Positions 1-64,000 of a DNA stretch of 64,000 bases are shown here, one piece after another. The stretch covers positions 32,001 to 96,000 of IMG/VR virus record IMGVR_UViG_3300020576_006930. One strand, 5' to 3'. This DNA comes from a virus. Lineage: Duplodnaviria; Caudoviricetes. Made by a program: the position numbers and the translations under genes. Below the pieces are notes generated by a model that was given only the letters and a program-made list of their open reading frames with translations, was not told the origin of the DNA and made no database searches. Positions within the stretch are counted from its first letter, which is position 1; each line of letters starts with the position of its first letter.

Positions 1-231
1 ACCTGGCGTGAGGATGGGATTAATGTCTCTTATGACTATGAAGCCGATGGTTTCGGTTTTATGGATGGTCCGGAAAAACGCTCGGAATACTTCCATTTGA
101 ACTACAAAGATGTTTTTGGCTGGGAAGTTGATTTCACCAAGGGCATTTCCGCCAAATGGGGCTTTGGTTATATTGACAACCTGATCAACAGCTTCCGCCC
201 ACAACCACCCGCAATAAATTTTGATATATGA
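1..231 (+). CDS. hypothetical protein, 3' part (runs in from window start)
   Basis: Frame 1 is open from base 1 to TGA at 229-231 and overlaps the next ATG (ATGA). Confidence 0.7.
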   Translation, partial: TWREDGINVSYDYEADGFGFMDGPEKRSEYFHLNYKDVFGWEVDFTKGISAKWGFGYIDNLINSFRPQPPAINFDI

Positions 232-440
232 TTGATTACCGCAAGAAATACAACTACCTGATTAAGGCCCTAAAAGCCTATAGGTTCGTGACTTACGGAC
301 AATTCGATCAGGAAGATCGACATGAAGTCGAAGAAACCCAGGACGGAGCAAGGGCAATTGAAGATTTGCTGGAGGTGGTTGAGAGCCAAGCTACTGAGAT
401 TGAAGCTCTTAGGCAACAGCTGATGGTATTGAGAGATTAA
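228..440 (+). CDS. hypothetical protein
   Basis: 70-aa ORF translationally coupled to the upstream ORF. Confidence 0.7.
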   Translation: MIDYRKKYNYLIKALKAYRFVTYGQFDQEDRHEVEETQDGARAIEDLLEVVESQATEIEALRQQLMVLRD

Positions 441-486
441 TTAAATAAAGCTTGACGGTATCCTAAAATCTGATAATATATAACCA

Positions 487-681
487 ATGAATAACAAAAT
501 CATTCGCACCGACGGCAACATCTACCGCATCATCCAGGTCCGCTTGGGTGGCAAACTTCTCACCAGTGTGGAATGTATCGCTGGCCCGGAGAAGGGTCAG
601 GAAATCCTCAATCTCAACGCCGCTCGTTCCCGCCGGGCGAAGATCATCAAAAACGCCATCAAATTGGGCTTGGTATCCTAA
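487..681 (+). CDS. small basic hypothetical protein
   Basis: 64-aa ORF just downstream of a TTGACG-N17-TGATAAT promoter (452-477). Confidence 0.65.
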   Translation: MNNKIIRTDGNIYRIIQVRLGGKLLTSVECIAGPEKGQEILNLNAARSRRAKIIKNAIKLGLVS

Positions 682-799
682 CTCTATGAATATGATTATC
701 GCAACTATTACTACTTGGCCTGAAGCCTTCGCATTCTCAGTCGGCGCCATTTGCGCCGCGGCAGTAATGATTATTTTTATCAAAGAATAAGACTAATTT

Positions 800-1012
800 A
801 TGACCATCGCAACTCTCATTGACCGTCTAAAAGACTATCCGGCCGACCAGGAAGTAATGCTTTTGGATGGTTTTAACGGCGGGGGCGAACCCCGTGAAAT
901 CAACGTCGGGCCTTATGCTCGGGTCATTACCAAGCAAAACGCTAACAACGGGGCTGATTGTGAAGATAAGGTCGGCCAAACCGTGGTGGTAATGGGCTTC
1001 GGTTGTTACTAA
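800..1012 (+). CDS. hypothetical phage protein
   Basis: The MTIATLIDRLKDYPADQEV N-terminus is typical of small phage proteins. Confidence 0.7.
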   Translation: MTIATLIDRLKDYPADQEVMLLDGFNGGGEPREINVGPYARVITKQNANNGADCEDKVGQTVVVMGFGCY

Positions 1013-1018
1013 TAAAAT

Positions 1019-1207
1019 ATGACCTTTGAAGAATACTGGGCTACCCAACGGGAAAGCAAAGTCAACCAACTCAACCCCAGCAGCCAAGCACAACACTTTA
1101 AAGAAGTTGCTGAAGCCGCATGGGTCGAGGCGATGAATGAAGGCTACAAGTGGGGTGTAAAAGACACGGAAGTAGGACAATACGACCGTGGCCATCTGAA
1201 TCCCTAA
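1019..1207 (+). CDS. hypothetical phage protein
   Basis: 62-aa ORF (MTFEEYW...AEAAW). Confidence 0.65.
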   Translation: MTFEEYWATQRESKVNQLNPSSQAQHFKEVAEAAWVEAMNEGYKWGVKDTEVGQYDRGHLNP

Positions 1208-1271
1208 CCTATTTAAAAAGCATATGAACGATCCTCCGGCCTAACGGTTAATTGTTAAATATTATATTGAA

Positions 1272-1312
1272 GCCCCTGCTCCGCCAGAACAAAAGCGGAC
1301 AGGGGCATTTGT
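1272..1312 (+). terminator. probable intrinsic terminator
   Basis: GCCCCTGCTCCGC/GCGGACAGGGGC hairpin followed by ATTTGTTT. Confidence 0.5.
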
Positions 1313-1526
1313 TTGCCCCTACGGCAGGGGAGCTTTGGTGAAGGGCTAAAGCTGCCCCCTATGGTGGGGAGCATAATGGGGTTTAAATGGGGGTAAAAAG
1401 GGGGGCCTCCACCCCCAGTACCGCCGTCCGAAATGGTCAGCTTCTGGTCATTAAATGGGGGGGTCCAAGGGGCTGCCCTAAGCTGCTTTTCTATCCGGGA
1501 GTATTTTTTGGGCCCAGTTCTTTAAT

Positions 1527-1625
1527 ATGTGTGTAAGTATAAGATGTGTGTAAGTATAAGATGTGTGTAAGTATAAGATGTGTGTAAGTATAAGATGTGT
1601 GTAAGTATAAGATGTGTGTAAGTAT
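1527..1625. repeat. 17-bp perfect tandem repeat ATGTGTGTAAGTATAAG x5.8
   Basis: Units start at 1527, 1544, 1561, 1578, 1595 and 1612 (partial). They are flanked by direct repeat GCCCAGTTCTTTAATA at 1512 and 1640. Confidence 0.95.
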
Positions 1626-1835
1626 CATCTTGCGCTTGAGCCCAGTTCTTTAATAATATGCGGTTTTGGATAGCCAGTTTTAGCCCAATTTTAGCTCACC
1701 TTGAAAAATCCGGGAAAAATTTTTGGGTCGGTTTGGAAACAAATCCATATCGTGTTTTGTTTCTAAAAATGGAGGTTTAGTCGGCCCAAGTGCTTGCGGT
1801 AGTGGTTATTGGGGTTATTTTAACGGTTTGGGGGG

Positions 1836-2483
1836 TCACCAGAGCAGGACATCGGACTCGTAGACATTAAGTTGGTGCCCAGGAGGGAGACGACCCAGGT
1901 GGTTCGGGTTTTTCTGCCAATTATGTAGGCCGGCGTTGAGGTGGACATCGGAGGTTATCAGTTGCGCATAGAGCCGTTTGGGGGTCAGGCCCTGGAGACA
2001 ATGGTAGGTCCAGTTGTAGCGGTAGGTACCGGTTAAAATTAGCCATAATTGGGGCCGGTCGCTTAAATAGGATAAGCGACTATCCCGCTCATACTGATTC
2101 TCTGCCTTAGCTTCCAGGAAGCGGGAAACATAAGAGGAACGGCCGGTTGGTTGATGTTTAAAATCTTGTTGAAAGACAATGGTATCATAGGCGGCGTAAT
2201 AGCTTTCCACCCCCTGGGAGACCGTATACTGGCTATGGGGTTTTAAATCCCCTGCCGCGGCGAAGGTTTCGTGGTGGATTTGCCCTTCAACCTCAAGCGG
2301 TAAATTTATGCGGAAGCCTGCGAAGCGGTCTAATTCCCTTTGGAGTTGGATGTGGAACACAGGACTATAAAAAATTCCGGTATGATACTTGCCCTGGCCG
2401 TCCTTTGTTATCTGGAGTTTTTGGGGAATATTTAAAACCAAATCCAAGGTGATCATAATAACTGGCCGCCGTTTTCCCACCAC
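1836..2483 (-). CDS. hypothetical protein
   Basis: ~210-aa ORF, last of three coupled minus-strand genes. The true start is possibly MITLDL. Confidence 0.7.
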   Translation of the reverse strand: MVGKRRPVIMITLDLVLNIPQKLQITKDGQGKYHTGIFYSPVFHIQLQRELDRFAGFRINLPLEVEGQIHHETFAAAGDLKPHSQYTVSQGVESYYAAYDTIVFQQDFKHQPTGRSSYVSRFLEAKAENQYERDSRLSYLSDRPQLWLILTGTYRYNWTYHCLQGLTPKRLYAQLITSDVHLNAGLHNWQKNPNHLGRLPPGHQLNVYESDVLLW

Positions 2484-3184
2484 TCAATGTGGTCCGGTTC
2501 AATTTTAACAATGGTATCCCGTTTAATACTGAGCTTGCCCTTGAGTTTTATCTCCAATGGTGATTGCTGCGGATCGGGATGTTGGTACATTTGTTTTAAT
2601 TGGTCTACCGTTTGGGCAATGGTGTTGTTTTTCTTGGCCCGCACTAGGAAGCGGGCCTGAAAAAATATGCGGTCGGGGGCGCAGAGTAAAAGCGGGCCAT
2701 TGCTCTGGCACGTCCAGAGCGTGACATATAGGGGGTCGGGCCGCCAGATTGCGGTGGTTAATAGGACATCCAGCGTCCCGAAAATATCATAGACACAATG
2801 GGTTAGTTCGGCATTTAATTGTTCCAGGGTCTGGTCGTAGACCAAGCGGGATAGTAAAAGGCCGTTCGGATAGCGTTGCGCAAAATCCGGAATGGCATCG
2901 GTGCTAAAATTAACGGGGAATTCGATGGTGTTTTCGGAGTTTACTCCGGTGAGGGTTGTCGTCTGGACGAGCGGGATGTACGGGGCATAGATAATTCCGC
3001 CGTTCAAGGTTCCGGTTGCGCATGGTTGATTAGGGACATTGGGGATATTGGGGAGGGTATGGGCCGTCCGGCCATTAATGGTGACGGATCGACACTGCCG
3101 GCCATTGGGGAGTTGGCTGAAATGGGTTTTTATGGTCGGGATTTTAGTTCCGCCGTAGAAACTACTGGAGGGTGGGGTAGGCAT
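2453..3184 (-). CDS. hypothetical protein
   Basis: 243-aa ORF coupled to its neighbours. Confidence 0.75.
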   Translation of the reverse strand: MPTPPSSSFYGGTKIPTIKTHFSQLPNGRQCRSVTINGRTAHTLPNIPNVPNQPCATGTLNGGIIYAPYIPLVQTTTLTGVNSENTIEFPVNFSTDAIPDFAQRYPNGLLLSRLVYDQTLEQLNAELTHCVYDIFGTLDVLLTTAIWRPDPLYVTLWTCQSNGPLLLCAPDRIFFQARFLVRAKKNNTIAQTVDQLKQMYQHPDPQQSPLEIKLKGKLSIKRDTIVKIEPDHIEWWENGGQLL

Positions 3185-3819
3185 TATTTTTTAAGTTCGT
3201 ATTTGCCGGCGACGACATCGATGCCTTCAAGTTGGACGGAGAATAAACTATCGGGATCATTTTTGGCCACCTTCATTGTCCCCCGGAAAACAAAATCGTA
3301 ATCTTCCAGGTCGACGGCTTTAGTTTGTGGTTTTTGTTGGAGGGTGCCGATGGGCAGAATGGCGATCTTTTCGGTTAGGACGCCGTTGCTTTCGATGGGG
3401 ACGCTATCCACGACGATATTTAAAAAGGTCAGAGTGACACCGGTTAATTCGGGTAGGTCAAGCCCACCATTCGTCCAATTTTTATTATTTAGCCACCACG
3501 CATGAATACCCTTCCCAATGATTTTGCCGTTGGCTAGGCTTTTGCGTTTATCGCAAAAAATGTCGGTGAAGCGATACATTTTCCACGGGATCTTTATGCG
3601 CCGGGTATAAGTGTTCGGAGTTTCATTTGTGATACTATCGCTATCCGCGAAAAGCGAGGAAGTACCCATCGTGTATGGCGCAAAGCCTCCGGAAATAGTA
3701 TTATAAGAACCGGTTATAATATAAGAGGATGACGCAGTTGCGATGGGACTGGTATTGCCAAACAAACCGGAAAAAGGATTTTTTTTGCTTGCCATAAAAT
3801 TGTGGTAATAGGTTATCAT
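3184..3819 (-). CDS. hypothetical protein
   Basis: 211-aa ORF. Confidence 0.75.
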   Translation of the reverse strand: MITYYHNFMASKKNPFSGLFGNTSPIATASSSYIITGSYNTISGGFAPYTMGTSSLFADSDSITNETPNTYTRRIKIPWKMYRFTDIFCDKRKSLANGKIIGKGIHAWWLNNKNWTNGGLDLPELTGVTLTFLNIVVDSVPIESNGVLTEKIAILPIGTLQQKPQTKAVDLEDYDFVFRGTMKVAKNDPDSLFSVQLEGIDVVAGKYELKK

Positions 3820-3888
3820 TTATCAATTTCACGCACAACATATTATATTTGATTGACAACGGAAAAATCTGTGATAAAATATGGTGGT

Positions 3889-4497
3889 ATGATTCAAAAA
3901 CCGGATGACATGGAGGACCTGTATCAGAGGATGGCAGAGATTCTTGAAGCACGCAAGGCTTCTAATTATATGAAAAATAATGGTATTCATATTGATTCCA
4001 TTGATAGATACAAATCGGAGTATGACATCAATGGCGATCTGAAAGACCTATACAATTCTTACTCTGATTATACAAAAAAGCTAAAAGAGAAAGTCGGACA
4101 TTTCTATCCTGTGACATTGCCTGTTTCCGTTACACGTCGTGCGATTCACGCCACGGAAGAAAAAATCGTGCGCGACGCAGTTAAGGTGTTTAATCAAACA
4201 ATTCCGACACCGGGGATAAACTTCGACCCCCGGGCGGTCTATTCTGCGAGCTCCATTTTGCGCCGGGCCACCTTTTGGGATTTGAATTGGAACTGGTTCG
4301 GTTCCAATACCTTCAATGTCACGGCACGTATAAGTAGTCCGGATGGCAAGGTCGAAGAAATCCCCGAAATTAAAGTGGCGGGGTCCCTAAAATTAAAAAA
4401 ATCCGCAGATCGTATCATTCAATGCGTTATTGAACGGGTTTATTTTCCAACGACAAGCCGGAACGGTTCTGAAATGACTTTACACGAAATTATATGA
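3889..4497 (+). CDS. hypothetical protein
   Basis: The TTG at 3853 is better read as the -35 box (TTGACA...TAAAAT), so the start is moved to ATG 3889. Confidence 0.75.
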   Translation: MIQKPDDMEDLYQRMAEILEARKASNYMKNNGIHIDSIDRYKSEYDINGDLKDLYNSYSDYTKKLKEKVGHFYPVTLPVSVTRRAIHATEEKIVRDAVKVFNQTIPTPGINFDPRAVYSASSILRRATFWDLNWNWFGSNTFNVTARISSPDGKVEEIPEIKVAGSLKLKKSADRIIQCVIERVYFPTTSRNGSEMTLHEII

Positions 4498-5093
4498 GCA
4501 AAACTGATAATAAACCTGATACGATGGTATTTGATAAATGGCGGAAGGCTTTGAAAAAGAAAGACGTGAAGTTGTTTAACGTACTGCCGCCGGTAACGAA
4601 GCCCGTATTTTCCTCTGATGTTTTTACTTTTTCGGAACCACCCATCAATAAAACCACCCACACGCATGTCCAGGAATGGTGGAAGATTAATTTTCCAAAA
4701 ATCGCGGAGGATTTAATTGAACCCGGAGAATTTCGGAAAAATGTCGGTCGCGCGGTATCATTGTTTATGCGGATTAATTTTCCGCTCGACATTAATCTGC
4801 CCGCCGGCGTGGTTTTCTCCGCATCAAGTATGTCCGTAAATGAGAGTGGTTATAATGTTTACCCCGTCGTCATGCTCCAGCCCACGATCACCGGCCCATA
4901 CGTCCGGGTCCAAGAATTTCTCAAACCATTTAAAACGTGGTCAGGCTTCGAACTTTATTGGAAGGGCTCATTTCTTAAAAATAAAACCACGGGAAAAATT
5001 TCCGGTATGCGTTTAACCGATTTGGCTTATAATATTCCCGATAAAATGGTTGGCGGCCAACCTGCTTCCTATACCGAGCATACTCTATTATGA
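4494..5093 (+). CDS. hypothetical protein
   Basis: 199 aa, ATGA overlap with the upstream gene. Confidence 0.75.
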   Translation: MSKTDNKPDTMVFDKWRKALKKKDVKLFNVLPPVTKPVFSSDVFTFSEPPINKTTHTHVQEWWKINFPKIAEDLIEPGEFRKNVGRAVSLFMRINFPLDINLPAGVVFSASSMSVNESGYNVYPVVMLQPTITGPYVRVQEFLKPFKTWSGFELYWKGSFLKNKTTGKISGMRLTDLAYNIPDKMVGGQPASYTEHTLL

Positions 5094-5578
5094 GTAACTC
5101 TCCGAAAAAATCACATTGGAACCCCACCTGGGAAACGAATTACCCACCTTATTCTTCTCAGGAATCCTACTCCAAATTCAAGGCCGCTCTGGAGGAACTT
5201 GTTTTACAATCTTGTTTGGAAACGTGTACATTACCCATCGGTTTTAAAAAGCCTATGATTTTATCGGCCAGTGAAGAGAAGGTCATCCGACGTTCTCTTG
5301 AGAAGATGTTGAAAAAAATTGATGCGAAAGATTTTAAACTTGCTCCGAATTTCAAATTGGTAAAAATAGAATATACGGCCGGAGAACAAAAAGATTTACC
5401 GTTTCCCCTAATGAAATTGACGATTGGTTATCCGAAGGGTTTTAAACCGGTCAGTGGATTTTATCTATCGGGTATTTTTCAAAAAGAGCGCGCCATGCGT
5501 GAAATTGTTAAAGCCAAGATTAATTATATTGTCTACACCCTTGAGAATGGCAATGAAGTAACTTTGCTGGAGTTATAA
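5090..5578 (+). CDS. hypothetical protein
   Basis: 162 aa, ATGA overlap with the upstream gene. Confidence 0.75.
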   Translation: MSNSPKKSHWNPTWETNYPPYSSQESYSKFKAALEELVLQSCLETCTLPIGFKKPMILSASEEKVIRRSLEKMLKKIDAKDFKLAPNFKLVKIEYTAGEQKDLPFPLMKLTIGYPKGFKPVSGFYLSGIFQKERAMREIVKAKINYIVYTLENGNEVTLLEL

Positions 5579-5653
5579 AAATATTTTCTAATTGACAATT
5601 TTACTCTGGTCAGCGATACTTATGTCAACACTGGTATCAGTGGTAATAAAATT

Positions 5654-6232
5654 ATGACTATGAATAAAATAACTAAATTGCTCGCCGGCGGCCTGTGTGC
5701 CCTGGCGCTTACAACCATTGCGGCCTCTGCGGCAACGGTAAATCTAACAACTCCCACCGTTACTCCCACTTCCTTTTATAATGCTAAGGAATTTGGTTTG
5801 ACCGTCGGATCAGGTTATACGCTTGGTGGCGCCGATACTATTGGTGCGGCTACTTTTCAACAACCCTACTCATTCAATTTGAATGCCGGGGCCTTTTACT
5901 TTCCGTGGCGCAATCTTGGTTTTGAAGCCAGTGTGCCTTTCTATCAAACCAAAGGCGTATCCGTCAGTGAAGTCCAAGCGGGCCTGCTTTTTCGTCTGCC
6001 GCTCGCTAAAGAAACCGCGATCTTGAAGGACCTGTCTCCCTATGTTGGAGCCGGGGGAGTTTATAATTGGAACTCGGCGCAAGAATGGGCTTATATCGGC
6101 AAAGTTGGATTGGAATTCCGGATTAATAAGAAATGGGGTACATTTGTCGAAGGACAGTACCGTAATTCTGAATTTAAGAACTGGGGTTCTGGCCAATGTT
6201 CGCTCGTCGGTGGTCTACATCTAGTATTCTAA
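5654..6232 (+). CDS. outer-membrane beta-barrel protein (8-stranded OmpA/OmpW-like)
   Basis: Signal peptide, amphipathic strands (SPYVGAGGVY, KVGLEFR, FVEGQY) and a C-terminal Phe BAM signal (GGLHLVF). Confidence 0.75.
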   Translation: MTMNKITKLLAGGLCALALTTIAASAATVNLTTPTVTPTSFYNAKEFGLTVGSGYTLGGADTIGAATFQQPYSFNLNAGAFYFPWRNLGFEASVPFYQTKGVSVSEVQAGLLFRLPLAKETAILKDLSPYVGAGGVYNWNSAQEWAYIGKVGLEFRINKKWGTFVEGQYRNSEFKNWGSGQCSLVGGLHLVF

Positions 6233-6275
6233 TTTGCTGAATAAGCAATGGTGGAAGGGCTAACCGCCCCCATAA

Positions 6276-6305
6276 AACCCCGCTCTTCGGAGTGGGGTTT
6301 TTTCT
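6276..6305 (+). terminator. intrinsic terminator
   Basis: AAACCCCGCTC-TTCG-GAGTGGGGTTT followed by a T tract. Confidence 0.85.
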
Positions 6306-6368
6306 TATGCGGTGAATATGCGGTGAATATGCGGTGAATAGTTAATGGGCAACATGCGTCTAATCTAT

Positions 6369-6584
6369 ATGAAACTGAAATATTTAATGGGCGGTTTAAG
6401 TTTGTTAATTTTAACGGGCTGCGCAACCGGTGGTTATGTTGCGCCCGTCGTTTATTATGACCCCTATCCCTATTGGATTGTTCCGCCGCCTGTGGTGGTT
6501 TATCGACCGTATTATCATCCACCCCATTATCGGCCTGGTCCAATTTTGCCTGCGCCCCGCGGCCGCCCGCCAATTCGGCATTGA
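6369..6584 (+). CDS. Pro/Tyr-rich lipoprotein
   Basis: Lipobox LILTGC after a basic/hydrophobic leader. Confidence 0.7.
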   Translation: MKLKYLMGGLSLLILTGCATGGYVAPVVYYDPYPYWIVPPPVVVYRPYYHPPHYRPGPILPAPRGRPPIRH

Positions 6585-6608
6585 CATTCTCAATTTTTCC
6601 TGTATACT
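6581..6608 (+). promoter_or_regulatory. sigma70-type promoter of tmRNA
   Basis: TTGACA...TATACT. Confidence 0.7.
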
Positions 6609-6623
6609 TATTACTTAACGGTT

Positions 6624-7026
6624 GGGGCTGTAATGGTTTCGACCAAGTTCTTTGAGTGTTAGGAGCATGTAGAGGATGATTACTTGGCCTCTTAAAAAAT
6701 GTAATTGAAAAATCAAATGCCAAATCTCTAAACAGACTGGCCAACCTTGGATTCGCATTCAATCTGAATGCGACTGAAGTTGCTGTAGCGGCCTAATTCG
6801 GCCGTTCCGTGTTGGGTGATAATTCTCACTAATTATCCAATGCGCAATTTAGTGAGACGACTGGATGTGGTTGTAATACATTCCTGATAGGCGCCTCTGA
6901 TAGGCGCATATATTCTTCAACGACTTGTTGATTCATCCGGAGAATGAAATTCTGAATTAACTAAACATGTAGGGCTTGATACACTAAAAATTTGGCACCC
7001 GGGTTCGACTCCCGGCAGCTCCACCA
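6624..7026 (+). ncRNA. ssrA: tmRNA
   Basis: 5' GGGGCTGTAATGGTTTCGAC; 3' T-arm GGGTTCGACTCCC followed by CAGCTCCACCA (G3:U70). Tag frame 6719-6796 reads AKSLNRLANLGFAFNLNATEVAVAA*. Confidence 0.95.
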
Positions 7027-7028
7027 CT

Positions 7029-7211
7029 TCAATCTTTGTAAGCCCCCTTCAAATATCTTTCCCAAACCGTGCGTATTTCTTGGGCTTGTTTATTGATTAT
7101 CACGCCCGATGCGGATAACTTACCATTTTCTGATTTACACCAATCAAATGATTCGTTGAGAATTTCTTTTAAGGCCTCATCAATAATTTCAAGAGCTTGT
7201 TTCTTATTCAT
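7029..7211 (-). CDS. small hypothetical protein
   Basis: 60-aa ORF ending next to the tmRNA 3' end. Confidence 0.55.
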   Translation of the reverse strand: MNKKQALEIIDEALKEILNESFDWCKSENGKLSASGVIINKQAQEIRTVWERYLKGAYKD

Positions 7212-7265
7212 TCCTGTAAATATTACTCACCAATGTCTTTTGTTTATATTTATTTGTGGATCATT

Positions 7266-7682
7266 ATGATTAAACTTACTGAAATATGCGAATCGTTGGG
7301 AGCGGACCGGCTGGTTGCGTTGGATAAAGAATTTGCCGCCAAACCAAAAATTCCGGATTTGACCCCGGCGGAAATTCAACAAACGGTTCAACAATTTAAA
7401 ATTTTGCCAAGTGAGAAACGCCGGCAAATTGTTCGGGCTATTCAACGACCGTGTGCGTATTGTGAAAAGGAATTTAAACTGCCAACGACCGGAAAATCGC
7501 ATGGTATTTGTTTACGGCATTTTGAAGAACAATTTAAAGCTATGGGTATGAAAGCGCCAACAAAAAACGTAAAAGACGCTTCCGCTGATCTTAAAGAATT
7601 GTCTGATGCGGAAAGAAAACTGGTAGTAAATCTCTTCGCCATCTCCCGCAAACGAAAACAAAATCCGTCACCTGCGAAATAA
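7266..7682 (+). CDS. hypothetical protein with CxxC/CxxH zinc site
   Basis: MIKLTEI start after TATTTAT; CAYC...HGICLRH. Confidence 0.7.
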   Translation: MIKLTEICESLGADRLVALDKEFAAKPKIPDLTPAEIQQTVQQFKILPSEKRRQIVRAIQRPCAYCEKEFKLPTTGKSHGICLRHFEEQFKAMGMKAPTKNVKDASADLKELSDAERKLVVNLFAISRKRKQNPSPAK

Positions 7683-7774
7683 CCAATTTCTATTTTGTTG
7701 GTAATGAATAGGTTATAACTAAAATGAAAAAAGGCTTGACCTTTTCCAAAAGTATGAGATAATTATTCCCGTAA

Positions 7775-8720
7775 TCAAGATAGTGAATTGATTATTTGAG
7801 GAACGCATCTTCAAAAAAAGAATTTTAGTTTTTGATCTTTGTAGCATAGAATTTACGGGGGGTATGGCCTCCATTATCATCCGCAAGGGTGGTATAAAGA
7901 TAAACCGTGGCGACACGGCCAAAGGGACACTCCCTAACGGGTGCCCACCAATTCGCAAGGATTGGACAACTATACAACTAACAAGGTCTTTAAACATCGC
8001 CCAAAAGGTTGGTGTTATGTCTGAAGTTGGGGAGAAAAATGCTGGCCCAGGGTAACTCCGCAAGCTGGCTACTAACGACGCCGACGAGCTCTATCTCCCG
8101 CTAAGCGCAACAATTAAGAATGAGACTTCAAGTTAAACATCAATGGTATGACCCGCAAGGAAACGCTTTGATGTAGTTTGAGAGAAACCGGGCACGGCTT
8201 ATACTGAGCACGGAATCTTGAAAGACGGAACGAGTACCGCAAGGAAAGGTCAGGACTGGTGTTGGATTTTGTAGACCGAAAGGCTTACGAAACAACAAGC
8301 ACCGCACCAGTTTGTTAGGTTCGAAAATAGCTCAAAAGTAGAGCAATTGTCTTTAGAACAATAGGTTGTGGTGTCAAAGCCACTTTCATTAAAAGCAAAG
8401 CCGGTGCTAATTATACTTGAAAAGGTATTAATACAGAGGCTCGCAAGAGTAACTTTGTCAATCGTAGCCCGCAAGGCGAAAGTTGTTCGTGTAGAAGTGA
8501 ACGGTGTGGTTAGCGCCACTTGTTGCTCGCAAGGTAAACGTTTGAAGAAACGCGGAATAAGGTATAGTTATGATGGAAAGGCCACCATCTAAAAATAGGC
8601 ATACCTATCAGATTCATCTTACGAGCCCCGTGTTCGGAGAATGAGGATGAAGAGGAAGGCGATCTCGCAAGGTCGTGATAATCTCTGACGGCTGATACGC
8701 AACGGTGTAATCTCAACCGA
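7775..8720 (+). ncRNA. giant ornate ncRNA, GOLLD-like (~950 nt)
   Basis: No credible ORF. It has its own promoter (TTGACC...GATAAT 7736-7763), ~9 CGCAAG-capped hairpins and a 3' end CGGTGTAATCTCAACCG, in a phage tRNA-island context. Family assignment is by resemblance only. Confidence 0.65.
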
Positions 8721-8869
8721 AGCACCTTCAATTTCCTGTAAAGAAGACATTTGGAACTTTTAGTGAAATCCTTTACTTGACATTGAAATTTTCCTACCAA
8801 ATTTAGTTTTTGTGTTTTTGAACATATACTTATCATTATAAATGGTATTATATGGTGGAGGTTCAAATT

Positions 8870-9520
8870 ATGTATTGTGAATTATGTAAAAAAACACACG
8901 ACGGAAATTATGGAAGTGGAAGGTTCTGCTCACCTCAATGTTCTAGGTCGTTTTCAACCAGATATAAACGGGATGAAATTAATAAAAAAACATCAGCTAC
9001 TTTATGTCAAAAATTCGCGTGTGGAGAAATTAAACCAACGGTCGGTGGATTTAAAAAAGGATTCGACGTACGCCGTCATAAATTTTCTAAAGAAGACAAA
9101 CAAAAAAAATTACACGCTTTAAAGGAATATTATAGAAATAAAGAGTTGTCGACTCCGTTTGAATCAATGGGAATCGGAAAAAAAAGAAAATTGATTATCG
9201 TTTCACAGAACGGAAAATGTGATATGTGTGGAATTTCAAAATGGAATAACAAATGCCTAACTCTTCAGTTGGATCATATAGATGGAAATAGAAATAATAA
9301 TATACGGAAAAATTTAAGAGCATTATGCCCAAATTGTCATTCTCAGACAGATACATATTGTTCAAAAAACAAAGCGCGTTTCACTAGAAAGATATCAGAT
9401 GAACAATTGATTGGAGCATTGAAACAATCAAACGGAAATATTCACAAATCACTGAATTTGGTTGGCTTAAACAAGCGAGGGCATTACAGAGCAAAAAAAC
9501 TTTTAGATAAAATAAATTGA
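8870..9520 (+). CDS. HNH homing endonuclease
   Basis: LQLDHIDGNRNNNIRKNLRALCPNCH; N-terminal FCSPQC zinc finger. Confidence 0.9.
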   Translation: MYCELCKKTHDGNYGSGRFCSPQCSRSFSTRYKRDEINKKTSATLCQKFACGEIKPTVGGFKKGFDVRRHKFSKEDKQKKLHALKEYYRNKELSTPFESMGIGKKRKLIIVSQNGKCDMCGISKWNNKCLTLQLDHIDGNRNNNIRKNLRALCPNCHSQTDTYCSKNKARFTRKISDEQLIGALKQSNGNIHKSLNLVGLNKRGHYRAKKLLDKIN

Positions 9521-9571
9521 ATTTTTTGTATCGGTGATGTACTATTCCTGAAATCAGATATCTTTATACAT

Positions 9572-10171
9572 ATGAAAAAACTAATTCTTATCGTTCTCAC
9601 CGCAGTATCGTTATTCACAATCTCCGCCGCGGGTCAATCAACGCTTGGTGTGGTCTGGAACAGTGGTACGGGCTGGAACACAAACAGCACGATGACTTAT
9701 CTATATGTTTCCTCCAATGAGGTGTCACGGCTCAGTCCCCGAATCACTAATGCGCCTTTGGTTACGACTTACACCAATATCCCGATCACTACGAATCAGT
9801 TATATTCCATGTTCGTAACCGGAGCCGAAACGAATGCGCCCACTATTGAAAGCGATGTTTCCAATCAAATCCGGTTTCAACTGCTACCTTATGTGCGGGG
9901 GACGGCCAGCAAAACATTTACTATGTTGAGTTATACAAATGTTTCCTGGGCTAGTTTCCAACTTATCCAAGCGCCGACCAATGGTGTTCTTTCCGGAACG
10001 CCTCCCAACATTACTTACACCCCAACCAATGGCACGGGTTTCAATCGGGATCGTTTTGTTTACAAGTCTCCTGAAATGGCCGGTGGGACAAATATCACTT
10101 ACAATTACGGCATATATTTCTATTGGTTCAATTCTGCGCCGGCCCTCAGGGACGCGTTCCAGGTAAACTAA
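9572..10171 (+). CDS. secreted Thr-rich protein with Ig/cadherin-like segment
   Basis: Signal peptide; PTNGVLSGTPPNITYTP...DRFVY resembles Big_9-type repeats. Confidence 0.6.
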   Translation: MKKLILIVLTAVSLFTISAAGQSTLGVVWNSGTGWNTNSTMTYLYVSSNEVSRLSPRITNAPLVTTYTNIPITTNQLYSMFVTGAETNAPTIESDVSNQIRFQLLPYVRGTASKTFTMLSYTNVSWASFQLIQAPTNGVLSGTPPNITYTPTNGTGFNRDRFVYKSPEMAGGTNITYNYGIYFYWFNSAPALRDAFQVN

Positions 10172-10396
10172 GGTTGTTGGGTTGGACATCATCCGGCTTT
10201 GTTTTAATATGATTATATCCGTGAACCCCAAATGTCCCCGGTGTAATATAGAAATGTCATATATCACTGAGGTTTATCCGTGGAGCGATGAACACTGGCA
10301 ATGCTCGGAATGTGATGGGACATATTGTATTTTTCAATTCTGTCCGGAGTGTGGGAAAGAACTGACGGCTCCGTGGGAATGTGATTGTGACAAAGT

Positions 10397-10606
10397 ATGA
10401 AACCTGATAATAGAAAAGAATTGCGTGATGCCTTGCTCGGCCAGCAAATTACGGATGTGGTTTTCCATGACTCTCATGGATTGGTTATTGACATTGTATT
10501 AGAGGATGGCCACAAAATGTCGGTTTGTACCTATGAGGGCGATGACGCTATTCGTTCAGGATTGTTTGGGGATTTTTATGTATCACTGGATGGAAAGGAA
10601 TTATGA
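10397..10606 (+). CDS. hypothetical protein
   Basis: One of a run of coupled small ORFs (10.2-11.3 kb). Confidence 0.65.
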   Translation: MKPDNRKELRDALLGQQITDVVFHDSHGLVIDIVLEDGHKMSVCTYEGDDAIRSGLFGDFYVSLDGKEL

Positions 10607-10800
10607 AAAAGAAATGGTGTAAACATATCACATGGACAACAAATAATAGCGTAGGTGTCTCATGGTGGAGATTCCATACCGTCAATAATTGTATAACGGT
10701 AGAGAATCATTGGAAGGTATGCCCGATTTGCGAGGCGGAACGCCCTACCAAGTCCAATATCGCATCGGCACGGTTGCGAGCGGCTATGGATAATGATTAA
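10603..10800 (+). CDS. small zinc-binding protein
   Basis: WCKHI...WKVCPIC. Confidence 0.65.
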   Translation: MKKKWCKHITWTTNNSVGVSWWRFHTVNNCITVENHWKVCPICEAERPTKSNIASARLRAAMDND

Positions 10801-10802
10801 TT

Positions 10803-11078
10803 ATGAAAGCAAGTATTCATTGTTGGGAAGAAATTAGCGCGGTTGCCTCCGTGAAGGTGACGAAGAAAGCCAAATTAAAAAGGGTAAAAGACAAGGTGGT
10901 TGGACCACATGGCATGTCTTGGCCATCAAATCCAAGAGTTTGTCAGCACAATTTTGTCCACCCAGACGACTGGGAATTTTTTAGTCTTGAAGAGGGAACC
11001 AAAACTGAGTTTGATGAATTTCTCTGTCCCCATGGTTGCTTTGAGATAAATATCAAATACAAAGGCAAATTAAAATAA
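10803..11078 (+). CDS. hypothetical protein
   Basis: 91-aa ORF. Confidence 0.6.
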   Translation: MKASIHCWEEISAVASVKVTKKAKLKRVKDKVVGPHGMSWPSNPRVCQHNFVHPDDWEFFSLEEGTKTEFDEFLCPHGCFEINIKYKGKLK

Positions 11079-11115
11079 CTTACCAATTTCTGAAATTCAG
11101 GTACAATGATTAGAA

Positions 11116-11298
11116 ATGACATTTCCCGATTACACATTATTCAATGACGATCTGGTCGATTTTGAACATTTGTGGTTGGATGAAATCCAATACTTCAAGG
11201 AAGTGCCTTATCATAACAATGTCCGCTCCAAAAAAGCAAAAGAATTTGCGGCAAGGGTATACGCTCTTGCCATCGAAAAACAAAAAAACAAAAACTAA
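11116..11298 (+). CDS. hypothetical protein
   Basis: 60-aa ORF. Confidence 0.55.
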   Translation: MTFPDYTLFNDDLVDFEHLWLDEIQYFKEVPYHNNVRSKKAKEFAARVYALAIEKQKNKN

Positions 11299-11301
11299 AC
11301 T

Positions 11302-11727
11302 ATGAGTAAAATCGCCATCGATGAAGTTGAAAGTGTTCTATTACAGCAAAAAGTTGATCCCTCCAAGGTCAACCAAATCGTAAAAGATTTGGAAAAGATT
11401 GTGGAAGAATTGACGGAGGAACGCAAGGCCAATGCGGAAGATCGCCAGAAATGGGAACATGTTATTATCTTGAATGACAAGGAAGGTCTGCTGAAGGGGA
11501 AGGAAATCGCCGGGTGGGTGGTCCAGCAACCTGAAGGTGAGGATGCCAATACCATTATCGCCAAGATTGAGAAGGCGGCCAAAACGCAGAATGAGGCGTC
11601 TAAACGTAAAAAGAATTGCGTCAATACTCTCATCGAAATCTTTGAAGGTCTCAAGGCAAAGTATTTGGAAAAAAAGATCCGCATCAAGACCAAGGAGTTG
11701 ACCCGGGTTGTAATCGTCAATCAATAA
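11302..11727 (+). CDS. hypothetical protein
   Basis: 141-aa charged ORF. Confidence 0.75.
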   Translation: MSKIAIDEVESVLLQQKVDPSKVNQIVKDLEKIVEELTEERKANAEDRQKWEHVIILNDKEGLLKGKEIAGWVVQQPEGEDANTIIAKIEKAAKTQNEASKRKKNCVNTLIEIFEGLKAKYLEKKIRIKTKELTRVVIVNQ

Positions 11728-11738
11728 CCTAACCAAGT

Positions 11739-11972
11739 ATGGATGAAGAAGTTATCGCCCAAAAAATCCTTATGGCATGTGATAAACATGAACTTCGTTG
11801 TGAAGATAAGGAAACGATTATCAACTGGGCGGATCATGCCATACTGGAATATGGTTTATTGAAAAACATTGAAATGGACTTGGTGGAGATTTGTGGAATC
11901 CGCGATGGGGAAGTATTGTTTCAGTTGACTGAGACAGGTAAGCAGCACGCCTCTGAGATATTTAAAAAATAA
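11739..11972 (+). CDS. hypothetical protein
   Basis: 77 aa, coupled to the ATPase gene. Confidence 0.7.
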   Translation: MDEEVIAQKILMACDKHELRCEDKETIINWADHAILEYGLLKNIEMDLVEICGIRDGEVLFQLTETGKQHASEIFKK

Positions 11973-13123
11973 TGAACATATCGAAATACTTTGGTACTTT
12001 AGCGGAGTTATTTGACAGCGATCCCCACCAAGTCCGGGCGGAAATGTACCGCTCATTTTTCGGAGGCTATTCCACTCATGCGGCGGAATACACGAAAATT
12101 CTTGTAAAAAATTTGGGTGAAGTAATTGCCGCCGTTGAGAAACGTGGGTATGTCCAGATTCATGTCCGGGATTCGGGATTTACCGATGGGCATGAAAAAC
12201 GAATCTTATATCTTATCAATCGTGAAAAACAAGCAATGGTTTGCGCGATGATCCAGGAAAAAGATATTGTGCGGGCGAAGATCTCTGATCCATTTTTTGA
12301 TCTTGACGATGAAAGAGAATATGATGGCCGGCGCTTTAATTTTTTAGCGATCCAATCTTCCTCTGTGGAAGAATACATCTGGTTCAAAAAGTTTGTTCAC
12401 GATTCAAAATTGGTGGAAGATACCAAGAACAAACTTTTTATGATGAAGAGCACGGAATACTCCGGAATCGAACTAGACCCCTTTCCGATGGAGAATGTGG
12501 TTTGTGATATTGCCTTAAACTATGGCTCGAATTTTGTAAATATTCATAACAAAGTCGTGGAGAATCTCAAAGAGAAAAACTCCGGATTATACATTTTTCA
12601 CGGCCCTCCAGGAACAGGTAAAACCTCTTATATCAAATACCTGACGACCCAGGTATCCAATCGCAGATTTATTTTGGTACCCAATGGTCTGGTGGCCTCT
12701 CTATTTTCTCCGAAGATGATCCAAAGCATTTACACTTTTAAGGATAGTGTCTTGATATTGGAAGATGCTGAGCTCTGTGTTTTTAAACGGGATGGTCAAA
12801 ATAATGAATTGGTTTCAGGAATATTAAATATAACCGATGGGCTGTTAAAAGACTTACTGAACATTTCTATCTTTGTTACTTTCAATTCCAGTAAGATTGA
12901 CGAATTGGATAAAGCTCTCTTGCGTAAGGGGCGATTGAAAACGATGTACAAGTTCGACGCGTTGGCCACCGCCGATGCGCAAAAACTGTTGAACCAACTT
13001 GGTAAAAAGCACATTGCGTCTGGTCCGATGACCTTGGCGGAAATTTATAATATTGACGAAGAAGTGGATTTGGGTGGCGAAACGGTGCCCACGGATAAGA
13101 TTATCGGTTTTGGAAAGGCGTAA
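11972..13123 (+). CDS. AAA+ ATPase
   Basis: Walker A GPPGTGKT, Walker B LILEDAE, SRH DKALLRKGRL. Confidence 0.9.
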   Translation: MNISKYFGTLAELFDSDPHQVRAEMYRSFFGGYSTHAAEYTKILVKNLGEVIAAVEKRGYVQIHVRDSGFTDGHEKRILYLINREKQAMVCAMIQEKDIVRAKISDPFFDLDDEREYDGRRFNFLAIQSSSVEEYIWFKKFVHDSKLVEDTKNKLFMMKSTEYSGIELDPFPMENVVCDIALNYGSNFVNIHNKVVENLKEKNSGLYIFHGPPGTGKTSYIKYLTTQVSNRRFILVPNGLVASLFSPKMIQSIYTFKDSVLILEDAELCVFKRDGQNNELVSGILNITDGLLKDLLNISIFVTFNSSKIDELDKALLRKGRLKTMYKFDALATADAQKLLNQLGKKHIASGPMTLAEIYNIDEEVDLGGETVPTDKIIGFGKA

Positions 13124-13124
13124 T

Positions 13125-13406
13125 ATGTATTATACGATGCGCCCAGATTTATATCTCAATTCTTCTCGCCGAAATGTCATAGACGGTTATTACGACATAA
13201 TTAACGAAAAGTTTGGTTCTCTTAAAGACGCCGCTGTTTTTGCAAAATTGACTCGTGTGGCATTAAGAGAATGTAATTGGCAAGTTCACGAACATCGATT
13301 CTTAACAAAGGTGAGAATTCCGTTAAAAACTATGTTTGATATGGGACTATTTTCTGATAAAATTAGTAAGGATAATTTAGGGGAATACTATCATTGGAAA
13401 GATTAA
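13125..13406 (+). CDS. hypothetical protein
   Basis: ATG immediately after the ATPase stop. Confidence 0.6.
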   Translation: MYYTMRPDLYLNSSRRNVIDGYYDIINEKFGSLKDAAVFAKLTRVALRECNWQVHEHRFLTKVRIPLKTMFDMGLFSDKISKDNLGEYYHWKD

Positions 13407-13473
13407 TATCGGATTGTCAAAATAACCATTGACACTTTTCTTTTCTCCTGTATACTTATTTGTAGTTAGTGAT

Positions 13474-13547
13474 GGCAGCGTAGTTCAATAGTAGAACAAT
13501 GGTTTCATAAGCCGAAGACGGCGGGGCAGTACCGCCCGTTGCTACCA
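13474..13547 (+). tRNA. tRNA-Met/Ile2 (CAT)
   Basis: Cloverleaf, loop TTCATAA, atypical T-loop, encoded CCA. Confidence 0.8.
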
Positions 13548-13556
13548 ATTTTTAAT

Positions 13557-13634
13557 GGCGCTGTAGCCCAATTGGCAGGAGGCATCTGACTTAGGATCAG
13601 AGCAGTGAGGGTTCGACTCCCTTCGGCGCTACCA
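13557..13634 (+). tRNA. tRNA-Leu (TAG), short variable loop
   Basis: Loop CTTAGGA; CCA. Confidence 0.9.
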
Positions 13635-13648
13635 ATTTTAGTTAGAAT

Positions 13649-13725
13649 GGCATCGTAGCCCAACGGCAGGAGGCGCTTCACTCAAAACGAAGACAGTGCT
13701 GGTTCAAATCCAGTCGATGCTACCA
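13649..13725 (+). tRNA. tRNA-Leu (CAA), short variable loop
   Basis: Loop CTCAAAA; CCA. Confidence 0.9.
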
Positions 13726-13734
13726 AATTTTCAA

Positions 13735-13808
13735 GCCGGTGTAGTATAGTGATATTATAACGCATTGGTAATGCGATGACGGGAGTTTGATTCTCCCCGC
13801 TGGCTCCA
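13735..13808 (+). tRNA. tRNA-Thr (GGT)
   Basis: Loop TTGGTAA; CCA. Confidence 0.85.
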
Positions 13809-13815
13809 ATTTTAA

Positions 13816-13891
13816 GCCGCTGTGGCTCGACCGACAAGGCGCCTCATTTGTAATGAGGTTTATGCGGGTTTAATTCCTGCCAGCGGCTCCA
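13816..13891 (+). tRNA. tRNA-Thr (TGT)
   Basis: Loop TTTGTAA; CCA. Confidence 0.85.
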
Positions 13892-13895
13892 ATTT

Positions 13896-13970
13896 GCCTC
13901 TTTGGTGATAATGGCAGCATTTCTGTTTCGTACTCAGAAGGTATTAGTTCGATTCTAATAAGAGGCTCCA
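13896..13970 (+). tRNA. tRNA-Thr (CGT)
   Basis: Loop TTCGTAC; CCA. Confidence 0.85.
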
Positions 13971-13975
13971 ATTTT

Positions 13976-14049
13976 CGTTCGTTAGTTCACGGTAGAATAC
14001 CTAGTCGAAAGACTGGGAGAAGGTGGCTCTAACCCATCACGAACGACCA
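13976..14049 (+). ncRNA. tRNA-like RNA with a GAAA tetraloop in place of the anticodon loop
   Basis: Acceptor CGTTCGT/ACGAACG-A-CCA, D-arm, CCTAGTC-GAAA-GACTGGG arm, degenerate T-loop. Confidence 0.65.
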
Positions 14050-14051
14050 AC

Positions 14052-14127
14052 GTACCGTTAGGCAAATGGGAAGTCGGCAGTCTGCAAAACTGCTTTTGAG
14101 TTGGTTCGATTCCAACACGGTACTCCA
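14052..14127 (+). tRNA. tRNA-Cys (GCA)
   Basis: Loop CTGCAAA; U73; CCA. Confidence 0.9.
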
Positions 14128-14151
14128 ATTTTATTTTACCCTATATGAAGT

Positions 14152-14802
14152 ATGATTAAACTCAAACGAGTTATAGAAGAAAGTAAATACGATCTCCATC
14201 AAGCGAAGGAACTGACTTTCATTACTTACGGTGGCTTATCCGCCACCAAACAATTGGGTTATTCCAATGGAAAAGACCCAACTTTCCACGCTCCGCCGGC
14301 TAAACGGGGAATTTACGCCTTCGTCTGGCCTTACATAGAAAAATTTTTGTTAAGCGGTGGTCTCCCTGACCCGAAGAAGAGAAAAAAAGGTCAGCGGCAA
14401 CGGGCATCATATTTAAAAGATAAACACGGAAATGTAATTGCTTCCGGCCATCCAGATTTTGAGAAATTTTCAGACCGGAAACCTAGTTTTGCCAGGACCA
14501 AGAGCAATGAACCGTGGGATCCTGAAAAACACGATTGGCAAAAGGACACTCCGGTTCATGTATTATACAATCACGCAAACCGAAAAAAGTTTAAATACAG
14601 CGGAGAAATTTGGCACCATCTGGGTGAATTCTGTCCTGAGTGGACGATTTTTAATCGTCACGGTTCTTGGGTAAAAACGGATATGAATACTTTTGCTATG
14701 GCCTTTAAAAAGGAAATCGCCTTATCTCAGATACCCTCAGAGAGGCACCCGTTTACTTCGACGATGGACCACTTAGAAGTGTTTATTGATGAAAAAATAT
14801 GA
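14152..14802 (+). CDS. hypothetical phage protein
   Basis: 216 aa; FHAPPAKRGIYAF...HLEVFI. Confidence 0.75.
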   Translation: MIKLKRVIEESKYDLHQAKELTFITYGGLSATKQLGYSNGKDPTFHAPPAKRGIYAFVWPYIEKFLLSGGLPDPKKRKKGQRQRASYLKDKHGNVIASGHPDFEKFSDRKPSFARTKSNEPWDPEKHDWQKDTPVHVLYNHANRKKFKYSGEIWHHLGEFCPEWTIFNRHGSWVKTDMNTFAMAFKKEIALSQIPSERHPFTSTMDHLEVFIDEKI

Positions 14803-15005
14803 AAATGTTAATTACGCAATGGTTATCGGCTCTGTTCGCATTAGTGTTCGTGGTAGGTCTTACAATTTTTTTCTTATCCCATCCCAAGATTATAGCGATT
14901 ACGTTATCGATTTCTTTTATATGGGTGGTCGTGTGGAAGATCAAGTGTTTCATATTTGACCCTCCCGAGCCATAATAAAATGATTGCGTCATTCTCATCA
15001 CTATT

Positions 15006-15395
15006 ATGAGTTTTATGAAAACCCCCGACTTTACGGTACCTGAAATTCACCCGAAGGGGTGGGGTTACGAATTATGGTTGGTGAATAACAACAAGTATTG
15101 CGGTAAAATTCTTCATTTCAATAACGGCAAGCGATGTTCCTTTCATTACCATAAATTGAAAGAGGAACATTTTTATTGTTCTTCTGGGTCTTTCCTATTA
15201 AAATTGTCCTGGGGCGATGATATTACCAAGGCAGAAGAACGATTATTTGAATCGGGGCAAGTGGTAGAAATTCCCATAGGGTTAAGACATCAGATGATTG
15301 CTTTGCAAGATGGTAGTCAATTGATTGAAATATCCACCCAACATCTTGAGGATGATTCGTATCGGGTGGCTCCGGGAGATAGTCAGAAAGTATGA
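15006..15395 (+). CDS. cupin (mannose-6-phosphate isomerase-like)
   Basis: KGWGYE, SFHYHKLKEEHF, HQM, EISTQH..DDSYRV..GDSQ. Confidence 0.85.
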   Translation: MSFMKTPDFTVPEIHPKGWGYELWLVNNNKYCGKILHFNNGKRCSFHYHKLKEEHFYCSSGSFLLKLSWGDDITKAEERLFESGQVVEIPIGLRHQMIALQDGSQLIEISTQHLEDDSYRVAPGDSQKV

Positions 15396-15419
15396 GTTGC
15401 CATTCTATATTTATAGAAT

Positions 15420-15725
15420 ATGCCACTATTCAAAAAAATATCCGAAAACTGCTTTGAGGTGAATGAGGTCAAAGACTCATTATTGAAACAATTAGAAGCA
15501 AAGATCAAACAAAAATATCCCAATGTCGTGACATCGATTGATACTGATAGTGAGGGGAATCCAATTTTGGATATTGATACCGGCGAAACGAATTTTTATG
15601 TCAGTCAAGGACCAAATGAAAAATTTTCAGTTAGTGCGGTTTGGTCAAAAGATGAAAAAGGTAAAAAGAATTTAGATACGGATTCGATGGTGAAAGCAGT
15701 ATCGAGCATACCGGGAATGACTTAG
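15420..15725 (+). CDS. hypothetical protein
   Basis: 101 aa, after a TATTTAT motif. Confidence 0.7.
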   Translation: MPLFKKISENCFEVNEVKDSLLKQLEAKIKQKYPNVVTSIDTDSEGNPILDIDTGETNFYVSQGPNEKFSVSAVWSKDEKGKKNLDTDSMVKAVSSIPGMT

Positions 15726-15744
15726 AAATAAATTTTCAAAAAGC

Positions 15745-15910
15745 TTGACAAAAACAGGAAGTATGAGATACTTATTCCTGTAAGTGAGAAATAACAATAT
15801 GAACAATCGCTGGTTTAATAATATTCGTAGAAGGAATGGCGGAGGCTGAATAAGCCTACCGATAGCGAAAGCTTTCGCCCGCCACTCCAAAAGGGTGGCG
15901 GGCTTTTTGT
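15745..15910 (+). promoter_or_regulatory. promoter + leader peptide (MNNRWFNNIRRRNGGG, 15799-15849) + terminator: candidate attenuator of a tRNA operon
   Basis: TTGACA...GAGATACT promoter; terminator GCCCGCCACTC/GGGTGGCGGGC-TTTTT. Confidence 0.7.
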
Positions 15911-15929
15911 TTGTTCTTTGTCAATTTAT

Positions 15930-16003
15930 ATGTAGTTCGTATAATGGTATTACCTTCCTCTCCAAAAGGAAAGACAGGGGTTCGATTCCTCTACTACATG
16001 CCA
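15930..16003 (+). tRNA. tRNA-Trp (CCA)
   Basis: Loop CTCCAAA; CCA. Confidence 0.85.
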
Positions 16004-16013
16004 ATTTTTAGAT

Positions 16014-16088
16014 GCTCTTATAGTGAAATGGACATCACGGGACCCTGCGAAGGTCTAATTCCAAGTTCGAATCTTGGTAAGAGCGCCA
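16014..16088 (+). tRNA. tRNA-Arg (GCG)
   Basis: Loop CTGCGAA; CCA. Confidence 0.9.
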
Positions 16089-16097
16089 AATTTAAAT

Positions 16098-16174
16098 GCA
16101 CCCGTGGCGCAACTGGACAGCGCAAACGGCTTCTATCCGTAAGGTTGGGGGTTCGACTCCCTCCGGGTGTACCA
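16098..16174 (+). tRNA. tRNA-Arg (TCT)
   Basis: Loop CTTCTAT; CCA. Confidence 0.9.
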
Positions 16175-16179
16175 ATTTT

Positions 16180-16265
16180 GAGTGTGTGACCGATAAAGCT
16201 TAGTGGTAGATCGGCCTTGAACTGAGGCTCGGAACACATAGGTTCAAATCCTATCGCGCTCACCA
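16180..16265 (+). tRNA. atypical tRNA, anticodon uncertain (loop CCTTGAA)
   Basis: Acceptor, T-arm and CCA are clear; D-loop and variable region are enlarged. Confidence 0.55.
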
Positions 16266-16355
16266 ATTTCAGATGAACGAAAGTTCCCTAGTCTTGTGTA
16301 TTGGGCCGGTAAAAACTTTAGATTCCGGTATCTGATAAGAATTTTGTTTTAGGAT

Positions 16356-16431
16356 TCCTCTTTAGCATAACTGGTAATGCAGCACACTGTTAATGTGCCC
16401 TATGTTGGTTCAAATCCAACGGGAGGAGCCA
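16356..16431 (+). tRNA. tRNA-Asn (GTT)
   Basis: Loop CTGTTAA; CCA. Confidence 0.9.
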
Positions 16432-16492
16432 ATTTTAATAGCATAAAAAGTAGTAATTTTTCACAGGTAGTATATACTTATACTTGTGTGCT

Positions 16493-17089
16493 ATGAATAA
16501 AATATTACTAAAAAGATATGTTGATGAAGGACTTTCTATAAATGACATTTGTAAGAAGGTAGGTAAGGGAAACACCAGTATAAGATACTGGTTAAAAAAA
16601 TATAAACTAAAAACAAATTGGAAAGGTTCATTGGAAAGGAAAGTGCCAGATAATGAATTACTAAAAATAGCAAAAAATTCAAAAAGTTTTACTGATTGTT
16701 TGTTGAGAGTGAACGGAAATGCTGGCGGAGGTTCGTATTACTTTTACAAGAAAAGATTAGAAAAATTAAATTTTGATTTTTCAATATACAAAAATTTAAA
16801 CAGAATACCACTTTTTTTGGTTAGAAGCAATCAAGAAGCTATACAAAGAAAAAGAGGGTATAGGATCAGAAGAGAAAAATTACATTTGTATTTAAAATAC
16901 AATAATGTGGAATATAAATGTAGTAAATGCGGAATCTGTGAGTGGGAAGGGAAAAATTTGTTATTACATATTCATCATAAAGATGAAAATTCACAGAATA
17001 ATAAATTGGACAATTTATGTTATCTTTGCCCAAATTGTCATAATATACATCATTATAATGATGGTAAATTGGCTAACAAACTAATCTAG
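16493..17089 (+). CDS. HNH homing endonuclease with N-terminal HTH
   Basis: LHIHHKDENSQNNKLDNLCYLCPNCH; the stop lies inside tRNA-Phe. Confidence 0.9.
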   Translation: MNKILLKRYVDEGLSINDICKKVGKGNTSIRYWLKKYKLKTNWKGSLERKVPDNELLKIAKNSKSFTDCLLRVNGNAGGGSYYFYKKRLEKLNFDFSIYKNLNRIPLFLVRSNQEAIQRKRGYRIRREKLHLYLKYNNVEYKCSKCGICEWEGKNLLLHIHHKDENSQNNKLDNLCYLCPNCHNIHHYNDGKLANKLI

Positions 17090-17146
17090 TGAAAGTGCAT
17101 CCCTGAAGAGGATGAAAGCTCCGGGCAGAACGGAGGTTAGCCACCA
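17071..17146 (+). tRNA. tRNA-Phe (GAA)
   Basis: Loop CTGAAGA; atypical T-loop; CCA. Confidence 0.75.
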
Positions 17147-17156
17147 ATTTTTAAAT

Positions 17157-17231
17157 CCCGGGATAGTGTTAATGGAAGCACGTTAGATTGAAACCCTAAC
17201 AGAGACGGTTCGAATCCGTTATCCGGGACCA
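17157..17231 (+). tRNA. tRNA-Phe (GAA), second copy
   Basis: Loop TTGAAAC, with mismatches; CCA. Confidence 0.65.
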
Positions 17232-17295
17232 ATTACGTAGTTTTTCTACTTTCTACGACCCCAGCGTAACGGCTGAATCAAATAAAGTGGAATAT

Positions 17296-17370
17296 GCACC
17301 CATAGTGAAATGAATATCACGTTGCGCTTCGAACGCAACATTTCGGGTTTGAATCCTGATGGGTGTACCA
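17296..17370 (+). tRNA. tRNA-Arg (TCG)
   Basis: Loop CTTCGAA; CCA. Confidence 0.9.
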
Positions 17371-17374
17371 ATTT

Positions 17375-17499
17375 AGTAATGTAGTTAAAAGGTAGAATAT
17401 GGTCCGTGGAGGATAATAAGTTGCAACTTAATTCATTGACTATGCCGGCGGCGGGTTTGTCTGCTAATCGGTTGTGAGGTTCAAATCCACACCATTACT
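17375..17499 (+). ncRNA. tRNA scaffold with ~55-nt insert in the anticodon arm
   Basis: AGTAATG/CATTACT acceptor, D-arm and GGTTCAAATCC T-loop; no CCA. Confidence 0.55.
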
Positions 17500-17506
17500 T
17501 TAATTT

Positions 17507-17713
17507 ATGACCGAAGACGATGAGATACTGATTGAATGTAGTTGTTGCCATGACCTGTTCGATTTGGAACAGATGCGGATGAATGAAAATGGAAAATCGG
17601 TATCTTGTGATGAGTGTCGATCTGAAAATGGTAGTGTAGCTCAGTTGGCAGAGCGTAGTCTTGATAAGGCTCGGGTCGGGGGTTCGACTCCCTCCACTAC
17701 CACCAATTTTTAA
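17507..17713 (+). CDS. small zinc-finger protein reading through tRNA-Ile
   Basis: CSCC...CDEC; the last ~27 codons are tRNA sequence. Confidence 0.5.
   Translation: MTEDDEILIECSCCHDLFDLEQMRMNENGKSVSCDECRSENGSVAQLAERSLDKARVGGSTPSTTTNF
17630..17705 (+). tRNA. tRNA-Ile (GAT)
   Basis: Loop TTGATAA; CCA. Confidence 0.9.
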
Positions 17714-17717
17714 AAAC

Positions 17718-17794
17718 GCAACGGTAGCTCAATTGGATAGAGCGTTAGCCTCCGAAGCTAAAGGTTGTGGGTTCGACTCCCGCTCGTTGCACCA
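17718..17794 (+). tRNA. tRNA-Arg (CCG)
   Basis: Loop CTCCGAA; CCA. Confidence 0.92.
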
Positions 17795-17801
17795 AAATAA
17801 A

Positions 17802-18041
17802 ATGAAATTGGAATTAATCAAGCAAAAAAACAAAATATCATCGTATAAAATTAATGGCGAACACACTGAGTATGAGGTAGAGGGTCATGTTTTTTATGTA
17901 AAAGGGTACCCAGCATTTATGATTTTGGAGAATGGCGAAATCAATCCCATTACACCTAATGGAATGGTTATCTATTATGATAATAAAAAAGAATGCGATG
18001 AATGGTTGAAAAATGAAGCAATTAACTACCGAACAATTTAA
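17802..18041 (+). CDS. hypothetical protein
   Basis: ATG just after the tRNA. Confidence 0.6.
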   Translation: MKLELIKQKNKISSYKINGEHTEYEVEGHVFYVKGYPAFMILENGEINPITPNGMVIYYDNKKECDEWLKNEAINYRTI

Positions 18042-18222
18042 AAAATACATGTCGAACCCATTGACCAATGACGAAAAAGTTCGAAGTTGGTGTTCATTGC
18101 CGGACAATCGTTACTACACAGTTTCGGTTTGGCCTGAGGCAAGAGCGGGGCAGGTAAGAGTTTCAGAAAACTTGTTTCGGGATGTAAAAGTAAAGAAGAT
18201 ATCCAAATCGGATCAACCATAA
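18013..18222 (+). CDS. hypothetical protein
   Basis: 69 aa. Confidence 0.6.
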   Translation: MKQLTTEQFKKYMSNPLTNDEKVRSWCSLPDNRYYTVSVWPEARAGQVRVSENLFRDVKVKKISKSDQP

Positions 18223-18227
18223 AAGTT

Positions 18228-19262
18228 ATGAACATTCTATTGGACAGAGACACATTCCGCAATGGGGTGTTCATGCGTGACAAAAACAAATGTGTCATTT
18301 GTGGGCAACCGGCTCAGGATGCGCATCACATTATTGAACGTAGATTATTTGACGATGGTGGTTATTATCTTGACAATGGCGCTTCATTATGTGCGACGTG
18401 TCATATTAAGGCCGAATCTACTGAGATTAGTTGCGAAGCTATCAGAGCAGGAGCTGGAATCGTGGACATTGTTTTGCCGCTTCACTTATATCGGGATAAT
18501 GTTTACGATAAGTGGGGCAACATAATCAATGTCAATGGCACGCGGCTGAAAGGCGAATTATTCGGTGATGTCAGTGTTCAGAAGATTTTGAAACAGGGTG
18601 GAGTTCTTAGCAAGTTTGTGGATTATGTAAAATATCCCCGCACTTACCATTTACCTTGGAGTGACGGTTTGACGAATGATGATCGGGTAATGACTCCGGA
18701 GGATTTAAAATTTTTAGAAGATAGTTCGGTGGTCGCTACGGAAAAAATGGATGGAGAAAATACCACCATTTATACCGATTACATTCACGCTCGTTCGGTG
18801 GATAGTCGTTCACATTGGACACAATCATATGTGCGCCAATTACAAAGTAAAATTGGACATGATATCCCAAAGGGTTGGCGGATTTGTGGTGAGAATCTTT
18901 ATGCCAAACATTCCATCAAGTATGATAAATTGGAAGATTTCTTTCTGATGTTTTCGATTTGGGATGACAAAAATCAGTGTTTGAGTTGGTTGGAAACCGT
19001 GGAATGGGCAAAGTTGTTGGGATTAAAAGTGGTAGACGTGTTCTTTGTCGGGCCGTGTTGGAAAGACACGGTACATAAGCTATATGAGGGCAATTCAAAA
19101 CATAAGCCCATTGAAGGTTATGTGGTCAGGACATTGAACGGTTTCTCTTATGGTAATTTTAGAAAATGTACTGGTAAATTTGTTAGAAAAAACCACGTCC
19201 AGACCAGTCACCACTGGCGGTTTGAGAAGATCGAAAAGAATGAGTTATCGTCCGTAGGGTGA
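18228..19262 (+). CDS. HNH domain-ATP-dependent RNA ligase fusion
   Basis: N-terminal CVIC..DAHHI...NGASLCATCH; C-terminal KYPRTYHLPWS, motif I EKMDGEN, GENLYA, EGYVVR, KFVR. Confidence 0.88.
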   Translation: MNILLDRDTFRNGVFMRDKNKCVICGQPAQDAHHIIERRLFDDGGYYLDNGASLCATCHIKAESTEISCEAIRAGAGIVDIVLPLHLYRDNVYDKWGNIINVNGTRLKGELFGDVSVQKILKQGGVLSKFVDYVKYPRTYHLPWSDGLTNDDRVMTPEDLKFLEDSSVVATEKMDGENTTIYTDYIHARSVDSRSHWTQSYVRQLQSKIGHDIPKGWRICGENLYAKHSIKYDKLEDFFLMFSIWDDKNQCLSWLETVEWAKLLGLKVVDVFFVGPCWKDTVHKLYEGNSKHKPIEGYVVRTLNGFSYGNFRKCTGKFVRKNHVQTSHHWRFEKIEKNELSSVG

Positions 19263-19380
19263 ATTTTAAATAAACTAATCGTAAAAAAGTTTCGAAAGTT
19301 GTTGACGAAAAGTTAAAATGGTATATACTTATTCTTGAGTTGAGACGGCATCGGTAAAGACAACGAATAAAAAACGGTGC

Positions 19381-19550
19381 TTGACAACAAAGAATTTCGG
19401 TGTACAATATACACCATAAGAAAATGAATATTAGTTCAAAACATCAATATAAGGATAGTGAACCAGCAGGAGGCGGTGCATAAAGCACATCCTGAAGCGT
19501 AAAGCTTTATGACCGCCATCCTCTAATACAGGGTGGCGGTTTTTTATTTT
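19381..19550 (+). promoter_or_regulatory. promoter + leader peptide (MNISSKHQYKDSEPAGGGA, 19424-19483) + terminator: second candidate attenuator
   Basis: TTGACA...TACAAT promoter; terminator ACCGCCATCCT/AGGGTGGCGGT-TTTTT. Confidence 0.7.
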
Positions 19551-19763
19551 TAAGAGTAGTAAAGTCAAGCTGGACTTAAAACGGAGTATGAGATAGCACT
19601 CAAGAAACGCTGTTCGTTGAAACCGAAAGGTAGTGAACGATAAATCCATAAAGCAGACGGCTCACGCGATTCCGTCGTTTATGGCTTCAAAAAGAAGGCG
19701 TGATTGAGTGAAAGCCCACCCGGAAGTAGGCTTGACGTTAGCGGAGAGACGCTTTTTAATTTC

Positions 19764-19849
19764 GCGAGTATGCGCCGAGCTGGCCGATGGCACCGGACTT
19801 TTAATCCGGTATATAAACACCGTGGGTTCGAATCCCACTGCTCGCACCA
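19764..19849 (+). tRNA. tRNA-Lys (TTT) with long variable region
   Basis: CCGGA-CTTTTAA-TCCGG, 12-nt variable region; CCA. Confidence 0.8.
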
Positions 19850-19902
19850 TTTTACTTTTAAGATTTTTTGTATTTTAAAAGTCATTCATGATATTTATAT
19901 GT

Positions 19903-20370
19903 ATGAAGAAATGCTATACATGCCAACAAGAAAAAGAAACGGTGGAATTTAACAAAAGTAAATGTCGTAAAGACGGGTTGAATTCTATTTGTAAAGAATG
20001 TTCTAAAAAACGGAGTAAACAATATTACAAGGAAAATACCGAATATCATAGAAAAGCGGTCTATCGAAATAAACAACAGTACGGAGAACAATTGAGGGGC
20101 TGGATATCCGATTTAAAATCGGGAGGGTGTTGTATATGTGGTGAGAAAGAGATATGTTGTTTGGATTTTCATCATATCGATTCAAAAACAAAAGATTTTG
20201 CTATTTCAAGTTTGGTATACAATCTATCCAGAAAAAAACTAGGGAATGAATTGACTAAGTGTGCAATAGTGTGCTCAAATTGTCACAGAAAAATTCACAT
20301 AGGCGTTTTAAAAAACCCTATTGATAAAAAACTAGAAAACATATCCATACCGAATTTAACAGTGAATTAA
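19903..20370 (+). CDS. HNH endonuclease
   Basis: CYTC/CKEC finger; LDFHHID...KCAIVCSNCHRKIH. Confidence 0.88.
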   Translation: MKKCYTCQQEKETVEFNKSKCRKDGLNSICKECSKKRSKQYYKENTEYHRKAVYRNKQQYGEQLRGWISDLKSGGCCICGEKEICCLDFHHIDSKTKDFAISSLVYNLSRKKLGNELTKCAIVCSNCHRKIHIGVLKNPIDKKLENISIPNLTVN

Positions 20371-20399
20371 TTTTCAAACGAATTCAAAACAATTTTAAT

Positions 20400-20476
20400 G
20401 CAGTTGAAGCCATGATGGACCGGCACCCGGCTTTTACCCGGATATGGAGTGGGTTCGATTCTCACCGACTGCACCA
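20400..20476 (+). tRNA. tRNA-Lys (TTT)
   Basis: Loop CTTTTAC; CCA. Confidence 0.85.
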
Positions 20477-20485
20477 ATTTTAAAC

Positions 20486-20562
20486 GCGCTCGATGCTACA
20501 GTGGATCGGCACCCGGCTCTTACCCGGATATGATGAGGTTTCAACTACCTCCGAGCGCACCA
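20486..20562 (+). tRNA. tRNA-Lys (CTT)
   Basis: Loop CTCTTAC; CCA. Confidence 0.75.
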
Positions 20563-20918
20563 ATTTCTGATTCCCCCATATCAACAATCACCGTTTTTCC
20601 CAACGGTTCAAATTTGTTGACCAAATCCGGATTTATTTCCCGTGGGGGAATCAATTTTAATTTAACAATTTTGCCTCAGTCCAGACGGCCTACTTCTAGT
20701 TAAGCACAGACGAAGTAATGAAGAAATGGAGTCTGGGTGCTCTGAGTGCAAATTCATTCGCCAGTTATCTAATCTGGTGCCAACAGCAATCAGGAAAATT
20801 AAAACATTCGTAGGAAGCTATGCTGACCGCAAGAGTGTTTTGGTTGGAATGGTTGGGCCGCTGTTCTGAAAACAAAATTATACGGGGCCGTTCACACCCC
20901 GTTGACAAAGTGAACAAT

Positions 20919-21005
20919 GGTAGGGTATCCAAATGGCTAAAGGACACGGTCTGTAAAACCGCCGCTCAAAAGGCTTTGTGAGTTCGAATCTCATCCCTAC
21001 CACCA
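20919..21005 (+). tRNA. tRNA-Tyr (GTA)
   Basis: Loop CTGTAAA, long variable arm; CCA. Confidence 0.9.
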
Positions 21006-21010
21006 ATTTA

Positions 21011-21065
21011 AAGATGCCAACAGCAAACAAAAATTCAATTATAATGAAAAAAAGATGGCATCTTG
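21011..21065 (+). repeat. ACAGCAA RNA module (related copies at 20776, 23193, 25053, 33767)
   Basis: AAGATGCCA-ACAGCAA...TGGCATCTT-G closing helix. Confidence 0.75.
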
Positions 21066-21103
21066 TTTTAGAACCCTCTATTTATATGGGAGAGGTCTAA
21101 TTT

Positions 21104-21529
21104 ATGAAAAAATTTAATTGTTTATATTGTAAAAAAGAAAAAACACACCAATCGTCTCAGTCTATGGGGAAATATTGTTCGGCAAAATGTCAACAAAATT
21201 TTCAAATAGAGAAAAAAATGGAAAGTGGAAATTGTTTGTATACTCCGGGAATAAGAAATTGGTGTTATAATAATTTAAAACAGGTATGTGATGTGTGTGA
21301 TACGGGATTAATATGGAATAATAAACCGCTGAGATTACAAGTCGATCACAGAAATGGAAATTCCAGAGATAACCGTAGAAATAATTTAAGAATGATTTGT
21401 CCCAATTGTCACACCCAAACCGAAAATTGGGGGATAAAAAACGCATCTCCTGAGGGAGTTGAAAAAATGGTAGTTGCGGGGAAATTAACACAAAAGAATT
21501 TTTGGTCATATAAAGTAATAGTAACCTAA
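21104..21529 (+). CDS. HNH homing endonuclease
   Basis: LQVDHRNGNSRDNRRNNLRMICPNCH; the stop lies inside tRNA-Asp. Confidence 0.9.
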   Translation: MKKFNCLYCKKEKTHQSSQSMGKYCSAKCQQNFQIEKKMESGNCLYTPGIRNWCYNNLKQVCDVCDTGLIWNNKPLRLQVDHRNGNSRDNRRNNLRMICPNCHTQTENWGIKNASPEGVEKMVVAGKLTQKNFWSYKVIVT

Positions 21530-21577
21530 CGCACTGTCTATGCGAAGTCCGGGGAGCGTAACCCCGTATGACCGCCA
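21504..21577 (+). tRNA. tRNA-Asp (GTC)
   Basis: Loop CTGTCTA; atypical T-loop; CCA. Confidence 0.75.
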
Positions 21578-21763
21578 TTTTGATCTGTTGGCTAATCCAC
21601 CTTGCTACGCATTGAGTATGGATCGTAGAGCACGCGGACGGTTTGAATGAATCCCGAACAAGTAGGCTACTAACCGAAAAGTAAGGCTGAGTGAGAAAAC
21701 CGGTGCTTGAAACTGATGATTGGCTTAGTAACCAATAAGCGTTCTGACAGATTAATTTTTTAT

Positions 21764-21837
21764 ACCCCTTTGTTGTAGTGGTAGCAAAGTTCTCTTTGAA
21801 AGAAAAAGTGGTGGTTCGATTCCATCAAGGGGTGCCA
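21764..21837 (+). tRNA. tRNA-Gln (TTG)
   Basis: Loop CTTTGAA; CCA. Confidence 0.85.
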
Positions 21838-22041
21838 ATTTAATGGGTGTACAGTAGTTCAATAAATGGGATAGACATAAAAAGTCTGGGTAGCGCCTCA
21901 GTCCAATTATGGAACCAGTATGAAATCCCCTAGTCGTTGAGAATCTGAGAACACAGAATGAGATAGACGTTCACGCTGAACGGAATATTGTGAAATCCTC
22001 TAGTAAGTGATACGCTGTAAATCAGCGGCCCCATATTTTAT

Positions 22042-22115
22042 GTTCCGGTCGATTAATGGTAGGTCACTGCCCTTTCAAGGCGGGAGCGGGAGTTCGATTC
22101 TCCCTCGGAACACCA
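22042..22115 (+). tRNA. tRNA-Glu (TTC)
   Basis: Loop CTTTCAA; CCA. Confidence 0.9.
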
Positions 22116-22123
22116 TTTTTAAT

Positions 22124-22196
22124 GCTCCTATGATGTAATGCAACATCTTCGGCCGATTACCGAAGCTTGGTGGTTCAAGTCCACCTGGGAGTACCA
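22124..22196 (+). tRNA. tRNA-Ile (GAT), C33 variant
   Basis: Loop CCGATTA; CCA. Confidence 0.7.
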
Positions 22197-22202
22197 ATTT
22201 AC

Positions 22203-22279
22203 GGCCCCATCGTCTATATGTGTTAGGACATCATGTTCTCAACATGAAAAATAGGGTTCAAATCCCAATGGGGCTACCA
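22203..22279 (+). tRNA. tRNA-Glu (CTC)
   Basis: Loop TTCTCAA; CCA. Confidence 0.85.
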
Positions 22280-22361
22280 ATTTCGAATTCCCTGAGTGAG
22301 TCCGCAATTCTATACCGTGATATTCGACGGTGAATGTGGGTTAAACACACCGGGCATTTAC

Positions 22362-22437
22362 GGCCCCGTCGTCTAGAGGACAAGGATTGCGGATTCTCAA
22401 TTCGCGGAACTCGGTTTGATCCCGAGCGGGGCTACCA
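22362..22437 (+). tRNA. tRNA-Glu (CTC), second copy
   Basis: Loop TTCTCAA; CCA. Confidence 0.8.
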
Positions 22438-22439
22438 AT

Positions 22440-22670
22440 TTACATGGGCTTTTTCCATTCCTCAGACTCTTTCAATTCTTTTATAAATTGTTCGTGACGA
22501 TTAAGCCCGACAAGATTTTCATATAATTTTAAGGCTTCAGCGGACATACAATTTACTGACGCATTTTGGATTTTCTTTTGGGTGGTGTATTTTGATGAAT
22601 TTGTAATCATAATTTTTTCAGTGATATTCCGTTTACGGGATGTAATATCAAGGTGGGAAGTATATCTCAT
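22440..22670 (-). CDS. hypothetical protein (antisense within the tRNA island)
   Basis: AT-rich 76-aa ORF filling the gap between tRNAs. Confidence 0.5.
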   Translation of the reverse strand: MRYTSHLDITSRKRNITEKIMITNSSKYTTQKKIQNASVNCMSAEALKLYENLVGLNRHEQFIKELKESEEWKKPM

Positions 22671-22848
22671 TCTTGAAAAGAAGATATGGGGTTAAACCCC
22701 ATTAGGTAATACCCTACTAATCCAATTTCCATAAGCTATGAACCAACAAATAAACAACGGCATTAGATGGTTGTAACGGGTGCGAAGTCCGACCCAATGA
22801 ACATAATTCATTGGTGTAAGCCAGACATAGTAAAGTGGAAAGATTTAT

Positions 22849-22923
22849 TCCAGAGTAGTGTCAAAGTAGCACACGCGGCTGTTAACCGTGTTAGTGTTGG
22901 TGCGAGTCCAACTTCTGGAGCCA
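22849..22923 (+). tRNA. tRNA-Asn (GTT)
   Basis: Loop CTGTTAA; CCA. Confidence 0.85.
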
Positions 22924-23192
22924 ATTTTTGTTGCGCTAACGGGCTAGAGTAAAGTAACTCAGTCGCCTTTATAAGCGAAAGATAGTAGGTTAACGCCCTA
23001 TATGACCCGCAGGTATCTCTAAGACATGAGGTCGCAACAAAACGATTTTCAACACCGATAAATAACGATGCTGTTATATTTCCGGACCAACGGTTGACCG
23101 ACAAAAACAGCATCGGTTTTGAACCTATTAGTTCAACGCATGATGAATGTGAGGATGAGAAGTTAGCTCACGATAAAATCTTCTCCACTTTT

Positions 23193-23248
23193 AAGATGCC
23201 AACAGCAACCAAATCACTTGCCTGTTAAGCAAAAAAGATGGCATCTTG
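23193..23248 (+). repeat. ACAGCAA RNA module carrying an Asn-type anticodon stem-loop
   Basis: TTGC-CTGTTAA-GCAA inside the AAGATGCCA/TGGCATCTT helix. Confidence 0.75.
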
Positions 23249-23486
23249 TTTTTATGGTCGGCGTCTGAATCTGCTGGTGAGGTTAGCTTCATAGGATGAT
23301 AATAATGACGAGTTAACCCGGCCGCCGATTTTTTGAAGGAACTGGCGGACTGAGATGTGTATAGTTGAGGTCCGATAGACAATGCCAGCCTTCAATTTTA
23401 TGGTGATATTCATTTGATTTTTTTGTTTTGGTGATGATATTTATCAGCAAATACGTCGTATTTACGATGTCAAAACAAAGGTTTAA

Positions 23487-23711
23487 ATGAAAAAATATCA
23501 AGAAATTAGTCATTATATCAAATTTAAAGCTCGTAATGGAGATGGAGAAGTGATATCGATAGTAGAGGATGTAGATAAAGCGAAATTTATTTATGATTCT
23601 TTAGAAGAAATCCCCCCGTTCGGTCCAGATAAAATTATGGTAGAAAATAATAGAATGTGGAAAGTAATTAAACAAGACGGATTAACTATTCTAGCCAAAA
23701 CTCTAAAATAA
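23487..23711 (+). CDS. hypothetical protein
   Basis: 74 aa. Confidence 0.6.
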   Translation: MKKYQEISHYIKFKARNGDGEVISIVEDVDKAKFIYDSLEEIPPFGPDKIMVENNRMWKVIKQDGLTILAKTLK

Positions 23712-23772
23712 TTTAGTAAAAAATACGGATTCAAATCGGTTTTTCCTCCCCATCGATAATACTTATTGGCAT

Positions 23773-24678
23773 ATGAAAATGGGAGTCGTAAAATGTAGTC
23801 GGTGTCGTAAAGAATTCGAAAAACCCCAATCTGAGATTAAGAGAATGGTAAAAAGAAAATGGGTAAACCATTTTTGTGGTACCAAATGTCTTTCTGAATT
23901 CGGCGTGGTGTTTCGGAAGAAACTTTCCGATGAAAGAATAAAATCGTATTATCTTTCTCCTAAGAAATGTCCAAATTGTGATTCAGTCATTCCACACGAA
24001 GACAAATCACAAAAAACATATTGTTCATCAAAATGTTTCGGTATCCATTCTCAAAAAAACGGTGGCCATTGTCATTGGTCAGATGAAGATAAAGAACGCT
24101 TACGGCAACAAGCCAAAAACAATCCCAAATTTGTTCCGGGGTGGAATAGAGGGAAACGGTATGCTCCAACAATTACATTAAAATGTAGAAATTGTGGGGG
24201 TGATTTTATACAAACAATTTCCAAAATAAATTCTAATAAAACGCAAACTTGCGGAAAAGAATGTAGAAGAAAATTACAATCTATCAATTTACTTAACCAG
24301 TACAAAAATGGGAAGAAAGTATATGGCGGAACAACCAAGTGGTTAAAATACAAAGATATAAAAGTTCAGGGCTCATATGAATATAGAACTTGTCAAATCT
24401 TAGACCGTTGGCAACAGGTCAATAAAATTAAAAAATGGGAATATACAAACGATAGATTTGAGTATATAGGAACTGACGGGAATAACCACAATTACTTGAT
24501 GGATTTCAAGATATGGAATAACGATGGTTCTTTTTATTATCTAGAAACTAAAGGATATGAAAAAGAAAATGATAGGTTGAAATGGAAATCTGTCGTGGAT
24601 GCCGGATACAAATTGGATGTGTGGTTTGATCCTGATATTAGACAGAGAGAAAAAGAATTTATGGAGGTTGTAGCATAA
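23773..24678 (+). CDS. homing endonuclease: Cys-finger repeats + TnsA-like PD-(D/E)xK domain
   Basis: Repeated CxxC...(F/Y)CxxxC; GSYE...YLMDF...YLETKG; the stop lies inside tRNA-His. Confidence 0.8.
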   Translation: MKMGVVKCSRCRKEFEKPQSEIKRMVKRKWVNHFCGTKCLSEFGVVFRKKLSDERIKSYYLSPKKCPNCDSVIPHEDKSQKTYCSSKCFGIHSQKNGGHCHWSDEDKERLRQQAKNNPKFVPGWNRGKRYAPTITLKCRNCGGDFIQTISKINSNKTQTCGKECRRKLQSINLLNQYKNGKKVYGGTTKWLKYKDIKVQGSYEYRTCQILDRWQQVNKIKKWEYTNDRFEYIGTDGNNHNYLMDFKIWNNDGSFYYLETKGYEKENDRLKWKSVVDAGYKLDVWFDPDIRQREKEFMEVVA

Positions 24679-24741
24679 CTGGTTAATGTCCTAGGTTGTG
24701 AACCTAGTTTTATGCGGATTCGAATTCCGTCAACCTCCCCA
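24663..24741 (+). tRNA. tRNA-His (GTG) with encoded G-1
   Basis: Loop TTGTGAA; G-1:C73; CCA. Confidence 0.9.
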
Positions 24742-25052
24742 ATTTCAGCGGACTCAGTCGCATAGCTACGACTGGATACAACACAACTGAGCCACGACGC
24801 GGAGATGAAGCTCGAGCTTTAATAAGTCAATGTGATCGCAGTTGAAACCGCTGTCGTATTTCCAATGGAATGAGTATCTGATTAAAAACACAAGGAGAGA
24901 GATTGTTCCGCTGCAGCGGACAGACCTCCGTGAAATCCTCCCGAAGTTTAGGAGAAAGTTCCTTTTTAGTTTACGCCAGGTTAGGGATGGATTATTCCTC
25001 ACGGAAGTCTCAATTGACAAGCGAGCGTCCAGAAACCCACTGGCTGAAATTT

Positions 25053-25166
25053 TAGATGCGGACAGCAAGCAATCGATTATGTCAAACTCTTAGTGTGGGT
25101 TCGAATCCCATGTATGGTGTAATGGTAGCACAGGAGTCCCGCAAGGGAATCAAAAAACGCATCTAG
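25053..25166 (+). ncRNA. ACAGCAA module containing a circularly permuted tRNA elbow (YrlA/Y-RNA-like)
   Basis: The T-arm GTGGG-TTCGAAT-CCCAT precedes the D-arm GTGT-AATGGTA-GCAC; both are closed by ACTCT/GGAGT. Confidence 0.7.
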
Positions 25167-25351
25167 TTTTTCGAGTAGTAATAATAGGAAGTGACCAATC
25201 GGTATCCGCCTCATGAATGTAACCCAGGACTGGTAGCCTGTCGTGCGAGCAAGTTAATCCCTCGCTGGTGAAAGGGTAGGACAAGTTGATACCGGCGTAT
25301 TATTATGAGCGGTAGTTGGGACCTGATAAGTTCACAAACCATTCGATTTAT

Positions 25352-25425
25352 GGCCCATTCGTCTATCAGCAGGACCACTCGTTTTCAGCGAGAAGAGGCC
25401 GGAGCGTCACCGGCATGGGCTACCA
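25352..25425 (+). tRNA. tRNA-Glu (TTC)
   Basis: Loop TTTTCAG; atypical T-loop; CCA. Confidence 0.75.
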
Positions 25426-25779
25426 CTTTCGGCAGTCATAGGGAGTCATGACCTTAGAACACTCATGTTGTGTTATGCTCTGAAATAAAGTCACATTAAA
25501 AATTAAGATAAATACATGTATAATCAAAATAAGTAGATGTGATGGACACGTAAGAGAGACTGCGACCATTTCGGGTATGTCTTGGGAGAGTTATCGGGTT
25601 CAATTCCCGAATAGTCCACCATACGGGCTATGGGATGGTCCTGTCGCTAGCGACAAAAGCGGGTTCGATCCCCGTCATATCCATTGATTTGACCCGGAGA
25701 ATATCCGATAAATACGACACTTGGTTGGGTGCTATTCCAGAAGCTTAAAATACCCTTCAAAAGACGGGTCACCAATTTC

Positions 25780-25854
25780 GCAGTATTGATGCTAGTGGCA
25801 ACATGCGGCTTTCCCAAAGCTGATTCGTCAGTTCGATTCTGATATACTGCTCCA
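25780..25854 (+). tRNA. tRNA-Gly (CCC)
   Basis: Loop TTCCCAA; U73; CCA. Confidence 0.88.
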
Positions 25855-25858
25855 TTTC

Positions 25859-25956
25859 GCCGGTTTGGTCTAACCACCTCTTAATCGGGGACGGACGGTT
25901 TGGAAAGACGGCCGGGTTAGCCCCGGACAACGTAGGTTCAAATCCTACAATCGGCT
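25859..25956 (+). ncRNA. tRNA scaffold with D-loop insert
   Basis: GCCGGTT/AATCGGC acceptor, canonical T-arm, ~30-nt helix within the D-loop. Confidence 0.55.
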
Positions 25957-26130
25957 CGAATTTACGGGGTTACAAGGAAAGGTTCGGTAAACGAAAACTA
26001 GGCCCATTTCAACAAACGCAAGCTCCGGAATAATGTACAACCCTTGCCTGAGATGGATTGGTGGTGAACACCATTTAAGTAGACCGTTACTGATCAGCGG
26101 TTCGATTCCGCTTATCTCCACCATTTATAA

Positions 26131-26206
26131 CGGAGTGTCGCCTAGTGGTATGGCGCTTGTTTCGGGAACAAGAATAACGGGAGTTCGATTCTCCCCACTC
26201 CGACCA
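26131..26206 (+). tRNA. tRNA-Pro (CGG)
   Basis: Loop TTCGGGA; CCA. Confidence 0.9.
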
Positions 26207-26212
26207 GTTTAT

Positions 26213-26289
26213 CGCCTGATCGTTTAAAAAACTAAGACACCGACCCTTGGGGTCGGAAATGCCAAGGTAAAGTCTGGCAAAGGCGACCA
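26213..26289 (+). tRNA. atypical/pseudo tRNA (loop CCTTGGG)
   Basis: Cloverleaf with degenerate T-loop; CCA. Confidence 0.5.
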
Positions 26290-26446
26290 TTTATGCCATC
26301 CAGGATCGGGTGCAATTCCCTTTACACAGAGTACTCTAGCGTGAATCTGTGGGTGGCCCATTTTAACGGACTTGTCTTTTGATAAGGATGTAATGTAACC
26401 AGACACCAAATCGTGGGCCTGATAATCCCGTTCCGTTTTACTATTT

Positions 26447-26878
26447 ATGAATATGGAGTACAAATCGTTTTTCAATTATCTAAAAGAAGGTGTGGAAAAA
26501 TATCTCATTTGGCAGCCGACCGGAATTTTCCGGGCGATGGTTGATTATTTAGATACTTTAACCTCATCAAACAACGAGGTCTATCGGGGAGCCTCCGATA
26601 AGGAAATTTCTATATTGAAAAATACCAAAGTTTTTAAATCCAACGGCAAAGGTAATACCCGGGATAATGCCGGGACATATGTTTCCGCAGATATCCATTT
26701 AGCCGCCGCTTTTGCGCTGAGATATTACCGGGATGGCCACGGAGGTTCGGTGCTCGTTTTAGAAAAGAGCAAATTACCTGAATTAGTCGCCCGCGATCCT
26801 GGAAATTTTACCGTGGACCATGTTCCACTGGAAGCGGTAAAACGCATCATCAATTTAAAAGACTTTACCGGTCGATGA
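26447..26878 (+). CDS. hypothetical protein, possible ADP-ribosyltransferase-like fold
   Basis: VYRG ... GTYVSADIHLAAAFA ... GGSVLVLE pattern. Confidence 0.45.
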   Translation: MNMEYKSFFNYLKEGVEKYLIWQPTGIFRAMVDYLDTLTSSNNEVYRGASDKEISILKNTKVFKSNGKGNTRDNAGTYVSADIHLAAAFALRYYRDGHGGSVLVLEKSKLPELVARDPGNFTVDHVPLEAVKRIINLKDFTGR

Positions 26879-27137
26879 AGGAAAGACAATACTGGCTGGG
26901 GTGAGATTCCCCTCATAAGGCCAATTATTGGAAAGAGAAGCACCTTCCAGGGTGTGATGGTACGACGGTACCGTAGTGAAATCCCTTCGTCAAATGTAAA
27001 AATGAGAGAGATAATAGATGGGAACCTGATGTGGTGTAATTGGCAGCACAGCCTTTAAAGGCAGGTTGAGGTTCAATTCCTCACGACTAGGCCATCTTAA
27101 TGAACATTCGTGAAATCCTCATCTAATTTTTTAGTTC

Positions 27138-27214
27138 GGGGTGGTAGCTTAATTGGTTAAAGCGGCAGCCTGTCACGTTGTAGACTGGGGGTTCGAGTCC
27201 CCTTCATCCCGCCA
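27138..27214 (+). tRNA. tRNA-Asp (GTC)
   Basis: Loop CTGTCAC; CCA. Confidence 0.9.
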
Positions 27215-27545
27215 TTTTATGATTGAGTCCGGAGCCATCGTCCGCGGTGATGGCCGGAGAGTTCCAAACTGAACACTCAATCGCCACTTTAGTTACAAAG
27301 AGAAGATGGAGCTGGTAATAATTATTGTCATTATATTACCCCTCTCCGTGAAAGATGATTCCTGTGTAGAAAGCCAGGACAGATTGTAGTTGCACTGGTA
27401 AATGGTGCAATCGATTGGTTTGACAACCAAAGCAAAGAATACCTTGCATAAAGGTCGGAAACTATAACAACACCTAACTAATGTTGTAGGAGGTTCCCGT
27501 AAAGGTGCTTGTAATATAGCCTAGCAATCCTTTGTAACTTATTTT

Positions 27546-27682
27546 GCCATGCTAGTTCAATGTAGAACCCATCTCTTAAAAAGCCGATAGTCTCCCTGAA
27601 CGGAGAAGTTAGTGGGGTGTTTGCCCTGCGATGTAATTAGGCCAGATGAACTGCTAGTGCCAAGTCTAGCGCATGGCTCCCA
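27546..27682 (+). ncRNA. tRNA scaffold with ~60-nt insert in the anticodon loop (CT-TAA-AA)
   Basis: GCCATGC/GCATGGC acceptor, D-arm, and CATCT/AGATG stem enclosing the insert. Confidence 0.65.
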
Positions 27683-27883
27683 TTTTGGACAACCCTGGCC
27701 TTTGACGCCGGGGGCTGATGAAGGACGAGTCTCTCCGATTGAATATCGCAGGTGTTAGACCACTTAGATATTCGTTTCAGTGTCCGATCTTTTTTCCAAA
27801 TTTTTTATTGATTAGTTTAAAGTATATAACTCAATTCATACTTGAACTATTACGATAATCCTAATCAATTGATTTAACAAATT

Positions 27884-28732
27884 ATGTATAAAACCAACCG
27901 TGCCTTTACGCTCATCGAACTTTTAGTCGTCATTGCCATAATAGGCATCCTGGCGGTCATGCTGCTGCCCACCTTGACCAGGAGCAAGAATACCGCTAAT
28001 GGTATAATCTGTATGAATAATGGGCGCCAACTTTCTCTGGGTTGGTTAATGTATGCACACGATAACAACGAACGAATTGTCTATGCGAGTGATGATGGTC
28101 TGGGTCCAGTTAATCCACTAAATCAATTTGCCTGGACACAGAGTCATATGGATTATGACCCAAACAACCAAGCAAACTGGGATATCACCATTGATATTAT
28201 GGTCGGCCCCCTGTGGAGTTACAATCGTAACGCTAAAATTTACAAATGTCCTGGAGATAAATCCGTCGTCTTGGTAGATGGGGTAGAAAAGCCACGTGTA
28301 CGTAGCATCTGTATGAATTTGTATATGGGAGGTTATGCTGGAACCGACGGTGGATCGTGGTATGTCCGGCAAAACTATGTTTATTTGAAAACCACCGATT
28401 TAAATCTACGCACCTCCCCCGGCCCAGCTAAAACCTTTTTGTTTTTGGATCAGCGTGAAGATACAATCAACTGGGGAAATTTTCAAGTTCATATGATTGG
28501 TTACATTAACCATAATGGTAGTATGTATGGTTTTTATCAAGATATGCCTGGAATGTATCATAATAACGCAGCCGGGATAAGTTTTGCGGATGGGCACTCG
28601 GAAATTCACAAATGGAAAGATCCCCGGACGACGCCGCCCATTCAGAAAAACATCGCCGTAATTGGATATGTGGAATCCCAATATAACAAAGATGTTGAGT
28701 GGCTACAAGAACGAGCCACTAGGCCAAAATAA
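27884..28732 (+). CDS. prepilin-type N-methylation / H-X9-DG domain protein (PVC-type pseudopilin)
   Basis: AFTLIELLVVIAIIGILAVMLLP, CMNNGRQL, YKCPGD, HNNAAGISFADGH. Confidence 0.9.
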   Translation: MYKTNRAFTLIELLVVIAIIGILAVMLLPTLTRSKNTANGIICMNNGRQLSLGWLMYAHDNNERIVYASDDGLGPVNPLNQFAWTQSHMDYDPNNQANWDITIDIMVGPLWSYNRNAKIYKCPGDKSVVLVDGVEKPRVRSICMNLYMGGYAGTDGGSWYVRQNYVYLKTTDLNLRTSPGPAKTFLFLDQREDTINWGNFQVHMIGYINHNGSMYGFYQDMPGMYHNNAAGISFADGHSEIHKWKDPRTTPPIQKNIAVIGYVESQYNKDVEWLQERATRPK

Positions 28733-28738
28733 TTTTAT

Positions 28739-28894
28739 GCTCGTGAGTAAGGAACTACCCGTTGAACTCCCAGATCGTGCCCAAGCTAAGATCTTCGAAT
28801 CTGGTGGTGGACTGCTGCTAATCCCAGTGAAGTTACCATTTTGGAGGAATGCCTCATGCACGGATTGTCAGTTCGATTCTGACTGCGAGCTCCA
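28739..28894 (+). ncRNA. tRNA acceptor/T-arm shell with ~120-nt non-tRNA interior
   Basis: GCTCGTG/TGCGAGC-T-CCA, GTCAG-TTCGATT-CTGAC. Confidence 0.6.
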
Positions 28895-29052
28895 TTTCTT
28901 TTATATTTATATAAAGTCAAGAGAATAATTTATGGAAAGTGAAATGACAGGATCATTAACAAAACCGAAGCGTGAAATACCGTGGTATGATCCAGAGTGG
29001 TATCAGGAATGGCTTCGGCAACAAAGACAAAAAAACATTTCCATCAATCAAA

Positions 29053-29130
29053 CAGAATGTAGTGTAGCTTGGCCAACACGCTAGTCTGGGGGACTAGAAA
29101 CCGGGAGTTCAAATCTCCCCATTCTGACCA
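29053..29130 (+). tRNA. tRNA-Pro (GGG)
   Basis: Loop CTGGGGG; CCA. Confidence 0.9.
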
Positions 29131-29134
29131 TTTT

Positions 29135-29347
29135 ATGAAGCAGAAAACACATAAGAAAAACCGGTTCCATCTAGTCGCTTTTTTAAAAGATATTGTCCGG
29201 CAGCCCATTGTAAAAAAAGCCTTGGGTTATCTTGTGGTCGCGTTGATCGGCTATGTTGTCAATCACATCCAGACCGATTCGACTATTAATAAGTTAAAAA
29301 CGGATAATACCGATTTAACATGGGCAGTGGACTATTTTCGTAAGTAA
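29135..29347 (+). CDS. small membrane protein
   Basis: Basic N-terminus plus one transmembrane helix. Confidence 0.6.
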   Translation: MKQKTHKKNRFHLVAFLKDIVRQPIVKKALGYLVVALIGYVVNHIQTDSTINKLKTDNTDLTWAVDYFRK

Positions 29348-29354
29348 CATTTAC

Positions 29355-29429
29355 GGACCTATGGTGAAATGAATATCACTGGGATTTCCTAAATCTCTAT
29401 TTCCGGTTTGACTCCGGATAGGTCTACCA
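29355..29429 (+). tRNA. tRNA-Arg (CCT)
   Basis: Loop TTCCTAA; CCA. Confidence 0.85.
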
Positions 29430-29480
29430 ATTTACCATTGACTTTATGTCGTGGTTCATATATACTTATTTGTTGAATAT

Positions 29481-29568
29481 GGAAGGTTGTCAGAGTGGTA
29501 ATGAGACGGTCTTGAAAATCGTAGCCAGGGTAAAACCTGCGGGGGTTCGATCCCCTCACCTTCCGCCA
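29481..29568 (+). tRNA. tRNA-Ser (TGA)
   Basis: Loop CTTGAAA, long variable arm; CCA. Confidence 0.92.
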
Positions 29569-29625
29569 ATACACGGTTCGAATATTATTTTTAATTTTTT
29601 TCGAACCCCTCTTATACTTATTGAC

Positions 29626-30129
29626 ATGAAAGAAAACATTTTAAAGTTAAGAGCGGATGGCAAATCTTACAACGAAATACGAAAAATATTGGGATGTTCA
29701 AAAGGAACGATAGCATATCATTGTGGATTTGGTCAAAAAGAAAAATTAAAAAGTAGAGTTAAAAACTATAAAAAAACTCTTCCGGGAATTTTAAAGAGAA
29801 AAAAGGATAATTTTTCTTTTTCAAATGGAAAGAGAGTTGGGAGAGGGAGACGAGTACATCTGGCATTCTCTCTTAGAGATTTTGTAAAAAAATTACAACT
29901 CAACTCTAAATGTTATTTAACCGGAAGAAAAATTGATTTATATCAACCAAAAACATATCAATGTGACCATATTATTCCTGTCAGCAAGGGGGGAAAATCT
30001 ACATTAGATAATCTGGGATTGGTGTGTAGAGACGCAAATATGTCTAAATCTGATATGACGGTTGATGAATTTTTTTCTTTATGTAAAGAAATTTTGACCA
30101 ACAATGGATTCAAGGTTGAAAAAATTTAA
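29626..30129 (+). CDS. HNH endonuclease with N-terminal HTH
   Basis: GKSYNEI..LGCSKGTIAYH; CDHIIPVSKGGKSTLDNL...ANMSK. Confidence 0.88.
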   Translation: MKENILKLRADGKSYNEIRKILGCSKGTIAYHCGFGQKEKLKSRVKNYKKTLPGILKRKKDNFSFSNGKRVGRGRRVHLAFSLRDFVKKLQLNSKCYLTGRKIDLYQPKTYQCDHIIPVSKGGKSTLDNLGLVCRDANMSKSDMTVDEFFSLCKEILTNNGFKVEKI

Positions 30130-30135
30130 TAGTTT

Positions 30136-30223
30136 GGAGGGTTGCTAGAGCGGTAATAGGATGGCTTGCTAAGCCATAGCCTGGGTAAAACCAGCACAGG
30201 TTCGATTCCTGTACCCTCCGCCA
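30136..30223 (+). tRNA. tRNA-Ser (GCT)
   Basis: Loop TTGCTAA, long variable arm; CCA. Confidence 0.92.
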
Positions 30224-30231
30224 CTTTATAA

Positions 30232-30305
30232 GGTCGCTTAGTTTATCGGCAGAATAATTCATTCACACTGAATAGAGAATGGTTCAATTCCATTAGTGAC
30301 CACCA
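30232..30305 (+). tRNA. tRNA-Val (CAC)
   Basis: Loop TTCACAC; CCA. Confidence 0.85.
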
Positions 30306-30307
30306 AT

Positions 30308-30381
30308 GGGTGATTAGTATAAAAGAAAAACAATTCACTGACACTGAATAGTCGATGGAGCGTTACCATCATCGCCCACCA
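30308..30381 (+). tRNA. tRNA-Val (GAC)
   Basis: Loop CTGACAC; atypical D and T loops; CCA. Confidence 0.75.
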
Positions 30382-30395
30382 ATTTTAAAAAAGTT

Positions 30396-30626
30396 ATGAA
30401 ACCAAACAAAAAAGTTATGAAACGTTACTTGGGTACGGAAGAGATCAATGCCCAGTGTTATCCTTTTGATAAATCCAAAAATCTACGACTTCTTTCTCAC
30501 GACGAATTAAAGCGTTGTAAGAAGGGAGTCGTTTTGTTTTCGGTAGGCGGTAAAAAGATTGTCGTTGGAACGGATGTTATAGACACCGACACTACGGTTT
30601 TCGGCAAATCCAAATATGGTCAGTAA
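30396..30626 (+). CDS. hypothetical protein
   Basis: 76 aa. Confidence 0.6.
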   Translation: MKPNKKVMKRYLGTEEINAQCYPFDKSKNLRLLSHDELKRCKKGVVLFSVGGKKIVVGTDVIDTDTTVFGKSKYGQ

Positions 30627-30882
30627 AATCAAGACACGTTACAAATATGTAATTGCGTTTGCTTCCGGAATTTTAACCGGAGGATCGACTTTATTTTTCT
30701 GTTATTATTACCAATTCATTAACTATCCCGCAGTCGCTTTTGTCCATTGGCCAAATCTCATCGCCTTGGGAGTGGTGTGTTTGTTTATTTGGAGCATAAT
30801 ATTTTTATACAATCGCACGAAGATCGTCAAATCTTATGAAAACCATAACTATCGCTTCCATTGCCGGCAACAAGATAAATGA
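30616..30882 (+). CDS. small membrane protein (two TM helices)
   Basis: Two hydrophobic segments. Confidence 0.6.
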   Translation: MVSKIKTRYKYVIAFASGILTGGSTLFFCYYYQFINYPAVAFVHWPNLIALGVVCLFIWSIIFLYNRTKIVKSYENHNYRFHCRQQDK

Positions 30883-31567
30883 ACATGCGGAGGCGATTTT
30901 AAAGACCGCTTCGAAAATTCCCCACCCCTGTCAAATGCTTTTGTTTTCGCCTCAGAGGCCAACAATTGACATGCCGTGGGTGTTTATTCCTGACTGGGGA
31001 ACGGATCGTCAATTATTTTTTGAAGAAATTGGATTGTTTACTCTTTACAAGTTACCCAATTATATTCACACGGATGTTTGTATTATTGTTCAAGCGGACG
31101 GTTATGGGGTGAACAAAACTGCTTGGTCGGATGAATTTTTGGATTGGGACTATATCGGAGCACCCTGGCCATTATGGGAAACCTTGTCTTTGAAAGGCAA
31201 TCCTTTGCGCCGGGTTGGTAGTGGGGGTTTTAATCTGCGCACTAAAAAATTTTTGAACACCTCACTAACTTCTCCGAAACCAGCCATTGGGGTTGGTGAA
31301 GACATATCAACCCCACGCATCCAGTATAAACATTTCGAATCCTGTGGTTGTCGTTTTGCTCCTGTCCCCGTCGCGTTAAAGTGGTGTATGGAACATAAAT
31401 TGGAAGATTATCCCCGTTGGAAGCCAGAAAACAGCTTCGGGCAACACGGATTTTATCACGGCGTGCCAATGGCGGAAGTATCACCTTTAAAAGCATTTTA
31501 CTTCGCATGTCGCAAATCCCTAAAACAGGGCCGTCTAAAACGTTTCAATCCTCTAAAAAAGATATGA
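30836..31567 (+). CDS. DUF5672-like (GT-A-related) protein
   Basis: VQADGY...FLDWDYIGAPW...VGSGGFNLRTKK...GED...FGQHG. Confidence 0.75.
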   Translation: MKTITIASIAGNKINEHAEAILKTASKIPHPCQMLLFSPQRPTIDMPWVFIPDWGTDRQLFFEEIGLFTLYKLPNYIHTDVCIIVQADGYGVNKTAWSDEFLDWDYIGAPWPLWETLSLKGNPLRRVGSGGFNLRTKKFLNTSLTSPKPAIGVGEDISTPRIQYKHFESCGCRFAPVPVALKWCMEHKLEDYPRWKPENSFGQHGFYHGVPMAEVSPLKAFYFACRKSLKQGRLKRFNPLKKI

Positions 31568-31953
31568 CCAACACCAATAAACTTTCAATAATCAATGTCA
31601 TTTTAACCTGGACGACACTAATATTAGTATTCATAATGCTCATTGCTCAGGCTACAGCTATTCAACACGAAAGAACCATAAACAACCAATTGTCCAAACG
31701 GTTGTCAGAATTGGAAACGAATCAGTTAGCTATTGTCATTACCTGGGAAAAACTTTCCAAGGAAAACGATCAATTTAACAAGCTATTTATTGAAAAAGTG
31801 AAGCAAGCGGATGATATTCTTGACAAAAAAATCTCTCAATTACAGGAATTCGATTTCGTTGTGGTTGAACGACTTAAAGCGGTTTCTGAAGCGCAAAACG
31901 CGGTGATAAAAACAATAATCGGGCTATCAATCACAAATAGTGTTGACAAATGA
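31564..31953 (+). CDS. membrane-anchored coiled-coil protein
   Basis: N-terminal TM helix followed by coiled coil. Confidence 0.65.
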   Translation: MTNTNKLSIINVILTWTTLILVFIMLIAQATAIQHERTINNQLSKRLSELETNQLAIVITWEKLSKENDQFNKLFIEKVKQADDILDKKISQLQEFDFVVVERLKAVSEAQNAVIKTIIGLSITNSVDK

Positions 31954-32059
31954 CCCGGCGTAATATATATTGTACACATAAATGAAGAACAATCTTCCAA
32001 CTTAGGTTCACGGCGAAAGCGAAAACATCGCTGACGCATTCATTTTATTTCCCCCCCTT

Positions 32060-32135
32060 GGCCTGTTAGCTCAATTGGTAGAGCACGACTCTCTAAAAGT
32101 TTTTGTTGCGGGTTCGAGCCCCGCACAGGCCTCCA
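32060..32135 (+). tRNA. amber suppressor tRNA (CTA)
   Basis: Canonical D and T arms, loop CTCTAAA, U73, CCA; weak top of the anticodon stem. Confidence 0.8.
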
Positions 32136-32140
32136 TTTTC

Positions 32141-32195
32141 GGGCGCAATAACAATTTACTTGTTTCTCTAGGTGTGAGTCCTAGTGCGCCCACCA
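32141..32195 (+). ncRNA. 55-nt D-armless mini-tRNA
   Basis: GGGCGCA/TGCGCCC-A-CCA, one hairpin, CTAGG-TGTGAGT-CCTAG. Confidence 0.7.
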
Positions 32196-32200
32196 TTTTC

Positions 32201-32390
32201 GCGAAGGTATCCATAATGAAGGGCATGGATCCGGTTAGTAGGTTTCATACATCAAGCGCTTGGTGTTTTGAAGGAACCCCGGTGAAGTGTGCGATGGAAG
32301 CAAATCCCTATTGGCTTCCCGTCGGTGACGACGAATGGAGCTACAACGCAAGTTGTAGACATGCGGGTTTAAGTCCCGCCCCGAGCACCA
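32201..32390 (+). ncRNA. tRNA-like shell with multi-helix insert
   Basis: T-arm GCGGG-TTTAAGT-CCCGC and ACCA end; imperfect acceptor. Confidence 0.5.
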
Positions 32391-32395
32391 ATTTT

Positions 32396-32594
32396 GCCGG
32401 TGTAGCTCAACTGGATGACGAACTGGGGTAAGAAAGAGTATGGCTTGACCCGTTTCACACCCTGCAGGAAGGTGAACGGCAATAGCCAAAAGATATTTTA
32501 CTCAGTAGTAGTCAGATGTGAAAACATTAGAGAGCCAATCGTTGGAACCAATACGGTTGGTTGGTTGGAGGTTCAAATCCTCCCGCCGGCGTCA
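32396..32594 (+). ncRNA. tRNA scaffold with ~115-nt D-loop insert
   Basis: GCCGGTG/CGCCGGC acceptor, AGCTC...AGAGC D-stem, canonical T-arm. Confidence 0.7.
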
Positions 32595-32600
32595 ATTTAT

Positions 32601-32703
32601 AACAGCGTATCGAATTGTAAAACGAAAGGCAGAGTTCGACTCTATTAGCAAGTCCTGTAGCGTGCTAACTACTTTGTGGGTTTGATTCCTACCGCTGTTA
32701 CCA
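32601..32703 (+). ncRNA. tRNA-like RNA with expanded anticodon arm
   Basis: AACAGCG/CGCTGTT-A-CCA; T-arm. Confidence 0.6.
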
Positions 32704-32709
32704 ATTTAT

Positions 32710-32888
32710 ACGGGGTTAGCTCAGTGGTAATGTGAAAGCAAAAATAACGATAGGGTTAGAAGCTAGACTATAATCCGAAAATAATTCGCGGGAGTAGCAT
32801 TTATGTATCGTTGGATGACGGTCTTACGATCAAGAGCAACGGACTAATAATCCGTGGGTCGCTGGTTCGAATCCATCACCCCGTACCA
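32710..32888 (+). tRNA. tRNA (AAT, Ile-type) with ~100-nt D-loop insert
   Basis: ACGGA-CTAATAA-TCCGT, T-arm, CCA; insert lies between AGTGG and AGAGC. Confidence 0.75.
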
Positions 32889-32894
32889 ATTTAT

Positions 32895-33045
32895 GGGTAG
32901 GACGATGAGCGCCGTGAGAGTCGGCAGGAAAGACGTAGTGGAAGGTGGGGATGTAGTAATGGAAGTGTACATCACCAAAATGAGATAACCATTGAGTAAC
33001 TACGTTGAGTATAAAACTTTGGTTCGAGTCCGAAGCTACCCACCA
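32895..33045 (+). ncRNA. tRNA acceptor/T-arm shell with ~115-nt interior
   Basis: GGGTAG/CTACCC-A-CCA; TTCGAGT T-loop. Confidence 0.6.
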
Positions 33046-33051
33046 ATTTAT

Positions 33052-33193
33052 GGAGTTATAGCTCAGTGAGCCAAACGAATGGGGCATGAGTAGAATGTGA
33101 GGCTAACATTTGAAAGTTCTCGGTAGGGAGGCATAGTAGAGCGTCGGATTTTAGATCCGAAGGTCGGTGGGTAAATACCACTTAGCTCCACCA
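33052..33193 (+). tRNA. ochre-anticodon (TTA) tRNA with ~65-nt D-loop insert
   Basis: TCGGA-TTTTAGA-TCCGA; GGAGTTA/TAGCTCC-A-CCA. Confidence 0.7.
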
Positions 33194-33532
33194 ATTTATG
33201 GACAATGCTACATGGAAGATGGGTCGCGCTCAAAGCCATGTGGGTTTCGTGGTGAAAATCCACCTCTGTCCACCAATTTACCTGTAAGGGAAACACCTTA
33301 TTGATAACCACTGCGATTTAACCTACACTATAATCATAGAATGAAATGATGTGGTTGAAACGACTACGGTTCATTTTTAAGAATGGAATAATATGTTAAA
33401 TATATCTACATTGGGTGCGGTTTTTCTGAGCGGCGGTTCTGGTTTATATCTAGGCGGCGGTTTGGGTTTGATACTACTAATAATAGTAATCGTTGTATTG
33501 TTTCGTAGATAATTATATACAGACACTTTCTT

Positions 33533-33676
33533 GACAACGTGGCGGAATGTAAATACGCACCTATCGATGGGTGAAGTGGGCCTAGAGGCAAGGCGAAAAG
33601 CGGTGACGCTCCGAGCCAATGTGGTGTCGAACCCGATAAGCTTCACAAATTGCAGGTTCAAATCCTGCCGTTGTCG
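33533..33676 (+). ncRNA. tRNA scaffold with ~70-nt anticodon-loop insert
   Basis: GACAACG/CGTTGTC acceptor, Leu-like D-arm, GCAGG-TTCAAAT-CCTGC. Confidence 0.65.
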
Positions 33677-33965
33677 TCTTCTTCAAAAAATAAATTAAGA
33701 CTTGACCTTTTTACAAAAATGTGAGATACTTATCTCCAGATGGAGGTGAGGAACCTCTATTCGGTAAGATACGCACAGCAAAAAATAAAAAATAATACAA
33801 GCAAACAACCAAATAACCTATCAATTGGTCATTGGTAAGTTGGTCGAAAGCCAACTCTAAAAAAGTTTTCCGTGATGTAGCGAACACGTAACCTGAATGC
33901 TCGGAGTTGGTGCGTCCGTCAAAACATAACCCGGAGACAACCGTATAATCCGTATCTAGTAAACC

Positions 33966-34040
33966 GCGAGTTTAGCTCAGTGGAAGAGCGTTTGATTTAC
34001 ACTCAAAATGTCGGGGGTTCAATCCCCTCAACTCGCACCA
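33966..34040 (+). tRNA. tRNA-Val (TAC)
   Basis: Loop TTTACAC; CCA. Confidence 0.9.
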
Positions 34041-34046
34041 ATTTAT

Positions 34047-34124
34047 CACTCCGTCGCCTAGCTTGGTATGGCACTTGCTTTGGGAGCAAGCACAACGTCG
34101 GTTCAAATCCGACCGGGGTGACCA
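34047..34124 (+). tRNA. tRNA-Pro (TGG)
   Basis: Loop TTTGGGA; CCA. Confidence 0.9.
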
Positions 34125-34134
34125 AAATTCCAAT

Positions 34135-34209
34135 GGGGTCATCTGTATAATGGTAGTACGGCAGCTTTGCAAGCTGTAGGCCGGGGTTCGACTCCCCGTG
34201 GCTCCACCA
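34135..34209 (+). tRNA. tRNA-Ala (TGC)
   Basis: G3:U70, loop TTTGCAA; CCA. Confidence 0.9.
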
Positions 34210-34372
34210 ATTTATGACGAAGAAGAATAGTCGTAAAATTTTAGAGTTGTTGGAAGAAATGAAAGTCTGTAATAGTTTTCGATCTGCTCGCATTGCCATT
34301 GTCATTAATCGGATGTTGCATCGTTATTACAAACCAACACCAGAACCAACAGATAGAAAACGATTTAATTAA

Positions 34373-34450
34373 GGTGCTTTAGACCAACTGGCAGGAGTCG
34401 TTGCCCTGAGAAGGCAAAATGTATCGGTTCAAATCCGTTAGGCACCACCA
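34373..34450 (+). tRNA. tRNA-Leu (GAG), short variable loop
   Basis: Loop CTGAGAA; CCA. Confidence 0.88.
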
Positions 34451-34454
34451 AAAT

Positions 34455-34637
34455 ATGCGTCGGCAAACGGTAAAAATGTCAGGTTTTGACCCTTGCGGCC
34501 AAAAGCGGTTTTTTTCTTCTAAAAATGAGGCTTGGAAAGAAGCCGAACGGCAAGCTAGAGAGAGTGCCGGAGCCGTTTTTAAAAAACCATACCGCTGCAA
34601 GTATTGTAAGGGATTTCATTTTACCTCTGTGGATTAG
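34455..34637 (+). CDS. small zinc-finger phage protein
   Basis: CGQKRFF...YRCKYCKGFHFTS. Confidence 0.65.
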   Translation: MRRQTVKMSGFDPCGQKRFFSSKNEAWKEAERQARESAGAVFKKPYRCKYCKGFHFTSVD

Positions 34638-34692
34638 GTCGATATTATTATATTGACAAACCACCGCTGATCTGATATTATATAGGCTGAAA

Positions 34693-35004
34693 GTTTGTCG
34701 TAAGTGACTCTACGCTGGGGAGAAATCCTTAGAGGAAGTTCGCTGGTGAATAGCAGATATGGGAGAATCATCCTGAGCCCTTGTAAAACTCGGATAAGTT
34801 CAGCAGGAAGGGCGAAATAAAGGGGTTTTAGAATAAGCCTGTGATTCGTTTGAACCAAAAATTATCACTAATCCTAAATTGTCAAAGAGTAGTGCTACTC
34901 ATTGTAAAGACAAGGTTGGAGCAGTTACCCTTAACGGGTGACCAGTCGCAAGACTGAGATAAATGTAGGGATAAAACAGGACAGCGGCTACGGCTGCGGC
35001 AAAC
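34693..35004 (+). ncRNA. rnpB: RNase P RNA (phage-encoded, reduced)
   Basis: P1 GTTTGTCGTA/TGCGGCAAAC; GAGGAAGTTCGCTG pairs with AACAGGACAGCGGCTA (P4); AGATAAATG junction; own promoter at 34653-34679. Confidence 0.8.
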
Positions 35005-35070
35005 ATCTTGTATAGGTTTTAACAGAACCTTTAGTGACAAGCTGTCGTGAATAACTATAAATCTGTTAAT

Positions 35071-35144
35071 GGGGCTATAGTATAATGGTATCACATTTCC
35101 CTCGCACGGAAAAAATTCCGGTTCGATCCCGGATAGCTCCACCA
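35071..35144 (+). tRNA. tRNA-Ala (CGC)
   Basis: G3:U70, loop CTCGCAC; CCA. Confidence 0.88.
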
Positions 35145-35148
35145 ATTT

Positions 35149-35367
35149 ATGTTTATCAAAACAAAACTAACAGTGGAAGTTGAAGTCGAGACCCAATTCG
35201 GACCCGCCGATGCTGTAAATTTGATTGAAAATTTGACACGTCATGTTTCCGCTGTGAAATCGATGAAAATAGTTGGGATTAAAACTGACTATGAATATTC
35301 TGATAAGTTTCCTGATGATTTGAATTTTAAAGCGATAAATAATATCCCTTACATTATTAAGGATTGA
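35149..35367 (+). CDS. hypothetical protein
   Basis: 72 aa. Confidence 0.6.
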   Translation: MFIKTKLTVEVEVETQFGPADAVNLIENLTRHVSAVKSMKIVGIKTDYEYSDKFPDDLNFKAINNIPYIIKD

Positions 35368-35407
35368 CTTTTTTCTTTTATCGCCTATAATTATAGGCAG
35401 TTAGTAT

Positions 35408-35495
35408 CGCGGGAACAGGCCGGAAGATGCCATCGACGCTCATAACGTCGGTCTGAAAAGACTATGGTTGGTGTAACTCCAACTCTCCGCAACCA
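35408..35495 (+). tRNA. initiator-like tRNA-Met (CAT) with long variable arm
   Basis: C1:A72 mismatch, loop CTCATAA, variable arm GTCT-GAAA-AGAC; CCA. Confidence 0.75.
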
Positions 35496-35501
35496 ATTTT
35501 T

Positions 35502-35575
35502 GGGGTCATAGTATAATGGTATTACATCAGGCTGGCAGTCTGGTCATCAGAGTTCGATTCTCTGTGGCTCCACCA
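35502..35575 (+). tRNA. tRNA-Ala (GGC)
   Basis: G3:U70, loop CTGGCAG; CCA. Confidence 0.88.
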
Positions 35576-35584
35576 TTTTTATAT

Positions 35585-35658
35585 TGGGGATTGTTGTAAT
35601 GGAAGCAAAGTGCTCTCTGAAAGCAAAGGCGGTGGATCGATACCACCATCCCCAGCCA
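35585..35658 (+). tRNA. tRNA-Gln (CTG)
   Basis: U1:A72, loop CTCTGAA; CCA. Confidence 0.85.
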
Positions 35659-35822
35659 GTTTGTAACGGGCACGGTAAACATTCGGCGTCGTAAAGGATA
35701 CCAGCGCCAAAAACATCGGCAATAAGTAGGTTGTTAAGTTCAACTGAAGACGGTGGCAGGTTATCTCCGGCCTAAAGCGGAGTATGAGTTGGATATATTC
35801 CAACCCGTTGTTCGTTACATTT

Positions 35823-35910
35823 GGAAGGTTGCCAGACCGGTAATGGCTCAGCTTGGAAAGCTGATGGCTCCGTAACAGGAGAACAGGTTCAATTCCTGTA
35901 CCTTCCGCCA
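35823..35910 (+). tRNA. tRNA-Ser (GGA)
   Basis: Loop TTGGAAA, long variable arm; CCA. Confidence 0.9.
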
Positions 35911-35928
35911 ATTTGTAGTGGTAATTTT

Positions 35929-36016
35929 GGAAGGTTGGCTGAGTGGTAAAGCAATAGTTTCGAAAGCTATAGTCTCCGTAACAGGAGCGGGGGTTCGATC
36001 CCCTCACCTTCCGCCA
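35929..36016 (+). tRNA. tRNA-Ser (CGA)
   Basis: Loop TTCGAAA, long variable arm; CCA. Confidence 0.9.
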
Positions 36017-36021
36017 TTTTA

Positions 36022-36375
36022 ATGAAAAAATTACTAACCATTTCTTTTTTGATGATTATAACGTTCGTGGTTATGTCATCCAACGTCTTTGTCAATTGGG
36101 ATCACAGCGGCCTTCCTGATACCGTTTCGGGGTATAACATCTACTACGGGCCAAGTAATCATTACTATACCAATTTCGTAACCGTCGGTTATGTAACGAA
36201 TGTGGTTATTTCCAACATTCCAACCCCCGCTTATTTCTCAGGAAAAACCATTGCGCCGGATGGTTCGGAGTCGGCTTTCGGCAATGAGATTCGTTCCACT
36301 CCAATCCCAGCTAATACCTTACCCAGTATGGTTAGAGATTTTAGCATAAGCAAAGTCGCCGTAACTATTTATTGA
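36022..36375 (+). CDS. secreted fibronectin type III-like protein
   Basis: Signal peptide; WD...VSGYNIYYG...ES.F.NE. Confidence 0.75.
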   Translation: MKKLLTISFLMIITFVVMSSNVFVNWDHSGLPDTVSGYNIYYGPSNHYYTNFVTVGYVTNVVISNIPTPAYFSGKTIAPDGSESAFGNEIRSTPIPANTLPSMVRDFSISKVAVTIY

Positions 36376-36376
36376 T

Positions 36377-36733
36377 ATGAAGAAATTATTTTATGTTTTT
36401 GGTATATTGTTAATCGTGGCTGTCGCCATTGCGCAAACAGCTACTTACGATCTTTGGCTTACTTGGACGCCTAATCCGCCCCAGGAATTAGTCAGTGGTT
36501 ATCGTATTGAATATCAGAAAGCGCCTGTGGTTAATGCGTGGACATATTTTACGTGGGTACCGTCTTCAACGAACGGGATTGTAATCAAAAATCTTTCTCC
36601 GGGATATGTCTACAAATTCCGTGCCTTTGCTGTCAATGCGATAGGTGTCGGCACAAATCTTTCCAGCGTGGTTCAAATCCCAACTGAAATTCCCGGTTCC
36701 GTAATTAATTTTTCAAACAAAACCTCCCTTTAA
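36377..36733 (+). CDS. secreted fibronectin type III protein
   Basis: Signal peptide; LTWTP...GYRIEY...NLSPGYVYKFRAFAVN. Confidence 0.8.
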   Translation: MKKLFYVFGILLIVAVAIAQTATYDLWLTWTPNPPQELVSGYRIEYQKAPVVNAWTYFTWVPSSTNGIVIKNLSPGYVYKFRAFAVNAIGVGTNLSSVVQIPTEIPGSVINFSNKTSL

Positions 36734-36749
36734 TTGTTAAAAACAAGTT

Positions 36750-37037
36750 ATGTCTTCACCAAAAAGTTCTCTCTGTAGTTTAACGGTTGAAATTCAAAAC
36801 GAAATGGGCTTACACGCACGTCCCTCTGCGTCATTCGTCAAGGCAGCGAATGAGTTTAAGTCAGATATTTTCGTTGAAGTCGATGGGGAAAAGGTTAATG
36901 GTAAGAGCATCGTCGGACTATTAACCTTGGGCGCCGCGTGCGGAACCAAATTGACGATTTCCGCTGACGGGCCTGATGCTTTAGACGCATTAAAAAATCT
37001 TGAATCGTTAGTCAATAATAAGTTCAATGGGGTTTAA
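36750..37037 (+). CDS. ptsH: phosphocarrier protein HPr
   Basis: NEMGLHARPSA (His15) and NGKSIVGLLTLGA (Ser46). Confidence 0.92.
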   Translation: MSSPKSSLCSLTVEIQNEMGLHARPSASFVKAANEFKSDIFVEVDGEKVNGKSIVGLLTLGAACGTKLTISADGPDALDALKNLESLVNNKFNGV

Positions 37038-37081
37038 ATTAAATTGAGTATCTATTGGAAATAGACTACACTCTCTTTACT

Positions 37082-37750
37082 ATGATCGAAAAACCCAATC
37101 TCACCGAAGACGAATTAAAGCAAAATTACGACGAATTCATAAAGTTCATCGACGACACATTTACAGGAGAACGGCGTGAACGGTTAAAAAAGATGTATGC
37201 GGAAGAAGGTGGCTACGGCATTACAACTTTGATTGCTCCAGCTTCGATGGCCGAGCATTTCCACTACGCACATCCGGGAGGTTACTTACAACACATCATG
37301 CGGGTTATTAAATGCGCTCGGGGCATGAAAAAACTTTATCTTGTAATGGGCGGCACGGTTGATTTTACCGATGAGGAAATGGACTTCGCTGCGATGCATC
37401 ACGATCTTGGCAAATTGGGTGACCCGGAACTGGGAGAGTATTATGTTCGGGAGGACCAGGATTGGAAACGCCGCCGGGGTGAAATCTACAAGCTTAATCC
37501 CGAAATTCAGTATATGGATGCGGCCGACAGGTCAGTTTATGTTCTCCAACGATTCGGAATTACTTATACGTGGAAAGAATATCTTGGGATTAAACTAGCG
37601 GATGGTATGTACAAAGACGCTAACCAATCTTATCTCAAAACTTACAACAAAGATTTTTATCTCCGAACTAGCCTACCCAAGATTGTCCACGCGGCTGATT
37701 ATATGAGTTGCGCAGCGGAAATTGATCAATGGCGGAAATCCAGCGAGTAA
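37082..37750 (+). CDS. HD-domain phosphohydrolase
   Basis: APAS...H.AHPGG..QH; MHHDLGKLG; HAAD. Confidence 0.85.
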   Translation: MIEKPNLTEDELKQNYDEFIKFIDDTFTGERRERLKKMYAEEGGYGITTLIAPASMAEHFHYAHPGGYLQHIMRVIKCARGMKKLYLVMGGTVDFTDEEMDFAAMHHDLGKLGDPELGEYYVREDQDWKRRRGEIYKLNPEIQYMDAADRSVYVLQRFGITYTWKEYLGIKLADGMYKDANQSYLKTYNKDFYLRTSLPKIVHAADYMSCAAEIDQWRKSSE

Positions 37751-37752
37751 AT

Positions 37753-37935
37753 ATGGAACAGATTGTATACATAACACTATTGATTTCCGCAATTATCGTT
37801 TTGGCGATAATCGGCGGCAGAACAGGGGATGAAAAAATAAAGCAATTCCAAACCGAAGCGGTTGCATTAAATTTCGCAGAATACAATTCCACCAATGGTG
37901 TCTGGCAATGGAAAGCAGTTACAAACAAACCGTAA
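37753..37935 (+). CDS. small membrane protein
   Basis: N-terminal TM helix. Confidence 0.6.
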   Translation: MEQIVYITLLISAIIVLAIIGGRTGDEKIKQFQTEAVALNFAEYNSTNGVWQWKAVTNKP

Positions 37936-37944
37936 ATAAAAATT

Positions 37945-38211
37945 ATGTCAAAGAAAACCCCTAATGTATCAAAACCACCCGGCGCAGAGAGTTCTCCGTC
38001 GGAATTTCGTAATGAACCACGGTTTGAAGATCCTGTAAAATACGTTGTTGTTCGGAATGACCAACGGGTTTCGGATAACGAATACTCCGACCCCGACGAC
38101 TTCCGCGCCGATGATGAAAAGATCTTTTGGCAACGGGTAGTGACGAATTGGTCCCCTGGAGAAAAAGTGGAAATCGTCAAATTCAATAAAAAGAAACATC
38201 GCAACTGGTAA
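37945..38211 (+). CDS. hypothetical protein
   Basis: 88 aa. Confidence 0.7.
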   Translation: MSKKTPNVSKPPGAESSPSEFRNEPRFEDPVKYVVVRNDQRVSDNEYSDPDDFRADDEKIFWQRVVTNWSPGEKVEIVKFNKKKHRNW

Positions 38212-38213
38212 TT

Positions 38214-38480
38214 ATGAACACTGAGGAAAATTATACGACTACCAATCGGGAGGGGCAATCCGTCGCATATGCAGTTCCCGTCATTCGCCACGTTTGGAAA
38301 AGGAATAAAAAAGATTTGGTTTCAGAAATTCGTGGTAAAATTCGCAACGCACGGACCATTGCTGAAGTGAATGCATTTTTGGAAAAGAGTATCGCCGCTG
38401 CCCAATCTGCTACGCCGGCCGTTATCGCAAAATGGAAACGTGCCGCACAAATTCGTGTAGACGAACTTTTCGAAAAGTAA
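38214..38480 (+). CDS. hypothetical protein
   Basis: 88 aa. Confidence 0.7.
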   Translation: MNTEENYTTTNREGQSVAYAVPVIRHVWKRNKKDLVSEIRGKIRNARTIAEVNAFLEKSIAAAQSATPAVIAKWKRAAQIRVDELFEK

Positions 38481-38511
38481 AAAATAATTCAAATTTTTAA
38501 AAATAAAAAAC

Positions 38512-38540
38512 GAGCCGGACCGAAAGGTCCGGCTCTTTTG
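38512..38540 (+). terminator. intrinsic terminator
   Basis: GAGCCGGACC-GAAA-GGTCCGGCTC-TTTT. Confidence 0.85.
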
Positions 38541-38572
38541 TTTTGCTTCCTGATATTTATTGTTGTAGGGCT

Positions 38573-38920
38573 ATGGCACAAAAAAAGAAACAAGTCGAAC
38601 CCGTTCTTCAAAGCTATCCGCTCCCTTCAGCGGATGTGGAATTGAGAACATTTATCGATTCTAAAAAAGTCGATATGATGCAACAAACCGTTGCCTCCAT
38701 TGAATACGCACTTGATAACAATCTTCCTGTCGTCGAAATTTTCCAATTCACAGGATCGGAATTCGTCGTTATGCTTTCCGATAAAGATTTTCTTCCCAAC
38801 CTTGAACACATATACAATTATTATCTCAATCACGAGATGTATGAATTTTGTGGCAAGGTTTTGGGCTTGAAAAATAGATTAGGTCACACCATAAAACTTA
38901 ATGAAACGAAAACACATTGA
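38573..38920 (+). CDS. hypothetical protein
   Basis: Ends in a ...EMYEFC motif seen in large-phage proteins. Confidence 0.7.
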   Translation: MAQKKKQVEPVLQSYPLPSADVELRTFIDSKKVDMMQQTVASIEYALDNNLPVVEIFQFTGSEFVVMLSDKDFLPNLEHIYNYYLNHEMYEFCGKVLGLKNRLGHTIKLNETKTH

Positions 38921-39632
38921 ACCAGGTTCGGCGGAGGACAATAGTCCTCTGATTCCTCAAAGGTCAAAACTCCGTTGTCCGTTATCCATATATAAAAGGG
39001 AATTTACTCCAAAACAAAAAGAGTTTCTGAGCATTGCCTGTGACAAAAACACTAAACTAATGTTTGTCACAGGGCCTGCCGGAACATCTAAAACCTATCT
39101 ATCCGTATTTGTGGCTCTGACGCTTATCTCCGAGCGCCGTGTCAGCGATCTGGTTTATGTCCGAAGCATCGTCGAAAGTTCTGATTCCAAAATGGGTTAT
39201 CTTCCGGGAGAAACAAACGAAAAGCTTGCGCCTTATTTACAACCTTTAGTCGATAAAATGACGGAGTTGTTGCCGAAAACTGACATTGATCTTCTTAAAA
39301 AAGAAGAAAGAGTGTGTGGATTGCCAGTTGGGTTTTTGCGAGGGTTGAACTGGAATGCCAAGGCAATCATCTCTGACGAATCCCAGAACTTGACGATGAA
39401 GGAGCTTATAACCCTCTTAACAAGAATCGGAGAGTTTTCCAAGGTTTTTATAATTGGGGATCCCGAGCAATCGGATATCAACGGAAAAAGTGGATTTGTC
39501 AAAATGGTAAGTATCTTTGACGATGAAGAAAGTAAAAAGGAAGGAATTCACGTCTTTCGCTTTACCGACGACGATAATGTTCGTAGTGCTCTTTCCCGGT
39601 TTATTAACAAAAAGATTAAGAAAGCTAATTGA
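38901..39632 (+). CDS. phoH: PhoH-like ATPase
   Basis: GPAGTSKT, GYLPG, FLRG, DESQN, LTRIGE, GDPEQSDI. Confidence 0.92.
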   Translation: MKRKHIEPGSAEDNSPLIPQRSKLRCPLSIYKREFTPKQKEFLSIACDKNTKLMFVTGPAGTSKTYLSVFVALTLISERRVSDLVYVRSIVESSDSKMGYLPGETNEKLAPYLQPLVDKMTELLPKTDIDLLKKEERVCGLPVGFLRGLNWNAKAIISDESQNLTMKELITLLTRIGEFSKVFIIGDPEQSDINGKSGFVKMVSIFDDEESKKEGIHVFRFTDDDNVRSALSRFINKKIKKAN

Positions 39633-39667
39633 ACACTCTATTTATGATTATGCTACCCGCATAGTCT

Positions 39668-40876
39668 ATGAGCAATAAGAGGATAACCGAATTAGTTACA
39701 ATAAATCGAGCTGAAATTTCTGGAGATGACAGAGTGCCCTTGGCTGATGTCAGTGTTCCAGAAACAAAACAGATGACAATGACGGATCTGGCAAGCTGGG
39801 TCGCATACAGCGCCAGCCTGACCGTTCAATCCGCATCCTATTCTAATTCGGCGTCATTTCTTATTTTTAGAGGTATGGGTGCCAATTCAAATGGCACGGC
39901 CTCTTTCTCAATCTCATCAAGCTGGGCCTATTTAGCCTATAGCGCATCGTTTGTTATTTCCGCTTCCCGAGCGACGACTTCCTCCTATGCTTTGACCTGT
40001 TCTTATTTCGATGGAACGATTAGTGGGGCGTTTAGTGTAGCGTCGGCGAACACCTCATCTTTCTTGTCTTACGGCGGTTATCCCAACGGCACCGCCTCTT
40101 CCGCAATCAGCTCATCCCGCGCTTTACAAGCCGACACCGCTTCGTATGTTTCGTGGTTCGGTAACAATGTGGATAACGGTACTGTTTATCGTTCCGTTTC
40201 CGCTTCCTTCGCCTCCACCGCGTCTGTGTTGGTTGGTAGCGGCGGTACAATCTCCGCAACCGCGTCTTGGGCCGGACGGGCAGTATCCGCTTCCTTTTTA
40301 ACTTTCACCTCTGATTTTGGGGCGGGGAACAATGGCACAGCTTCGCATGCGCGTTACGCTTATTCCGCCAGCACTGCTGCGGCGGTTACCAACGTCGTCA
40401 ACTCAAACATTTATCGTGAATGGGGTCCAATAACCTCTAGCATAATCGGCACCGCAACCATAGCGACCACCGCTTCTTTTGGTTATATTCAGGTTAGCGG
40501 TTCTGGCGCAAAGATTGTTGTCGAAGCCTGGGGCGATGTCAATGTGCCAATGTCCAGTAGCATTAATTATAGCGGCTCTATTCGTTTGGATTTGTCGGAG
40601 AGTTTTTCAGCTTATTATCAATTGGATGAATCGAAATTTCAAAATTACTACACGGGTTCGGATGTTGGGTTGGCTAGCCATTTCAATACAGGATCTGTCA
40701 TCCGCCGTTTCTATTTAAAGGGCTATACCACTAATGCTGCTTCTGCGGGAGGCCTACACCGTTATCAAATTGGCGCATATGTTAGTAATGGTTTATCATT
40801 CGTCACCGGCAGTAATGTTTGGTCGGGCGTGAGATGTAGCCTCAAGGTTAATACTGACAATGTCGTAACCGAATAA
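39668..40876 (+). CDS. Ser/Ala-rich tail fibre-like virion protein
   Basis: KRITEL N-terminal attachment motif; repeated SASF/NGTAS motifs. Confidence 0.65.
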   Translation: MSNKRITELVTINRAEISGDDRVPLADVSVPETKQMTMTDLASWVAYSASLTVQSASYSNSASFLIFRGMGANSNGTASFSISSSWAYLAYSASFVISASRATTSSYALTCSYFDGTISGAFSVASANTSSFLSYGGYPNGTASSAISSSRALQADTASYVSWFGNNVDNGTVYRSVSASFASTASVLVGSGGTISATASWAGRAVSASFLTFTSDFGAGNNGTASHARYAYSASTAAAVTNVVNSNIYREWGPITSSIIGTATIATTASFGYIQVSGSGAKIVVEAWGDVNVPMSSSINYSGSIRLDLSESFSAYYQLDESKFQNYYTGSDVGLASHFNTGSVIRRFYLKGYTTNAASAGGLHRYQIGAYVSNGLSFVTGSNVWSGVRCSLKVNTDNVVTE

Positions 40877-40883
40877 TAAATTT

Positions 40884-42500
40884 ATGCCATCTGTAAAAAT
40901 AAGCCAACTGCGTGACCTACCGTTGATTTCCAGCGATGATTTTTTCCCACTTGTTGACAGCGGTTCGTTAACAACCTATCACGCCGATTTCAATGATGTC
41001 AATGCTTGGTTAAAACTTTATGGTTCTGCTTCTTGGGCCACCAGCTCAATTAGCTCATCCTACGCACGGACCTCAAGTTTTTCTATATCCTCTTCGTGGG
41101 CGCCGGCGGGAGCAATCCAGACAACCGTCTTGTCTGCTTCCTGGGCATCTAGCTCAATCAGCGCTTCATTCGCATTAACCGCCAGCAATCTAAAAGGTTT
41201 TGGTACGTCTAGTGAACAGACGATGATCATCAGCACCTCACTGGTCCTGGCCGCGGACGCTGGAATGTTATTGCCCAGAAAGAGTTATATTCTACAAAGT
41301 CAGGAAGGCCTTGCGGCAAATTCATTGTTTTTTAATAAAAATTATGGTATCGAATCTTCAGTCATTTCCAATGACTTTGGTCGAATATTTTACATTGAAA
41401 ATCCAGTGGATTCAGGTCGATTGGTCATCGAATTGGGAGATAATACCGATTCGACTGCTTCCATGGGCCCAAGCATCGATGTTATTTCTAGAACCAACCC
41501 TGGATTTTTATTTTCCACCCAAAATATCAATATCACCGCCGCGACTTCAAGTTTGTTGTTTTTGAGAACGGATGGGACATTATACGGTAGGGTGTTCGAA
41601 GGTCGTGAATTTTCTGCGAGCTTCCTAGCCAACCGCGTTGGGTTTTATGGCACGGCAAGTTGTGCGGTTACGGCTTCATATGTGGCTAATCTACCAACCG
41701 CTGCGGCGAATGTCACCCCAGCTTTTGTCAAGAATTTGTCAATTCGGCCTAACTGGACACCATACGACGCAAGCAATGTTCCAATTAGTATTGCCCTTGA
41801 TGAAGTCATTGTGCGGGATACCTCATCACCCTCCAATACCAAACGTTTATCCTCCGATAGTTATACGCTTACCTTTACCAATAATCGTGGTTCATCAGGT
41901 GCGGGTGGCATAATTGGAGCGTTCACCCAAAATCTGTGGTATGATATTTGGATTATTTACAATTCCGGCACGGACACCGTATCCTCCGCCATTATTTCTA
42001 GTGGCGCAACACCAAAAGCCAGCGCATTAGCCACGGTGTTAGCCGGCGCTGCGGGATATGATTACGGAATACGGATCGGTTCGGTGTTGGACGAAAATTC
42101 CATCGCTTGGCGTCAGTGGTATGAATATGGCTTCCAGACAATGTGGGCATATCGTAAACCTATGCCAACTGCCATCGGAGTTGCGAATGGGTTTAATGTC
42201 ACACATTATTTAAATACCGCGCCAAGGAATGTCCAAGTCAAACTTAAAGTGAAATCGATGGATTCGACGATGGTTAGTAACGGTTTCGCTGTTGGTGACG
42301 AAGTAAGTTCAGACGATTTTATCAATGACTATAATGGCGGTGACGTGGAAATTCAGTCATTCTTGACGATGACGACGGATTCAACCCTCAAGTTTAGCTG
42401 GGTTTATCAGGAAAACGGTTGGAAAGTATCTTCGCCGACTGGATATTGGTTCGCCACTTCACCCAGCTATTGGGATGTGTTGATTTATTCTTGGATATAA
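40884..42500 (+). CDS. tail fibre-like virion protein
   Basis: VKISQL...DDFFPLVDS N-terminus; SASWAS repeats. Confidence 0.65.
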   Translation: MPSVKISQLRDLPLISSDDFFPLVDSGSLTTYHADFNDVNAWLKLYGSASWATSSISSSYARTSSFSISSSWAPAGAIQTTVLSASWASSSISASFALTASNLKGFGTSSEQTMIISTSLVLAADAGMLLPRKSYILQSQEGLAANSLFFNKNYGIESSVISNDFGRIFYIENPVDSGRLVIELGDNTDSTASMGPSIDVISRTNPGFLFSTQNINITAATSSLLFLRTDGTLYGRVFEGREFSASFLANRVGFYGTASCAVTASYVANLPTAAANVTPAFVKNLSIRPNWTPYDASNVPISIALDEVIVRDTSSPSNTKRLSSDSYTLTFTNNRGSSGAGGIIGAFTQNLWYDIWIIYNSGTDTVSSAIISSGATPKASALATVLAGAAGYDYGIRIGSVLDENSIAWRQWYEYGFQTMWAYRKPMPTAIGVANGFNVTHYLNTAPRNVQVKLKVKSMDSTMVSNGFAVGDEVSSDDFINDYNGGDVEIQSFLTMTTDSTLKFSWVYQENGWKVSSPTGYWFATSPSYWDVLIYSWI

Positions 42501-42626
42501 AAAATAGACATTATTGTAGAAGTTTTGTATATTTATTTCCAGACGATGATCGTCTAGGTAATTGTCTCTTATGAGAAATTGCCATTTTTAACAGACAACT
42601 TTTGTTGTTAAAATAAGGAGTAACAT

Positions 42627-43100
42627 ATGAACAATAATGTAATCAGATATAGCCCCCAATCCCTTAACCGTGAAGAATTCTTGACCCCATTTTCATCATT
42701 ATTTGATGAATTTTTTAACAGTTCTTTTCCAGATTTTACTTTGGGAAAAGAGTTTTTTGAAAGTGGAGCATACCCAAAAGTTGACGTGCGCAATGAAGAT
42801 ACGCAGATTGTCATTGAAGCGGAAGTTCCTGGAGTCAAAAAAGAACAACTTTCCATTGAACTAAAAAATGGAATCCTCTCCATTAAAGGAGATAAACAAG
42901 ACTCTTCGGGAAAATCTTCAAAGAATTATATTCACAAAGAATTGAAACGTTCTGCTTTTTGTCGTTCGTTTACTCTCGGAGACATTGTTGATGGAGAAAG
43001 TATTAATGCAAAATTTGAAAATGGGATTCTTGAAATAACCTTAAAGAAATTAAATCCGACTCCGCTGGAGGAAGGGATAAAGAAAATAGAAATAAAATAA
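42627..43100 (+). CDS. Hsp20/alpha-crystallin small heat-shock protein
   Basis: PKVDV...AEVPGV...FCRSFTL...AKFENGILEITL. Confidence 0.92.
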   Translation: MNNNVIRYSPQSLNREEFLTPFSSLFDEFFNSSFPDFTLGKEFFESGAYPKVDVRNEDTQIVIEAEVPGVKKEQLSIELKNGILSIKGDKQDSSGKSSKNYIHKELKRSAFCRSFTLGDIVDGESINAKFENGILEITLKKLNPTPLEEGIKKIEIK

Positions 43101-43120
43101 TCTGTAGTTTGAAGTAGTGT

Positions 43121-43150
43121 AGAGCCCCATCGAAAGGTGGGGCTCTTTAT
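43121..43150 (+). terminator. intrinsic terminator
   Basis: AGAGCCCCAT/GTGGGGCTCT followed by TTATTTT. Confidence 0.8.
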
Positions 43151-43173
43151 TTTTGCCGTCATATATATGTTTT

Positions 43174-44049
43174 ATGAAAGATAAACTACTACCACATACC
43201 CATTTTCCTATGATCGTGGGTCTCACCGCCTTGGCCATTGCGATTTGCGCCGCTGGGTTTTCCGTCTATGGAATCGCCACCTTATTTGCCGGAGCGGCCG
43301 TTTCCGTTGCGGTTATGGCTGGGACTTTGGAATTTGGAAAACTTGTGGTAACGACTTATTTATATCGTTACTGGAACAAGATTGGGTTTGGCTTTAAAAC
43401 CTATCTGACCCTTTCCGTTTTAATCCTAATGGTCATAACTTCGCTAGGTATTTTTGGGTTTTTAAGTTCCGCATATCAGGCCAGTTCTTTAGCGTATAAC
43501 CTAAATCAGAGCAAGATCCAACAGATTGAAACGCAGAAGTCTTTTCACAACGACACCATCACGGCAGCCAATTCAAGGATTGCTATTTTAAACCAAATCC
43601 GCAATGGGCAGGAAGCTAGGCTAAGTGAGGCCCAGACCAACGCTTTCATCAGTCGCAATCCGATTCAATTAGCTCAGTTACAAAATCAAACCGGAGAAAT
43701 GATCAAGCAAGCGAATGAGGAAATTAAGGAAAAAAACCAATTAATAGAAACGGAACGGAAAGCGTTACAAAACATTGATCAACAAACGACGGAGTTAAAA
43801 ATTGCGGCCAGTGGGAAAAAGGATATTCAAACTCTAAAATACGTCGCCGATCAACTTGGATGGGAATTGGATCGGGTCGCTTTTTGGTTTATGTTAGCGA
43901 TCATTTTTGTTTTTGACCCCCTTGCCATAGCTTTGATCCTGGCCTATAACGTCGCGATATTCCGACGGGAATCATTGGAGGTTTTAAAACCGGAAACTCC
44001 AAAACAGGAAAAAGAGCTATTATTGGATTCTGACTCAAAAAAAGCTTAA
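43174..44049 (+). CDS. multi-TM coiled-coil phage membrane protein; predicted -1 frameshift extension to 44243
   Basis: FSVYGIATLFAGA, LMVITSLGIFGFLS, IIFVFDPLAIAL; A-AAA-AAA at 44037 followed by a pseudoknot. Confidence 0.85.
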   Translation: MKDKLLPHTHFPMIVGLTALAIAICAAGFSVYGIATLFAGAAVSVAVMAGTLEFGKLVVTTYLYRYWNKIGFGFKTYLTLSVLILMVITSLGIFGFLSSAYQASSLAYNLNQSKIQQIETQKSFHNDTITAANSRIAILNQIRNGQEARLSEAQTNAFISRNPIQLAQLQNQTGEMIKQANEEIKEKNQLIETERKALQNIDQQTTELKIAASGKKDIQTLKYVADQLGWELDRVAFWFMLAIIFVFDPLAIALILAYNVAIFRRESLEVLKPETPKQEKELLLDSDSKKA

Positions 44050-44366
44050 CGCCGGAAACTCCGCCGGCGGTTATAAAAATTCCGGAGATGGTTGAAATGG
44101 AAGTAACAGGATCTTGTCCATTGATAGAAGATTCCTATGAAATGGACCCTACTTTAGAACCACCTGATGCCGGCGCGATGCAAAAATCTTCACAACCATT
44201 TCACGATCCGTTCTTTGACGCATATTTTAAAAGAAATAATTAATGAATAATGTCTTGACAACATTATCTAATAGTACTAAAATATATTCGTAATAATCAA
44301 ATTGTTTTGATTTTGCAGAGAAGAGAAACTATATATCGTATTGAATCCAAGACGGATTCGCAAATT

Positions 44367-44513
44367 ATGGATTTATCTGATATTCAATATCTAATAGAGT
44401 TGCTCGAATCTGCAATTCATAGTCAAGACTGGGATAATGTTCAAGAAGCTTTGGAGTTCCTTAAAGAAGCTAATGATGAAAATTCCTCCCTTGACGTGGA
44501 TGACAGAGATTAA
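44367..44513 (+). CDS. small acidic hypothetical protein
   Basis: MDLSDIQYLIELLE... Confidence 0.55.
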   Translation: MDLSDIQYLIELLESAIHSQDWDNVQEALEFLKEANDENSSLDVDDRD

Positions 44514-44518
44514 CAACT

Positions 44519-44821
44519 ATGCTAGCGACAATTATAATTCTATCAATTCTTCTCCTTATTTTTGCCACCGCGTTTGTATCCGTGTGTTTTATCGCCCGTG
44601 CCCAATATAATCGAGCGAAACAATACGCAGCGTTATTAGACGACTATGACGTGATACTAGATGAGTTCGGCGAAGATGTTTTGACGACTTACCAACATAT
44701 GAAAACCATTGACGATAAAAAATGGTTTGAATCGGACGACGATGTTGGGAATGTTTTTCAAGATTTGGTGAAAATTATTGAGAAGTTTAATGAGAAGACG
44801 CAAGCTAAACTAGAAAGATAA
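44519..44821 (+). CDS. membrane-anchored hypothetical protein
   Basis: N-terminal TM helix; ID..WFESDDDVG. Confidence 0.75.
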   Translation: MLATIIILSILLLIFATAFVSVCFIARAQYNRAKQYAALLDDYDVILDEFGEDVLTTYQHMKTIDDKKWFESDDDVGNVFQDLVKIIEKFNEKTQAKLER

Positions 44822-44832
44822 ACCCACTTCTT

Positions 44833-45666
44833 ATGAAGCGACTCAAAAAATCACCGAAGAACCATGTCCGAAAAAAATCCTCTCCCGCTCCTACGGTTAA
44901 ATCCCCCAAAAAGATAGACCCGCCTGTTGGTCCTAATATCGCACGTAATTGGCGACCACGAAAACCCCGCAGTAAAAAGTTCTCCATTGATAGAATGTAT
45001 TTCACCCAAGACACTGAGAATGCCATAGTTAAATATAATACCACCGAATGTCAGGAAACACGGAATAACATCTACAATACTCTTATCAAGTACGCTTTTG
45101 AAAAATTAGTAGAAAATGTTTTTAACACCTTCAAGTTCTCATATTTAGAAACCGGACCACTTGACGCCCAGAAAGAAACGGTTGCCCACCTTGTCGCGAA
45201 CATTAACAAGTTCGATCCAACCATCGGATTCAAAGCGTATTCGTATTTTTCTATCGTTGCGAAGAATTATCTCATCGCACTAAATAACAATAACTACAAG
45301 CGTTTCAATCAACACGTTGATATTGGGGAAGAGAGAGACGACCATACTATCCAGCTTCAGTCGGAGGATAAACATTATAAAGATTCAGAAACCGCTGAGT
45401 TCATGGATTTGATGGTTGATTTCTGGGAGAACAATGTCAATAAGATTTTCAACAAATCCCGTGACTTAAACATTGCCAATGCGATTATTGAGCTATTCCG
45501 AAACTCAGATCGGATCGACGCATATAATAAAAAAGCCTTGTATTTGTATATTCGGGAGATTTCTAGCTGTAAAACTCAACAGATAACTAAAATTATCAAT
45601 AAAATGAAGCAATACCAAAGGCAAATAACTCAGAGTTATGTTGAGGACGGAGTAGTGGAAGTATAA
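44833..45666 (+). CDS. phage sigma-factor-like protein
   Basis: YFTQDTENAIVKYN...INKFDP..GFKAYSYFSIVAKNYLI resembles sigma region 2. Confidence 0.6.
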   Translation: MKRLKKSPKNHVRKKSSPAPTVKSPKKIDPPVGPNIARNWRPRKPRSKKFSIDRMYFTQDTENAIVKYNTTECQETRNNIYNTLIKYAFEKLVENVFNTFKFSYLETGPLDAQKETVAHLVANINKFDPTIGFKAYSYFSIVAKNYLIALNNNNYKRFNQHVDIGEERDDHTIQLQSEDKHYKDSETAEFMDLMVDFWENNVNKIFNKSRDLNIANAIIELFRNSDRIDAYNKKALYLYIREISSCKTQQITKIINKMKQYQRQITQSYVEDGVVEV

Positions 45667-45723
45667 TCTAAGCATTTATTGGATAAAATGTCTAAATTGG
45701 GTTAAGTCGGTCTATTTATCCAT

Positions 45724-46119
45724 ATGGACCAAGATTTTGATATTTACGACGGAAAAACCTTTTCTCAACTCTGTAGCGATATTGTCGATAATCAGGAAGA
45801 AATGAAGGGTCAGATTGATATTCTGATCGGTGAGTTAAAACCCCTTATTAAAACCGTTAACGATGCGATGATTGTCGTTCCGTTGTTGAAGGATTATATT
45901 GACGTTGCGGTTAAGAATAACGAACACCTTATTAAATTGGCGGCTATAACCAATAAAGTAAAGGCTAAGTATTCAGACGCGGATGTGTCAGGAGCAGGTG
46001 GATTTGAGTCGGTGATGAGTGAGGAAGAAAAGTCGGAGATTGCCAAACATATCCGGGAAATTCAGGTTGGTCAAACCCAGATAAAGATTGAGAAATCGAA
46101 ACTGGGGGAGAAAGAGTAA
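45724..46119 (+). CDS. conserved large-phage hypothetical protein
   Basis: IVVPLLKDYIDVAVKNNEHLIKLA. Confidence 0.75.
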   Translation: MDQDFDIYDGKTFSQLCSDIVDNQEEMKGQIDILIGELKPLIKTVNDAMIVVPLLKDYIDVAVKNNEHLIKLAAITNKVKAKYSDADVSGAGGFESVMSEEEKSEIAKHIREIQVGQTQIKIEKSKLGEKE

Positions 46120-46121
46120 TT

Positions 46122-47714
46122 ATGCCATACTGGGAAAAGAAATCCCCCACCTCCAACAAATCGATGGATAACTACTCCACCGCGATTTCTGGACCAGCAA
46201 ATCCTCCGGAGTTTTATGAACTTGAACCCGCGGTAGTTTTAGATGTTATCATCGATAAGAACCACGAGATTTTTAAAAAGGGCAAAACCATTGGGGAAGA
46301 ACCTTGGGCGCCAGATCTTAACGGTCAGGCCGCCCTAAAAACGGATGTAGATTATACCTGGATTGGTCGGGTTCTTGTGCGTCCAGTGACTTCTGGTAAG
46401 CAAATTTCAAAAGAAAAATTGGTGTGGGCCATACCAATGGAATCAAATCTCTCCGAATACCCACTGGTTAATGAATTGGTGATTGTTGGAAAATATTTTG
46501 GAAAATATTATTACTCCAAAAAACTAAACCACTCCAATTTAGTCAATCACAATACGGATTTCTCCAAAGAACCTTACTTGGGCGGCGGAGAAAATACCGA
46601 ACTGGGTACTTCAGATTTATACCAAGGCCCATTATCGAAAACCACTCTTCAATCTGGATTTGGAGAAAAAGGAGTTGCGGGTAGGTATTTTTGGGTAAAC
46701 AAAAACATCCGTGCGTTACGTCGGCATGAAGGCGACCTCATCGTCGAAAGTCGTTTTGGCCAATCCATTAAATTTGCGGGGTATGATGACGAACGAAAGA
46801 ATGATTCGGGGCTTAAGAAAAACAAGGATTATTATGGGCCGGCGAACGGCGCATCGAAGAATCCTGTTAGCCAGGAAATGTCAGGCGGCGGAAATCCGAT
46901 GTTGATCATTCGTAATCGCCAGAGGCCGCTTTTAAAAAATGGCGAAACATTAATCTTAGCTCATAGCCCAAACCCCGGAACCATCCGGGGGACATCAGAA
47001 GAAAAAAACGTTGGTGGTTACGTTTCGGAGGATATCAATCACGACGGTTCTTCTATTCACATAACTTCAGGTCAGACGATTAGTTCCTGGGTGACCACTT
47101 GTTATAAAAAAATGTTTGGTTTGGGGGAGGAAGTTAAAGAGTTTTCTGGAATAACGACATTTACTTACCCCACTTTAGATGGTGATCAAATCGTAATTAA
47201 TTCCGACCGGCTGGTTTTATCGGCTCGTTACGGAGAACAATTTCACTATTCGAAAAAACGATATGCTATCGTCACCGATAACGAATATACCGTTGATGCG
47301 CATCAGCAGGTTGTTATAACCACCAATACCAAAGCGGTGATTAATGCGCCCGCGATTTATTTGGGGGAATACAACCAAACCAATGAACCTGTTTTGCTTG
47401 GCCAAACGTCCGTAAATTGGTTATACGATTTATGCGATTGGTTAAAAGCTCACACTCACTGGTATATTCATTCCCACGTTGATGCGGGCGAACAATCTCC
47501 GTCACAAACCCAATTGCCTGTCCAAATTCAACAATTGATTGCCTTACAGAACCGTCTGGAGAAGTTGTTAAGTCGCAGAGTGTTTGTTACGGGAGGTGGT
47601 TTGGCTCCAGGACAAAACGGAGGTTCAATAACTGATGGTACGGCACCTACCAATATCAATACCACCACCGGCGCTGGAGTTCCGGGAGGTTGGAAAGGCG
47701 CGAACAAGAGATAA
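46122..47714 (+). CDS. baseplate hub/central spike (gp5/gpV-like)
   Basis: EGDLIVESRFGQSI, GDQIVINSDRLVL, EPVLLG, terminal HTH..HSH metal-binding apex; sits upstream of gp25. Confidence 0.65.
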   Translation: MPYWEKKSPTSNKSMDNYSTAISGPANPPEFYELEPAVVLDVIIDKNHEIFKKGKTIGEEPWAPDLNGQAALKTDVDYTWIGRVLVRPVTSGKQISKEKLVWAIPMESNLSEYPLVNELVIVGKYFGKYYYSKKLNHSNLVNHNTDFSKEPYLGGGENTELGTSDLYQGPLSKTTLQSGFGEKGVAGRYFWVNKNIRALRRHEGDLIVESRFGQSIKFAGYDDERKNDSGLKKNKDYYGPANGASKNPVSQEMSGGGNPMLIIRNRQRPLLKNGETLILAHSPNPGTIRGTSEEKNVGGYVSEDINHDGSSIHITSGQTISSWVTTCYKKMFGLGEEVKEFSGITTFTYPTLDGDQIVINSDRLVLSARYGEQFHYSKKRYAIVTDNEYTVDAHQQVVITTNTKAVINAPAIYLGEYNQTNEPVLLGQTSVNWLYDLCDWLKAHTHWYIHSHVDAGEQSPSQTQLPVQIQQLIALQNRLEKLLSRRVFVTGGGLAPGQNGGSITDGTAPTNINTTTGAGVPGGWKGANKR

Positions 47715-47735
47715 CCCCACACTATTTATACACAT

Positions 47736-48305
47736 ATGAAAGCTGATGAACTTATTAAAGCCATACGAAAACTTGTCCGGGACGAAGTTAAAAAAGTTGT
47801 AACGGAAGAAGTGAATAAATCTATGACACGCCTCCTGGCCGAAGTCATTAACCGAAACCCAAATGAAGCTGCGGTAGCTATTAGAGAGGAAGCCCAGCCC
47901 CAGAAAACCTATACCAAGGACAATCGCTTAAATGAAGCTTTAAATTCAACGGTTACCAATCTGCGGCAACGTGAACCGCGTGCTCCGCATACATCTCCTA
48001 TGGTAAGTTTATCGGATATGTTTGATAAAATAGATGCTGGAGAGGATGTTATTACTCAACCAACCCCTTCGCCCATTGATACTTCCACGAAACTTGGAAT
48101 GTTAAAGAGTATTGTTAGTAACGGACCGATTAATCAACAAACTTCGGTCTTGGATCATGTCCACGCCACTCCGATTGCTAATGTGTTTAAAAAAGATTTT
48201 CGGTCTATGATGAAAAAAATCGACGAAAAACAGAAAAAAGGCGGAAGTTTCTTTGCGGGTTCTGTACCTCTGACTCCGACGATGGGTGGTTACGACTCCC
48301 AATAA
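47736..48305 (+). CDS. hypothetical virion-module protein
   Basis: 189 aa within the baseplate operon. Confidence 0.7.
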   Translation: MKADELIKAIRKLVRDEVKKVVTEEVNKSMTRLLAEVINRNPNEAAVAIREEAQPQKTYTKDNRLNEALNSTVTNLRQREPRAPHTSPMVSLSDMFDKIDAGEDVITQPTPSPIDTSTKLGMLKSIVSNGPINQQTSVLDHVHATPIANVFKKDFRSMMKKIDEKQKKGGSFFAGSVPLTPTMGGYDSQ

Positions 48306-48308
48306 TCT

Positions 48309-48725
48309 ATGATTCCGGCCTCCAAAACTCCAATTGGAATAACCATTCCAATAAGAAAGACCGCGTCCTCTTATTTTGATCAAACGTATGATACTTTGGG
48401 GCAGACTAGAGCAAATATCATAAATTTACTGAACACACGTCCTGGCGAGCGTAGAATGCAACCGACGTTTGGGAGCCGGTTGTGGATCCTGGCGTTCGAT
48501 CAGAACACGGAGATGTTGCCAGAAACCGCCCGGCGATTAATTGAAGAAGATATCTCAATGTGGGTTCCTGGAGTAAGCCTTAACTATACGGAGGTTGATC
48601 TTTTAAAAAGCGAACAAAGTCAAGACGACCGGGATATTTATAGATTACACATATCCGTTCAATTTACAATAAATTCAACGAAACAAACCGATACCATCGA
48701 ATTGAATGTGGATAGGGTACAATAA
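48309..48725 (+). CDS. baseplate wedge protein, gp25/GPW family
   Basis: NLLNTRPGERRMQPTFGSRL. Confidence 0.9.
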   Translation: MIPASKTPIGITIPIRKTASSYFDQTYDTLGQTRANIINLLNTRPGERRMQPTFGSRLWILAFDQNTEMLPETARRLIEEDISMWVPGVSLNYTEVDLLKSEQSQDDRDIYRLHISVQFTINSTKQTDTIELNVDRVQ

Positions 48726-48730
48726 CTAAT

Positions 48731-50707
48731 ATGTCAGCCACCACCCCCAAGTCATTCCAACCCCAATCTAAAGATGTGCGGTATGTTAATCGTGACTTCC
48801 CTCAGTTGAAGGAAGCCCTTATCCAATTTGCCAAATCTTATTTTCCCAACACCTATAAGGACTTTTCCGATTCTTCTCCAGGAATGATGTTCATTGAACA
48901 AGCGGCTTATGTCGGAGATGTGTTATCCTATTATACGGATTATATTTTCAAAGAATCCCTGATTGGTAATACCCAAGAACGCACTAATATCATCGCCTTG
49001 TCCCGGTACCTGGGTTATAAGGTTAAAGCTAGCCGGGGAGCAACGGCGGAGTTGGATTTATATCAAATAATACCCGCAGTTGAAATTAATGGTGAATATG
49101 TTCCGGATACCAGATTTGCTTTGGAAATCAAGGAGGGGGCACAGGTATCTAATAATGTTGGTTCTGCTTATTTGACAATGTTGCCAGTAAATTTCTCCGT
49201 TAATACTAACATTTCCCCGCGCACCGACTCCGTATACAGCCGCACCGACTCCGGTGTTCCTGAATATTTCCTCTGTAAAAAAAGCGTGCGCATTCGGGCT
49301 GGAAAAATTGTCGTTAAAAGTTTTTCGGTCAATGACCCAAGTTCATTTTTGCGATTATATCTGGATGAAACGAATGTATTGGAAATCCTTGAAGTAAAAG
49401 ACGCAGATAATAACAAATGGTATGAAGTTGATTATTTAGCTCAGGAGGTAGTATTGGATTCCGTGCCCAACGACGAATCCTATGAGGGTTTTTACACAAC
49501 TTACCGTGATCAGGTGCCTTATATTTTACAATATCTCCGAACCTCAAAACGATACACGACAAATGTGGATGAGAACAATCTCACCTATCTTGAATTCGGG
49601 GCTGGTCTGGAGGCGTTTTCCAATGAATTGGTGACGATGAATTCTCAATTGGTGGGCGTGGGTTTGAGTAATATTAATAAATTGAACATTCCCTACGATC
49701 CCTCAAACTTTTTAAAGAATGAAACCTACGGTTTAGCGCCTAACAATACCACCATCACCGTTAAATATTTGGTGGGCGGCGGTTATACGTCTAATGCTAG
49801 CGTCGATGAGATCATAAATATAGACTCTGTGGAATATGATAACTCAACTATTGGTTTGTTGCCGGATCAAATCACTAAAATTGATGATGCGAAGAGTTCG
49901 TTGCGGGTTACGAATCCCGTCCCGGCCACGGGAGGTAAGGATCCTGAAACAAATGACGAGATAAGACAAAACGCATTAGCCTTTTTCGCTGCTCAAAATC
50001 GATCAGTCACCAAAGATGATTACCTTGTGCGGGTTTATTCCATGCCGCCCAAATACGGTTCGCTTGCTAAAGTTCAAGTCGTTACCAATACCAGCCTAGA
50101 CGTCAACGTCAATCAAATTTTAACCGGCACCATCGATGCGAATAATATTGCGCAGGTGACCAACACCGACACCCAAACTTATTTTCGTAAATTGTCTTAT
50201 GACCGGTCCAATCCATTCGCCATCAACCTATACGTTTTATCTTACGATAATAACAAGAATTTAACGCCTGCGAATCAAGCACTGATCAATAATATGATCA
50301 ACTATTTGAAGCAATTTCGCATGATTACGGACGCGATAAATGTTGTGGATGGTTATGTGATAAACATTGGCCTTGAATTTACCATTTCCGTGTTCAAGGG
50401 TTACAATAAAAAAGAGGTTTTGTTGAATGCGATCACCGCGGTTCAGTATTTCTTTAACATTGATAATTGGAACTTTTCCCAAACCATCAATCTAAGCCAA
50501 CTGGAATTGGAAATTGCCAAAACCGATGGCGTTCAGTCGGTGCTTTCATTGGACATTTTCAATCTTAATGCCAACGATGGGAACTATTCCAAAGTTGAGT
50601 ATGATATCAATAGTGCCACCCGCAATAAAATTGTATACCCATCCGTTGACCCGTCTGTTTTTGAAATAAAATATCCCGATCAAGATATTAAAGGGACGGT
50701 GGTGTAA
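48731..50707 (+). CDS. baseplate wedge protein (T4 gp6 / baseplate J-like)
   Basis: NRDF..LK..L...YFP..YKDFS.SSPGMMFIE; ATGGKDPE...QNRSVTKDDY. Confidence 0.88.
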   Translation: MSATTPKSFQPQSKDVRYVNRDFPQLKEALIQFAKSYFPNTYKDFSDSSPGMMFIEQAAYVGDVLSYYTDYIFKESLIGNTQERTNIIALSRYLGYKVKASRGATAELDLYQIIPAVEINGEYVPDTRFALEIKEGAQVSNNVGSAYLTMLPVNFSVNTNISPRTDSVYSRTDSGVPEYFLCKKSVRIRAGKIVVKSFSVNDPSSFLRLYLDETNVLEILEVKDADNNKWYEVDYLAQEVVLDSVPNDESYEGFYTTYRDQVPYILQYLRTSKRYTTNVDENNLTYLEFGAGLEAFSNELVTMNSQLVGVGLSNINKLNIPYDPSNFLKNETYGLAPNNTTITVKYLVGGGYTSNASVDEIINIDSVEYDNSTIGLLPDQITKIDDAKSSLRVTNPVPATGGKDPETNDEIRQNALAFFAAQNRSVTKDDYLVRVYSMPPKYGSLAKVQVVTNTSLDVNVNQILTGTIDANNIAQVTNTDTQTYFRKLSYDRSNPFAINLYVLSYDNNKNLTPANQALINNMINYLKQFRMITDAINVVDGYVINIGLEFTISVFKGYNKKEVLLNAITAVQYFFNIDNWNFSQTINLSQLELEIAKTDGVQSVLSLDIFNLNANDGNYSKVEYDINSATRNKIVYPSVDPSVFEIKYPDQDIKGTVV

Positions 50708-50725
50708 ACCGATTTTAAGTAGATT

Positions 50726-52942
50726 ATGGCACACGTTTTCTATCCCAGAGTAGCGGATACTTACATCCGCGTAGTCAGCGGTTCTACCTTGAATGAATTT
50801 CACGTTGGGACTGGGGATAATTTTATTTTTTATTTGACGGGTTCGAATTTTGGGACAGCCTCATTGACGGCTAGCTATGCCATCTCCTCTTCCTATGCGC
50901 CAGGTTCTCCAAGTGTCAGTGCTTCTTATGCGTTAACCGCTTCCTACGCATTAAACGGAGGTAGTGTTGGATCAACTGCTAGCGCAGTCACCATTGCGGA
51001 TATCGGTAATCCCAACACCGAATACGGCGTCGTGTTCGACGCCGGTACGGGGATAAATTTAGCGAGAAATGGCGGCGGAACCAGTCTTTTTTCATTTAAC
51101 CCATCCACCGGTTCATTTAAAGCCGTAGTTTTCGTTGGCGATTTAACAGGGACCGCCAACGCAGCATCAACGGCATCTTATGCGTTGACCGCATCTTATG
51201 CGTTAAATGGTGGTGGTTCCGGCACAACTTTAAGTACCAGCAGTCTATATCCGGTAACTTCTTCCTGGGCTAAGACTTCAAGCGCAGTTACCGTGGTGGA
51301 TATAGGCAACCCCAACACTGAATACGGCGTCGTTTTCCTCAGCGATGGCAGTAACTTAGTGCGCAACGGCGGTGGGACCAGCCTATTTGCGTTTAATCCT
51401 TCCACCGGTTCATTTAAAGCCCTGGTTTTCATTGGTGACTTAACTGGCTCAGCCGCTAATGCGATATCAGCTTCGTATGCTTTAAGCGCAAGCTATGCGC
51501 TTTCAGCTTCGTATGCTTTAAGCGCAAGCTATGCGCGGACCGCTTCCTATGCGTTTACTTCCAGTTTTTCATTCACTTCCATTTCATCCGCCTTTGCGGA
51601 CTATTCCATCCAATCTTTAACAGCGTCTTATGCGCTTAATGGTGGAGCCGGAGGAACTTCAAGTTTTAGTATTTCGTCCAGTTGGGCCAGTCAATCCGCT
51701 TTTGCGCCGGTTATTTTTAGCAATGTCCAAGTTATTAATGGCCAGTTATTGATACTGAGCACCGACACCAATACTTGGTATTCGCTCGGCGTCAGTGATG
51801 ACGGGTCCGGTTCCTATACGACCAATCTAACCCCGACCACTAACACGGGTAGTTATTACGCCAGCGGCAGTTTTTATTACGCAACTATTACCAGTTCCGT
51901 GTCGGCTTCGTGGGCCACCGCTTCCATTAGCGCATCCTATGCTCGGACGGCGAGTTATGCGCTAAATGGGGGTTCAGGAGGCTCAACGATTTCGGCGTCC
52001 TGGGCTTCTAGTTCTTTAAGTTCCAGTTATGTTTTGCCCTATCAAAACTATACCGTCACGCCGACGGGTTCAGGAAATTGGATCACTTGTAGTTTTTCTC
52101 TGTCCAATCAACAAGTCAATCTGACTACGGCGTTGGTTTACAACTTTACTCATAGTAATTTACCAAGTTCCGGCCAAATTGCCGATCTAGCGGTTTTCAT
52201 AAGTCATTCCGCTAATAATACCAGCTCCTTGATCTTTCCTCCACAATGGAGAAATATTGGTTCGGGCTGGCCGACGACAATCGCCGCAAATACGGTCGGC
52301 GTGGTTTGGTTGCGGGCGATTGACACCAATGTTATTGTTGGAACTTACGGAGTATCCGGCAGCTCAGCTTCAGTAAACTCAGGTTCCGGAACTACTTTGA
52401 CCACGGGAAGTTTATACTCAATTACGGCTTCTTGGGCAATCAATTCAAATAGTTCTAGTTATTTAAATGCCTATCAAAATTTAGTGACGGTGGCGACCAG
52501 TTCTTTGAACTGGATAACTTGTAGCTTTTTATATCCCAGTCAACAAATCAGTCTTTCCGTTGCGCAAGTTTATAATTTTACGGCTAGTGGGCTGTCTAAT
52601 TCCGGACAAGTGTCTGATATTGCTTTGTTTATTAATCATTCGGCCGCTGGGTCTAGTTCTTTAGCCTTCCCCAACAACTGGAAAAATATCGGCGGGGGCT
52701 GGCCAAATACGATTTCCTCTAATACCGTCGGGGTTTTATGGTTACGTTCGTTGGACGCAAACACCATTATCGGATCGTTTAATGTGTCGGGAAGCATAAG
52801 TACTTCCGCAAGTTATGCGTTAAGTGCGTCGTATGCTCCCGGTGCGCCTAGTCTTTCCGCATCTTATGCGTTAACCTCCTCCTATGTATTGTCAACGAAC
52901 ACTTTGAAAAATTTTTCCGTGGCTATGGCGATTGCTCTATGA
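50726..52942 (+). CDS. Ser/Ala-rich tail fibre with internal duplications
   Basis: (S/T)ASYAL repeats; two duplicated modules; C-terminal VAMAIAL. Confidence 0.7.
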   Translation: MAHVFYPRVADTYIRVVSGSTLNEFHVGTGDNFIFYLTGSNFGTASLTASYAISSSYAPGSPSVSASYALTASYALNGGSVGSTASAVTIADIGNPNTEYGVVFDAGTGINLARNGGGTSLFSFNPSTGSFKAVVFVGDLTGTANAASTASYALTASYALNGGGSGTTLSTSSLYPVTSSWAKTSSAVTVVDIGNPNTEYGVVFLSDGSNLVRNGGGTSLFAFNPSTGSFKALVFIGDLTGSAANAISASYALSASYALSASYALSASYARTASYAFTSSFSFTSISSAFADYSIQSLTASYALNGGAGGTSSFSISSSWASQSAFAPVIFSNVQVINGQLLILSTDTNTWYSLGVSDDGSGSYTTNLTPTTNTGSYYASGSFYYATITSSVSASWATASISASYARTASYALNGGSGGSTISASWASSSLSSSYVLPYQNYTVTPTGSGNWITCSFSLSNQQVNLTTALVYNFTHSNLPSSGQIADLAVFISHSANNTSSLIFPPQWRNIGSGWPTTIAANTVGVVWLRAIDTNVIVGTYGVSGSSASVNSGSGTTLTTGSLYSITASWAINSNSSSYLNAYQNLVTVATSSLNWITCSFLYPSQQISLSVAQVYNFTASGLSNSGQVSDIALFINHSAAGSSSLAFPNNWKNIGGGWPNTISSNTVGVLWLRSLDANTIIGSFNVSGSISTSASYALSASYAPGAPSLSASYALTSSYVLSTNTLKNFSVAMAIAL

Positions 52943-52985
52943 CATTCTTCATATTTATATCCCAATCATTCTATTTATCTGTACA

Positions 52986-53552
52986 ATGAAACAACTCATT
53001 CCTAACTATACCTTTAATGCGGCTACCAATCAAGTGACGCTAACGGACTACCCAACCTTGGATTTGGAACGTTTATTGTTGATTACCAACGTCACCGATA
53101 ACATATTTTTATATAATTTTGCCGACCCAACCATTGGGGCAACGGTTGCGGGTAATACCATCACTTTAGCCTATAACACCACGGCAATGAGTGATACGGA
53201 CAAACTTCAGATTTTTTACGATGTGGCAAGTAATGCGCCGGCGTCGGAAGAAAGTTTACAATTATTGAAGGAGCAGGTTATTTTAACCCGCAAACTACTC
53301 AAAACCACCGAATGTTTGGCTACGGTCGATCTTAACCAGAGGATGAAGGTAGACCTGGACGGTTACCAAGGCGCAACTTTAACCGCGACGGGTTTAACGA
53401 CTCGGGTTTTGGATTCTGGCGGCTCGACGATGTATACTATCAATGGATCGACTTTGACTCTATTGTCAGCTATTCCAGAGTTATGGCGAACGATTGATCA
53501 AGCACGCATTTCTTACAATTCTGGTATCCGGGCAAATTTAACGTTTTCATAA
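52986..53552 (+). CDS. tail-associated protein
   Basis: YTFNAA...LLLITNVTDN..LYNFADP...DTDKLQIFYD. Confidence 0.65.
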   Translation: MKQLIPNYTFNAATNQVTLTDYPTLDLERLLLITNVTDNIFLYNFADPTIGATVAGNTITLAYNTTAMSDTDKLQIFYDVASNAPASEESLQLLKEQVILTRKLLKTTECLATVDLNQRMKVDLDGYQGATLTATGLTTRVLDSGGSTMYTINGSTLTLLSAIPELWRTIDQARISYNSGIRANLTFS

Positions 53553-53555
53553 TCT

Positions 53556-55964
53556 ATGGCTTTAACCAATACACTAAAACAAAAAGTTGATCTTCCAGTA
53601 TGGGAGTGGATGCGCCCTTGCCCTATCGCCACTGCCGCTGGCGGAACGCTTACAACAGCGGATGACGGTGCCCACCGTTATCTATATTATTTGGGCGCGA
53701 CTTTCTATCGTTACGACACCATATCCGATTCTTGGAATCAACTAACCACTCCACCCGTAGCTAACAGCGGTATCGCATCCATTAAATACACGGGGTATCG
53801 TGGTTATTATGGCCGCGCCATCTCTGCGCCCAGCGCTAATACTTTGCGCATCGCGGGATTATATGGCAAAGCCTTGTCCGGTTATCGCATTCGGATTATT
53901 AGCGGCACTGGCGCTGGTCAGGAACGAACGATAACTGATGTCGCTGATCCTATTATTTGGGAGCGGGGGGTAGTAACGGCGGTTTCAACGACCACCCCGT
54001 TGTCTCTGTCGGATAGCACCAAAACCTGGGCCTTTAATCGTTATCGGGATTATCAAGTACGCATTGTATTGGGAACAGGAGTAGCCACCCGACAAACTTT
54101 TAAAATTCAGTATAACAGCAATAACACCGTTTATGTCGCGGATGGTAACTATCAGGGTCTTGAACCGTTCGTGGGCGCATGGTATCGTGCGTGGACAACC
54201 AGTCCTGTTACGACTGGTGGTTCTCAGACTATTTTTCAGATTGAATCCAATGATATTACGGTTAATTCCAATTGGGATATTTTACCAAATAATACCTCAC
54301 GTTTTGTTGTCCTGAGCGGAGGGATATGGGCTTTGACCGGTGGCACGAACTTTGTGTTGATGTACTATGACATTCTGTCTGACGCATGGTATAGTAAAAC
54401 CTCCCAAGGCGCAACCGGGATTGGGCCAAGCGCAGCTTTAGCCACCGATGTAGTCTTAGAGAAGTTGGGTGAATACGCCGGCGCATTTTGGTCCGGATCA
54501 GCCACCAGTGGCAGTTTACGCAATTTAACCGATGCGACTTTGAATTTGTCAGAAAATCAATATGTCAATTACCGTGTTCGAATAACAAGTGGTTCCGGCT
54601 GGGGTCAGGAACGAACAATTATATCCAGCAGTGTCAATACTTTAACGGTTGCTCCGCCATTTTCGATTTCGCCACTATCTTCATCACAATACAAAATTTA
54701 CGGTGACACAGATAAGTTGTTATGGACCGGTGACGGTAAAGCATCTCTCTACAAATATTCTGCCGAAGCAGATATTCACGTTCAGTCAGATATCTTAGAT
54801 TACGGTTGCCCCGCTCAGTATTGTTTTACTTGGGCTGGGATGCCAACTGCTGCGCAACCAATTTCATCCATTACCAGGGTGGGAACTTTAGCGCAAGTCA
54901 CGACCTCCTATAACCACTGCCTATCTGCGAGTAATGTAGTTCAGATTTACGGAGCAAGCGATCCGCTTTACAACATTTCCGCTAGCGTCACTTCCGTCCC
55001 AACGCTTACTGGATTTACTTATGTTATGGCTGGTACTCCAGGTTCTAATGCGACGACGGCTATACCCGCGCTTTCCATTAACAATCTATCAGATCCCAGT
55101 AAAAACTGGATTACTAATGAACATAGTGGTAGCATTTGTATTTATCAAAGCGCAACCGTAGGCACATATAACCCTGTGTTTCGTGCGTTTCGCATTCAAA
55201 ATAATACTTCCCAGTCATTGACTCTCTTTTCATCCTCCGCTGCCCCAATTATCGGAGGAAAATACGCGATTTGTTCCCAACAAGCCTTTGGCACATATTA
55301 TTCCGCGTCTGTTCCTGTAATGGGCAGCGCCACAACTCTTGGATCGACCACAACAATTGTGGATAGCACTAAAACTTGGCCGGTTAATATTTTTGCGGGA
55401 TATCGTGTCAAAGTAATGGCCGGCGCCGGCCATGGCTCAGAAGTAGCCATCACCTCTAACACGGCTACAACTTTAACGGTCGGCACATTATTAGCCGCTT
55501 CCGATACTAGTTCAATGTATTGTGTCCTGGGATCTCCGGTTAAAGGATTATCCCACGGTTTACTTTGGGCCGGGTCTACTTCCGGATCATTATATTCCGG
55601 CTACGAAAAATATCTATACTCACCGGTCGGCGGCGCCTCTTCCCAATTGACAAGGTTTAACCTTCAAACGGATCAGTGGGAACTTATTGAGTGGTATCCA
55701 TTTATGGAAACCCTAACCACTGGCACTTGTTATGCTTACGACGGAACCAATGATATTTATTTCCAAAAGGATAATACTGGAAGAATTTATCGTTTGGATG
55801 TCGCAACCTTGGTGGTTGAACCCGCAGCGACGATCCCTTACGGCCATAGCACCGTGCTTCTGGGTAATCGTATGGAAATCATTCAAACCGAAGACGATCT
55901 CAAATACTTATACATTATGCGTAACACGGGTCAGGAGATGTGGCGCACGCTTTTGTTTTGGTAA
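53556..55964 (+). CDS. large beta-rich virion/receptor-binding protein
   Basis: Repeated (I/V)xIxSGxGxGQERxI modules with Kelch-like flanks. Confidence 0.65.
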   Translation: MALTNTLKQKVDLPVWEWMRPCPIATAAGGTLTTADDGAHRYLYYLGATFYRYDTISDSWNQLTTPPVANSGIASIKYTGYRGYYGRAISAPSANTLRIAGLYGKALSGYRIRIISGTGAGQERTITDVADPIIWERGVVTAVSTTTPLSLSDSTKTWAFNRYRDYQVRIVLGTGVATRQTFKIQYNSNNTVYVADGNYQGLEPFVGAWYRAWTTSPVTTGGSQTIFQIESNDITVNSNWDILPNNTSRFVVLSGGIWALTGGTNFVLMYYDILSDAWYSKTSQGATGIGPSAALATDVVLEKLGEYAGAFWSGSATSGSLRNLTDATLNLSENQYVNYRVRITSGSGWGQERTIISSSVNTLTVAPPFSISPLSSSQYKIYGDTDKLLWTGDGKASLYKYSAEADIHVQSDILDYGCPAQYCFTWAGMPTAAQPISSITRVGTLAQVTTSYNHCLSASNVVQIYGASDPLYNISASVTSVPTLTGFTYVMAGTPGSNATTAIPALSINNLSDPSKNWITNEHSGSICIYQSATVGTYNPVFRAFRIQNNTSQSLTLFSSSAAPIIGGKYAICSQQAFGTYYSASVPVMGSATTLGSTTTIVDSTKTWPVNIFAGYRVKVMAGAGHGSEVAITSNTATTLTVGTLLAASDTSSMYCVLGSPVKGLSHGLLWAGSTSGSLYSGYEKYLYSPVGGASSQLTRFNLQTDQWELIEWYPFMETLTTGTCYAYDGTNDIYFQKDNTGRIYRLDVATLVVEPAATIPYGHSTVLLGNRMEIIQTEDDLKYLYIMRNTGQEMWRTLLFW

Positions 55965-55982
55965 AGAAAATTCAATACATAT

Positions 55983-57197
55983 ATGAATATGACACGCAAA
56001 CTTTTAATTGGTTTTTTAATCTGGAGTATGACTCTGACAATGTTCGGCGCAACCGTATCTCTGATCTACGATTCTGTCACGGGAACAATATTGAGTCGCA
56101 AAGAGTTGATTTTTCCGTCCAATGCGACTTTTAACGCGCAGGTATCCATTTATAGCCAAACCAACTCCATTTTAAATGTGGGCATCCTGAACCTAACTAA
56201 TAGTCTAATCGTTAATGGTTCAGGTGTACTATCCCAACTTGCAGTCGGGGCAACCAACGCTTCCGGCGGAACCAATATTCTTGAGCTTTTGTATAATGGG
56301 GTGAAGTTGGGGCGTTTCGGAACAAATGGGATTTGGTATGGTAATTTCGCCGGGGCGACCAATCTGCCCATAAGCGCATTTTGGGGCTCGGGTGGCACGA
56401 ACACGGCAAATACAAACGGTACATTAGGACAAGCTCTGTTTAGTTCCGGCAATGGCGGTGTATATTTCGGAGCAAGTCAGACACCAGGTGTTTTGTTTGG
56501 TGACCGGGCCGTCTGGAATGGGACGGCGTGGGAAGACGACTCACGATGGACGCATTTTGAGAATGAGTTTTTTCTTGCGCAATCCGTTGGCTACCCAATG
56601 GCAGTTTTCGGTACCGGAACTGGGGCTGGGGTAAGCAGCGTAGATACGACGAGCAATCGCCTCGGCGTGGTTACTCTGTCGCCCGGAACAACTGCCAATG
56701 GCTATTATGGTGAGTGTATTGGCAGCGCAGCCATTCGAGCGTTTACCTGGGGACAAGGTGAAAAGATGATCACCGATCTGACTTGTTATGTGGACACCTT
56801 ATCCGACGATACAGAGAATTATTGTTTTCAATTTGGTTATAGCGATTCACAAACCACAAATAATCCAGCGGATACCTTGCTTGTACAATACTCTAACAAT
56901 ACCAACGCGGGGAAATGGGAAATTATGTCACGCAATTCTACAGGCAGCACAAATGTTTACGATATCGGCACGAATGTCGTCGCTAGACGTTGGTATGACA
57001 TTCGTCTTGTTACCGACACGGATGGCACAAGTTCTGCTTACCTGGACGGTGTTCTGGTTAAGTCTGGTATTCCCGCCACGTCAGGTCAAGTCATTCCGAT
57101 GTTTAGGGTAAATAAAGCCGCGGGGCTACTAGATCGGCCGATCCGGTTGGATTATTATCGTTGGTCTATCAAGCGGGCGACTACCAAATATCAATGA
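55983..57197 (+). CDS. signal-peptide protein with C-terminal lectin/beta-sandwich-like region
   Basis: Hydrophobic leader, Asn/Thr/Gly-rich stalk, WYDIRL...AYLDG. Confidence 0.55.
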   Translation: MNMTRKLLIGFLIWSMTLTMFGATVSLIYDSVTGTILSRKELIFPSNATFNAQVSIYSQTNSILNVGILNLTNSLIVNGSGVLSQLAVGATNASGGTNILELLYNGVKLGRFGTNGIWYGNFAGATNLPISAFWGSGGTNTANTNGTLGQALFSSGNGGVYFGASQTPGVLFGDRAVWNGTAWEDDSRWTHFENEFFLAQSVGYPMAVFGTGTGAGVSSVDTTSNRLGVVTLSPGTTANGYYGECIGSAAIRAFTWGQGEKMITDLTCYVDTLSDDTENYCFQFGYSDSQTTNNPADTLLVQYSNNTNAGKWEIMSRNSTGSTNVYDIGTNVVARRWYDIRLVTDTDGTSSAYLDGVLVKSGIPATSGQVIPMFRVNKAAGLLDRPIRLDYYRWSIKRATTKYQ

Positions 57198-60100
57198 GAT
57201 ACGCAATTTTTATATTTTTATTGTTATGCTTGGTGTTAAATTCTCCAGCGGAAAACCGCGTCCCCAATTCTGGATTTGAATTAGGACCTTCGCGTGGTTG
57301 GTTGTCGTGGGAAAATTTAAATAAACCGACGTTTAATGGCAACGGATCGCTCTACACATTCATGAACACGAATGCGAATTCCGGCGGTTATTCCTTTCGA
57401 TCCACTGGAAGGTTGCGTTCTCGCTTGTTTTGGTTAACCAATGGAAATTATGTTCTGACTTTTTCTGCCAAAGCAACTTCCGCCCATACTCATAAAGCGG
57501 GAATTTTAAACGAAACCGCAGGTGTAACTACCGTTGATCCGACAGATACGATTTCAGTCACTACCTCTTGGGCACGGTATACAAATACTTTCACGGCAAC
57601 CAGTGATGGTCTTTATTTTGTAAAATTTATTGATGTTAACGCGTCGGTTTTTTATGTGGATGATGTTCAGGTTGAGTCCGGCGTAACGGCGCATGACTAT
57701 GCGCCTTCAACTCCAGTTGAACTTGGTATTACGATTCCCCAGACAAATTCTATGTTTTTTGTTGGTCAAACGGCGCAGTTCACACTTAACTTTTGGAACA
57801 CAGGCCCGCCGACCAATGCCACGGCGCGGTATGATGTTTATGATTTCTGGAACTCAAATGTGTTGAGCGGAGTTACCTCCGTCGCCCTGGCGGCAGCAAC
57901 GAACACCACCACTAATATAAATATCCCCAATCTAACCGGCTGGTTTCGGGTAATGACTAGACTTGCGGATTATCCCGATTCGTGGGACGAAGCCACGTTA
58001 GTCGCATATCCGTTTGCGTCGAATATTACCTACAACGCAGCAACGGACTGGCTCGGCGGGCATCCACAAGATTCCACAAACAATATTAATCGTGAAATGA
58101 TGGCAGGGCGACACATCGGGAGAACTCTCGGGCCTGGATGGCAAGCCAATCGCTGGGGATTTGTGTCGGGTATTGAATATAATCAAGGGGTATTTGACTG
58201 GAACGATTACGCCATCACAAATTTGACGCAGCAAGGAATGTATGTGGTTGCGACCCTGACTCCGGAAGACGGAACGTGGCCGCATTACTTTACGAATAGC
58301 GAGGCGGTGAATCTGGGGCTGTGGAGTAACTACTGCTACAAGCTGGTTTACCGCTACAATGTCGAACTTGGACTCAGCAACAGCATCATTTATGAGGTTG
58401 GACCAAATGAACCACTACAATCCGGTCCGACTACACCCATCAATGTCCGGGACGCCGTGACCTACGCTAATGTTCTGACCTACGGCGTTTGGGGCGCAAC
58501 CAATGCGCATGGGAGCGCAAAACTAATCGGTATTGCCGGTGCGGCTGGAGCGGGTGAATGGGCTTGGTGGGTCTACACGAACTTACCAGCCGGAACAAAG
58601 GCAGCACTAACGGCGGTTTCCACCCACGTCTACCCACAGGATTCAGTGGGGGTTGCTTTAAACCCAAACGGAAGTTTTAACGCAGTAAGCTTCGTGAATA
58701 ATTCTTACGGTTATGCGACCAATTTTGCGGGGATCAAGCCTGTCTGGAATACGGAATCCGGAGTAGGAACTGTTTCAGGCTTCAAAGGTCAAAATACAAT
58801 GTGGACGAATTATTATTCATTGTTTAAAACCGATTACACTTATGAGAGCCAACGAATGGAACGGCAGAGCCGAAGTTTAACGGCGGTAATTACCAGCACT
58901 GAAGAAGCTCTCCGTGGTCTTGGCGCTGGTTTGGATAAGTTTTTATATTATGATTGTCGGAGATTTAACGATGCTTCATTTCAAACCGCTCAACCATACG
59001 GTCAAGATTATATGCAAGTTGATCACCCGCATCTAGTCTCCTTGTCCATCGCACAATATATGGTAACACACGGCTTTGGTCGGGTTGTCAATAGTGGAGA
59101 AACTAAAGTTGAAGCCTATTCTTTTACTAATTCCAGTGGCAATGCGGTAATAGCGGCGTGGAACTACGACCGCACCAACCGAACGGCGACGTTAACCAAT
59201 GCGTTTTTTGCCGCTTACGACGTAATGGGAAATCGGATTTCCACTAACTCAGCAAACATCGCACTAGACCGATTTCCAACCTACTTTGTGAGCAGCACGC
59301 TTTCGTTAGTTCAGATGAGCAATATGTTTTGTACAGCAACGTTTGTTAATGTTGCCGATACGATTCCACCTCAGGTTTCCTTCTCCGTTGCGCCGACTGG
59401 AGCGTGGAACGGTGATTCCGCCGGAACATTGGTTAAATGGGACGCGTTGGATAACCGGTGGTCGAATTATCCTGAGGGCTACGATTACACTAATATTCTC
59501 AGCAAATATTCACTAGACGGAGCTGCCTATACCACTTATTCCCAGAGCAATTACGTTTGGTTATCTGGGCTGTCAGCTGGCAACCACACAATTAAAGTTA
59601 CAGTTAAAGATAAAAATAACAATGCCGACGAATGGACATATGATTTTTTGGCTGGCGAAGACATCCCGGTTATTACCATCACCTCACCGACTAACAATCA
59701 ACCTTCCGTCGCGACATCAATAACGGTTACCGGAACAAGTTCTGATAATGATACGGTGAGTGGGGTTTCTTTAACTAACATATCAACTGGAGTCGGCGCA
59801 ACCGTAACCGGAACCACTTCTTGGAGCGCAACAATGACGTTGCGGCAAGGAACAAATACATTACAAGCCGTAGTCACAGATAATTTAAGTAATAAAGCAA
59901 CTAATTCAATTGATGTCATAGCGGTCAACCTGACAAACCGGAACACCGCCGTTAAATCTCCCTATTTAGGTGTACAGTATTTACAAATTCAGAATCCCGC
60001 TGCCCAGCATACTTTGATGTCTAATGTGCCCGCCACCTATGTCAATATGCCTATCACGTATGCGATCCTGACTGGCGGCGCATACGGGGGCCACGCAAAC

Positions 60101-61153
60101 GGAACAAATTATTACGATGCGACGTATGCCGCCAATACAAACGCGGGGTGGAATATCATTTTACAATTTTCTGATATGCCCACGAATCTTATTGCCACAT
60201 ATGTTCCTTATTTAGTTGCTAGGTACCCTTCGTGGATGGTGATCCCGTTGAATGAGAATGACAGCGCAGCGGAGTCGTCGGCGATCATCAAGTTGTTCCG
60301 GACGGCGTTACCGACGCAACGGCTCGGAGGTCCAGCTCTTTATCATATCGTCAACCCACCATATATTGATGCTTTGATCGCGAGCAACGCATTCCAATTA
60401 CTTGACAGCTTCGTCGCACACGATTACCTTGCGGTGCCGTTGAACGGGCTCTGCACGGCTGGCTGGTGGACGAATAGCTACTATCACCCGAGCAACACGC
60501 CGACGGGCTACCATCCGGAGTGGTCGGTTGGGAATCTGCCTAGCCGTTTAACGTGGATGAATAGCTACACGAACCAATTGCGGACGGATTATACCGATAC
60601 CCCGAAGGCAATTGTTTCAGAATATGGCATTTATCAAAATGATGTTCCTGATGGCGAATACGCAGGACGTATATTCCGTTCTATGCATATACCAGTTTTC
60701 GTCACGGCGAACTTCGCCACCACTAATCAGTGTCCATATAATAATGCTCTATACGATGGAGTTGGGGTTGGTTATTTCACCGAAAGTCAACAGGAATTTC
60801 TTTCCAGTGTAGAAATTACCAGTTCTTGTGCGGTTGCTTCTCCCGTCGTCGTGGCAAGTGGAGGCGCAGGTTTATATAGCACAAGTAGTAGTACAATTAA
60901 CGTATCAGGAACTTCAGATAATCCTGACGCGGTGATCTCGTGGAGTAATTCCCGAGGCGGCGCCGGATCGGCAACGGGCAATCTGACGTGGAGTAAGACG
61001 GGGATAACTCTTTATAGCGGTGGTAATACCTTAACTTTTACCGCAACATCAGGAGAGGATAGCACGTCTACTACATTAACGGTTACGTATACTCCGCCGC
61101 CTCCTGGTGGTTCGACGAACAATGTTTGGATATTAAATCTTTACAACCACTGA
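57194..61153 (+). CDS. large secreted glycoside-hydrolase-like protein (CBM-like + clan GH-A-like barrel + Ig repeats)
   Basis: Signal peptide; NSGFE CBM-like start; GVFDW, YEVGPNEP, STHVY, PVWNTESG; Ig-like repeats. Confidence 0.65.
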   Translation: MRYAIFIFLLLCLVLNSPAENRVPNSGFELGPSRGWLSWENLNKPTFNGNGSLYTFMNTNANSGGYSFRSTGRLRSRLFWLTNGNYVLTFSAKATSAHTHKAGILNETAGVTTVDPTDTISVTTSWARYTNTFTATSDGLYFVKFIDVNASVFYVDDVQVESGVTAHDYAPSTPVELGITIPQTNSMFFVGQTAQFTLNFWNTGPPTNATARYDVYDFWNSNVLSGVTSVALAAATNTTTNINIPNLTGWFRVMTRLADYPDSWDEATLVAYPFASNITYNAATDWLGGHPQDSTNNINREMMAGRHIGRTLGPGWQANRWGFVSGIEYNQGVFDWNDYAITNLTQQGMYVVATLTPEDGTWPHYFTNSEAVNLGLWSNYCYKLVYRYNVELGLSNSIIYEVGPNEPLQSGPTTPINVRDAVTYANVLTYGVWGATNAHGSAKLIGIAGAAGAGEWAWWVYTNLPAGTKAALTAVSTHVYPQDSVGVALNPNGSFNAVSFVNNSYGYATNFAGIKPVWNTESGVGTVSGFKGQNTMWTNYYSLFKTDYTYESQRMERQSRSLTAVITSTEEALRGLGAGLDKFLYYDCRRFNDASFQTAQPYGQDYMQVDHPHLVSLSIAQYMVTHGFGRVVNSGETKVEAYSFTNSSGNAVIAAWNYDRTNRTATLTNAFFAAYDVMGNRISTNSANIALDRFPTYFVSSTLSLVQMSNMFCTATFVNVADTIPPQVSFSVAPTGAWNGDSAGTLVKWDALDNRWSNYPEGYDYTNILSKYSLDGAAYTTYSQSNYVWLSGLSAGNHTIKVTVKDKNNNADEWTYDFLAGEDIPVITITSPTNNQPSVATSITVTGTSSDNDTVSGVSLTNISTGVGATVTGTTSWSATMTLRQGTNTLQAVVTDNLSNKATNSIDVIAVNLTNRNTAVKSPYLGVQYLQIQNPAAQHTLMSNVPATYVNMPITYAILTGGAYGGHANGTNYYDATYAANTNAGWNIILQFSDMPTNLIATYVPYLVARYPSWMVIPLNENDSAAESSAIIKLFRTALPTQRLGGPALYHIVNPPYIDALIASNAFQLLDSFVAHDYLAVPLNGLCTAGWWTNSYYHPSNTPTGYHPEWSVGNLPSRLTWMNSYTNQLRTDYTDTPKAIVSEYGIYQNDVPDGEYAGRIFRSMHIPVFVTANFATTNQCPYNNALYDGVGVGYFTESQQEFLSSVEITSSCAVASPVVVASGGAGLYSTSSSTINVSGTSDNPDAVISWSNSRGGAGSATGNLTWSKTGITLYSGGNTLTFTATSGEDSTSTTLTVTYTPPPPGGSTNNVWILNLYNH

Positions 61154-61172
61154 TTGATAGTTATGGCGTGAT

Positions 61173-61580
61173 ATGAAAAAGGTAAAAATAATCTGGTTTT
61201 GTCTTGGGTTTATTATAACCGGTCTATTATGGGCGGCGCCTTCCAAACAATTGTTGGGGCCAACCGCAAGTACAACCGCTAACGCATTGGCCCGATGGAC
61301 CGATACCACGGCTTCCCGCTTGACTAATTCCGTGGTGTTCGTGGATATCAATGGCAATCTCAGCGGAGTTAATACCCAGAATTTGAACCAAGCTAATATT
61401 AGTACAGGTATCACCACCAATGGTCTGATTTTTTTAAGCCGCAGTAGTTTACCTAGTGCCAGTGATGTAGGTGGAACTATCGGTTCCATCACGAATTATC
61501 TTATGACGGTAACTAACGGAATAACGACGGTGTTTTGGTCCGACGGCACCACTTTATACAGCAAACAAATCGCTCCTTAA
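61173..61580 (+). CDS. signal-peptide protein homologous to the C-terminal module of 62192-64000
   Basis: Ends WSDGTTLYSKQIAP versus WSDGNTLYSKQLIP. Confidence 0.7.
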   Translation: MKKVKIIWFCLGFIITGLLWAAPSKQLLGPTASTTANALARWTDTTASRLTNSVVFVDINGNLSGVNTQNLNQANISTGITTNGLIFLSRSSLPSASDVGGTIGSITNYLMTVTNGITTVFWSDGTTLYSKQIAP

Positions 61581-61586
61581 AACGAT

Positions 61587-62216
61587 ATGAAAAAAATACT
61601 AACATTCTTGCTGGCGATTCCATGGTTGGCATCGGCTCAAATCGGGATCACCGGCAACGCGGCGTTTGTTGGCGCGGCGGGCTTCTCGGTTGCGAGCACG
61701 GGCGGAGGCAGTTGCCCCGGCACGCCTACGGTGGCCCAAAATGTTTACAACGCAAATCAAGCATGTGGGCTTACGGATGGAATTGGACATTACCGAACGG
61801 GTTTAATCGGATACACCAACTCGGCGACGATCAACATTTGCGGGGCTGACTTTTTAATGACCTATGTGGCGGGTGACATTTCAGGGCTGACGTTTAAGGC
61901 TTATGTTTACTCGCTATCTGGAAACAACCTCGACACGTTGCTAGCAACATCCTCAACCACGATTTCTGGTAATAATAGCTGGTCCCATACCACCAATCAT
62001 TTCGATTTTTCAACGGCGGCTACCGTTAGTCCGGGAACGCGCGTAGCAGTTTTTGTGCAACCAACGCAGGCGGGGGATAATTCCAACTACGCTAGAATTG
62101 ACGTGCAAGACACAAATGTTTTGACCCCCGGAAACTTAGCGACTTGGAATAGCACGGGCGGAATTGAATTGAACGCAACCACGAATGACCCATGGATAAG
62201 CCTTTATTTTTATTGA
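61587..62216 (+). CDS. signal-peptide beta-sandwich protein
   Basis: MKKILTFLLAIPWLASA leader. Confidence 0.65.
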   Translation: MKKILTFLLAIPWLASAQIGITGNAAFVGAAGFSVASTGGGSCPGTPTVAQNVYNANQACGLTDGIGHYRTGLIGYTNSATINICGADFLMTYVAGDISGLTFKAYVYSLSGNNLDTLLATSSTTISGNNSWSHTTNHFDFSTAATVSPGTRVAVFVQPTQAGDNSNYARIDVQDTNVLTPGNLATWNSTGGIELNATTNDPWISLYFY

Positions 62217-64000
62217 TCGGTTTGCTGCTGGCATTGCAGGCGCAAGCGGCGACCAACATTGCAACGAGTGTGTCTCGCTCTGATGTTAACGCGGCAATGT
62301 CGGCCTGTTCCAACGGGGATACCCTTTCGATTCCCGCCGGGTCCGCAGTGTGGACTTCGGCGCTTACGGTGACGAAATCAATTTCAATCATCGGAGCTGG
62401 CACAAATGCAACCTTCATCACCAACGGGCAAGCTAGCGGGGTCTGCACCATTTTTGCGTTTGAACCCAGCGCGAACGCCCCGCAGCGGCTTAGTTCAATG
62501 GCTTTCATCCAGACCAACGGGTTTGCTCAGCAATATGTAATTACTGTCAAGGGGGCTATTAGCTCGTTTCGGCTCGACCGCTGTTTTTTTACTCAAGGCA
62601 AGACTATCATCCAAACGGCACTCGCGGCGGGAAGCGGGCCGGTTTTCGGCGTGATTGACCATAACCATTTCTATAATTGTTCACTGGAAATACAGTGCTT
62701 CAATTTCCGAACCGGAGACACGTTGGACGGCGACCAAATGTGGACAGCCTGGCGGGCCGCTCCGAGCAGCTATATCGGAACGACTAACAGCATGGTGGTA
62801 GAAAATAATGCGTTCCATGTGGACAACTCTTTGGCGGGTGACAATGACGAGCCAATGAGCGGAGGGCGTGGGGCAATTTACGCTTGGCGATTCAACACCC
62901 ATCGAAGCGACAACACCTCGCGGGCCTATGTGGGTGTTGATATGCATGGTGCGTTTGCGGGGGTTCGTGGGGGAACGCTGTATGAGATTTACTCCAACAA
63001 TTTTTACATTGCCACCACATACCGACTCACCAAACAGCGAGGCGGAAGCTGGATATCCTACGGCAACACCTATTGGAACACGAACACGGTGAGGGACTTC
63101 ATAAACTTGGGTGCGGAAACGGGCACCGAGCAAACGGCGAATGCGGCGACCGGCGACGGTTACACCAATTCTTTTTATTGGGGGAACATCTCAAACGGTT
63201 CGGAAAATACAACCGTTGTTAACGACAGTCTGCTGCCCGCAGTTGAGGGGACGCATTACTTTTTGCACGCCCCGGCTTCCACCAACAATTTTTACCCCTA
63301 CACCCCGCTTGTCTATCCGCATCCACTCGTGACGGCGCAGGATGGCGGCGGAGGCGGCGACGTAACCGCCCCGACCTGCGTGATCACATCGCCGGCCTCG
63401 GTATCGAGCGGGAGCAGCGGAAGCTACAGCACCAGCAGCAGCACGATCACGGTGAGCGGAACGAGCGACGATGCGACGGCGACGGTGACGTGGAGCAATT
63501 CACGCGGGGGAGCGGGTACGGCGACGGGAAGCACAAGCTGGTCCGCACCAGACATCGCTCTTTATTATGGTGGTAATACACTAACTATATCAGCGACGGA
63601 TTTGAATTCCAATATAACCTCCACCGTCCTGTATGTCATTTATATTAGTCCTTTTTCCACTGCGAAACAAATCACCGGTCCCTTAGCTTATTCCCGGGCG
63701 CAATCCGCGGCGACCTGGGCCGATACCAATGCTTATAAAGTACTGGATTCACCCGTTTTAATTGATAATATTGGGAATATCACTGGCGTAAATACTCAAC
63801 AGATGGTCCAAGCAAATGTCACGACTTTATATACCACCAATGGCTTCCTCTTACAACAGAAAGCAAGCCCACCGGAAGTGTCAACCATCGGCGGTTCAGT
63901 TGGTAGTATAACCAATGGTTTTTTATTGAATTATAATGGCAAAATTTATATGTATTGGAGTGACGGTAATACATTATATTCCAAACAATTAATCCCCTAA
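62192..64000 (+). CDS. secreted right-handed beta-helix (pectin-lyase-like) protein with Ig domain
   Basis: GDTLSIPAGS...KSISIIGAG; VIDHNHF, VVENNAF, YEIYSNNF; YTPLVYPHPL. Confidence 0.7.
   Translation: MDKPLFLLIGLLLALQAQAATNIATSVSRSDVNAAMSACSNGDTLSIPAGSAVWTSALTVTKSISIIGAGTNATFITNGQASGVCTIFAFEPSANAPQRLSSMAFIQTNGFAQQYVITVKGAISSFRLDRCFFTQGKTIIQTALAAGSGPVFGVIDHNHFYNCSLEIQCFNFRTGDTLDGDQMWTAWRAAPSSYIGTTNSMVVENNAFHVDNSLAGDNDEPMSGGRGAIYAWRFNTHRSDNTSRAYVGVDMHGAFAGVRGGTLYEIYSNNFYIATTYRLTKQRGGSWISYGNTYWNTNTVRDFINLGAETGTEQTANAATGDGYTNSFYWGNISNGSENTTVVNDSLLPAVEGTHYFLHAPASTNNFYPYTPLVYPHPLVTAQDGGGGGDVTAPTCVITSPASVSSGSSGSYSTSSSTITVSGTSDDATATVTWSNSRGGAGTATGSTSWSAPDIALYYGGNTLTISATDLNSNITSTVLYVIYISPFSTAKQITGPLAYSRAQSAATWADTNAYKVLDSPVLIDNIGNITGVNTQQMVQANVTTLYTTNGFLLQQKASPPEVSTIGGSVGSITNGFLLNYNGKIYMYWSDGNTLYSKQLIP

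Follow-up and report, generated by a model that had tools for sequence, protein, structure and literature searches.

A tight row of nine or ten oversized tRNA-shaped genes in a large uncultured phage raises the question of what kind of RNA is made from a gene that has the ends of a tRNA and a different middle. The row lies in a 64,000-nt stretch of a Caudoviricetes record (the window) and was confirmed as an observation. A sequence-only reading had described the genes as a family of tRNA scaffolds with large, unrelated, structured inserts, to be seen either as carriers of other RNAs or as intron-bearing tRNA genes.

The row and its setting

Directly 3' of an amber-suppressor tRNA, eight tRNA-shaped units of 54-199 nt follow each other head to tail (32141-33275). 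A ninth unit is located at 33533-33679, and at least six further units occur elsewhere within the tRNA island. The units keep both tRNA ends and the elbow arm, while the middle consists of 20-155 extra or replaced nucleotides. Six units had originally been seen back to back; the row stands and the count has to be raised to eight, with units B (32141) and I (33200) newly added. The features of this region are:

31943..31971, + strand: sigma-70-like promoter (TTGACA, 17 nt, TATATT; 11/12), upstream of the array
32060..32135, + strand: canonical amber-suppressor tRNA, anticodon CTA, 62.2 bits; opens the row
32141..32195, + strand: unit B, mini tRNA-like RNA of 55 nt; acceptor 7/7, one 5-bp hairpin, T-arm 5/5 with the non-canonical T-loop TGTGAGT, ACCA
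32201..32390, + strand: unit C, 190 nt; acceptor eroded (4/7), T-arm 5/5, ACCA
32396..32594, + strand: unit D, 199 nt; acceptor 7/7, D stem GCTC/GAGC, D-loop holding ~113 nt (a long rod and a GAAA-loop hairpin), T-arm 5/5, 3' end GTCA without CCA
32601..32703, + strand: unit E, expanded cloverleaf of 103 nt without a 7-nt anticodon loop; acceptor 7/7, T-arm 5/5, ACCA
32710..32888, + strand: unit F, tRNA-Ile(AAT) body; the D-loop carries 104 extra nt in its 3' part, beyond G18 G19; acceptor 7/7, T-stem 4/5, ACCA
32895..33045, + strand: unit G, 151 nt; acceptor 6/7, canonical T-arm 5/5, ACCA
33052..33193, + strand: unit H, tRNA body with an ochre anticodon (TTA); 67 nt inserted between the D-loop Gs; acceptor 7/7, T-stem 5/5, T-loop GTAAATA (without T54 and C56), ACCA
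33200..33275, + strand: unit I, 76 nt; acceptor 5/7, a central 8-bp hairpin in place of the D and anticodon arms, T-stem 4/5, ACCA
33350..33378, + strand: terminator-like hairpin and T-run; closes the row
33393..33513, + strand: hydrophobic ORF of 39 codons between the row and unit J; weak DUF3309 match
33533..33679, + strand: unit J, 147 nt; acceptor 7/7, T-arm 5/5, 3' end GTCT without CCA

The units that had been listed outside this region (17376, 25859, 27546 and 28739) proved to be real as well, and those at 16180 and 25965 were added:

16180..16265, + strand: non-canonical tRNA-like unit, 86 nt; 7/7, 5/5, ACCA; no ARAGORN call
17376..17502, + strand: tRNA-like unit, ~127 nt; acceptor 6/7, T 4/5, without CCA
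25859..25959, + strand: tRNA-like unit, ~100 nt; 7/7, 5/5, without CCA
25965..26123, + strand: tRNA-like unit, ~159 nt; weak acceptor, T-arm 5/5, ACCA
27546..27685, + strand: tRNA-like unit, ~140 nt; acceptor 7/7, D-arm kept, 8-nt T-loop
28739..28894, + strand: tRNA-like unit, 156 nt; 7/7, 5/5, TCCA

The phage has 45 true tRNAs, and the location of the units on the same strand in its tRNA cluster is a property shared with the tRNA-like stable RNAs of T4 and T5. A tmRNA (6624-7026, the sole tmRNA match) and a GOLLD RNA (8252-8719, with an embedded tRNA match at 8325-8386) mark it as a bacterial-type phage. An alternative genetic code was rejected, as the standard code reads cleanly. The HNH-RNA ligase that the sequence-only reading placed in the tRNA island is present there (18228-19262), while for the RNase P RNA that it also placed there Rfam gives only 6.4 bits (E = 9).

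tRNA ends and middle parts

ARAGORN makes no call between 32136 and 33965; the calls that it makes in intron mode were mutually inconsistent and were set aside. A pattern scan (5-bp T-stem, T-loop, 7 nt, NCCA) of both strands and of shuffled sequences yielded 53 sites on the plus strand versus 3 on the minus strand and 1.5 in shuffles, which, together with the units listed above, bears out the existence of loci with a tRNA acceptor and T-arm and extra sequence. Twelve of the 53 sites fall outside tRNA calls: one is the tmRNA, and the ends at 32390, 32703, 32888, 33045 and 33193 are among them. With the Rfam tRNA model RF00005 (gathering cut-off, 29 bits), unit H scored 31.5 bits, above the cut-off only by skipping the D-arm and using a 5/7 alternative acceptor. 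Units F (28.5 bits), E (26.4 bits) and J (23.2 bits) remained below the cut-off, and the remaining units gave no match. A score of 29 bits or more that spans all four arms of a cloverleaf, 7-nt anticodon loop included, was reached by none of the units. G3-U70 occurs in none of the units, and none matches the tmRNA models. With regard to a Y RNA (YrlA type) with Ro60, no TROVE gene was present in the record and no Y RNA match was obtained in Rfam.

The acceptor stem is paired 7/7 in B, D, E, F, H and J, and the T-stem 5/5 in seven of the nine units. G53-C61 is retained in 9/9 and T54/A58 in 8/9, and unconstrained MFE folding recovers acceptor and T-arm in most units. The spacers of 5-6 nt between units equal those between true tRNAs, the trailer NCCA-ATTT(A/T) is common to the odd units and the true tRNAs, and base -1 is U or C in both. 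A trailer of the ATTT(A/T) type is also conserved in the relatives L006, L101 and L104. CCA is encoded by all true tRNAs of this phage and is absent from units D and J, the 3' ends of which are identical at 24 of 29 positions, with each stem difference compensated on the partner strand. At the elbow, G18 G19 and a canonical T-loop are present in F and D, where the insert follows these Gs; in H, B and I, the loss of C56 or T54 goes together with that of the D-loop partner. The eroded acceptors of C and I and the missing CCA of D and J resemble decay and count against the reading that is preferred below.

In units C and G, a core of ~155 and ~116 nt, respectively, stands in place of the D and anticodon arms, as had been claimed. 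The D-loop placement that had been proposed for units D, F and H holds without reservation for the latter two: deletion of 32730-32833 (F) or 33069-33135 (H) produces textbook 75-nt tRNAs (Ile-AAU and ochre UUA) with the D arm GCTCAGTGGTAGAGC in the restored cloverleaves and no base lost, which identifies both as clean D-loop insertions. Unit D (32396) is not a clean one because it has 8-9 extra nucleotides in the anticodon region, which is irregular with a possible ACG. The inserts had also been called structured. When folding was compared with that of 200 shuffles, this was statistically so for D (z -2.8; 0/200 shuffles as good) and I (z -2.6); it was weak for C (z -1.5) and G (z -1.4), and the inserts of E, F, H and J folded at chance level. 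The insert of D forms a near-continuous rod of ~17 bp followed by further helices; those of F and H are irregular, and their structure is not significant. The GC content is 45 % in the inserts versus 36.5 % in the other non-coding DNA of the phage.

The inserts are unrelated to each other, as had been stated, each being single-copy and unique in the genome. For this reason they do not represent a mobile repeat, and a mobile element was rejected. A protein-coding role was also rejected: the six ORFs across the units are without a Pfam or PHROG match. None of the Rfam families fits the inserts.

Relatives and known tRNA-like RNAs

The nearest relatives lack the array. Neither the 80 + 35 + 40 related loci nor the phage collection contained a homologue of any unit, and pattern scans gave none either. 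In a blastn search against 50,697 phage records, only generic tRNA parts were matched. Using PhoH as the anchor in viral and metagenome contigs, relatives were obtained that are 57-74 % identical and lack the array. The closest one, L006 (PhoH 86 % aa), carries one different oversized unit in the syntenic spot (L006 1521-1716). The DUF5672 neighbour as an anchor led to a contig that is identical apart from 1 mismatch in 20.7 kb (L005) and otherwise to proteins with at most 58 % aa identity, while RNA-ligase anchors gave 80 jumbo-phage loci without a homologue of any unit. Sequencing run SRR32380203 contains an identical contig. Exact-pattern scans for the anticodon arms of F and H found nothing; a match in G001 resembling the suppressor tRNA is in fact a tRNA-Lys(CTT). 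This lack of conservation suggests that the middle parts turn over fast.

A few tRNA-like stable RNAs have been known from phage tRNA islands since the 1970s; to our knowledge, nobody has found out what their job is. RNA1 and RNA2 of phage T5 (NC_005859 T5s03 and T5s06), annotated as 'tRNA-like stable RNA with unknown functions', are located, like the units, inside the phage tRNA cluster and on the tRNA strand. Their surroundings of HNH endonuclease genes and tiny membrane-type ORFs are similar to those found here, and the T5 tRNA region also holds RNAI, RNAIII, RNAIV and RNA2H. Both are 125-144 nt long, with an acceptor-like closing stem and a canonical T-arm (GAAGG-UUCAACU-CCUUC and GCAGG-UUCGAAU-CCUGU) around a large non-tRNA middle. 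They have no sequence similarity to the units, and they differ in that the D-arm is kept, the extra sequence is in the anticodon/variable region and the genes are scattered, whereas nine units are packed here in one row, three of them with insertions in the D-loop next to an intact anticodon arm and one of only 55 nt.

In phage T4, rnaC ('species 1', 139 nt) and rnaD ('species 2', 119 nt) are located at the end of the tRNA cluster, adjoining tRNA-Arg and the homing endonuclease gene segB. Like the units, rnaC has a 3' T-arm (CCGGG-UUCGAAU-CCCGG) and an acceptor-like closing stem; the fold of rnaD has no clear T-arm. The T4 RNAs are two genes and not an array, and they show neither sequence similarity to the units nor the type with a D-loop insert. 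Expression of both as discrete RNAs was demonstrated by Northern blotting (PMC9697503), and their roles are unknown (PMC3014915). Because T4 rnaC and T5 RNA1 and RNA2 share both build and setting with the units, the kind is already known from T4 and T5; its function is not. Units B to J were all counted as having an acceptor-like closing stem and a T-arm around a body that is not decodable, for which a size of 100-170 nt was taken as the criterion. The 'undescribed RNA-processing system' of the sequence-only reading was thus overstated: the T4/T5 kind has been annotated for decades, the link to an RNase P RNA has no support in Rfam, and the HNH-RNA ligase family is found in many jumbo phages at a distance from tRNA genes.

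Some other systems are similar in part. Archaeal tRNA genes with non-canonical bulge-helix-bulge introns resemble F and H in having a D-loop insert the removal of which restores a tRNA; here, however, no bulge-helix-bulge, splicing endonuclease or RtcB was found, and the phage is of the bacterial type. GOLLD is a large phage RNA that occurs near tRNA islands and is able to carry a tRNA inside (10.1101/2024.12.08.627333). The units match no GOLLD model, and the tRNA is the outer frame in these units whereas it is the embedded part in GOLLD. In the engineered scaffold of Ponchon and Dardel, tRNA ends are reported to process and stabilise an RNA inserted in the anticodon stem; the principle is the same, but this scaffold is man-made and provides an analogy only.

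Retained, spliced or decaying middles

The reading preferred here, that the row specifies unspliced, stable RNAs that are tRNA-like and non-decoding and are processed via their tRNA ends, is a prediction from sequence with an even chance of being right. The promoter at 31943-31971, the amber-suppressor tRNA, units B-I and the terminator-like hairpin near 33350 would constitute one transcription unit. Since RNase P, the 3' trimming enzymes and the CCA-adding enzyme recognise a tRNA by its acceptor-stem/T-arm helix, the polycistronic transcript would be cut at the tRNA-like ends. Each unit would then accumulate as a stable RNA of 55-200 nt with its middle part retained, the same fate as that of T4 RNAC and RNAD and T5 RNA1 and RNA2. 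The elbow bases of F and D on the one hand and of H, B and I on the other are in line with retained inserts. A domain of 67-113 nt at the elbow, or the missing anticodon arm, should bar the units from decoding, an exclusion that would also be expected for the ochre anticodon, as TAA ends 57 of the 101 long frames. Of the earlier carrier idea, the scaffold part agrees with the anatomy and with the T4/T5 match, while the aptamer or decoy cargo is not borne out (no Rfam family, weak folding and no conservation). Candidate roles of the middles are those of a decoy or sponge, aimed at tRNA-binding enzymes or at nucleases, and that of a carried small RNA. If functional, the units would offer a test bed for the part of a tRNA that is sufficient for processing and stability in vivo, and for the question whether phages use tRNA-shaped decoys against tRNA-targeting defences.

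The other earlier idea, splicing by proteins, would make F, H and perhaps D intron-bearing tRNA genes: an endonuclease of phage or host would excise the D-loop insert, and the halves would be joined by an RNA ligase, for which the HNH-RNA ligase is a candidate, to give a working tRNA-Ile(AAU), an ochre suppressor and a tRNA-Arg(ACG). We know of no protein-dependent tRNA splicing in bacteria or their phages. The exact 75-nt cloverleaves left after removal of the inserts from F and H (only partly so in D) and the Rnl-type, HNH-fused ligase gene in the island fit this idea, but it is improbable. With E values up to 10 allowed, Rfam shows neither an intron nor a self-cleaving ribozyme in the units, so the match to known introns that had been envisaged was not obtained; bulge-helix-bulge motifs are not above chance, with none at the junctions, and D, F and H have no junction motif in common. 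RtcB and a splicing endonuclease are absent from the 139-kb record, which is ~39 % complete. The T-loop of unit H is without T54 and C56, ARAGORN still rejects this unit after excision, and the HNH-RNA ligase family is widespread in jumbo phages, away from tRNA genes. Moreover, B, C, E, G, I and J are left unexplained because they have no tRNA body to restore. An equally low probability is given to the wider possibility that a bacterial virus has a novel type of intervening sequence in the D-loops of F, H and perhaps D, removed, or cut out without religation, by a protein pathway in which the HNH-RNA ligase may take part; if so, tRNA-Ile(AAU), tRNA-Arg(ACG) and an otherwise harmful ochre suppressor would become active only under certain conditions. 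Excision without religation, as in the intervening sequences of bacterial 23S rRNA, is very improbable. A double-strand-specific RNase would take out the rod and leave a tRNA in two pieces that stay associated through the acceptor and D stems, a type of tRNA of which we know no example. The rod of unit D (z -2.8) is a plausible RNase III substrate, but the irregular inserts of F and H are not significantly structured.

Evolutionary debris is a rather unlikely explanation, although one with several points on its side. Rapid duplication, insertion and deletion are typical of large phage tRNA arrays, and the units could be dead tRNA genes from such events, transcribed in the tRNA operon and functionless. 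This would agree with nearest relatives that lack the array, with the lack of homologues of any unit in the searched loci and with four of nine inserts folding at chance. It would also account for the acceptors of C (4/7) and I (5/7), the degenerate T-loops of B, H and I, the loss of CCA from D and J and the other damaged tRNA-like sequences in the island, such as one with its end at 27094, in which the anticodon loop has collapsed. The ochre suppressor and the A34 Ile/Arg duplicates would be dispensable, because G34 versions exist. Against debris stand six 7/7 acceptors and seven 5/5 T-stems despite interiors without a trace of tRNA, exact spacing and trailers in all units, and G53-C61 in every one of the nine. 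In five or six units, the D and anticodon region has been wholly replaced by unrelated sequence with both flanking helices intact, a pattern that decay by point mutation would not yield. Debris would further require that ~1.2 kb of junk is kept behind a strong promoter, and T4 and T5 express stable RNAs of this build. If the units are debris nonetheless, the operon records the speed at which the tRNA arrays of large phages turn over, and cautions against calling each tRNA-shaped remnant a new RNA class.

Nine or ten tRNA-like RNAs in one operon compare with a few per known phage tRNA island. Two of the forms were not seen in T4, T5 or the ~150 other phage loci examined, namely the D-loop-grafted tRNAs, in which an intact tRNA carries a domain of 67-113 nt, and the 55-nt form, a minimal acceptor/T-arm RNA. 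Oversized tRNA-like genes as such occur in other jumbo-phage loci, too.

Layout and anatomy of the row

No call was made by ARAGORN between 32136 and 33965. A scan for T-arms, defined as a T-stem of 5 bp and a T-loop followed after 7 nt by NCCA, gave 53 sites on the + strand against 3 on the opposite strand and 1.5 in shuffled sequences. Of the 53, 12 do not fall within any tRNA call, and five of those are in this stretch. The units were delimited by reading the sequence and pairing the ends.

Features of the row and its flanks
31943-31971, + strand: promoter, 11/12 match
32060-32135, + strand: amber-suppressor tRNA, CTA anticodon, intact, 62 bits; head of the row
32141-32195, + strand: unit B, paired ends
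32201-32390, + strand: unit C, paired ends
32396-32594, + strand: unit D, paired ends
32601-32703, + strand: unit E, paired ends
32710-32888, + strand: unit F, paired ends
32895-33045, + strand: unit G, paired ends
33052-33193, + strand: unit H, paired ends
33200-33275, + strand: unit I, paired ends
33350-33368, + strand: terminator-like hairpin after unit I
33393-33513, + strand: 39-codon ORF, strongly hydrophobic, weak DUF3309 match; between the row and J
33533-33679, + strand: unit J, paired ends; apart from the row, behind the 39-codon ORF

The oversized tRNA-shaped units noticed in the sequence-only reading are thus real, and their row is longer than stated there: eight units (B-I) follow the amber-suppressor tRNA head to tail, framed by the promoter and the terminator-like hairpin. 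The loci at 17375, 25859, 27546 and 28739, also named in that reading, are tRNA-shaped as well, as are two additional ones at 16180 and 25965. Six units (B, D, E, F, H and J) have a complete acceptor stem of 7/7 pairs; G has 6/7, I 5/7 and C 4/7. The T-stem lacks one pair in F and I (4/5) and is complete (5/5) in the other seven units. All nine units retain G53-C61 and eight the T54/A58 positions; the 3' end is ACCA except in D (GTCA) and J (GTCT). Unconstrained folding recovered the acceptor stem and T-arm in most units. The 5-6 nt spacers follow the pattern (A/T)TTT(A)(T/C) and are the same as those between true tRNAs; CCA-ATTT follows almost all tRNAs of the window, a trailer common to its relatives.

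Two kinds of units can be distinguished. The first is a whole tRNA with an insertion in the D-loop, of which F and H are the clean cases. F without 32730-32833 is a textbook tRNA-Ile of 75 nt with anticodon AAT; H without 33069-33135 is a tRNA of the same length that carries TTA, an ochre anticodon. Excision leaves both with the D arm GCTCAGTGGTAGAGC and zero bases lost. F folds equally well with the cloverleaf enforced (-45.5 kcal/mol) and unconstrained (-45.2 kcal/mol). It retains G18 G19, with the insert 3' of them, and a canonical T-loop. In H, the interruption lies between the D-loop Gs. Neither T54 nor C56, the base that partners G19, is left in its T-loop, GTAAATA. Unit D uses the same D-loop site and has a possible ACG anticodon; it is not a clean insertion, because 8-9 additional bases precede the anticodon stem. 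In the second kind (B, C, E, G, I and J), the acceptor stem and T-arm frame unrelated sequence in place of the D and anticodon arms. Unit B is a 55-nt minimal form with a single 5-bp hairpin.

The amber-suppressor tRNA heads the row despite the standard code of the genome. Among relatives, it matches a tRNA-Lys(CTT) best (76 %), so that it may, judging by this match, derive from a Lys tRNA via one anticodon change. A 7-codon ORF (MKNNLPT, 31982-32005), possibly encoding a leader peptide but without a Shine-Dalgarno sequence, begins 4-5 nt past the predicted transcription start. Its stop codon is TAG, which the downstream suppressor tRNA reads.

Inserts and relatives

The inserts are single-copy in the genome. 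None matched an Rfam family at E up to 10, and ORFs across them matched no Pfam or PHROG family. Their GC content is 45 %, against 52 % for the tRNAs and 36.5 % for other non-coding DNA here. The structure ascribed to them earlier was borne out in part: compared with dinucleotide shuffles, folding was significant only for D (z -2.8) and I (z -2.6), marginal for C and G, and at chance for E, F, H and J. The 3' ends of D and J are identical at 24 of 29 positions, and each of the four differences within stems is matched by a compensating change on the opposite side of the helix. This is suggestive only, as the pairs may in both cases go back to working tRNAs.

In a search of ~15 billion proteins, the nearest genome was an identical contig (L005). 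The next relative, L006 (PhoH 86 % identical at the amino acid level, neighbours 64-73 %), shares the downstream block of tRNA-Val, Pro, Ala, Leu and Ala and the leader preceding it. At the position of the row it carries one tRNA-like unit of 190 nt (1521-1716), followed by an ORF. This unit has a 7/7 acceptor stem, an intact D arm, a T-arm whose stem contains a bulged C, and ACCA; ~110 nt take the place of the anticodon arm, and it has no sequence similarity to any window unit. The row is absent from the related contigs L101/G001 and L104. Homologues of any unit were undetectable in ~155 related loci or a phage collection, and pattern scans found nothing. The class thus recurs at the same spot while its sequences turn over. 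L104 has a 221-nt unit (3394-3614; acceptor 7/7, T-arm loop TTGAATT, ACCA-ATTT) between tRNA-Ala(CGC) and tRNA-Ala(GGC).

Nature of the units

Similar RNAs are known from other phages. At the end of its tRNA cluster, T4 carries rnaC (139 nt) and rnaD (119 nt), which are expressed and whose roles are unknown (PMC3014915, PMC9697503). The 3' part of rnaC consists of a canonical T-arm and an acceptor-like stem. RNA1 and RNA2 of T5, annotated as 'tRNA-like stable RNA with unknown functions', fold into a closing stem and canonical T-arm round a large middle; the T5 tRNA region also contains HNH endonucleases, four further stable RNAs and a tiny membrane ORF with two helices, which the 39-codon ORF resembles. 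Other jumbo-phage loci examined contain tRNA-like genes of 88-164 nt with extra sequence in the anticodon or variable region. With these precedents, the array, striking as it is, would count as a variant within a known kind. New are its density (nine units in ~1.5 kb), the minimal form of 55 nt and the units that combine a D-loop insertion with an intact anticodon arm.

We give about an even chance to the units being unspliced, non-decoding tRNA-like RNAs. The acceptor/T-arm ends would serve to process them out of one tRNA-type operon transcript; both this step and the stability of the units are inferred from their anatomy and from T4 and T5. They may instead, with lower probability, be decay products of a fast-evolving tRNA array, which would account for the erosion of C and I, the CCA missing from D and J, the four inserts whose folding is at chance and the lack of the row in relatives, but leaves intact frames round wholly replaced interiors unexplained.

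Splicing, proposed earlier in the form of protein-spliced introns, is improbable for the D-loop inserts of F, H and D. Only the fact that excision restores F and H exactly speaks for it. Rfam gave no group I/II intron or ribozyme match, bulge-helix-bulge motifs did not exceed chance and none lies at a junction, D, F and H have no junction motif in common, and ARAGORN rejected H even with its insert removed. In six of the nine units there is nothing to rejoin, and the 139-kb record, an incomplete genome, encodes no RtcB, splicing endonuclease or CCA-adding enzyme. The HNH-RNA ligase gene pointed out earlier is present (18228-19262); its relatives, 45-60 % identical, occur in many jumbo phages, often distant from tRNA genes, and it is therefore not array-specific. 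Excision without religation, as in some rRNAs, is very improbable for the same three units.

The tRNA island and the genetic code

The window comprises bases 32001-96000 of the 139-kb IMG/VR record, which CheckV rates as 39 % complete, so that the phage genome is probably >300 kb. ARAGORN called 42 tRNAs and Rfam alone three more. A tmRNA is present too, as is a GOLLD RNA that contains a tRNA match; these two and all the tRNAs map to the + strand, within 6.6-36 kb.

Further structured RNAs of the island
6624-7026, + strand: tmRNA, just upstream of the GOLLD RNA
8252-8719, + strand: GOLLD RNA, 157 bits; tRNA match inside at 8325-8386

Long frames end in TAA (57), TGA (35) or TAG (9 of 101), and the standard code is clean. 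Across 13-36 kb of the window and in L006, L101 and L104, nearly all tRNAs of the clade encode CCA followed by ATTT(T/A), which looks like a clade-wide 3' processing signal. With the Rfam model of bacterial RNase P class A, the RNA at 34655-35004, named earlier as RNase P RNA, reached only 6.4 bits (E = 9). A promoter of its own (11/12) lies at 34653-34681. An HNH/HTH endonuclease ORF called on the identical contig (29479-30129) overlaps the ARAGORN tRNA-Ser(TGA) at 29481-29568, so either the start of the ORF or the tRNA call must be wrong. Just upstream of tRNA-Ala(GGC), where L006 has a normal tRNA-Met, lies a non-canonical 87-nt tRNA-like gene (35409-35495) missed by ARAGORN and Rfam. Its CAU anticodon arm is clean, its variable region holds an additional hairpin, its T-loop (TGTAACT) is odd, and it carries ACCA.
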